From positions 2,580,001-2,612,000 of the forward strand of contig NC_010296.1 of assembly GCF_000010625.1 (NCBI RefSeq): a DNA stretch of 32,000 nt, in the 5' to 3' direction. Shown here one piece after another: positions 1 through 32,000 of the stretch. A program made the translations under genes and the position numbers. Source of the stretch: Microcystis aeruginosa NIES-843 (GTDB lineage Bacteria > Cyanobacteriota > Cyanobacteriia > Cyanobacteriales > Microcystaceae). Below the pieces are notes generated by a model. The model saw nothing but the letters and a program-made list of their open reading frames with translations. It searched no databases and was not told the DNA's origin. Position 1 is the stretch's first letter. Each line of letters starts with the position of its first letter.

Positions 1-562
1 AAACCGCAAGTTTTAAATTAGGTAAAACCTTTGATATATCAATTCTTTTGCTACCTCGATCGATTATTTCAAAAGCGAATATTTGAGGATCATCTACCTT
101 AACACTCCAGTATTCACTAACCCCTAATTCTTCGTAGAGTAAGCGTTTATTACCTAAGTCATCATTGAGGGTAGATTTTGAGATTTCAATGACTAAATCT
201 GGTGGAGGATACTGATTTAAATCAATAATCGAAGTCCCATTTGGTATCAGATTCGCTTTCTCTCCTAGATAGTAAGATATATCTGGCTGCACTTCTCTAA
301 TTCCTCTTTTGCGATAGGAACAAGTAGGGAGTCCTTGAAAAGGAATTTCTTTGAGGATAGCGTAGAGACTCACCCCCAAAAAGACAACATGATGATCTCT
401 AGCGTGTTCAAATCCAATAGGAGTCATTTCTAATCGATAATAGCCATTGTAATAATAACTTTTTCCTTGATTCTCTGGGAAGTTTTTAATTGCTTCTAAG
501 TATTCTTCCCAACTACCTTTAATCCATGAGTCAGTTATCCCCCTAGTTTCTAGCTGTTGCAT
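1..562 (-). pseudogene. Uma2 family (DUF820) endonuclease gene, 3' end off-window. The 5' region appears frameshifted twice; alternatively it is an N-terminally shortened CDS starting at ATG 427.
   Basis: The reverse strand is open from base 496 to base 2 and reads ...FPENQGKSYYYNGYYRLEMTPIGFEHARDHHVVFLGVSLY...QPDISYYLGEK...PPDLVIEISKSTLNDDLGNKRLLYEELGVSEYWSV, typical Uma2 motifs. ATG 562-560 is in the same frame but hits TAA after 8 codons. The expected GSWEEYLEAIKN segment sits in another frame between about 541 and 480. Confidence 0.6.
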
Positions 563-683
563 AGTTATCCTATCCCGCTTTGAACTTTTTCTCTAATTAT
601 AGCAATTATTGCTTAAATCAGAACCAGGGAACTGAGCAAGTATAATGATAGAATAGATTAATTGAGAAAAAATTAGCCCAATT

Positions 684-1841
684 ATGACCACAACTTATGA
701 TTACATAATTATCGGTGGTGGTATCACCGGTTCTGCCTTAAGTTATGAACTAGCTAACCTAGGCAGTCGAGTCCTCTTATTAGAAAAAGAAACCCATCCC
801 CTCAACGCCACTTTCTACAGTTACGGGGGTTTAGCCTATTGGTCGGCCACCACAGAAATCCAGAGAAAATTATATCAAGAAGGTCGAGAAATTCAGCGCA
901 ATTTATCGCAGGAATTGGGCATAGATAACGAATACCGGGACATAGAGCTAATTCTCACCGTGAACCCTGAAGATGACCCAGCCACTGTGGCCGAAAAATT
1001 TGCTATCTTTGCTATTACTCCCGAAATTCTCGATCCGCAAGCAGCGATCGCTTTAGAACCCCTATTAAATCCCGCAGCTATCTCCGGAGTTTTACGACTG
1101 CCCCACGGTCACATTGACGCCGAAAAAACTAATCTTGCCTATCAACAAGCTTTTCTGCGTCTAGGAGGCAAGATTATTCGGGAAGCTGTCATCGAATTAA
1201 TTGAAACTGCATCGAGAATTACCGGCGTAAAAACTCCTAAAAATAATTATTCTGCTGGGGAAACAATCGTCTGTGCCGGGGGATTAACCCGGTCTTTACT
1301 GCAAAAATCCGGTATTGCTGCTCCCGTCTATTTTACCCATGCCCAGGTGATCAAAATTCCCCCCACTGAGATCAAATTAAACACCCTAGTTATGCCCGCA
1401 ATTGCTGCTAGATTGCTATTAGAGCAAAAAATCACCCAACTAGAAAAGCAGGGCATTTGGCAGAGAGAAACCCCAGAAATAATTGCCAGTGTTTTAGAAA
1501 CGGGAGCGGTACAATTCCGGGATCAAAGTCTTTATCTAGGGCAAATTAGCGCCATTATCACCGATCCAGATGCGATTTTAAACCCTCTGGCCGGGGAAAA
1601 AGCAATCCGCACCGCCGTGGGGACATTGCTGCCCTCTTTAGCCTCTCTCCCCGGCAGCTGTCATCATTGTCTAGTGGCCTTTGCTCCCTCGGGACGGCCT
1701 CTAGTGGGAGCGATCGCCGATAAACTGGGATTGCAGGTATTTTCTGGTTTTACCAGTACACTTGTATCGGCTCCGCCCCTGGCCCGACGTTTTGCGCGTC
1801 ATCTGCTCGGGGAAAATGACGAGATAATTAGGGTTTGCTGA
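684..1841 (+). CDS. FAD-dependent oxidoreductase (DAO / glycine-D-amino-acid oxidase-like)
   Basis: 385 aa ORF. N-terminal dinucleotide-binding fold DYIIIGGGITGSALSYELA...LLLEK. The last codons and the stop (1839-1841) lie inside the adjacent MITE. Confidence 0.75.
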   Translation: MTTTYDYIIIGGGITGSALSYELANLGSRVLLLEKETHPLNATFYSYGGLAYWSATTEIQRKLYQEGREIQRNLSQELGIDNEYRDIELILTVNPEDDPATVAEKFAIFAITPEILDPQAAIALEPLLNPAAISGVLRLPHGHIDAEKTNLAYQQAFLRLGGKIIREAVIELIETASRITGVKTPKNNYSAGETIVCAGGLTRSLLQKSGIAAPVYFTHAQVIKIPPTEIKLNTLVMPAIAARLLLEQKITQLEKQGIWQRETPEIIASVLETGAVQFRDQSLYLGQISAIITDPDAILNPLAGEKAIRTAVGTLLPSLASLPGSCHHCLVAFAPSGRPLVGAIADKLGLQVFSGFTSTLVSAPPLARRFARHLLGENDEIIRVC

Positions 1842-2045
1842 AAAAGTTTTTCGTGGGGACAGGGTGTGGGGTGTGGGGTGTGGGGTGTAGGTTTTTACCC
1901 ATTTTCATCTGGTAAATTACCTAATTTTCAGGGAAAAAGTCCAGGGATTTTCCCCCCGATCCCTCCCAGATCTGGGACTTTTTGATTGACCAAAAGTCTA
2001 AAAGTCTTACCCAACAAGGTTTTTAGATTTATTTAGCAAACCCTA
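1829..2045 (-). mobile_element. MITE copy 1: TA-flanked, terminal inverted repeats GGGTTTGC/GCAAACCC, internal GTGTGGG heptamer array
   Basis: Alignable by eye along its length, in inverted orientation, with 15216-15419 and 19138-19355. No coding capacity. Confidence 0.8.
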
Positions 2046-2098
2046 ATTGCTAATTGACAAAAGTTAAGAGAGAAATTAACTGATGGTTGCAATTAATC

Positions 2099-2404
2099 CT
2101 AATCGACTTTTTCCAACTGCCAAAGAATTTGGTTTCCCTCGCGTCTGACCCGGGAGATTACCCAATTTCGCCACGGCCAATGGTCGCCGCGACTGGTAAC
2201 GGCCCCTGGATTAATATCCATTAAATCGGCCACTTCGGCGCTGGTAATCAAATAACCGCGATTGGCCACTTCATCGGCAATGCGTAGGGTTTCGATGAGA
2301 TTTCTTAGCTGGTCAACTCTTTCTCCCCGGGGTAATTGGATTTCATCGCCAGCGCTATTAGGTGGTTCATTCATAGTTAGGGTCTGGTCAAAGTTTATTA
2401 ACAA
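2099..2404 (-). CDS. Hypothetical protein (about 91-101 aa)
   Basis: The ORF starts with TTG at 2404; the first ATG is at 2374 (MNEPPNSAGDE...). I recognise no domain. Confidence 0.45.
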   Translation of the reverse strand: MLINFDQTLTMNEPPNSAGDEIQLPRGERVDQLRNLIETLRIADEVANRGYLITSAEVADLMDINPGAVTSRGDHWPWRNWVISRVRREGNQILWQLEKVD

Positions 2405-2812
2405 TTAAAAATTGTCGGTTGAGGCAAACAATCAAGCTTTCCTCTCGTTATTCTATCGATTCTATCAATAATAGTTGTCATCAAAACAGTCCTATCTTCT
2501 CGAATCTTACCGTCATATCTTTACTAAAACCCTAAAAACCTCTTGACAAAAAACACAAAATATAGTAAGGAAATTCAGGGTAAGCTCATCTTAGACAATC
2601 CTTGACAAAATGAACTTTATCTGAGTTGCCTACCCACGATTCAGGCATATTTGAGGAGAATTCGCCATCTCAATTGTTGAGCAACAATCGACCAAATAGG
2701 TCGAGTTCCTAACTATTCTGATTGACTGGTATCACTTGAAATGCCCATGCGTATCACAAAATTGGCCAATTGTCAATAGGGTTTGAGATGCGCTCACCCT
2801 GGGGAAAGTGAT

Positions 2813-2873
2813 CAGTTATCACTGATAACTGATTACTGATAACTGATTACTGATAACTGATCACTGATAACTG
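2813..2873. repeat. Heptanucleotide tandem array CTGATAA/CTGATTA/CTGATCA, preceded by one inverted unit
   Basis: Direct reading: cagttatcactgataactgattactgataactgattactgataactgatcactgataactg, just upstream of cysS. Confidence 0.9.
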
Positions 2874-2920
2874 CTATAAAATTGGACTAGCCTTTTTCCC
2901 CAGAAAAAAATTCCCCCTCC

Positions 2921-4363
2921 ATGACCTTAATCCTCTACAACACCCTCAGTCGTCGCGAAGAACCCTTTACCCCCCTCATCCCCGGCATTGTCTCCATGTA
3001 TTGCTGCGGCATTACCGTCTATGATTATTGCCATTTGGGTCATGCGCGTACCTGTGTGGTTTGGGATGTGGTGCGGCGTTATTTAGAGTATCTCGGTTAC
3101 AAAGTGCGCTATATTCAGAATTTTACCGATATTGACGATAAAATTCTCAATCGGGCTAAAAATGAACATACCACCATGGCAGCCGTGGCCGAGAGATTTA
3201 TCGAGGCCTACTTTGAAGATATGGCAAAATTAGGAGTAAGACCGGCGGACGCTTATCCCCGGGCCACTCATACCCTCGACGGTATCAAGCGCCTAGTCTA
3301 TGAATTAGAACAAAAAGGCTATGCTTACCCCAGCGATGGCGATGTTTACTATTCCGTCCGTCGTTTTTCTGATTATGGCAAACTATCAGGGCGAAAACTG
3401 GATGATCTGCAAGCCGGCGCCAGCGGCCGGGTAGAAACCGACGACCCGGAAGCAATTAAGAAACAAGACCCCTTTGATTTTGCCCTCTGGAAGGGGGCAA
3501 AATCGGGGGAACCTAGTTGGGATTCTCCCTGGGGTCAAGGTCGTCCGGGGTGGCATATTGAATGTTCGGCCATGGTCAAAGAACAATTGGGAGAAACTAT
3601 CGATATTCATGTGGGGGGAAGTGATCTGATTTTTCCCCACCACGAAAACGAAATTGCCCAAAGTGAAGCGGCTACGGGTAAACCTCTGGCCCACTATTGG
3701 TTACATAATGGCATGGTTAAGGTGGCTGGGGAAAAAATGTCGAAATCCCTCGGTAATTTCATCACTATTCGCGAGTTATTGGCAAAATATGACCCCTTAG
3801 CCGTGAGATTATTAATTTTAGGCGCCCAATACCGCAAACCGATCGATTTTTCCGATGAGGGATTGCAGGCGGCCACTAATGGCTGGCATACTTTACAAGA
3901 GGGTTTATCCTTTGGTTATAAGCATCTTCCGCCAGATAATCCCGCAATTACTGACCAAGAGCTAGAAAATCGCTTTCAAGAGGCGGTAAATCACGATTTT
4001 AACTTTGCCGGTGGTTTAGCGGTGTTATTTGAAATCGCTAAGGAATTACGCAAGGAAGGTAATAATTTAACCCATGCGGGTAAGACAGACAGCAATCTAG
4101 CCCAATTAGCGGTAAAATGGCATACTTTGGTGAAATTGTCTAGGGTTTTGGGCTTAGAAATGGCCGCTGACCAGGGAGAAACCCCTGTTTCTGAGGGAAT
4201 TAGTGCAGCGGATATCGAAAATCTCATCCAACAACGGACAGAGGCAAAAAAAGCGAAAAATTACGCCGAAAGCGATCGCATTCGCGCAGAATTAAAAGCC
4301 CAAGGCATTACTTTAATCGACCAACCCGGGGGAGTAACTAAATGGTTAAGAGAGGGAGACTAG
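2921..4363 (+). CDS. cysS: Cysteine--tRNA ligase
   Basis: 480 aa. Class I signatures: CGITVYDYCHLGHAR (HIGH-type) and KMSKS. WHIECS zinc/cysteine-binding region. Typical length. Confidence 0.95.
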   Translation: MTLILYNTLSRREEPFTPLIPGIVSMYCCGITVYDYCHLGHARTCVVWDVVRRYLEYLGYKVRYIQNFTDIDDKILNRAKNEHTTMAAVAERFIEAYFEDMAKLGVRPADAYPRATHTLDGIKRLVYELEQKGYAYPSDGDVYYSVRRFSDYGKLSGRKLDDLQAGASGRVETDDPEAIKKQDPFDFALWKGAKSGEPSWDSPWGQGRPGWHIECSAMVKEQLGETIDIHVGGSDLIFPHHENEIAQSEAATGKPLAHYWLHNGMVKVAGEKMSKSLGNFITIRELLAKYDPLAVRLLILGAQYRKPIDFSDEGLQAATNGWHTLQEGLSFGYKHLPPDNPAITDQELENRFQEAVNHDFNFAGGLAVLFEIAKELRKEGNNLTHAGKTDSNLAQLAVKWHTLVKLSRVLGLEMAADQGETPVSEGISAADIENLIQQRTEAKKAKNYAESDRIRAELKAQGITLIDQPGGVTKWLREGD

Positions 4364-5875
4364 AAATTCTTTGACCACTTCCTCCACTTTGCGATCGCGT
4401 CCATCCACCTGATAGTTTAATTTCTGCATAGCTGTGGAGGTAATTTTGCCAGTGAGTTTCGCTAAAACCTGTCGCAATTGCGGATATTTTCGCAAACTAT
4501 CCCGGTTAAAAATCGGTACCGCTTCGTAGGGAGGAAAATAGCGTTGATCATCTTCTAGGATGACTAAATCTAGCACGGGAATTAAGCCATCGGTGGAATT
4601 TCCCGCCACTAAATCCACTTGTTTTTCGGCTAAAGCGCGGTACATTAACCCTAAATCCATCACTTTCGGGGGTCCGGCAAAATTTAGCCCGTAGGTCTTC
4701 GCTAATCCCTTATAACCGTCTTCCCTTTCCAAGAATTCATAACCAAAACCCGCTTGCCAATTGGGTGTATATTTAGCCACTTGCGAGAGAGTTTTAAGAT
4801 TGTATTGACTGGCGGTTTCTCCCCGGATAACAATGGCGAAAGTATTCTCGAATCCTAAACTGGGAAAGACTTCTAGATTAAATTTTTCTGGATAAATCTC
4901 TTGCAGCTTTTCAAAGACTAATCGGGCATCGTTAAGGGGTTTTTCTTGCAAAATTCCCGTGAAAGCCGTGCCAGAATACTCCACATAACCGTCGATTTTA
5001 CCCGCTTTCACCGCTTCATGACAGATCAGAGTACCACCGAGATTAAATTGACGTTCAACCCGTAAATTCGTCTCTTTTTCGATCTCCTGTGCCAAAATTT
5101 CCCCTAAAATCACCTGTTCGGTAAAATTTTTGGAACCGATCACCACTGTGCCGGGGGATGAATGGAAAATTTGAGTCAAGAGGAAAGATAGCAGGGCTAA
5201 CCCGATTAAACCTAAGCCCCATTGCCATTTAGAGGGCTTTTTCGGACGTTGCGAAGGGGAAAAGGTCTTTTCTAGCCGACCGAGACTCCAATCGGCAACA
5301 AGGGCTAAAAAAGCGGCAGGAATTGCCCCCGCCAAAATTAACTGATTGTTGACCGTGGCAATACCGCGAAAAATAAACACTCCCAAACCACCGCCACCGA
5401 TGGCAGCTGCGATCGTAGCCACACCGATAGCAATCACCGTCGCAATTCTCACTCCTGCCAAAATTGTCGCCCTGGCCAGGGGTAATTCGATATAGCGCAG
5501 GATTTGACCGTCGGTCATGCCTAGGGATAACCCGGCTAATTTTAATTCGGGATCAACTTTTTTGATGCCCAGATAGGTATTTAAAACAATTGGCAATAAG
5601 GTATAGAGAGTTAGGGCAACAATAGCGGGAATTTTGCCGATTCCTCCCAAAAAAGGCACGGAAATTAAAAAACCAAATAGGGCTAAACTGGGGATGGTCT
5701 GTAGGGTGTTAACGATCGCTATAATTGGTGGGGCGAGAATAGCTTGACGACTAATTAAAATACCTAGAGGAATCCCGATTAAGCTACCCATAGCCATGGC
5801 TATTCCCGTCAAGAAAAGATGCTCTCCAGTGCGAAAAGCGATTTCCCCCGCATAATCTAGCCAAAAACTATCCAT
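4346..5875 (-). CDS. Osmoprotectant (glycine betaine/choline type) ABC transporter, fused permease and substrate-binding protein
   Basis: 509 aa. The N-terminal half is a multi-TM permease and the C-terminal half is OpuAC/OpuBC-like (GSKNFTEQVILGEI...DGYVEYSGTA...VILEDD). The 3' end overlaps cysS convergently by 18 bp. No ATPase gene is adjacent. Confidence 0.8.
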   Translation of the reverse strand: MDSFWLDYAGEIAFRTGEHLFLTGIAMAMGSLIGIPLGILISRQAILAPPIIAIVNTLQTIPSLALFGFLISVPFLGGIGKIPAIVALTLYTLLPIVLNTYLGIKKVDPELKLAGLSLGMTDGQILRYIELPLARATILAGVRIATVIAIGVATIAAAIGGGGLGVFIFRGIATVNNQLILAGAIPAAFLALVADWSLGRLEKTFSPSQRPKKPSKWQWGLGLIGLALLSFLLTQIFHSSPGTVVIGSKNFTEQVILGEILAQEIEKETNLRVERQFNLGGTLICHEAVKAGKIDGYVEYSGTAFTGILQEKPLNDARLVFEKLQEIYPEKFNLEVFPSLGFENTFAIVIRGETASQYNLKTLSQVAKYTPNWQAGFGYEFLEREDGYKGLAKTYGLNFAGPPKVMDLGLMYRALAEKQVDLVAGNSTDGLIPVLDLVILEDDQRYFPPYEAVPIFNRDSLRKYPQLRQVLAKLTGKITSTAMQKLNYQVDGRDRKVEEVVKEFLVSLS

Positions 5876-5993
5876 AAACTTCTCTTAAAGCTGCTGCTTC
5901 ATCCTATTGTGTAGAATAAATGGGATCTATTATTTCCAGTCTTGATTTAAAGATTCTATCACCATCTTGACATTATTTCCTCGCTAAAGACCA

Positions 5994-6998
5994 ATGACTA
6001 ACAAATTTAATCCTCGGGCTAAAACTGTTGCCGATTGGGCCTATATCGGTATTGATAAACATTTTCATAAAGTTCTTAAACACGAAGCTGGGGTTTTACT
6101 CGATCAGGATACGGAAGAATTACATCAAATTCGTGTGGGAATGCGCCGTCTTCGCAGTACCTTAACTGGTTTTGCCCCCGCTTTAACCATGCCGAAATCT
6201 GCCGATCAAAAACGGGTGGGTAATCTGGGCAGAATTTTAGGAGAATTGCGGGATTTAGATGTGTTAAAATCGGCTTTTGTCGGTCATTATCAGCCAATTT
6301 TACCCCCGAAAGAACAGGATTTACTGAAGAAAGTTTTACAAGTTCTCGAACACCGAAGGGAGAAGGCTTTTGCTAAGGTAGAAAAACTCTTAAAGTCCGA
6401 TAAATTTCTCAATTTTAAGGCAGATTTTGCCAGTTGGTTGGATAATCCCACCTATCAACCGATGGGAAAATTAGATATTGCCACAGTTTTACCAGACTTA
6501 TTATTACCGCAAGCGAGTCGCTTTTTACTCCATGAAGGCTGGTTAGTTGGGGTAAATTTAGAGGACTATAAAAGATTACGAGAGTTTTCTAGTCAAGAAA
6601 TTGATGACTTATTGGAAAAAGAAGGATTATTACTGCACGATCTCCGTAAAGAAGCCAAGCGTTCCCGCTATAATATGGAGTTATTCACTCAGTTTTATGG
6701 CGACAAATATCAAGAGTACCTAGAAGATATTAAAAACCTTCAAGGTATTCTCGGAGAAATGCAGGATTGTTGTGTTCTCTCGGATTTTCTTAGCCAAATT
6801 TTCCCCAATTGTCTTGCCAAGGAAATGCCCACCTTACTAGAAATTTTCCAAAATATCCGTCACCAAAAATGGCAAGAATGGCAACCGCTACAAAAGAAAT
6901 TCCTTGACGCTGACACCAGAAAAAGTCTGCACCAGACAATTTTACAGCCTATTTTTCGGCCAAATAGTGTAAAATTAGAAACTAATCCAGAATCCTGA
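5994..6998 (+). CDS. CHAD domain-containing protein
   Basis: 334 aa, helical. Has the CHAD hallmark HQIRVGMRRLRSTL and a second basic helix LHDLRKEAKRSRY. Confidence 0.75.
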   Translation: MTNKFNPRAKTVADWAYIGIDKHFHKVLKHEAGVLLDQDTEELHQIRVGMRRLRSTLTGFAPALTMPKSADQKRVGNLGRILGELRDLDVLKSAFVGHYQPILPPKEQDLLKKVLQVLEHRREKAFAKVEKLLKSDKFLNFKADFASWLDNPTYQPMGKLDIATVLPDLLLPQASRFLLHEGWLVGVNLEDYKRLREFSSQEIDDLLEKEGLLLHDLRKEAKRSRYNMELFTQFYGDKYQEYLEDIKNLQGILGEMQDCCVLSDFLSQIFPNCLAKEMPTLLEIFQNIRHQKWQEWQPLQKKFLDADTRKSLHQTILQPIFRPNSVKLETNPES

Positions 6999-7009
6999 GA
7001 TTAGAACCG

Positions 7010-8443
7010 ATGAATTTTTTTCAAAAGTTAAACCACGCCATTAGTCAAAACCAGACTCTACTTGTCCTCGGTTTAGATGCTAACCCCGAAATGATGCCCT
7101 CCACCCCGGGAGAATTAATTGTTAATTTAGAACAGTGGCTCAAGTTTATTATCGATGAAACCGCCCCTTTTGTCTGTGCCTACAAACCAACTTTAGGCTT
7201 TTATCAAGCTTTGGGATCAGCGGGATTAGAATTATTACAGCGAATTTTAACGGCAATTCCCCCTCATATCCCAGTAATTTTGGATGCTAAACACGGCGAT
7301 ATTAATACTAGCAGTGTTTTAGCCGAGACTATCTTTAAAACTTGGCAGGTGGACGCGGTTACTCTCAATCCCTACTCCGGACAGGATCACGTTGCTCCTT
7401 TTTTAGTTTACCCCGAGCATGGCGCTTTTATCCTCTGTCATACTTCCAATCAAGGCGCAATTAATCTGCAAGAATTTCCCAGTTGCGACAATCCTTTTTA
7501 TCTGCAAGTCGTCAAAGAAGCTTGCACCTGGGGAACTCCCGAACAAGTATTTTTAGAAGTGGGAACCACTCAACCGGAGATTTTGAAAAAAATTCGCAAT
7601 TTTGCCCCCGAAAGATTGATTTTATTACGCAGTATTTGGGAAGACAAAAGTAAATTCTCCGAGTTAATTACTGTGGGTTTAAATAGTCATGGCGAGGGTT
7701 TATTAATTCCTGTACCCCAAGACTTTTTATCTCAACCCGATTTGGGGGCAAAAGTCAAGGATTTACGCGAGGAAGTCAACAAAATTCAACAAAATCACCA
7801 GCAAGAATCGAGCGGAGATGATACTTGGACCGCTAACGTTTGTCTTTTAAAACAACATCCTCATCAGGATTTAATTCTACAATTATTTGATATTGGTTGC
7901 TTGATGTTTGGCGATTATGTACAAGCATCGGGAGAAACTTTTTCCTATTATATCGATCTGAGAAAAATTATCTCTAATCCTAATATTTTTCAGCAGGTAA
8001 TTGAAGCCTATGGAGAAATATTAAAAACCTTGACATTTGACCGCATTGCTGGCATACCCTACGGTTCTTTACCCACAGCTACGGGTTTATCTTTATTATT
8101 AAATCATCCGATGATTTTCCCCCGCAAAGAAGTAAAAGCCCACGGCACAAGAAGAGTAATTGAAGGTAATTTTCAAGTGGGGGAAACGGTGGTAGTGGTG
8201 GACGATATTTTAATTTCTGGCAAAAGTGCGATCGAGGGGGCAGCAAAGATTAAATCGGCGGGATTATTAGTTAATGATATTGTGGTTTTTATCGACCATG
8301 GTGGCCCCGTTAAAGATAAACTTCGTAGCCATGGTTATCAAGCTTATTCGGTTTTAACCCTAGCAGAAATTACCGATACTCTCTACGAAGCGGGAAGACT
8401 GACAGAAGCAGAATATAGCTGTTTTTTAAATCGCTCCCATTGA
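7010..8443 (+). CDS. pyrF: Bifunctional orotidine-5'-phosphate decarboxylase / orotate phosphoribosyltransferase
   Basis: 477 aa. The N-terminal OMP decarboxylase part has VILDAKHGDI. The C-terminal PRTase part has the PRPP-binding motif VVVVDDILISGKS. Confidence 0.85.
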   Translation: MNFFQKLNHAISQNQTLLVLGLDANPEMMPSTPGELIVNLEQWLKFIIDETAPFVCAYKPTLGFYQALGSAGLELLQRILTAIPPHIPVILDAKHGDINTSSVLAETIFKTWQVDAVTLNPYSGQDHVAPFLVYPEHGAFILCHTSNQGAINLQEFPSCDNPFYLQVVKEACTWGTPEQVFLEVGTTQPEILKKIRNFAPERLILLRSIWEDKSKFSELITVGLNSHGEGLLIPVPQDFLSQPDLGAKVKDLREEVNKIQQNHQQESSGDDTWTANVCLLKQHPHQDLILQLFDIGCLMFGDYVQASGETFSYYIDLRKIISNPNIFQQVIEAYGEILKTLTFDRIAGIPYGSLPTATGLSLLLNHPMIFPRKEVKAHGTRRVIEGNFQVGETVVVVDDILISGKSAIEGAAKIKSAGLLVNDIVVFIDHGGPVKDKLRSHGYQAYSVLTLAEITDTLYEAGRLTEAEYSCFLNRSH

Positions 8444-8465
8444 TATTTAGGGTTTGCGGCAAAAA

Positions 8466-8538
8466 GTAGGGGCGAAGCATTCGGATAGAATATCTAGGGT
8501 TTCACCGATAGGTTATTGCCCGAATGCTTCGCCCCTAC
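8466..8538. repeat. 19-bp perfect inverted repeat (gtaggggcgaagcattcgg ... ccgaatgcttcgcccctac) with a 35-nt spacer
   Basis: The arms at 8466-8484 and 8520-8538 are exact reverse complements. No T-tract follows, so it is more likely a repeat element than a canonical terminator. Confidence 0.85.
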
Positions 8539-8720
8539 AGGACGCGGGCCGATGAAGAGGCCAGGTTTTGAACCACGATTCTCTCAAAATCTTGCACCTG
8601 TGGGAGCGAAACAGAACCCTAAAACCCTTACCTCGTCTATATTTCACATTTATTAAGCAAGCTCTACTTAGTTTCTAGCCTTCTTTTTCGGTAGGAGAAT
8701 CGCCGAATCCTTTCTTGGAG

Positions 8721-8790
8721 CCTTTTGCCTTTTGCCTGTTGCCTGTTGCCTTCAGAAGCTGATTACTGATCACTGATTACTGATCCCTGA
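8721..8790. repeat. Two adjoining heptamer arrays: CCTTTTG/CCTGTTG, then CTGATTA/CTGATCA
   Basis: Direct reading of ccttttgccttttgcctgttgcctgttgcc and ctgattactgatcactgattactgatccctga. Confidence 0.85.
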
Positions 8791-8796
8791 AAATTG

Positions 8797-9081
8797 TTAA
8801 GAAGCTTGACTGCGTAATACCTTTAGGGTATTCAGGAGCTTGCTTTCTTCTTTTTCCTCAAAAATAGTTAAATCTTCGGGTTTACAACGTTTTATATGCA
8901 ATTTAATCCCCTGCGCTCCTTCTGTTTTCAAATCTTCTTCGTAACCAGCTTGAGCGACTTCAGCCTCGTCTTTAGCGAGAAAAGGACCGAAATAATAAGT
9001 ACATCTGGGATAGTCGGTTTTAATCTCGACCCAGTAGGCTAATCCGAACATTTCCAGTAAGCTAATCAAAAATTCTTTCAT
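8797..9081 (-). CDS. DUF1816 domain-containing protein
   Basis: 94 aa. The WVEIKT...CTYYFGPF...EA core is what I recall for cyanobacterial DUF1816. Confidence 0.6.
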   Translation of the reverse strand: MKEFLISLLEMFGLAYWVEIKTDYPRCTYYFGPFLAKDEAEVAQAGYEEDLKTEGAQGIKLHIKRCKPEDLTIFEEKEESKLLNTLKVLRSQAS

Positions 9082-9205
9082 CTCGTTCCCCGTCTCAATC
9101 TACTCTGGTGGTTTTGTTACGTTCGTTTACATTTCGCAAACTTCCTTCCTATTTTATTTATACTTTCTCCTTTTGGCTATTGGGAGTGTCGAAAAATACA
9201 GATTT

Positions 9206-10072
9206 TCAGTCGGGGGAATTTTGCCAGCGTTGACGGTAAACTTCATAAAGAGCCATAGCCGCCGCCACCGAAGCATTGAGACTGGGGGTTTTGCCTGCCA
9301 AGGGGATAGATACCAACTCATCGCAGGACTTTTGGGTCAACAGACTCAAACCCTCTCCCTCCGAACCTAGCACCAATCCTATCGCACCCGTTAAATTAAT
9401 TGTGTGTAAGGATTTACCACTTTTTGCCGCCGCGCCGTAGAGCCAAAAACCCGCCGCTTTTAATTCTTCTAAAGCACGATTGAGATTAACCACCCTGGCC
9501 ACAGGTAAATATTCCAAGGCCCCCGCCGCCACTTTCATCACCGTCGATGTCACCCCAGCGGCGCGACGTTGGGGAATAACTACCCCCTGACAACCCATGG
9601 CTTCGGCGGTGCGAATAATTGCCCCAAGGTTATGGGGATCCGTAATACCTTCAGCGATGACGATGACGGGGTGGCGACTTTTGCCCTTAGCTTTCTCGAT
9701 CAGATCGGCTAATTCTATATACTCATAGGGAGACATCTGGGCGGCAATCCCCTGATGATTGGCCTTACTGGTAATCTGATCGAGACGCAAATCGTCCACC
9801 TCATCAATTACCGTGCCGTTGGCTTTGGCTTTTTCTAAGAGGGTATGATAACGGGGATCGTAACGGAGTCGATTGACTACCCAAATCCGATTAAGTTGGC
9901 GCTCCTCCTCCATGGCCGTTAAAACCACCCGGCGACCGTAGAGCAGATCATCAGCTTCTTGGTTTTCTGGAGTTACTGCCGGGGATTTAGCCAGAATTGG
10001 CCCGGTTTTCGGCCGCGAGGGCCGGCGAAAATTACTATTATCGGACTTGCCACGAAATGGTCGATCGCTCAT
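9206..10072 (-). CDS. rlmB: 23S rRNA (guanosine-2'-O)-methyltransferase RlmB (SpoU/TrmH family)
   Basis: 288 aa. SpoU motifs [25 protein letters not shown] and [22 protein letters not shown]. Basic N-terminal extension. Confidence 0.85.
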
Positions 10073-10115
10073 GATTGGATGGATTAAGAGTAAAGTCGGG
10101 AATCGTCCCTGAGGG

Positions 10116-10532
10116 CTATAATTCTAGTTTTTCTAATAGTTGATGTAATCTTGAGGGGTCTTGCAGATAAAGATAGCCGAACAGGGTTTCTAAACTGCTG
10201 GCCTGCTGATAGACTTGGGCTGTCAGACGACGGCGTTTTCCCGTGACCGCATTGCGTCCCCGGCGCAGAATTTCTTTTTCTTTGTCCGTCAGATAGGGCT
10301 GCAGTTGTGCTAAATCTAAAGCCTGTTGTTCGGCCCTGACTTTGCCCACCACCTGAGCGTGATAGTCTCCCAGACGCTGGGGCGGCAGTAAATAATAGGT
10401 GCGGATGTATAATTCATAAACAGCATCCCCTAGATAGGCCAGAGAAGCGGGCGATAATCGGTCAAGACCCTCTAGGATTGGTGAACCCTGGCCACTGACC
10501 TGTAAGCGAAGTTTTTCGAGAGGAGATTCCAC
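10116..10532 (-). CDS. mrnC: Mini-ribonuclease 3
   Basis: 138 aa, GTG start. RNase III-like signature [17 protein letters not shown] and the size are typical of Mini-III. Starts 3 nt after the STAS gene stop. Confidence 0.8.
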
Positions 10533-10535
10533 GAT

Positions 10536-10886
10536 TTACGCTTTTTCCAGATATTCGATCGCCGCTTCTAGGGTGGGTTGCAGGGAAAAAAACTTCTCCA
10601 ATCGCACCAGTTTTACAGTTTGAGTTACCCGGGGATTGGTAACAATTTGTAAACTGCCCCCTTCGGTTTTGGCCTTTTTCACCAATTTTACTAAAGCCCC
10701 TAAACCGGAGCTATCGATAAAATCAATCTGAGCGAGGCTAATAATCACATCCTTGGGACCTTGCTCCACATAGCCTTCGATCACCTTACAAAAAGTCGGT
10801 TCGGAAAAGGCATCTAAAAGACCCGTCAAACGGAAAATTTGGTACTTATCTCTGACCTCACGCGTGCCTCGCAAGCTGACGGTCAA
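10536..10886 (-). CDS. STAS domain protein (anti-sigma-factor antagonist family)
   Basis: 116 aa, TTG start. Pattern ...GLLDAFSEPTF...IDFIDSSGLGALVKLVKKAK...LQIV. Confidence 0.7.
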   Translation of the reverse strand: MTVSLRGTREVRDKYQIFRLTGLLDAFSEPTFCKVIEGYVEQGPKDVIISLAQIDFIDSSGLGALVKLVKKAKTEGGSLQIVTNPRVTQTVKLVRLEKFFSLQPTLEAAIEYLEKA

Positions 10887-10960
10887 GTTAATTGCTTCCG
10901 GAATAATCCCCTCCTAGCTCTAGAGCCGTAAAAATCAAAACCCTAGTATATCCTAAAAAT

Positions 10961-12109
10961 TTACGACCGATCCTTTTTTGCTTGCCGCATTAAATCGACA
11001 AATTTGGCAAACAGATAATCGGCATCGTGGGGGCCGGGACTGGCTTCGGGGTGGTATTGTACCGAGAAAAAGGGCAGAGACTTGTGTTTTAAACCCGCTA
11101 CGGTGCGATCATTGAGGTTGAGATGGGTAATCTCCACTTGCGGATTTAAAGATGCCTCCTGCACCGCAAAACCGTGATTCTGACTGGTAATTTCCACCTG
11201 TTGCCGCAGTCCACAGGGTTGATTTAACCCGCGATGACCAAATTTCAGTTTAAAGGTTTCTGCTCCTAGGGATAGCCCCAAAATTTGATGACCCATACAG
11301 ATGCCAAAAGTGGGTTTTTCCCCTTGTAAAAGTTGCTTGGCTAGGGCAATACCTTCGGTGACAGCCGCCGGATCTCCCGGTCCGTTAGAAAAGAAAATAC
11401 CATCGGGATTATAGGCGGCGATTTTTTCCGGGGGAGTGTCAGCGGGAACCACGATCACCCGACAACCGTAGCTGGCTAAACGCCGGAGAATATTGCGTTT
11501 GATGCCAAAATCGATCGCCACCACCGTTAACGGTTCTTGATCACTATCAATTGGTGCAAATTCCCAGGGGGAGGGGGTGGGAGTCGTCCATTCGTACACT
11601 TCCTTGGTGGTAACTTCTTTAACGAGATTTAACCCCGCCATACTGGGGGCCGCCTGCACCAGCCGCAGTAAATCGTGATAATCGAGTATTTCCGTAGAAA
11701 TTGCCCCATTCATCGCCCCAACCGAGCGAATTTTGCGGGTCAGAGACCGGGTATCGATGCCATAGATGCCAATAACATGATGATCGGCCAGATAATCCGG
11801 TAGGGATTGGGTAGAACGCCAATTACTGGGCCGGTGGCAGATATTTTTGGCGATCGCTCCTTTCACCTGGGGACGAATTGACTCCTCATCCTCGGGGTTA
11901 ACCCCCGTATTTCCCAATTCCGGATAGGTAAAAGTGACGATTTGACCGGCATAACTGGGATCGGTGAGGACTTCCTGATAACCAGTCATCCCCGTGTTAA
12001 AGACAACTTCGCCGACGGTGGTTCCCTTGGCCCCGAAGGAATAACCCTCGTAAACCGTACCATCGGCCAGAACTAATAAGGCTTTTTGACTAGCAGCACT
12101 TGATATCAT
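10961..12109 (-). CDS. carA: Carbamoyl-phosphate synthase small (glutaminase) subunit
   Basis: GATase catalytic region FGICMGHQ and [12 protein letters not shown]; N-terminal CPSase small-chain domain. The track ORF begins with TTG at 12115; I prefer the ATG at 12109. Confidence 0.92.
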
Positions 12110-12306
12110 CGTCAATTTTTTAATCTTGAGTAGTGGTGAGAAACAGAAGTCAAGGATAGACTAGAACAGGGACTAGAAAACGAATTGCTTAGTTTTAATT
12201 GGCTAGAGCGTTTTATGATTAAGAGTACATCCGCTCAAGGACAACAGTTTCCCCTGACTAGCCATCGGCAAGATCCTATCGCTTAAAAAATAACTATATA
12301 AGTAAT

Positions 12307-13194
12307 ATGAGTGCAAGAAAACTGACTGATGCCACGAAAAAAGAAATTCTTAAGCTTTATCGGGAAACGGAGGCCACCACTTCCACCTTAGCCGAGCGTT
12401 ATGGCGTGAGTAGTTCTACGGTCAGTCGTTTTCTCAAAAATTCTTTTTCTAGCGAGGAATACGAGCAATTAATCCAGAAAAAACGCTTGGCCCGCAATCC
12501 TCGTGGCCTTGAGGAAGAGGGAGCCGCAGCGGATTTATCGGAAAAAGCGATCGAGGTGATTAGTTTGCGGGCAGCCCACATCGCAGCTAAGGATGAGCAG
12601 GCTTTTCAGCAACCGATCGCTTCTGTGGAACAATTAACCCTGTTAATGGATACCTCTTACCCGCCAGAAGCAGATAATTCGGAAGAAACAGAAATTAATG
12701 GCGATAAACCCCCAGAAAAATCTAATTTAACCGAGTTTTTCGTCGAAGCTATCGAGGAAGAGGAGGAGGAAGATGAGCTTGACGAGGATTGGGATGAAGA
12801 TGAAGATGAAGATGAAGATGAAGATGAGGAGGAGGAGGAACTAGCGGGGAGCTATTTAGGCCCCACTATCGTTAAAACAGCCCAATTACAGATATTACCC
12901 CTATCGGCGGCGGCTTTTCCCAAAACCTGTTACTTGGTGATCGATCGCGCTGCCGAATTAATCACCCGTCCCCTCAAGGATTTTGCCGAATTGGGTAAGG
13001 TTCCCCCTCAGGAAATCCAGCAGCGCACTCTCCCCATCTTTGAAAGTCATCGCATCGCTCGCCGTTTCTCCAAGCGCAAGGAAAAAGTGATTAAAGTTCC
13101 CGACGGTCGCCTGATCGAAAAAGCTCACGCTCAACTGGAAGCTAAAGGGATCACCCGTCTGCTCATGGATGGTCGTATCTACGCTTTAGAGTAG
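12307..13194 (+). CDS. Hypothetical protein with an N-terminal helix-turn-helix and a central poly-acidic tract
   Basis: 295 aa. HTH-like LAERYGVSSSTVSRFLK. The run EEEEEEDELDEDWDEDEDEDEDEDEEEEE is encoded partly by (GATGAA)n. Confidence 0.55.
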   Translation: MSARKLTDATKKEILKLYRETEATTSTLAERYGVSSSTVSRFLKNSFSSEEYEQLIQKKRLARNPRGLEEEGAAADLSEKAIEVISLRAAHIAAKDEQAFQQPIASVEQLTLLMDTSYPPEADNSEETEINGDKPPEKSNLTEFFVEAIEEEEEEDELDEDWDEDEDEDEDEDEEEEELAGSYLGPTIVKTAQLQILPLSAAAFPKTCYLVIDRAAELITRPLKDFAELGKVPPQEIQQRTLPIFESHRIARRFSKRKEKVIKVPDGRLIEKAHAQLEAKGITRLLMDGRIYALE

Positions 13195-13232
13195 GGAATT
13201 AGGGGATTAGCAGGGGTTGGGAGATGGAGGAA

Positions 13233-13385
13233 GTGGGGGTGTGGGGTGTGGGGTGTGGGGTGTGGGGTGTGGGGTGTAGGGTGTAGGGTGTGGGGTGTCG
13301 GAAGAATAAATAGAAATAATCTCCTGTCTCCTGTCTCGGAGTCTCCTGACTCCTGAATACTGACTCAAGGCTGACGGCTGACGAC
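13233..13385. repeat. Compound heptamer arrays: (GTGTGGG)n with GTGTAGG variants, then CTCCTGT / CTCCTGA / CTGACGG-type units
   Basis: Direct reading: about nine GTGTGGG-type units at 13233-13298 and a second array at 13321-13385. Confidence 0.9.
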
Positions 13386-13700
13386 TAAAAAGCTGAATAA
13401 TCGAGTTTGAACAATAGATAAGTTTTTTAACAAGAGTAGTTTCAGATACTAATTACCCGATGGACTGGGGTAGAATTGGAAAAACCAGTCAAACTGTTTT
13501 AGCCAAGCTACTTAACTATGATGAAAATTAACTTGCTGTTCGGGTTATCTTCCCTTAAAAAATCGATAAAAAACTTTACATAAACTCAAAGGAGACCCTC
13601 GTAAATTTCTCATCTAAAAGCGGAGTGAGTTATCGGACAAAGTTTTTAGGTGCTTTTGTTGATTACTTCTTAACCACCATCTTAAAGTAGAAGAAGGGAG

Positions 13701-14480
13701 ATGAAAGTTAATCAGTTACTAAGACTCTACGAACAAGGAGAGCGGGATTTTTTAGCCATTGACTTGATGAGTCTAGACCTACAACAAGTGACTCTGATCG
13801 CTGTCAATTTTGCGGCGGCAAATTTGCGCGGAACTAATTTGAGTCGCTCTTTTCTGACTAAATCAAATCTGCGGGGAGCGAGTTTGAATTGGGCGAATTT
13901 AACCTATGCCAAATTAAGTCAAGCGCAATTAGTGGAAGCGGACTTAACCAAAGCTAATCTCACCGGGGCCTTTATGGTACAGGCAAACCTGCGTAACTCG
14001 CGATTAAGTGGGGCGGATCTTTCCCATGCTAATCTCCGGGGGGCGAATTTATGCGGGGCGAATTTATGCGGGGCGAATTTATACTTAGTTAATCTCTTGG
14101 AGGCAACCCTAGATAAAGTCAATCTCAATTGGGCTAATTTGCAGGAAGCGCGGTTAAGTGGCGCTAAATGTCGTCAGATTTCCGCAAGGGAAGCCAATTT
14201 TAGCGGCTCTTTTCTTAAAGAGGTGGACTTTCAAGGGGCCAATTTAGAAAGGGCTAATTTTAGCGAGGCACGTCTGACGGGTAGTGATTTACGCGGGGCT
14301 AATTTAGCGGGTGCTAATCTAGCGGGAGCGCGTTTACAAGAGGTAAATCTACAGGGAGCGGACTTGAGGGGTGCTAACTTGACGGGGACTTGTTTTGAGA
14401 GCGTCACCGGTTGGACAGAAACCGCCCAAGAAGATGATATTTTTCCCCTAGACTGGTTTCAGCCCCGTTTTGCCACTTAA
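13701..14480 (+). CDS. Pentapeptide repeat-containing protein
   Basis: 259 aa, almost entirely A(D/N)LxG-type pentapeptides (ANLRGANLCGANLCGANLY...). Good SD (gaagggag) before the ATG. Confidence 0.9.
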   Translation: MKVNQLLRLYEQGERDFLAIDLMSLDLQQVTLIAVNFAAANLRGTNLSRSFLTKSNLRGASLNWANLTYAKLSQAQLVEADLTKANLTGAFMVQANLRNSRLSGADLSHANLRGANLCGANLCGANLYLVNLLEATLDKVNLNWANLQEARLSGAKCRQISAREANFSGSFLKEVDFQGANLERANFSEARLTGSDLRGANLAGANLAGARLQEVNLQGADLRGANLTGTCFESVTGWTETAQEDDIFPLDWFQPRFAT

Positions 14481-14521
14481 AAGTCAATATATCTGCCGAA
14501 AGCCCCTCCTTTTCCTATCAA

Positions 14522-15049
14522 TTAACGATTAGCTGGAGTGGTTAATCTTTGGTTAGGAATGGGGATTGGGGGAGCATTATTCGGCTCATCCTCGAAGGGT
14601 AAAGCAGGGGGAGGAGGAGGAGTGGTAGCACTGGGAGATGGTGCTGGAGATGGCGTGGGATTAACGGCAGCGGGGGGACTTTTCGGGGTGACTACGGGTG
14701 CGGGAGAGCTAAAACCGAGGAGAGCTTTGCCAAAGGGAAAAACATTAGCCCAGCGTTGAATATTGGGATGGCCAAACCAATCTTGACGGGATACCTTCAC
14801 CGAGAGGAGAGGTGCGATCGCCCCTGATTTTTCGGCCGTTATCAATAAATCAATTTTATTAAGACCCTGTTGTTGATTAAAACGACTGATGATAGTTTTC
14901 TCTGCTAATTGCGATGCTCTAGTCAATAATCCTTCGTAGGATTCTCCCCGTTTAACTGTGATGGGAAGATTAACAGTGGATTGAGCAAAAACCACATCAA
15001 CGGCGATAATTCCCGTCAGCAGCGTTAAAACAGTAATAGACTTGTACAT
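14522..15049 (-). CDS. Secreted hypothetical protein with a proline-rich C-terminus
   Basis: 175 aa. N-terminal signal-like segment MYKSITVLTLLTGIIAVDVVFAQS. C-terminal PAPSPSATTPPPPPALP tract. Confidence 0.55.
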   Translation of the reverse strand: MYKSITVLTLLTGIIAVDVVFAQSTVNLPITVKRGESYEGLLTRASQLAEKTIISRFNQQQGLNKIDLLITAEKSGAIAPLLSVKVSRQDWFGHPNIQRWANVFPFGKALLGFSSPAPVVTPKSPPAAVNPTPSPAPSPSATTPPPPPALPFEDEPNNAPPIPIPNQRLTTPANR

Positions 15050-15215
15050 AGGACAGACGGTTAAACAGACACTCCCTGGCTAGGGTCGGGATCTTCCCTG
15101 TTAGAGTTCCCCGATCGCTTTCTTAAATTACCACGATCGATCTCTGGCCACAATTGAAAATTTTCCGGTAGCAAAATCGTCCTTGGCTCCTAGCAATAGG
15201 CAATAGGGGAATAAT

Positions 15216-15419
15216 TAGGGCTGGCTGAATAAATCTAAAAACTTTGTTGGATAATATCTTTAGGCTTTTTTGCCATCAAAAAGTGCCAGTCATTGGAGTG
15301 ATCAGGGGGGAAAATTCCGGGACTTTTTCCCTGAACATTGGGTAATTGACCACCTGAAAATGGCTAAAACCCCACACCCGACACCCCACCCCCACGAAAA
15401 ACTGTTTCAGCATAACCTA
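15216..15419 (+). mobile_element. MITE copy 2, more diverged (termini GGGCTGGC/GCATAACC, TA-flanked)
   Basis: Colinear by eye with 19138-19355 (aaatctaaaaactttgttgg...aaaagtgccag...ggggggaaaattc.gggactttttccctgaa...ccccac arrays). Confidence 0.75.
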
Positions 15420-15455
15420 ATTATATTTGGCTATATCGACCAGAGGGTTTTAATT

Positions 15456-15977
15456 ATGACACAAACTAGCGAAACCGTTACCTATTCTCTCGAATCTGTC
15501 CTGACAAGGATCGAGAGTAAAATCGACAATCTCCAAAGAGATGTTAATCAGAAAATTGACTCTCTCCAAAGAGATATGGATCAAAAATTTGACAATCTCC
15601 AAAGAGATATGGATCAAAAATTTGACAGTCTCCAAAGAGATGTGGATCAGAAAATCGACAGTCTCCAAAAAGATGTTAATCAAAAATTTGACAGTCTCCA
15701 AAAAGATGTTAATCAAAAATTTGACAGTCTCCAAAAAGATGTTAATGATTTAAAGGTGGAAGTCACAGAAATCAAAGGAGATATTAAAACTCTTGATCAG
15801 AAAGTCGAAACAATGGATAAACGACTGGAAAAAGTCGAAGATAGTTATGCAATCCTAGTTAAAGATATTGCGGACTTGAAAGGGTTTAAATCTCTGATTA
15901 TCCCCATGGTTGTAGCTTTTTTAAGTGCCGTGGTCACTTTGGGATTGCGCGGCTTTTTTCTTGGCAATAAACCTTGA
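15456..15977 (+). CDS. Hendecad-repeat coiled-coil protein with a C-terminal transmembrane anchor (XhlA-like topology), paralog 1
   Basis: I chose the start at MTQTSETVTY by homology with paralog 2; the 62 upstream in-frame codons are MITE sequence. Six full 11-aa units (LQRDVNQKIDS type) plus one partial, then the TM segment LIIPMVVAFLSAVVTLGLRGFFL. Confidence 0.7.
   Translation: MTQTSETVTYSLESVLTRIESKIDNLQRDVNQKIDSLQRDMDQKFDNLQRDMDQKFDSLQRDVDQKIDSLQKDVNQKFDSLQKDVNQKFDSLQKDVNDLKVEVTEIKGDIKTLDQKVETMDKRLEKVEDSYAILVKDIADLKGFKSLIIPMVVAFLSAVVTLGLRGFFLGNKP
15531..15750 (+). repeat. 33-bp in-frame tandem repeat, about 6.6 units
   Basis: Units start at 15531, 15564, 15597, 15630, 15663, 15696 and 15729, each beginning ctccaaa(g/a)aga. 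Confidence 0.9.
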
Positions 15978-16018
15978 TTTTTTATTTCAAGAAAGTAGTT
16001 ATTTTCAAGAGGTTTTTA

Positions 16019-16444
16019 ATGATGACACAAACTAGCGAAACCGTTACCTATTCTCTCGAATCTGTCCTGACAAGGATCGAGAGTAAAATCGACACCCTCC
16101 AAAGAGATGTTAATCAGAAAATCGACAATCTCCAAAGAGATATGGAGCACAAATTTGACAGTCTCCAAAAAGATGTTAATCAAAAATTTGACAGTCTCCA
16201 AAAAGATGTTAATGATTTAAAGGTGGAAGTCACAGAAATCAAAGGAGATATTAAAACTCTTGATCAGAAAGTCGAAGCGATGGATAAACGACTGGAAAAA
16301 GTCGAAGATAGTTATGCAATCCTAGTTAAAGATATTGCGGACTTGAAAGGGTTTAAATCCCTGATTATCCCCATGGTTGTAGCTTTTTTAAGTGCCGTGG
16401 TTACTTTGGGATTGCGCGGCTTTTTTCTTGGCAATAAACCTTAA
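16019..16444 (+). CDS. Hendecad-repeat coiled-coil protein with a C-terminal transmembrane anchor, paralog 2
   Basis: MMTQTSETVTY start, with ATGs at 16019 and 16022. Three full 11-aa units plus one partial. The C-terminal roughly 95 aa are nearly identical to paralog 1. Confidence 0.7.
   Translation: MMTQTSETVTYSLESVLTRIESKIDTLQRDVNQKIDNLQRDMEHKFDSLQKDVNQKFDSLQKDVNDLKVEVTEIKGDIKTLDQKVEAMDKRLEKVEDSYAILVKDIADLKGFKSLIIPMVVAFLSAVVTLGLRGFFLGNKP
16097..16217 (+). repeat. 33-bp in-frame tandem repeat, about 3.6 units
   Basis: Units start at 16097, 16130, 16163 and 16196. Confidence 0.9.
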
Positions 16445-16501
16445 ATATATCAGTGGATATTTTAATCATCAAGTTTATTTTGTACTCTACCAATAAAATC
16501 C

Positions 16502-18049
16502 ATGAGTTTTTGCATTAATCCTCATTGTCCTAAACCGAAAAGTATCAAGGAGAGTCGTTACTGTCAATCCTGTGGTTCCGACTTGCTTTTAAATGGTAAA
16601 TATCGAGTCACAAATTTATTGAGTGCCAAGGGTGGATTTGGTAATACCTATGAAGTGATAGATGAACATAAAATACCCAAGGTATTAAAAGTTCTTACCT
16701 ACGATTCCAGCAAAGCTATTGATTTATTTCAACAGGAAGCCAATCTTTTAAAACAATTAAATCACCCCGGTATTCCCAAAGGAGAAAACTATTTTATTTA
16801 TCATCCCCGGGAGAGTCAAACTGCTTTACACTGTTTAGTTATGGAGAAAATTGCTGGTATTGACTTAGAAGAATATCAAAAACAAAGAGGATTTAAACCG
16901 ATTGATTATAATCTCGCTTTGGATTGGTTAACTCAGTTAGCTAATATTCTCCACGAGGTTCACAAACATAAATTCTATCATCGCGACATCAAACCCTCTA
17001 ATATTATCTTAAAACCCGATGGTCAATTAGTTTTAATTGATTTTGGAGCGGCGCGACAAGTCACTAAAACCGTCCTAGCAGGAGGCAAAAATACAGGAAT
17101 TTATACTCCCGGATATGCTCCTACTGAACAATCTCTTGGTCACTCTGTCCCCCAATCAGACTTTTATGCTTTGGGCAAAACTTTCGTCTTTTTGTTAACT
17201 GGTAAAGAACCCAGTGACCCGAAAATTTATAATATTAATACTAATGAATTTAACTGGCGTAAATATGCCCCAAAAATCCCTTCTCGATTAGCAGATTTTA
17301 TCGATAATTTAATGGCAGAAAAACCTATTGATCGACCTAAAGACACCAAAACTTTGCTAAAAATTATTACCGATATTAAAGCCAATCCCCATCAACCTAA
17401 AAAAACTAAAAATTCTTCTCCTGAAAAACCTAAAATTATTGCTATTCCCAATCCTGCAATTATTTCTTTAATCGCTGCAATTTCTCCCAGTTATGCTGGG
17501 TTTTGGCTCCGGTTAAAAGCCTCTTTAATTGATTCTTTTATCGTTCTTATTATCGCCGCTTTATTAGGTGGTTATATCTGTTTTCGCTTACAACAATGGT
17601 CAACTTTTCAAGATTTAAACCTTGATTTTGATATAGCCAAAGAAATCTGGGTTTACTATGCAGCAGGATTAAGTGCAGCTGGAACAACAATTATCGGGGT
17701 TGCTTTATTTGTAGCAGCAATTATCTATAATATTCAAGCCAAAATTAACTTTACTCACGAACATATTGCCATCCTGACTGCTCTCGGTTTAGGAATAGTG
17801 ATTAAATGGTTATATTATGTTTTCTTAGAATATCTTTTTAAAGCCACTATTGGTAAAATGTTTTTTGATTTATCCGTCACCGATAGCCAAGGCCGACGCA
17901 TATCTTTTGCAAGAGCCAATCGCCGCTACTTACTAAAATTTATCTCCACTGCTCCCTTATATTTGGGCTTTTTACTGGCAGCCTGGACAAAGAAAAAACG
18001 CGCCCTTCATGACATGATTTCTGGTACACAAATCCGCAAAAAAAAGTAA
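16502..18049 (+). CDS. Ser/Thr protein kinase with an N-terminal 4-Cys zinc-ribbon prefix and a C-terminal membrane RDD domain
   Basis: 515 aa. CINPHC...CQSCGS. Kinase motifs GGFGNTYEV, VLKVL, HRDIKPSNIIL, DFG and GYAPTE. The C-terminal multi-TM region has RDD-family residues (FWLRLKASLIDS ... ALHDMISGT). Confidence 0.85.
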   Translation: MSFCINPHCPKPKSIKESRYCQSCGSDLLLNGKYRVTNLLSAKGGFGNTYEVIDEHKIPKVLKVLTYDSSKAIDLFQQEANLLKQLNHPGIPKGENYFIYHPRESQTALHCLVMEKIAGIDLEEYQKQRGFKPIDYNLALDWLTQLANILHEVHKHKFYHRDIKPSNIILKPDGQLVLIDFGAARQVTKTVLAGGKNTGIYTPGYAPTEQSLGHSVPQSDFYALGKTFVFLLTGKEPSDPKIYNINTNEFNWRKYAPKIPSRLADFIDNLMAEKPIDRPKDTKTLLKIITDIKANPHQPKKTKNSSPEKPKIIAIPNPAIISLIAAISPSYAGFWLRLKASLIDSFIVLIIAALLGGYICFRLQQWSTFQDLNLDFDIAKEIWVYYAAGLSAAGTTIIGVALFVAAIIYNIQAKINFTHEHIAILTALGLGIVIKWLYYVFLEYLFKATIGKMFFDLSVTDSQGRRISFARANRRYLLKFISTAPLYLGFLLAAWTKKKRALHDMISGTQIRKKK

Positions 18050-18097
18050 CCAGAACCTAGAAAAGTAGGGAGATGGGAGCAGGACGATAGGATAAAA

Positions 18098-18910
18098 TCA
18101 ACTACAATAGGGACAAGATATTCCCGCTTGGTAATTGGGGGATTGTTTATCTTTTTCATCGATGGGATGACCGCAAGCGGGACACATTTCATAATGTCCT
18201 ACCTCTAAATTAGCTGTTAGTGCCACTCTTTGATCGAAAACAAAACATTCTCCTTGCCAAAGACTCTGATCGGGACTAACTTCTTCCAAGTATTTCAAAA
18301 TACCTCCCTCTAGCTGATAAACTTGAGAAAAGCCTTGATTTAATAAAAAAGCTGCCGCCTTTTCACAGCGAATTCCCCCCGTACAAAAAAGAGCTATTTT
18401 CTTATTGTTAATACGATCAAAATTGTCGTAAATATACTCAGGAAATTGGCGAAAATGCTGGATTTCTGGGTTAAGCGATCCCGCAAAAGTACCGAGCGCC
18501 ACTTCATAATTATTACGAGTATCGATAACTACCACGTCCGGCTCTTTCAGCAATTGGTTCCACTCTTCAGTTTTGAGATGAATTCCTGTTTTTTCGAGAG
18601 GATTAGCCTTGGGTTGACCAAAAGTCACAATTTCCTTTTTTAAGCGAATTTTTAAGCGTTGAAAGGGCAAATAATCACAAACAGACTCTTTCACCTCTAG
18701 ATTAGCTAAACGAGTATCGGTTTTTAACCAACTAATCACCTCGGCGATCGCTAGACTGTTCCCAGCGATCGTTGCGTTAATCCCCTCGGCTGCCAGAAGA
18801 ATAGTTCCTTTAATTCCTCTTTCTTGGCAGTATTTTTGTATTTCTGGCTGTTTTTGACGATAATCTGACAAAGCCACAAACTGGTAAAAAGTGGCGACTA
18901 GATAAGACAT
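18098..18910 (-). CDS. trhO: Rhodanese-related tRNA uridine(34) hydroxylase (UPF0176/YceA family)
   Basis: VATFYQFVAL N-terminus, rhodanese active-site loop FCTGGIRCEKA, C-terminal Cys cluster CPACGHP...CPYC. ATG at 18910 preferred over TTG at 18919. Confidence 0.8.
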   Translation of the reverse strand: MSYLVATFYQFVALSDYRQKQPEIQKYCQERGIKGTILLAAEGINATIAGNSLAIAEVISWLKTDTRLANLEVKESVCDYLPFQRLKIRLKKEIVTFGQPKANPLEKTGIHLKTEEWNQLLKEPDVVVIDTRNNYEVALGTFAGSLNPEIQHFRQFPEYIYDNFDRINNKKIALFCTGGIRCEKAAAFLLNQGFSQVYQLEGGILKYLEEVSPDQSLWQGECFVFDQRVALTANLEVGHYEMCPACGHPIDEKDKQSPNYQAGISCPYCS

Positions 18911-18932
18911 GGCAGGCAAGGGGAAAATTTAC

Positions 18933-18961
18933 TTGTAATATTTTTCACTATAGGTTATAAT
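18933..18961 (+). promoter_or_regulatory. Candidate sigma70-type promoter for tRNA-Ala (TTGTAA - 17 nt - TATAAT)
   Basis: -35 at 18933-18938 and -10 at 18956-18961, 27 nt upstream of the tRNA 5' end. Sequence match only. Confidence 0.4.
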
Positions 18962-18987
18962 AACGAGAGTGTCTCAAAAACCAGATC

Positions 18988-19060
18988 GGGGGTTTAGCTC
19001 AGTTGGTAGAGCGCCTGCTTTGCAAGCAGGATGTCAGCGGTTCGAGTCCGCTAACCTCCA
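18988..19060 (+). tRNA. tRNA-Ala (anticodon UGC)
   Basis: 73-nt cloverleaf folded by hand: acceptor gggggtt/aacctcc with the G3:U70 alanine identity pair, anticodon loop ttTGCaa, T-loop ttcgagt. CCA is not encoded. Confidence 0.95.
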
Positions 19061-19137
19061 TAGCATCTCCCCCATAGTCCTGACTGATTCACTTTTGCTT
19101 GGTGATTAGCTCAAGTCTTTTTGGGAAGACAATTAGC

Positions 19138-19355
19138 TAGGGTTTGCTGAAAAAATCTAAAAACTTTGTTGGGTAAGACTTTTAAACCTTTTATCAATCA
19201 AAAAGTACCAGATATGGGAGTGATCGGGGGGAAAATTCAGGGACTTTTTCCCTGAAAATTAGGTAATTGACCCCCTCAAAATCGGTAAAACCCTACACCC
19301 TACACCCCACACCCCGCACCCTGTCCCCACCAACAAACTTGTTCGGCAAACCCTA
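19138..19355 (+). mobile_element. MITE copy 3 (TA-flanked, termini GGGTTTGC/GCAAACCC)
   Basis: About 214 bp, non-coding, reverse-complement match to 1829-2045. Ends 8 bp before the recO ATG. Confidence 0.8.
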
Positions 19356-19363
19356 ATTATTAA

Positions 19364-20146
19364 ATGATGTCTCGTACCTATCAAGCTACTGGAATCAATC
19401 TACAAGGAATGACCTTCGGAGAAGCCGATCGCCTCTTAACTATTTTGACCGCCGAGTATGGTTTAATTAGAGCCATCGCTCCAGGTGCGCGCAAGTATAA
19501 ATCTTCCCTCCGGGGTAGAAGTGAACTATTTGTGGTCAATAATCTGTTAATAGTCGCAGGAAAATCCCTAGATAAGGTCGTGCAAGCCGAAACTATCGAA
19601 TCTTATCCCAAATTAAGTCAAAATCTCGCCAAACTCACCGTTAGCCAATACCTCTGCGAACTGGTTTTGGCGATCGCACTGAGCGAACAACCCCAGAGGG
19701 AATTATACGAATTAATCTGCGGCCATCTGGCCAGAATTGAAGTCCTCGACGAGAATCAATACATACTTCCCTACCTTTGTCAAGCAATTTTTCATTTCTT
19801 AATAATTGCCGGCTTAGTGCCGCAAGTCCATAACTGCCTGTTGACGGGAAAAGCTTTAATTGGGGACAATTGCCTAGGATTTAGTTTCGAGGCAGGGGGC
19901 ATAATAGATCTGGCTGCCCTCACAGAAACAATCAACCCGCCCAAAATCGATAGTAAACTGACGCGGCAAGAACTGCAATTACTGCAATGCCTAGGAAAAA
20001 CCGATTTTCCCCCAGAAGAAAACCTTACCTCAGAACTAGCTTGGATTAACCTCGATCGCCTGCTGCGCCGCTATACTCAATATCATCTGGGAAAAACTTT
20101 TCGCTCCTCGGCATTAGTTGAGGGTTTATCTCCCTTAGAATTTTAA
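19364..20146 (+). CDS. recO: DNA repair protein RecO
   Basis: 260 aa. N-terminal OB-fold pattern YQATGINLQGMTFGEADRLLTILTAEYGLIRAIAPGARK is typical of RecO. Confidence 0.85.
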   Translation: MMSRTYQATGINLQGMTFGEADRLLTILTAEYGLIRAIAPGARKYKSSLRGRSELFVVNNLLIVAGKSLDKVVQAETIESYPKLSQNLAKLTVSQYLCELVLAIALSEQPQRELYELICGHLARIEVLDENQYILPYLCQAIFHFLIIAGLVPQVHNCLLTGKALIGDNCLGFSFEAGGIIDLAALTETINPPKIDSKLTRQELQLLQCLGKTDFPPEENLTSELAWINLDRLLRRYTQYHLGKTFRSSALVEGLSPLEF

Positions 20147-20168
20147 ACAGATAGTAAAAGTTATCATA

Positions 20169-21659
20169 ATGCAACTGTTTGACTCAGAAACTAGCGACGC
20201 TAATTCTAGCGACTCCTCCACTCCTATTTTTAATTCTTCCGATTCCTCACCGAGGCAATCCGACGCAGAAACCATGAACCGCTTGCCTAAACGTGCGCCC
20301 AAATCCAATCCTAGTCAGGGTTTTGCCCCAGTGCTAAAAAACCCGCGCTTTCTCACTCTCTGGGCGGGGGGAATTTTTTCCCAATTAGCGGATAAATTCT
20401 ATTTAGTCCTGATGATCTCCCTAATTGCCACCCATTACCAAGAAGCCGATCAATCGATTAGCGGCTGGGTATCGGCGATAATGATTGCTAATACAATTCC
20501 GGCGGTGTTAGTGGGTTCGGTGGCGGGTGTATATGTTGATAGATGGTTAAAAAAACAAGTTTTAGTTATTTCTAACCTTTTACGCGGGGCTTTTGTCCTC
20601 GTCATACCCCTATTATTATGGTTAGTGCGCGAGCAAACTTTAGCGGTTCCCCTCGGTTGGTTGCCTGACGGTTTAAGAAATTGGCATTACCGGTTACAGG
20701 GAGAATTTAATTTACCCTTCGGTTTTTTCCTGTTGTTAGTCATTACTTTTCTTGTCTCCACCCTAACCCAATTTTTTGCCCCCGCCGAACAATCTACCCT
20801 GCCATTAGTGGTAAAACGTCGTCATCTTCTACCCGCTAATTCCCTCAACACTTTAACCACCATGGCAGTATTAATTATCGGTTTTGCCATCGGTGAACCG
20901 GTATTAGCTTTTGCTGATAGCATTTTCGGCACGAGAGCCGGACAATTTGATATTGGCAAAGTGATGATTGTCGGTGCTTTTTATATAATTGCCGGTTTAA
21001 TTCTAATTATCCTGCGAACTAGCGAAAAATATGTTATTCCTACCGCAGAACAGCCCCATGTTTGGGAAGATATCCGCGACGGCATTCGTTACCTCAACAA
21101 AAATCATAAAGTTCGTAACGCTCTAATTCAATTAGTCATCTTATTCTGTATTTTTGCTGCTCTATCAGTATTAGCCGTCAGTATGGCGGAAAAACTACCC
21201 GGGTTAAAAGCTTCTCAATTCGGCTTTTTATTAGCCTCCTGTGGTGCAGGAATGGCAGTTAGTGCGATTACTTTGGGTTATTGGGGCCAAAAATTCTCCC
21301 ACACCCAATTAAGTCTCTGGGGTTCCCTGGGTATGGCGGCAGCTTTAATCGGTTTATCTCTAGCCACAAAGAGTTTAATTTTAGCCTTCGCTATGACCGC
21401 TTTATTAGGGATTTTTGCCGCTTTAGTCGGGGTTCCCATGCAAACTACCCTACAGGCAGATACACCCCCCGAAATGCGCGGTAAAGTCTTTGGTTTAGAA
21501 AATAATGCCGTTAATATTGCCCTCTCTTTACCCTTAGCTGTCGCGGGTATCGCCGAAACTCAATTCGGACTCCGACCGGTACTATTAGCTTTAGCAGTTA
21601 TGGCAGTTATCGGCGGCGGTTTTACTTGGTATGTTTCTCGCAATTTATCTAAAGATTAG
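20169..21659 (+). CDS. MFS transporter
   Basis: 496 aa, about 12 hydrophobic segments, GVYVDRW loop motif, Ser/Asp-rich N-terminal tail. Confidence 0.75.
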   Translation: MQLFDSETSDANSSDSSTPIFNSSDSSPRQSDAETMNRLPKRAPKSNPSQGFAPVLKNPRFLTLWAGGIFSQLADKFYLVLMISLIATHYQEADQSISGWVSAIMIANTIPAVLVGSVAGVYVDRWLKKQVLVISNLLRGAFVLVIPLLLWLVREQTLAVPLGWLPDGLRNWHYRLQGEFNLPFGFFLLLVITFLVSTLTQFFAPAEQSTLPLVVKRRHLLPANSLNTLTTMAVLIIGFAIGEPVLAFADSIFGTRAGQFDIGKVMIVGAFYIIAGLILIILRTSEKYVIPTAEQPHVWEDIRDGIRYLNKNHKVRNALIQLVILFCIFAALSVLAVSMAEKLPGLKASQFGFLLASCGAGMAVSAITLGYWGQKFSHTQLSLWGSLGMAAALIGLSLATKSLILAFAMTALLGIFAALVGVPMQTTLQADTPPEMRGKVFGLENNAVNIALSLPLAVAGIAETQFGLRPVLLALAVMAVIGGGFTWYVSRNLSKD

Positions 21660-21669
21660 CGGAACTTTT

Positions 21670-21745
21670 CAGTTATCAGTGATCAGTTATCAGTAATCAG
21701 TAGTTAGGAGTTAGGAGTTAGGAGTTAGGAGTCAGGAGTCAGGAG
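21670..21745. repeat. Compound heptamer arrays: CAGTTAT/CAGTGAT/CAGTAAT, then GAGTTAG x4 and GAGTCAG x2
   Basis: Direct reading immediately 3' of the MFS gene. Confidence 0.9.
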
Positions 21746-21752
21746 ATTGAAT

Positions 21753-21785
21753 AGAAAACGGGTTTCTTGAAGAAACCCGTTTTCT
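21753..21785. repeat. 33-bp palindrome copy 1 (agaaaacgggtttcttGaagaaacccgttttct); possible bidirectional intrinsic terminator
   Basis: 16-bp perfect arms around one central base, with A-run/T-run flanks. Confidence 0.85.
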
Positions 21786-21795
21786 GGATCACCCT

Positions 21796-22260
21796 ATTGC
21801 AGACAAAGAGCGAGCTAAGGTTAAGGCGGAATGTCTGCGCTTGTTAATCACTTTAAGGTTAGATGCGGCGAAAATGGAATTAATTTCTGGATTTATTGAT
21901 ACTTATCTCAATCTAAATCCTGCCGAAGAGATACAATTCCAAGAAGAGATTAGCACATTTAGTCAACCCGTACAGGAGGGAGTTATGCAAATTACCACCA
22001 GTTGGATGCGTCAAGGTATCGAACAAGGTATCGAACAAGGTATTGAACGCGGTATTGAACGCGGTATTGAACGCGGTATCGAACGGGAAAAGACATTGAT
22101 TCTTCGTCAACTTAAACGAAAGTTAGGGGAGATTAATCCTTTATTAGAAACTCAAATTATGGAGTTAAGTATTGATGATGTCGAAGCATTAGGAGAAGCT
22201 TTATTCGACTTCTCTGCGGTTGAAGATTTAATCAATTGGTTAAATACTTTAACTGCCTAG
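21796..22260 (+). pseudogene. 5'-truncated copy of the Rpn-like gene at 23637-24593 that keeps only the C-terminal DUF4351-like module
   Basis: Nucleotide homology to 24141-24593 starts at 21796, 10 bp after palindrome 1, and runs about 30 bp past the stop. The nuclease domain is absent. In-frame ATGs at 21874 and 21985. Confidence 0.8.
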
Positions 22261-22286
22261 CTTTGACGTTAGCGATCGCCTTTTGG

Positions 22287-22319
22287 AGAAAACGGGTTTC
22301 TTAAAGAAACCCGTTTTCT
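22287..22319. repeat. 33-bp palindrome copy 2
   Basis: agaaaacgggtttcttAaagaaacccgttttct. Confidence 0.85.
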
Positions 22320-22385
22320 GCGTAAGTACAGTATATCACAAAAATTGCTTCGGTGGTTCAAGAGAACTGATAACTGATAACTGAA

Positions 22386-23327
22386 ATGACTAACCCAAAT
22401 ACTGATTTTGATACTCCTTGGAAAGATGTCTTAGAAATCTACTTTGAAGACTTTGTTTCCTTCTTTTTTCCTCAAGCTCACGCGGGTATTGATTGGAATC
22501 AAGGCTTTGAATTTCTCGACAAAGAACTTCAACAAGTGGTGCGGGATGCTGAGTTAGGCAAACGTCTCGTCGATAAGTTGGTGAAAATTTATCGTATGGC
22601 GGGAGAAGAGACCTGGGTTTTAATCCACATAGAAATCCAGGGTCAGCGAGAAATTGACTTTGCTGAACGGATGTTTGTCTATTACTACCGTATTTATGAT
22701 CGTTACAGGCGTTCAGTAGCGAGTTTGGCAGTTTTAGGTGATGATAATGCTTCTTGGCGACCCAATCAATTTGAGCGTGAGTTATTTGATTGTCAAGTGA
22801 GTTTTCGCTTTCCGGTCGTCAAGTTGCTAGAATTTAAGCAGCAGTGGTCAGCTTTAGCAGCCAGCCGCAATCCTTTTGCTACAGTCGTGATGGCGCATCT
22901 CCAAGCTTTAGAAACTCGGCAAAACCGAAAAAAGCGCAAAGAAGCGAAATTAGCATTAACTAAACGGTTGTACGAACAGGGTTATCAACGAGAGGATATT
23001 ATCAACCTCTTTAAGTTTATCGATTGGCTGATGAGCTTACCCACTGAATTAGAACAGGAGTTTCAACAGGAATTAAATCAGTACGAGGAGGAAAAACGAA
23101 TGCCTTATATTACCAGTGTTGAAAGAATGGGAATGGAAAAAGGGATGAGAGAATCTGTCATTGATGCCCTTGAGATTCGGTTTGAGAATGTGCCTTCTGA
23201 ACTGGTTAATAAGATTAGCCAAATTCAAGACACTTCTCTTCTGAAAAATCTCTTAAGACAAGCGATTACTCTTGACTCAATCTCAGATTTTCAGGACTAT
23301 TTAAATCAGTTAATCAAACCTGAATAA
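22386..23327 (+). CDS. Rpn/YhgA-like PD-(D/E)XK nuclease (putative transposase family) with a DUF4351-like C-terminus, type A
   Basis: 313 aa. N-terminal DTPWKDVLEIYFEDFVSFFFPQ. Nuclease core VDKLVKIY...WVLIHIEIQGQ...ERMFVYYYRIY. C-terminal MPYITSVERMG...RFE...SLL..LL module. Confidence 0.7.
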   Translation: MTNPNTDFDTPWKDVLEIYFEDFVSFFFPQAHAGIDWNQGFEFLDKELQQVVRDAELGKRLVDKLVKIYRMAGEETWVLIHIEIQGQREIDFAERMFVYYYRIYDRYRRSVASLAVLGDDNASWRPNQFERELFDCQVSFRFPVVKLLEFKQQWSALAASRNPFATVVMAHLQALETRQNRKKRKEAKLALTKRLYEQGYQREDIINLFKFIDWLMSLPTELEQEFQQELNQYEEEKRMPYITSVERMGMEKGMRESVIDALEIRFENVPSELVNKISQIQDTSLLKNLLRQAITLDSISDFQDYLNQLIKPE

Positions 23328-23361
23328 TTCTGGTTTGTCCCCCAGCTTACCCTCAATATCA

Positions 23362-23394
23362 AGAAAACGGGTTTCTTCAAGAAACCCGTTTTCT
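23362..23394. repeat. 33-bp palindrome copy 3
   Basis: agaaaacgggtttcttCaagaaacccgttttct. Confidence 0.85.
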
Positions 23395-23548
23395 GGATTT
23401 CTGATGATCGCCTGTTGGGAAAAATTTGTAGCTTATTATACAGACTTATACGGTGCGTTACGCTAACGCTAACACACCCTAAGAGTGAGCTAACCCGCTC
23501 CACTTTTGTCCACTTTTATTGATTTAATGTCCACTTTTACTGTAAGTC

Positions 23549-23577
23549 TTGTCAAGTAACCTTAAACTTGTTAGAAT
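23549..23577 (+). promoter_or_regulatory. Candidate promoter TTGTCA - 17 nt - TAGAAT for the gene at 23637
   Basis: -35 at 23549-23554 and -10 at 23572-23577. Preceded by three TCCACTTTT direct repeats. Sequence match only. Confidence 0.45.
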
Positions 23578-23636
23578 CAAAAAGTTATTATTTTCTGGTA
23601 GTCATTCATCGCTCAGATTAGTTAAGATGATATTAC

Positions 23637-24593
23637 ATGACTAATAATATTGACCATGATCGCTTATTTAAGGAGTTAATCTCCACCTTTTTTGTCGAAT
23701 TTATTGAGTTATTTTTTCCTCAAGTAATGGATTATTTAGATAGGGACTCGATTACTTTTTTAGACAAAGAAGTATTTACTGATGTCACGGAAGGAGAAAG
23801 GTATGAAAGCGATTTAGTAGCACAAGTTAAGTTTCGCGGAAAAGAATCTTTCTTTCTGATTCATGTCGAGGCGCAGGAAAGTTCTCGAAAATGGTTTAAT
23901 CGGCGAATGTTTACTTATTTTGCTCGCTTTCATGAGAAATTTGTCTTACCGATTTATCCGATTGTAATTTTTTCTTACTCCCAGCCCAAAAAAGAAGCAA
24001 TTAGTCAGTATGTAGTCGATTTTACCGATTTTAAGGTGTTAGAATTTAACTATCAGGTAGTGCAGTTAAATCGATTAAATTGGCGAGATTTTCTCAATCA
24101 GCCAAATCCGGTTGCTTCAGCTTTGATGGCTAAGATGAACATTGCCGAGAAAGAGCGAGCCAAAGTTAAAGCGGAATGTCTGCGCTTGTTAATTACTTTA
24201 AGGTTAAATCCTGCGAAAATGGAATTAATTTCTGGATTTATTGATACTTATCTCAATCTAAATCCGGTGGAAGAGATACAATTTCAAGAAGAGATTAGCA
24301 CATTTAGTCAACCCGTACAGGAGGGAGTTATGCAAATTACCACCAGTTGGATGCGTCAAGGTATCGAACAAGGTATCGAACAAGGTATCGAACAAGGTAT
24401 TGAACGGGGTATTGAACGTGAAAAGACATTGATTCTTCGTCAACTTAAACGCAAGTTAGGGGAGATTAATCCTGCATTGGAAACTAAAATTATGCAGTTA
24501 AGTATTGATGATGTCGAAGCATTAGGAGAAGCTTTATTCGACTTCTCTACGGTTGAAGATTTAATCAATTGGTTAAATACTTTAACTGCTTAG
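23637..24593 (+). CDS. Rpn/YhgA-like PD-(D/E)XK nuclease with a DUF4351-like C-terminus, type B
   Basis: 318 aa. The HDRLFKELISTFFVEFIELFFP N-terminus resembles the HD..FK start of E. coli Rpn proteins. Core FLIHVEAQ...RRMFTYFARF. C-terminal (GIEQ/GIER)5 plus LRQLKRKLGEI module. Confidence 0.7.
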   Translation: MTNNIDHDRLFKELISTFFVEFIELFFPQVMDYLDRDSITFLDKEVFTDVTEGERYESDLVAQVKFRGKESFFLIHVEAQESSRKWFNRRMFTYFARFHEKFVLPIYPIVIFSYSQPKKEAISQYVVDFTDFKVLEFNYQVVQLNRLNWRDFLNQPNPVASALMAKMNIAEKERAKVKAECLRLLITLRLNPAKMELISGFIDTYLNLNPVEEIQFQEEISTFSQPVQEGVMQITTSWMRQGIEQGIEQGIEQGIERGIEREKTLILRQLKRKLGEINPALETKIMQLSIDDVEALGEALFDFSTVEDLINWLNTLTA

Positions 24594-24643
24594 TTCTTAT
24601 GTTAGCGATCGCCTTCTGACAACAACCCACTAAAATTGTCATA

Positions 24644-25672
24644 ATGAAACAAACAACCGCCAATTATGATGAACCCTGGAAAGAAGCATTAACCGAGTAT
24701 TTTGAAGCATTTTTATACTTCTTTTTTCCCGAAGTTCACCAACTAATTGATTGGACAAAAATTCCCGAATCCCTAGAAAAAGAACTCAAACGGATTACCG
24801 CTTCAGCAAGGACAAAAAAACGTTTTGCTGACAAACTCTATAAAGTTTGGTTACTCAGGGGTGAAGAAATCTGGATTTTGATTCATATTGAAATTCAAAG
24901 TCAATACGAAGAAAATTTCTCTCAGAGGATGTATATTTATAACTATCGGGCCTTTGATTTGTATCAGAAACCGGTTATCAGTCTCGCTATATTAGGGGAT
25001 GAACGAGTAAATTGGCGACCAGATTCCTATAATTATACTATCGCTGGTTGTGAAGTCAGCCTCAAATTCCCAACGGTTAAATTACTGGACTATGAGGAAA
25101 ACTGGTCAGAACTAGAAACAAGTAGCAATCCCTTTGCTATAATAGTCATGGCACACCTGAAAACAAAAGCGACTACTGGGAAGCTGCCAGAACGGGAACA
25201 GTGGAAGTGGAGGTTAATCAGAGGATTATATGAAAAGGAGTTCGAGAGGGAACAAATAATTAAATTATTTGAAATCATCGACACAATGATGACTCTATCA
25301 ACTAAATTACAGTCAAGTTTAGAAAGTAAAATCAAACAATTTGAGGAGGAAAGAACCATGCCTTTAATGAGTAATATGGAGTTACGGGGAAGGAAAATTG
25401 GTGAGGAAATTGGGGAGTTACGAGGAATAGAACGCGGTAGGGAAATCGGTAAGGAAATTGGTAAGGAAATTGGTAAGGAAATTGGCGCGTTAGAAAAAAG
25501 CCGCGATGACATAAAAACAGTTTTAACTGTGCGGTTTGGACAGATTTCTTCAGAAATTGAAGAGATAATCGGCAAAATGACTAACCCTACTATCTTAGAA
25601 GAGCTACTAAAATTAGCAGCTACCGCTAATTCTCTCGCAGAATTTAAGCAGTCTTTGGCAAGAATCCAATAA
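24644..25672 (+). CDS. Rpn/YhgA-like PD-(D/E)XK nuclease with a DUF4351-like C-terminus, type A (diverged paralog of 22386-23327)
   Basis: 342 aa. DEPWKEALTEYFEAFLYFFFPE, ADKLYKVW...WILIHIEIQSQ...QRMYIYNYRAF. C-terminal EIGK repeats plus VRFGQISSEI module. Confidence 0.7.
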   Translation: MKQTTANYDEPWKEALTEYFEAFLYFFFPEVHQLIDWTKIPESLEKELKRITASARTKKRFADKLYKVWLLRGEEIWILIHIEIQSQYEENFSQRMYIYNYRAFDLYQKPVISLAILGDERVNWRPDSYNYTIAGCEVSLKFPTVKLLDYEENWSELETSSNPFAIIVMAHLKTKATTGKLPEREQWKWRLIRGLYEKEFEREQIIKLFEIIDTMMTLSTKLQSSLESKIKQFEEERTMPLMSNMELRGRKIGEEIGELRGIERGREIGKEIGKEIGKEIGALEKSRDDIKTVLTVRFGQISSEIEEIIGKMTNPTILEELLKLAATANSLAEFKQSLARIQ

Positions 25673-25688
25673 TCTTATCCTAATATCT

Positions 25689-25721
25689 AGAAAACGGGTT
25701 TCTCAAAGGAACCCGTTTTCT
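25689..25721. repeat. 33-bp palindrome copy 4 (variant agaaaacgggtttctcaaaggaacccgttttct)
   Basis: 12-bp perfect outer arms; the centre differs from copies 1-3. Confidence 0.8.
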
Positions 25722-25803
25722 GTAAATTTTTGTTATATCCCCCTTGAAAAATTGGCGCTTGTTGGGCTAAAATTATTAGCAATAAACTTTTGCTGTTACT
25801 GTC

Positions 25804-28800
25804 ATGACTTCTACCCTGTTGTCGATTCTTCCTGTTGTTGACGATGTTTTGTTCAATTTCGCTCAATCTGATGGCTTTTGGGCAAATTTGGCCATCGCTT
25901 TTGGCACAAGTTATGATGTGGTTAAGGCGACGGAATTACAACAGCAGTGGCACAGCCGAAATTTTAGTCAAATTCCCCCGATTGAGGTACTCAGTGATGA
26001 AGTTTTGGGGACGGCGAATGGTGCATATTCCAGCAGTACGAATAAGATTTATCTATCAGCATCTTTTTTAAATACGGCCTCGTCAGCAGCGATAATTAAT
26101 GTAATTTTAGAAGAGATTGGGCATTATGTGGATGCTCAAATTAATCCGGTGGATAGTGCGGGAGATGAGGGGGCAATTTTTTCAGAGTTGGTGCAAGGTA
26201 ACAGTCTGGATGTGGCAACCTTAGACGCTTTACGAGCAGAGAATGACCAGACAACAATTATAGTAAATGGGGAAATTATTCAAGTAGAACAGGCAGATTT
26301 TACGGGGACTAATGGTAATGATAATATTACGGGAACTTCTGCAAGTGATAATATTTTTGGGTTAGATGGCAATGATACTTTAAGTGGTCTGGGGGGAAGC
26401 GATAATATTTATGGGGGTAATGGTAATGACTCTCTTAACGGTGGGGATGGAAGTGATTACTTTACCAACGATGCAGGTAATGACACGATAAATGGTGGTA
26501 GTGGGACTGATCGCTATGAGGTTGACTACAGTAGTGCTAGTAGCGGTTTAACCATGACCTACAATACCACTACCGGGAGTGGGACGATTACTGTCGGTAC
26601 AGAAACTGATACCTTTACTTCGATTGAGAGTTTTAACGGGTTTAAGGGAACTGAGTATAATGATGTCATTTTTGGCGGGACAGAAAGTGAATTTTATTAT
26701 TATTATGGCGCTCTCTCAGGTGGAAGTGGTAACGATACTATTTCAGGTAATGCTGGTTTTGACGAAATTTATGGAGAGGATGGGAATGATGTCCTCAATG
26801 GTGGTGCTGATAATGATCAACTTTATGGTGGTAGTGGGAATGATAGCCTCAATGGTGATGCAGGAGATGATTACTTTACCAATGAGGACGGTAATGACAC
26901 GATAAATGGTGGTAGTGGGATTGATCGCTATGAGGCTGACTACAGCTATGCTAGTAGCGGTTTAACCATGACCTACAATACCGCTACCGGGAGTGGGACG
27001 ATTACTGTCGGTACAGAAACTGATACCTTTACTTCGATTGAGAGTTTTGAAGGGTTTAAGGGAACTGAGTATAATGATGTCATTTTTGGCGGGACAGAAA
27101 ATGAATATTATGAGGGTGGACTCAAAGGTGGAGGTGGTAACGATACTATTTCAGGTAATGCTGGTTTTGACAGAATTTATGGAGAAGATGGGAATGATGT
27201 CCTCAATGGGGGTGTAGGTAATGATCAGCTTTATGGTGGTAATGGGAATGATCTCCTCAATGGTGATTCAGGAGATGATTACTTTACCGGCGATGAAGGC
27301 AATAATGACACGATAAATGGTGGTGCTGGTAGTGATAGCTATCATGCTGACTACAGCTATGGTAGTAGTGGTTTAACCATGACCTACGACACCGCTGGGA
27401 GTGGAACGATTACTGTCGGTACGGAAACTGATACCTTTACTTCGATTGAGAGTTTTGATGGGTTTAAGGGAACTGATTATAATGATGTCATTTTTGGCGG
27501 TACAGCTGTTGAGCAACTCTATGGTAGAGAGGGTAACGATACCATTTCAGGTAATGCTGGTAGTGACTACATTTATGGAGAGAATGGGAATGATGTCCTG
27601 AATGGTGGAGATGGTTATGATGATCTTTATGGTGGTAATGGGAATGACACCCTACAAGGAACAGATGGCGGTACAGGAGAATCTGATTATTTAGTAGGAG
27701 GTTCAGGAAGCGATCGCTTTATTCTTGCAGATACGACAAAGACCTTCTATGATGACGGTTTGACAGCTACTGAAGGTACTAGCGACTACGCGGAAATTGC
27801 CGGCTTTAGCACGATTGATGATACAATTCAACTACGCGGTTCAAGTAGTGACTATCTCTTAACAGTTTCTGGTTCCACTACTAATCTCTACATCAACAAA
27901 CCAGGAAGCGAAGCAGATGAACTGATTGCTTATATCAGTAATCAAACAGCATTAAGTCTAACTGCTAGTTATTTTAGCTATGTTTCTAGTCCTACTCTTC
28001 CCAGTATTACTCTTGCGGTTTCTCCCGCAAGTGTTACCGAAGATGGGACAACTAACTTAGTCTATACCTTCACCCGTACCGGAGTAACCACTGATGCTTT
28101 AACTGTTAACTATACAGTTAGTGGGACAGCAACCAATGGAACCGATTACGCTTCTATTCCCACCAGCGTCATCTTTGCGGCTAATTCAGCGACTGCGACG
28201 GTAATCGTTGACCCCACTGCTGACACAACAGTAGAAAGTGATGAAACTGTTATTTTAACCCTCGCTGCGGGGACAGGTTATACAATAGGTACGACCACCC
28301 CAGTGACGGGAACAATTAATAATGATGACAGTGCCTCTATTTCAATCAATGACGTAACTGTTAGCGAAGGAAATAGCGGGACTACCAATGCAGTCTTTAC
28401 CGTCACCCTTTCCAATCCAGTTGATACATCTGTCACCCTCAATTACGCCACAGCCAATGGAACCGCTACGACAGCAGATAATGATTATACAGCGATTGCT
28501 ACTACTCCCTTAACCTTCAATGTTGGGGAGACTTCTAAGACGATTACTGTTGCTGTCAATGGCGATACTAAAGTTGAAAATAACGAGACTTTCTTCGTCA
28601 ATCTGAGTAACTTACAAGCCAATGGTCGTAATGTTACGATAACCGATAATCAAGGACAAGGTACGATTAATGATGACGATAGCACTGTCACCTCGCAACT
28701 CTCCATCAACGACATCACCGTGGTGGAAGGTCAAAATAGTAATGCAATCCTCACCGTCACTGTAAATAATCCAAGTACACAACAAATTACTGTCAACTAT

Positions 28801-28983
28801 ACCACTACAGCCATTGATGCTACCGCTAATGTAGATTACACTAGCAAAACTGGAACTATCACCATTGCACCTAATACTGCCACTGCTACTATTAGCATTC
28901 CCATCCTCAATGATAACCTCAATGAACCTGATGAAGCCTTTACAGTAACCCTGTCAAATGGGAGCATCTCACCTTTGCAATAA
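25804..28983 (+). CDS. Large RTX (hemolysin-type Ca-binding repeat) / Calx-beta protein, 3'-truncated by an IS end
   Basis: 1059 aa. Many GGxGxD nonapeptides, three 136-138 aa tandem modules, three Calx-beta-like domains from about 28002. The last 7 codons and the stop come from the IS terminal repeat starting at 28960. Confidence 0.8.
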   Translation: MTSTLLSILPVVDDVLFNFAQSDGFWANLAIAFGTSYDVVKATELQQQWHSRNFSQIPPIEVLSDEVLGTANGAYSSSTNKIYLSASFLNTASSAAIINVILEEIGHYVDAQINPVDSAGDEGAIFSELVQGNSLDVATLDALRAENDQTTIIVNGEIIQVEQADFTGTNGNDNITGTSASDNIFGLDGNDTLSGLGGSDNIYGGNGNDSLNGGDGSDYFTNDAGNDTINGGSGTDRYEVDYSSASSGLTMTYNTTTGSGTITVGTETDTFTSIESFNGFKGTEYNDVIFGGTESEFYYYYGALSGGSGNDTISGNAGFDEIYGEDGNDVLNGGADNDQLYGGSGNDSLNGDAGDDYFTNEDGNDTINGGSGIDRYEADYSYASSGLTMTYNTATGSGTITVGTETDTFTSIESFEGFKGTEYNDVIFGGTENEYYEGGLKGGGGNDTISGNAGFDRIYGEDGNDVLNGGVGNDQLYGGNGNDLLNGDSGDDYFTGDEGNNDTINGGAGSDSYHADYSYGSSGLTMTYDTAGSGTITVGTETDTFTSIESFDGFKGTDYNDVIFGGTAVEQLYGREGNDTISGNAGSDYIYGENGNDVLNGGDGYDDLYGGNGNDTLQGTDGGTGESDYLVGGSGSDRFILADTTKTFYDDGLTATEGTSDYAEIAGFSTIDDTIQLRGSSSDYLLTVSGSTTNLYINKPGSEADELIAYISNQTALSLTASYFSYVSSPTLPSITLAVSPASVTEDGTTNLVYTFTRTGVTTDALTVNYTVSGTATNGTDYASIPTSVIFAANSATATVIVDPTADTTVESDETVILTLAAGTGYTIGTTTPVTGTINNDDSASISINDVTVSEGNSGTTNAVFTVTLSNPVDTSVTLNYATANGTATTADNDYTAIATTPLTFNVGETSKTITVAVNGDTKVENNETFFVNLSNLQANGRNVTITDNQGQGTINDDDSTVTSQLSINDITVVEGQNSNAILTVTVNNPSTQQITVNYTTTAIDATANVDYTSKTGTITIAPNTATATISIPILNDNLNEPDEAFTVTLSNGSISPLQ
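26428..27645 (+). repeat. Three tandem 396-414 bp coding repeats inside the RTX gene
   Basis: Units start at 26428, 26842 and 27250. They include long identical runs such as gggacgattactgtcggtacagaaactgatacctttacttcgattgagagtttt. Confidence 0.9.
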
Positions 28984-29014
28984 GTAGAAATGCTTAATGA
29001 GATCAATAAAAAAG

Positions 29015-29422
29015 TTAAAAAAGGCAACCATTTAGATAAGCACAGCGATGACGAAGGACTTGCGGTACATTACCAGATTCCCAACTTGCACCAGTAATTT
29101 TAAGACGATGAGCAATTTGTTTAATTTTTGATTCAACAGAGCCAGAGCCAATCGAAATGCCCTCTGCCTGCAAATAACCATAATTGACAATTCGATGTTT
29201 ATGCTTGTTCAAATAAATAATAAAATTCTCCACTTGCGGCTCTGACCATCCCTCAAAACAGGAGATAGCAGCATCCACTTCCCCCTTCCATAGAAAACAT
29301 TTTACCTCATCAATCCGCTGGAATGACCCGCCAACTTTATAGAGGTTTTCGATTAAATGATACCAATCCAATATTTCAATTCTTTCCTGTTTCTCTCCTA
29401 TCTGACCAAATAAATTCCAGAT
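29015..29422 (-). pseudogene. C-terminal fragment of the ISKra4-like transposase
   Basis: The reverse strand reads IWNLFGQIGEKQERIEILDWYHLIENLYKVGG...IGSGSVESKIKQIAHRLKITGASW...AYLNG. Confidence 0.65.
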
Positions 29423-29423
29423 A

Positions 29424-30653
29424 AGCTAAAACGCACTTAAACCACCTAAAATAGAAATAGTAATTTTAGAAAAATCCTACTTATGCCAGCAAAAGATTTC
29501 CTAGACTTAGAAGAAAAGAAAAACTTACAAAAAGCTCTTAAAGAAGAAGAAAGAGCAGAGGTTAGGGAAAGAATTTTAATGTTTCTCTTGCTAAACGACG
29601 GAAAAACTCAACGAGAAATAGCTGACTTTATTGGCTGTTCACTCAAAACGGTCGCCCCTTGGTGTGTTCACGGTGATCCTAACAATTTAGAAAGTCTAGA
29701 AGATGGGAGAAAAAATGGAAATCATAAAAAAGCCACAGAGGAATATATTAATTTACTATTAAAAATAGTTGATGAAGACCCGAAGGAATTTGGATATGAA
29801 TTCGGGAGATGGACAGCGGCAAGATTAGCAGAGCATCTAGAAAAGGAAACAAGAATTAAACTGAGTGGCTCGCAAGTGAGAAGAATATTGAGAAGAAAAA
29901 AGTATGTGTATATCTGGGCGAAATATAGTCTAGAAGATAAGCAAGACAAGAAATTAAGAAAAGCATTTAAAGAAAAATTAGATGAATATTTAAGGTTGGC
30001 TAAAGAAAAGCCAGAGTCAATCCAGGTATGGTTTTGGGACGGGGCTTTCAAGGTGGCGACGCAGGTTCGCCACACAGCCCCTCATGAGTGTGGATTTAGT
30101 TTGAGAGTAATAAGAAGGAGAGCTTGGACAAAAAAAGGAAAGCGAAAAAAAGTGAATGGACAAAGAAAAAGAGGAAGGGTGAATGTGATGGGAGCCTTAA
30201 GATATAATGACAAAAAACGAGTCTGTTTTATGATCAAAAAAGGAAATTCAGAAACTTTCCATGAACAATTAAAGAAACTTCATGAAGAGATTCGTCAAGA
30301 ATGGATAAACTTGGGAAATCTGCCCGAAGATTTTCGAGAAAAAGGACCGAAAATTATCATCATATTAGACAATGCTAGTTATCACAAAAAGAAAGATGTT
30401 ATTGAGCAGGTGGAAAAAGAGTTGCCCAATATTAGGCTAGAGTTTTTACCAGCTTATAGTCCAGATTACAACCTAATAGAATTAGTGTGGCATTCCGCTA
30501 AAGAGTACATAGCTAATCGAGAATTTGAAAATAAAGAAGAACTGGAAAAAGTAGTCAATCAGCTTTTAAATGAAGGGGGATTGATTATTAAATGGAGTAG
30601 AAAACTTAAAAATAAGGGTAATGCTGTCAATGTAACTTAAATGCGTAAAAGCT
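29424..30653 (+). mobile_element. IS630-family insertion sequence nested in the ISKra4-like transposase gene
   Basis: 1230 bp with imperfect terminal repeats (agctaaaacgcacttaa / agcttttacgcatttaa). TA duplication at 29422-29423 and 30654-30655. Removing it restores ...GDGHDGIWNLF... in frame. Confidence 0.8.
29483..30640 (+). CDS. IS630-family DDE transposase carrying a 45-bp in-frame insertion at the first catalytic motif
   Basis: 385 aa. N-terminal HTH, DNASYH and YSPDYNLIELVW motifs. The expected WDECGF reads WD-GAFKVATQVRHTAPH-ECGF. Confidence 0.8.
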   Translation: MPAKDFLDLEEKKNLQKALKEEERAEVRERILMFLLLNDGKTQREIADFIGCSLKTVAPWCVHGDPNNLESLEDGRKNGNHKKATEEYINLLLKIVDEDPKEFGYEFGRWTAARLAEHLEKETRIKLSGSQVRRILRRKKYVYIWAKYSLEDKQDKKLRKAFKEKLDEYLRLAKEKPESIQVWFWDGAFKVATQVRHTAPHECGFSLRVIRRRAWTKKGKRKKVNGQRKRGRVNVMGALRYNDKKRVCFMIKKGNSETFHEQLKKLHEEIRQEWINLGNLPEDFREKGPKIIIILDNASYHKKKDVIEQVEKELPNIRLEFLPAYSPDYNLIELVWHSAKEYIANREFENKEELEKVVNQLLNEGGLIIKWSRKLKNKGNAVNVT

Positions 30654-31310
30654 TACCATCATGTCCATCTCCTAAACAAATTAAAGGTTCAGCCAAAACT
30701 TGAGAATTAACCAAATCTAATAAAGCCGAGTTATCTTGAAAAAAGGCCGCTACCCCCAGTTGATGAAAACTCACTGCTTTATAATCACGCCAAATCAAGG
30801 CTTTTCCCTTGGCAGTTCTTAGTCGTACCTTACCGCCATCTATGCTCATTTCTTCCACTTCGACTTCTGGGTTAGACGGTAATTCTTCAAAAGCATAGCG
30901 ATGCACGAGGCGTTGTTGGGTACTGTGAGAAACAGCAATCCCTGTCAATGATTTGATTTTCTGCGCCGATTTCTCGTAGGATTCATCGCCACTTAATAAC
31001 AAACAGTTCTTCTCTAACATTGGACTCATCTGAGTCCGAGGCTTTACTTCTAACTTCTTCGCTTGTTTTTCTGTAATTGGTAATTCCCCCAAAATACTTT
31101 TCACTTTTCTCGTCCGACCGGCGGTTTCTTCTGTGCTTGTTTTGACAAAAAAATACCGATTTCTGGGTTGACATAATGAATCATTAAATCTCTGACTGTC
31201 TCCTCTATCTCTCCCAAGTTATTAAATTTCTTAATTGGGGATTGCTCATAGAGACATTGCCCTAACTCTTGACATAACTCTTTAATTCTTTTTTCATTTT
31301 CTGATAACAT
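30654..31310 (-). pseudogene. N-terminal part of the ISKra4-like transposase, with one frameshift near 31101-31104
   Basis: ORF 31310-31101 ends ...PPVGREK-stop. ORF 31104-30637 continues VKSILGEL... in another frame. One missing G (aag gtg read as aagtg) would join them. Confidence 0.6.
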
Positions 31311-31459
31311 TGAATTATTCCTCCTATCGAGCCATATTCTGAATTGTAAGCTATAACTATTATAATCTCATTTCTCTTTGTGATCAAGTTGAAGATTTTC
31401 TAGTTGTTGACGGCTATAAGCATTAATACTCATTGCATAAGTGAGATGCTCCCTCTAAC

Positions 31460-32000
31460 TATGGGGGTATAGAACAAAGATGGTTGCTAGTTGAAAGTCA
31501 AGCTAGACAAGAATCAGACTTGAAAAAATTAGAGAAAAAAATCGAGCAGGAAAAGAATTCTGCCCAAGAAAAAATCCGGCAACTATCCCGAAGAGAATTT
31601 GAGAATAGAGCGGTGGCGTTGGCGATAGCCAAAGGATTATCTGACTCCTTAAAATCTCATCAGTTAACGGAGATTAAAGTCAATCTCATTCCGCCTGAGT
31701 CCCAGGGGTCAAAACTCAAATCAAAAGACGATTTACCCTCTCAAAGCTATCAAGTTCAAGCCGAATTAGAGTTGAATTTGGCAGCGATTGAGAGGCTAAA
31801 GAAACGAGCAGGACGATTCGTTTTAGCAACTAACGATTTGGAGAAAAAACGATTGAGCAGTGAGGATATACTCAAAAAATATAAGGGGCAACAAGCTCCA
31901 GAAAGAGGATTTTCTTTTCTCAAAGACCCCTGCTTTTTTGCTGACAGTGTCTTTCTCAAATCTCCCCATAGAATCGAGGTCATGGCCATGCTCATGGGCT
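31460..32000 (+). pseudogene. IS1634-family (IS4-like) transposase, internal/C-terminal fragment running off the window
   Basis: Open frame from 31460: YGGIEQRWLLVESQ...RAGRFVLATNDLEKKRLSSEDILKKYKGQQAPERGFSFLKDPCFFADSVFLKSPHRIEVMAMLMG. Its 5' part is missing and is replaced by the ISKra4-like element end. Confidence 0.65.

Follow-up and report, generated by a model that had tools for sequence, protein, structure and literature searches.

In the window (the whole 32,000-nucleotide stretch of Microcystis aeruginosa NIES-843 DNA analysed here), three divergent nuclease genes of the Rpn type (YhgA-like, PD-(D/E)XK) stood in tandem together with a further copy truncated at its 5' end, and from its sequence this array qualified as a computationally well-supported Rpn gene-within-gene system sensu Zhong et al. 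(2023, PNAS, PMC10400941). The full-length genes each most likely encoded two proteins, the full-length form L and a small C-terminal form S started at an internal ATG; it was considered quite probable that S restrains a toxic L and that the truncated copy is a free-standing S gene.

All four units lay on the forward strand: (i) B' (21796..22260), a type B copy truncated at its 5' end and equivalent to residues 169-318 of B; (ii) A1 (22386..23327; 313 aa), a full-length type A Rpn-like gene for a putative RpnL-type nuclease; (iii) B (23637..24593; 318 aa), a full-length type B Rpn-like gene with a DUF4351 C-terminus; and (iv) A2 (24644..25672; 342 aa), a second type A gene with 40% identity to A1. 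B' displayed 91.6% identity to B over the shared residues (BLASTP), a coverage from which the nuclease domain was absent, and the direct repeats D2/D3 at B' were 92-94% identical to 24141-24618. Pfam DUF4351 was matched by both B' (3.3e-21) and B (8.6e-22), and B additionally matched PF04754 (3.5e-4).

A1 had 3005 homologs, some of them called Rpn family nuclease by NCBI, and PF04754 was matched by 22 of 27 type B members and 20 of 25 type A members. The A1 motif D63...E83-x-Q85 was invariant, and the hhalign alignments of B with E. coli RpnA and RpnC spanned the catalytic D/E-x-Q region, D59/E78/Q80 of B falling on D63/E82/Q84 of RpnA. These matches assigned the array proteins to divergent YhgA/Rpn nucleases, with type A and type B proteins sharing about 25% identity. 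The type A C-terminus had no Pfam match; it aligned Met-to-Met with the type B DUF4351 module (hhalign probability 96%, E 1.5e-9), which justified the label 'DUF4351-like' given to it in the preliminary description.

Each unit contained a Shine-Dalgarno (SD) motif followed by an in-frame ATG: (i) in A1 (23085..23102), GAGGAGG at 23085-23091, an 8-nt spacer, and ATG at 23100 (codon 239), opening a nested ORF of 75 aa (23100-23327); (ii) in A2 (25343..25360), GAGGAGG at 25343-25349, an 8-nt spacer, and ATG at 25358 (also codon 239), opening a nested ORF of 104 aa (25358-25672); (iii) in B (24319..24332), AGGAGG at 24319-24324, a 5-nt spacer, and ATG at 24330 (codon 232), opening a nested ORF of 87 aa (24330-24593); and (iv) in B' (21974..21987), AGGAGG at 21974-21979, a 5-nt spacer, and ATG at 21985, opening a free-standing S-type ORF of 91 aa (21985-22260). 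Direct reading of the sequence thus bore out all that the preliminary description had reported of these sites, namely the four ATG coordinates, the 5-8 nt spacing, the 75-104 aa ORFs, and the overlapping contexts EEEKR, EEERT, and QEGV. The window held 42 GGAGG motifs on both strands, six of which had an ATG 4-10 nt downstream, and four of these six were the Rpn sites. Their duplex energies with the 16S 3' tail were -11.6 (A1), -11.5 (A2), and -11.4 kcal/mol (B and B'), while the annotated starts of the array genes gave -1.4 to -3.2 kcal/mol; energies of -10 kcal/mol or below occurred at 2.7% of all window positions, and all 23 ORF starts in the window were at -7.5 kcal/mol or weaker. The four Rpn sites were the strongest SD-plus-ATG sites of the window. 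Since B' was a partial duplicate of B, A1 and A2 were paralogs, and Met232 of B aligned on type A Met239 (BLASTP), they represented one conserved ancestral site rather than recurrence. A promoter search of the sequence preceding the internal starts gave no consensus match. Many cyanobacterial genes start without an SD, and the weight given to a strong SD in this host was an assumption.

Among homologs, the internal-start Met was present in all 122 type A proteins (58-97% identity), and type B kept it within the motif VMQITTSW; at the DNA level, 83 of the 84 type A genes had ATG at this codon and the remaining one had GTG, also a start codon. SD matches were counted within -17..-4, and their expectation came from synonymous resampling based on the codon usage of the individual gene. 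Matches of at least 4 nt were found in 84/84 type A genes (44 expected) and of at least 5 nt in 61/84 (73%; 15.8 or 19% expected), and many homologs being close kin (Nostoc, Microcystis), these raw counts overstate independent events; with 64 unique upstream sequences, 49 had a match of at least 5 nt against 12.7 expected. The GGAGG was therefore kept at synonymous positions across homologs, the check that the preliminary description had proposed.

A competing explanation holds that a conserved acidic linker (E-E, Q-E) produces the GGAGG incidentally and that the Met has a structural role, with no initiation there; it was judged highly unlikely. The peptide E-E-E-[RK]-R-M-P-Y-I-T-S-V-E-R is itself highly conserved, and resampling those residues synonymously was enough to produce a core of 4 nt or more 53% of the time, but the observed share was 100%, with a wider excess at 5 nt (see above). 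Codon choice was moreover position specific: among 71 unique type A sequences, Glu was encoded by GAG 57 and GAA 6 times at codon -5 and by GAG 45 and GAA 4 times at codon -4, whereas at codon -3, outside the SD core, the counts were GAG 14 and GAA 33, so that Glu codons in the core were about 90% GAG and the adjacent Glu was at background (30% GAG; gene-wide share 32%). The core also stayed when the residues became A, S, G, T, Q, K, or D, being kept in the type A contexts EEE, QEE, EAE, EES, EGE (GAAGGAGAA), EQE (GAGCAGGAG), EET, and QED and in the type B contexts QEG, QES, QEQ, QED, KEE, REE, QEA, and QEK, at times via a register shift; a few type B relatives had the 4-nt AGGA core only (CAGGAA in L161 and L165). 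The preliminary claim that amino-acid conservation alone does not account for GGAGG was upheld by this codon bias and by the range of contexts. SD matches of at least 5 nt occurred at 74% of the internal sites versus 2.8% of the annotated starts and 3.2% of the other in-frame ATGs of the same genes, and mRNA folding was weaker near the internal site (-6.75 versus -10.04 kcal/mol; Wilcoxon p 5e-12).

Free-standing genes furnished a further line of evidence for initiation at the conserved Met and likewise argued against the linker explanation. Of 120 short DUF4351 proteins, at least 24 had exactly this Met as their first residue; in Trichormus L171, a stop lay 21 codons upstream of the Met, no nuclease domain preceded it, and the SD persisted (acaGGAGGacgttATG), and in L175, S copies were arranged in tandem with caGGAGGatgttATG before each. 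Relative to the known stand-alone DUF4351 (PF14261) protein YpaA (RpnESs), B' and the nested B ORF were likewise DUF4351 proteins and the free-standing cyanobacterial genes used the same Met and the same SD, but three of the four S units in the window were nested within full-length genes, and the type A S module was missed by the Pfam DUF4351 model and linked through profile comparison only. Ribosome pausing has been proposed for SD-like sequences inside genes, and the motif lay exactly at the nuclease/helical domain boundary, where a pause could aid nuclease folding ahead of the emergence of the C-terminal domain, with no separate protein made. This alternative was nevertheless held to be exceedingly unlikely: a pause would work without an invariant start codon (ATG or GTG) 5-8 nt past the motif and without reduced local mRNA structure, it leaves the genes starting at the conserved Met unexplained, and the equivalent E. 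coli site is a verified start (see below). Just as improbable was a fossil of an old nuclease/DUF4351 gene fusion, unused in the fused genes; separate DUF4351 genes do exist and fusion and separation run in both directions (Zhong et al. 2023, PMC10400941), but a signal out of use would erode at synonymous positions, whereas this one was kept across the roughly 25% identity between type A and type B, recurred at the same codon positions in E. coli rpnA, and showed position-specific third-position bias.

The proteins predicted from the internal starts carried four-residue repeats (12-nt units) beginning 10-13 residues past the Met: (GIEQ/GIER)x6 in B' (22015..22085, +; 5.9 copies), one unit more than in B; (GIEQ)x3(GIER)x2 in B (24357..24417, +; 5.1 copies), 10 residues past Met232; and (EIGK)n in A2 (25436..25485, +; 4.2 copies). 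The A2 repeat varied from 3 to 9 copies among near-identical metagenomic copies; across Microcystis copies (at least 82% identity), repeat units ranged from about 2 to 9, and nested ORF lengths lay between 75 and 135 aa, differing mostly by multiples of 4 aa. In the AF2 models of the two S forms (pLDDT 86 and 77), three short helices came after a long first one, and the B repeat fell in this long first helix, H2-43.

The array was set against the E. coli RpnA-E/RpnP2 systems, in which an internal start gives rise to RpnS, RpnS blocks the toxic RpnL, and the system defends against phage (Zhong et al. 2023, PMC10400941), as the preliminary description had correctly stated. The rpnA internal start was verified by mutagenesis in that study. 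The two shared (i) a YhgA-type PD-(D/E)XK N-terminal nuclease with D...E-x-Q aligned; (ii) an in-frame internal start near codon 240 with the SD coded at codons -4/-3, where rpnA (cacAAGGAGagtttaATG) had AAGGAG-6 nt-ATG (K-E-S-L-M244) and type B had CAGGAGG-5 nt-ATG (Q-E-G-V-M232), rpnA having the same codon layout as the [Q/K]-E-x-V-M of type B; (iii) a small helical C-terminal predicted product with a long first helix; (iv) 12-nt/four-residue repeats 8-20 residues past the Met, strain-variable in number, with GIE[KQR] of the array corresponding to KGIE of RpnC in a different register; and (v) a tandem gene array with an extra orphan S copy. The S module matched RpnC at E 2.4e-4, a match that was short and of low complexity. 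They differed in that the array proteins were very divergent and under Pfam and TIGRFAM cut-offs; the array S modules (75-104 aa, four helices) had no match to RpnAS (49 aa, three helices) by sequence (hhalign, not significant) or by Foldseek, whose hits did not include the RpnAS crystal structure 7TH0; the host was an SD-poor cyanobacterium and the L start lacked any SD; and an internal promoter was not evident.

We infer translation from the internal ATG, toxicity of L, its neutralisation by S, and a role of the system in defence against cyanophage. L would start at the annotated ATG without an SD, and S (75-104 aa, all-helical, C-terminal) at the conserved internal ATG with its strong SD; by RpnL/RpnS homology, the long first helix of S would mediate pairing with the C-terminal domain of the L from the same gene, to which S is identical, and this pairing would keep the toxic nuclease inactive. 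Which S fits which L would depend on how many four-residue repeats the first helix contains, and B' would serve as a stand-alone S gene comparable to E. coli ypaA/rpnESs. A translated small protein without antitoxin function, serving instead as a positive partner or assembly subunit or as a DNA-binding regulator, seemed highly improbable: the computed results do not separate inhibition from activation, but all antitoxin hallmarks of Zhong et al. were present (dimerisation-helix repeats, repeat-number variation, orphan S copies). The model for such a partner was Cas11d in cas10d of the Synechocystis type I-D CRISPR system; it is likewise a small cyanobacterial C-terminal protein whose translation begins inside a defence gene, but belongs to an unrelated protein family and is a required positive subunit, not an inhibitor. 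The internal-start interpretation of the preliminary description gained support from the conserved SD and Met and, beyond what that description contained, from the variable repeats and the stand-alone S genes. Its novelty stood in part: no paper describing a nested Rpn start was found in the literature searches on cyanobacteria, but Rpn is present in 34 bacterial phyla and stand-alone genes annotated DUF4351 have already been equated with RpnS (Zhong et al. 2023, PMC10400941).

The array was flanked by RecO, MFS transporter, and Ser/Thr kinase genes; these neighbours being housekeeping, it was not an obvious defence island, and PADLOC matched no Rpn-type system. B and A2 were possibly co-transcribed because the 50-nt gap between them contained no hairpin. 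A palindromic hairpin (GAAAACGGGTTTC..GAAACCCGTTTTC) was present between the gene units in four copies (21754..21784, 22288-22318, 23363-23393, and 25690-25720), which were its sole matches in the window (0 expected). It folded at -24.4 kcal/mol (z -6.1) and also adjoined homologous genes in 31 loci, and the four copies were probably terminators marking duplication units.

The Rpn-like array occupied 21.8–25.7 kb on the + strand and was composed of three intact paralogous ORFs in tandem plus one 5′-truncated copy: type A genes A1 (22386..23327, 313 aa) and A2 (24644..25672, 342 aa), type B gene B (23637..24593, 318 aa), and B′ (21796..22260), a 5′-truncated partial duplicate of B that kept the Shine-Dalgarno (SD) motif, the ATG, and the ORF for the small C-terminal form (S, as opposed to the full-length nuclease form L; naming after E. 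coli RpnL/RpnS). An SD motif plus in-frame ATG was located where the C-terminal module begins in all four: (i) GAGGAGG with an 8-nt spacer before ATG 23100 in A1 and ATG 25358 in A2, both at codon 239 and (ii) AGGAGG with a 5-nt spacer before ATG 24330 (codon 232) in B and ATG 21985 in B′. These motif positions agreed exactly with the preliminary description, and the nested ORFs of 75–104 aa that it proposed were recovered with 75 (A1), 104 (A2), 87 (B), and 91 aa (B′). The SD region of A1 was GAGGAGGAA, for which GAAGAAGAA would be a synonymous SD-mutating recoding.

GGAGG was presented 42 times on both strands of the window, with an ATG 4–10 nt downstream in only six cases, four of them being the internal sites. 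The energy computed for pairing to the 3′ tail of 16S rRNA was -11.4 to -11.6 kcal/mol at the internal sites versus -1.4 to -3.2 kcal/mol at the annotated starts of the same Rpn-like genes, and only 2.7% of window positions attained -10 kcal/mol or lower. Initiation in cyanobacteria is SD-poor; among 23 ORF starts in the window (ORFs of at least 120 aa, taken at the longest-ORF start codon, so that the true start may be further downstream in some), the best value was -7.5 kcal/mol and most were weaker than -3 kcal/mol. Since these ORF starts lacked appreciable SD complementarity, the four internal sites stood out, and the pairing energies placed the strongest predicted ribosome-binding sites of the 32 kb inside genes.

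B′ and B shared 92–94% identity with an offset of one 12-nt unit, while A1 and A2 shared 40% identity; across the types, Met232 of B was aligned to Met239 of type A by both BLASTP and hhalign. The C-terminal modules of types A and B were homologous Met to Met (hhalign probability 96.3%, E 1.5e-9), and the only large gap in this alignment was the repeat region. Independent, convergent occurrence of the site in the two types was ruled out by the alignment of both Mets, which thus indicated an inherited site; judged from these alignments, the four sites are of a single shared origin. The proper question was therefore whether one site was conserved beyond what the protein required. The same alignment linked the type A module, which gave no match to the Pfam DUF4351 model (PF14261), to those of B and B′, which scored 77.4 and 75.5 bits against a gathering cut-off of 25 (~1e-21), so the earlier designation of the module as DUF4351-like was borne out.

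The N-terminal domains are, by profile comparison, divergent YhgA/Transposase_31 nucleases of PD-(D/E)XK type. Matches of single genes were sub-threshold for B (PF04754 3.5e-4 and TIGR01784 4.5e-5) and A2 (PF04754 5e-3), and A1 had no Pfam match and a non-significant TIGR01784 match (E 0.06); PF04754 was matched by 22/27 type B (best 8e-8) and 20/25 type A members (best 2.7e-6). The B profile aligned by hhalign with RpnA (E 2.5e-4) and RpnC (E 6e-5), with D59/E78/Q80 of B falling on the catalytic D...E-x-Q residues D63/E82/Q84 of RpnA; this catalytic motif was conserved, and close homologs bore the NCBI name 'Rpn family recombination-promoting nuclease'. Sequence search of both family profiles against PDB gave no relevant matches.

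Type A was represented by 3,005 database homologs of A1, almost all cyanobacterial and named 'cytosolic protein' or 'Rpn family recombination-promoting nuclease/putative transposase'; the nearest genomic match was a Microcystis aeruginosa MAG with 96% identity. The internal Met was invariant in 122/122 type A proteins, and one type A gene had GTG in place of ATG as its internal start codon. For DNA, 84 type A genes from 80 genomes were scored for SD complementarity within -17..-4, and expected counts were obtained by re-coding the same residues with each gene's own codon usage. GGAGG proved to be held at synonymous positions, a check that the preliminary description had proposed: complementarity of at least 4 nt was found in 84/84 genes (44 expected) and of at least 5 nt in 61 (15.8 expected), or in 49/64 of the de-duplicated set (12.7 expected). 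Matches of at least 5 nt were present at 74% of internal sites versus, in the same genes, 2.8% of annotated starts and 3.2% of other in-frame ATGs.

The cleanest result of the type A comparison was the position-specific choice of Glu codons: (i) 57 GAG and 6 GAA at codon -5, (ii) 45 GAG and 4 GAA at codon -4, and (iii) 14 GAG and 33 GAA at codon -3, which lay beyond the SD core and followed the gene-wide 32% GAG. The SD core was kept despite residue changes, sometimes via a register shift; among the contexts were EAE, EES, EET, QED, EGE (GAAGGAGAA), and EQE (GAGCAGGAG). Compared with the rest of the genes, mRNA around the internal site was less strongly folded (-6.75 versus -10.04 kcal/mol, p 5e-12).

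Type B comprised >4,000 database homologs of B, mostly annotated as DUF4351, and displayed a conserved VMQITTSWM motif; in the sampled DNA, the ATG was preceded by CAGGAGGGA, CAGGAGTC, CAGGAGCAA, CAGGAGGAT, AAGGAGGAA, CGGGAGGAA, CAGGAGGCA, or CAGGAGAAA, with the weaker SD CAGGAA in two lineages. Synonymous-site conservation of SD plus ATG was found in all sampled type B genes as well as in the 84 type A genes, the type B DNA sample being the less diverse of the two: its metagenome scan gave only relatives of at least 70% identity, and DNA diversity was supplemented gene by gene. With evidence extending to synonymous sites, maintenance of the internal start over deep divergence was shown, which supports the idea of a general mechanism in the Koonin commentary.

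Stand-alone genes bore on whether the internal site was a working start, a pause site, or a fossil. The B′ small ORF as query retrieved many short DUF4351 proteins, at least 24/120 of which began exactly at the internal Met. A Trichormus locus (L171) had a stop 21 codons upstream and no preceding nuclease domain but kept the SD (acaGGAGGacgttATG), and another locus (L175) carried tandem S copies with caGGAGGatgttATG before each. Such genes, beginning at the internal Met, speak for a start in use and against a fossil or a pause site. For many stand-alone DUF4351 proteins (P0241–P0360) the JGI name was 'flagellar biosynthesis/type III secretory pathway protein FliH', and weak NCBIfam FliH matches arose in the window at 21841–22260 and 23637–24593 from G-I-E-x-G repeats; FliH identity was rejected as an artefact of these repeats, and the naming looks like repeat-driven misannotation.

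Copy numbers of the 12-nt tandem repeats were 5.1 (B), 5.9 (B′), and 4.2 (A2), and the repeats began 10–13 residues after the internal Met (GIE[QR] from residue 11 of the S form of B). Microcystis copies of at least 82% identity had ~2 to 9 repeats and nested ORFs of 75–135 aa, mostly differing in 4-aa steps; A2-like genes had 3 to 9 copies of EIGK, A1 differed from its homolog at locus L001 by one 4-aa indel, and the number of GRQE repeats varied likewise in Coleofasciculus. Confident AF2 models of both S forms (pLDDT 86 and 77) displayed a long first helix followed by three short helices. The S modules matched RpnAS (crystal structure 7TH0, 49 aa) neither by sequence, hhalign being not significant, nor by Foldseek of both models against PDB: 7TH0 was absent from the output, which consisted only of spurious long-helix matches, such as coronavirus spike and MLLE domains, none with an E value under 1. 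A short match was found between the S module and the RpnC C-terminus (E 2.4e-4).

Further variation was observed among the nested proteins. A2-like ones from Microcystis metagenomes (L102, L103, L109, and L096) shared the N-terminal helix and EIGK repeats with window 25358–25672, and their distal C-terminus was one of two unrelated sequences, ...RFGQISSEIEEIIGK... or ...RLGDIPGDIGQCLND..., which suggests that tail modules were swapped in addition to the change in repeat number. In some type A genes (L018, L024, L026, L033, L048, and L006, from Coleofasciculus and relatives), the internal Met was followed by a tandem pair of DUF4351-like modules, with nested ORFs of 139–157 aa and 3–5 GRQE repeats in the first module. 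A 161-aa antisense ORF inside A2 (25090–25575, - strand) read the 12-nt repeats as (PISL)n and is almost certainly a repeat artefact rather than a gene.

In E. coli, RpnS blocks the toxic RpnL nuclease and is sometimes encoded by a separate gene annotated as DUF4351 (Zhong et al. 2023, PMC10400941); moreover, four-residue (dodecamer) repeats located 8–20 residues after the initiating Met are strain-variable and set L–S specificity, Rpn arrays originate by tandem duplication, RpnP2 gives phage protection, and the rpnA internal start cacAAGGAGagtttaATG (K-E-S-L-M244) is experimentally verified (PMC10400941). The window genes resembled RpnL/RpnS in every hallmark that sequence can show, among them the nuclease D...E-x-Q, the internal SD plus ATG at the domain boundary, and the variable 12-nt repeats, the RpnC repeat KGIE being the window unit GIE[KQR] in another register; the array likewise was tandem with an extra free-standing S copy, B′, which corresponds to the orphan rpnSs genes and had one repeat more than B (6 versus 5 units). 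The earlier interpretation of a nested S start as in E. coli Rpn was thus upheld at the sequence level by the conserved SD plus ATG, the repeats, and the stand-alone genes. The most likely mechanism of these genes is that the L nuclease would be translated weakly from its SD-less start and the S protein strongly from the internal start, and that S would neutralise its own L via the helix carrying the repeats; that these genes are so translated, that L is toxic and S neutralises it, and that the pair acts against phage is inferred here from homology only.

The internal SD of E. coli rpnA (K-E-S-L-M244) lay at the same codon positions as that of type B ([Q/K]-E-x-V-M), and on this ground the internal start might be ancestral and Rpn superfamily-wide. 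A wider proposal, which we put forward tentatively and consider rather unlikely as a whole, combines this ancestry with an S:L ratio set purely by translation and with orphan S genes serving as specificity reservoir or decoys: in SD-poor cyanobacteria the ratio would be set on one mRNA by a near-perfect SD for S versus an SD-less start for L, with no internal promoter, and orphan S proteins whose repeat number is unlike that of the neighbouring L, as in B′ and B, would act as decoys or as a store of other specificities, and not as surplus antitoxin. A sigma-70 consensus scan, the consensus being not tuned for cyanobacteria, found no + strand site within ~300 nt upstream of any internal ATG.

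On the main reading, with an internal S start in each full-length gene, the gene-within-gene principle of RpnL/RpnS extends to two very large cyanobacterial families, currently named 'cytosolic protein', 'DUF4351 domain-containing protein', 'putative transposase', and, wrongly, 'FliH'; such breadth was anticipated by Zhong et al. (PMC10400941) and the Koonin commentary, and no RpnL/RpnS-type description for cyanobacteria was found in the literature searched. The advance is an annotation-level one, namely the rule that a second coding sequence be called from the conserved Met in both families, plus a lead for Microcystis–cyanophage biology, rather than a new mechanism or principle: bloom-forming Microcystis would carry a multi-copy, hypervariable candidate anti-cyanophage system with strain-dependent repeat numbers.

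RecO (19364–20146) and an MFS transporter (20169–21659) were located upstream of the array, and directly downstream lay a protein of 1,059 aa (25804–28983), in which GGxGxD-type and Calx-beta-like repeats were recognized by eye, followed by an IS630-type DDE_3 transposase that bears HTH domains (29483–30640); the window neighbours comprised RecO, the MFS transporter, a Ser/Thr kinase, a rhodanese, a large Ca-binding repeat protein, and the IS630-type transposase. An obvious defense-island setting was not found among these window neighbours, such enrichment being a statistical property of the Rpn family and not required of each locus, and PADLOC had no matching Rpn model, giving only a weak 'putative invertase' match over the repeat helix. 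Surroundings unlike those of the window array, and resembling a defense island, were observed at an Anabaena locus (L173, 1–2758), where a stand-alone 85-aa DUF4351 gene adjoined HicB-like antitoxin, GmrSD_N, and HEPN_MAE_28990 genes.

A 31-nt perfect palindrome, GAAAACGGGTTTC-N5-GAAACCCGTTTTC, was observed at 21754–21784, 22288–22318, 23363–23393, and 25690–25720 (four sites versus 0 expected by chance), all between Rpn-like units, with none between B and A2. It folded as RNA at -24.4 kcal/mol (z -6.1) and was also present beside homologous genes at 31 further loci, most of them Microcystis-like. Its probable identity is a terminator carried along when the unit is duplicated; a small palindromic repeat element is the other reading. 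Heptamer repeats (TCAGTTA)n and (AGTTAGG)n were found just 5′ of B′ (21667–21745), and the A1 start codon was immediately preceded by the reverse complement of these heptamers, (AACTGAT)x3 (22362–22386). The two tracts made up an inverted repeat of 25 nt with 92% complementarity on either side of B′, a possible trace of the recombination or insertion from which B′ arose.
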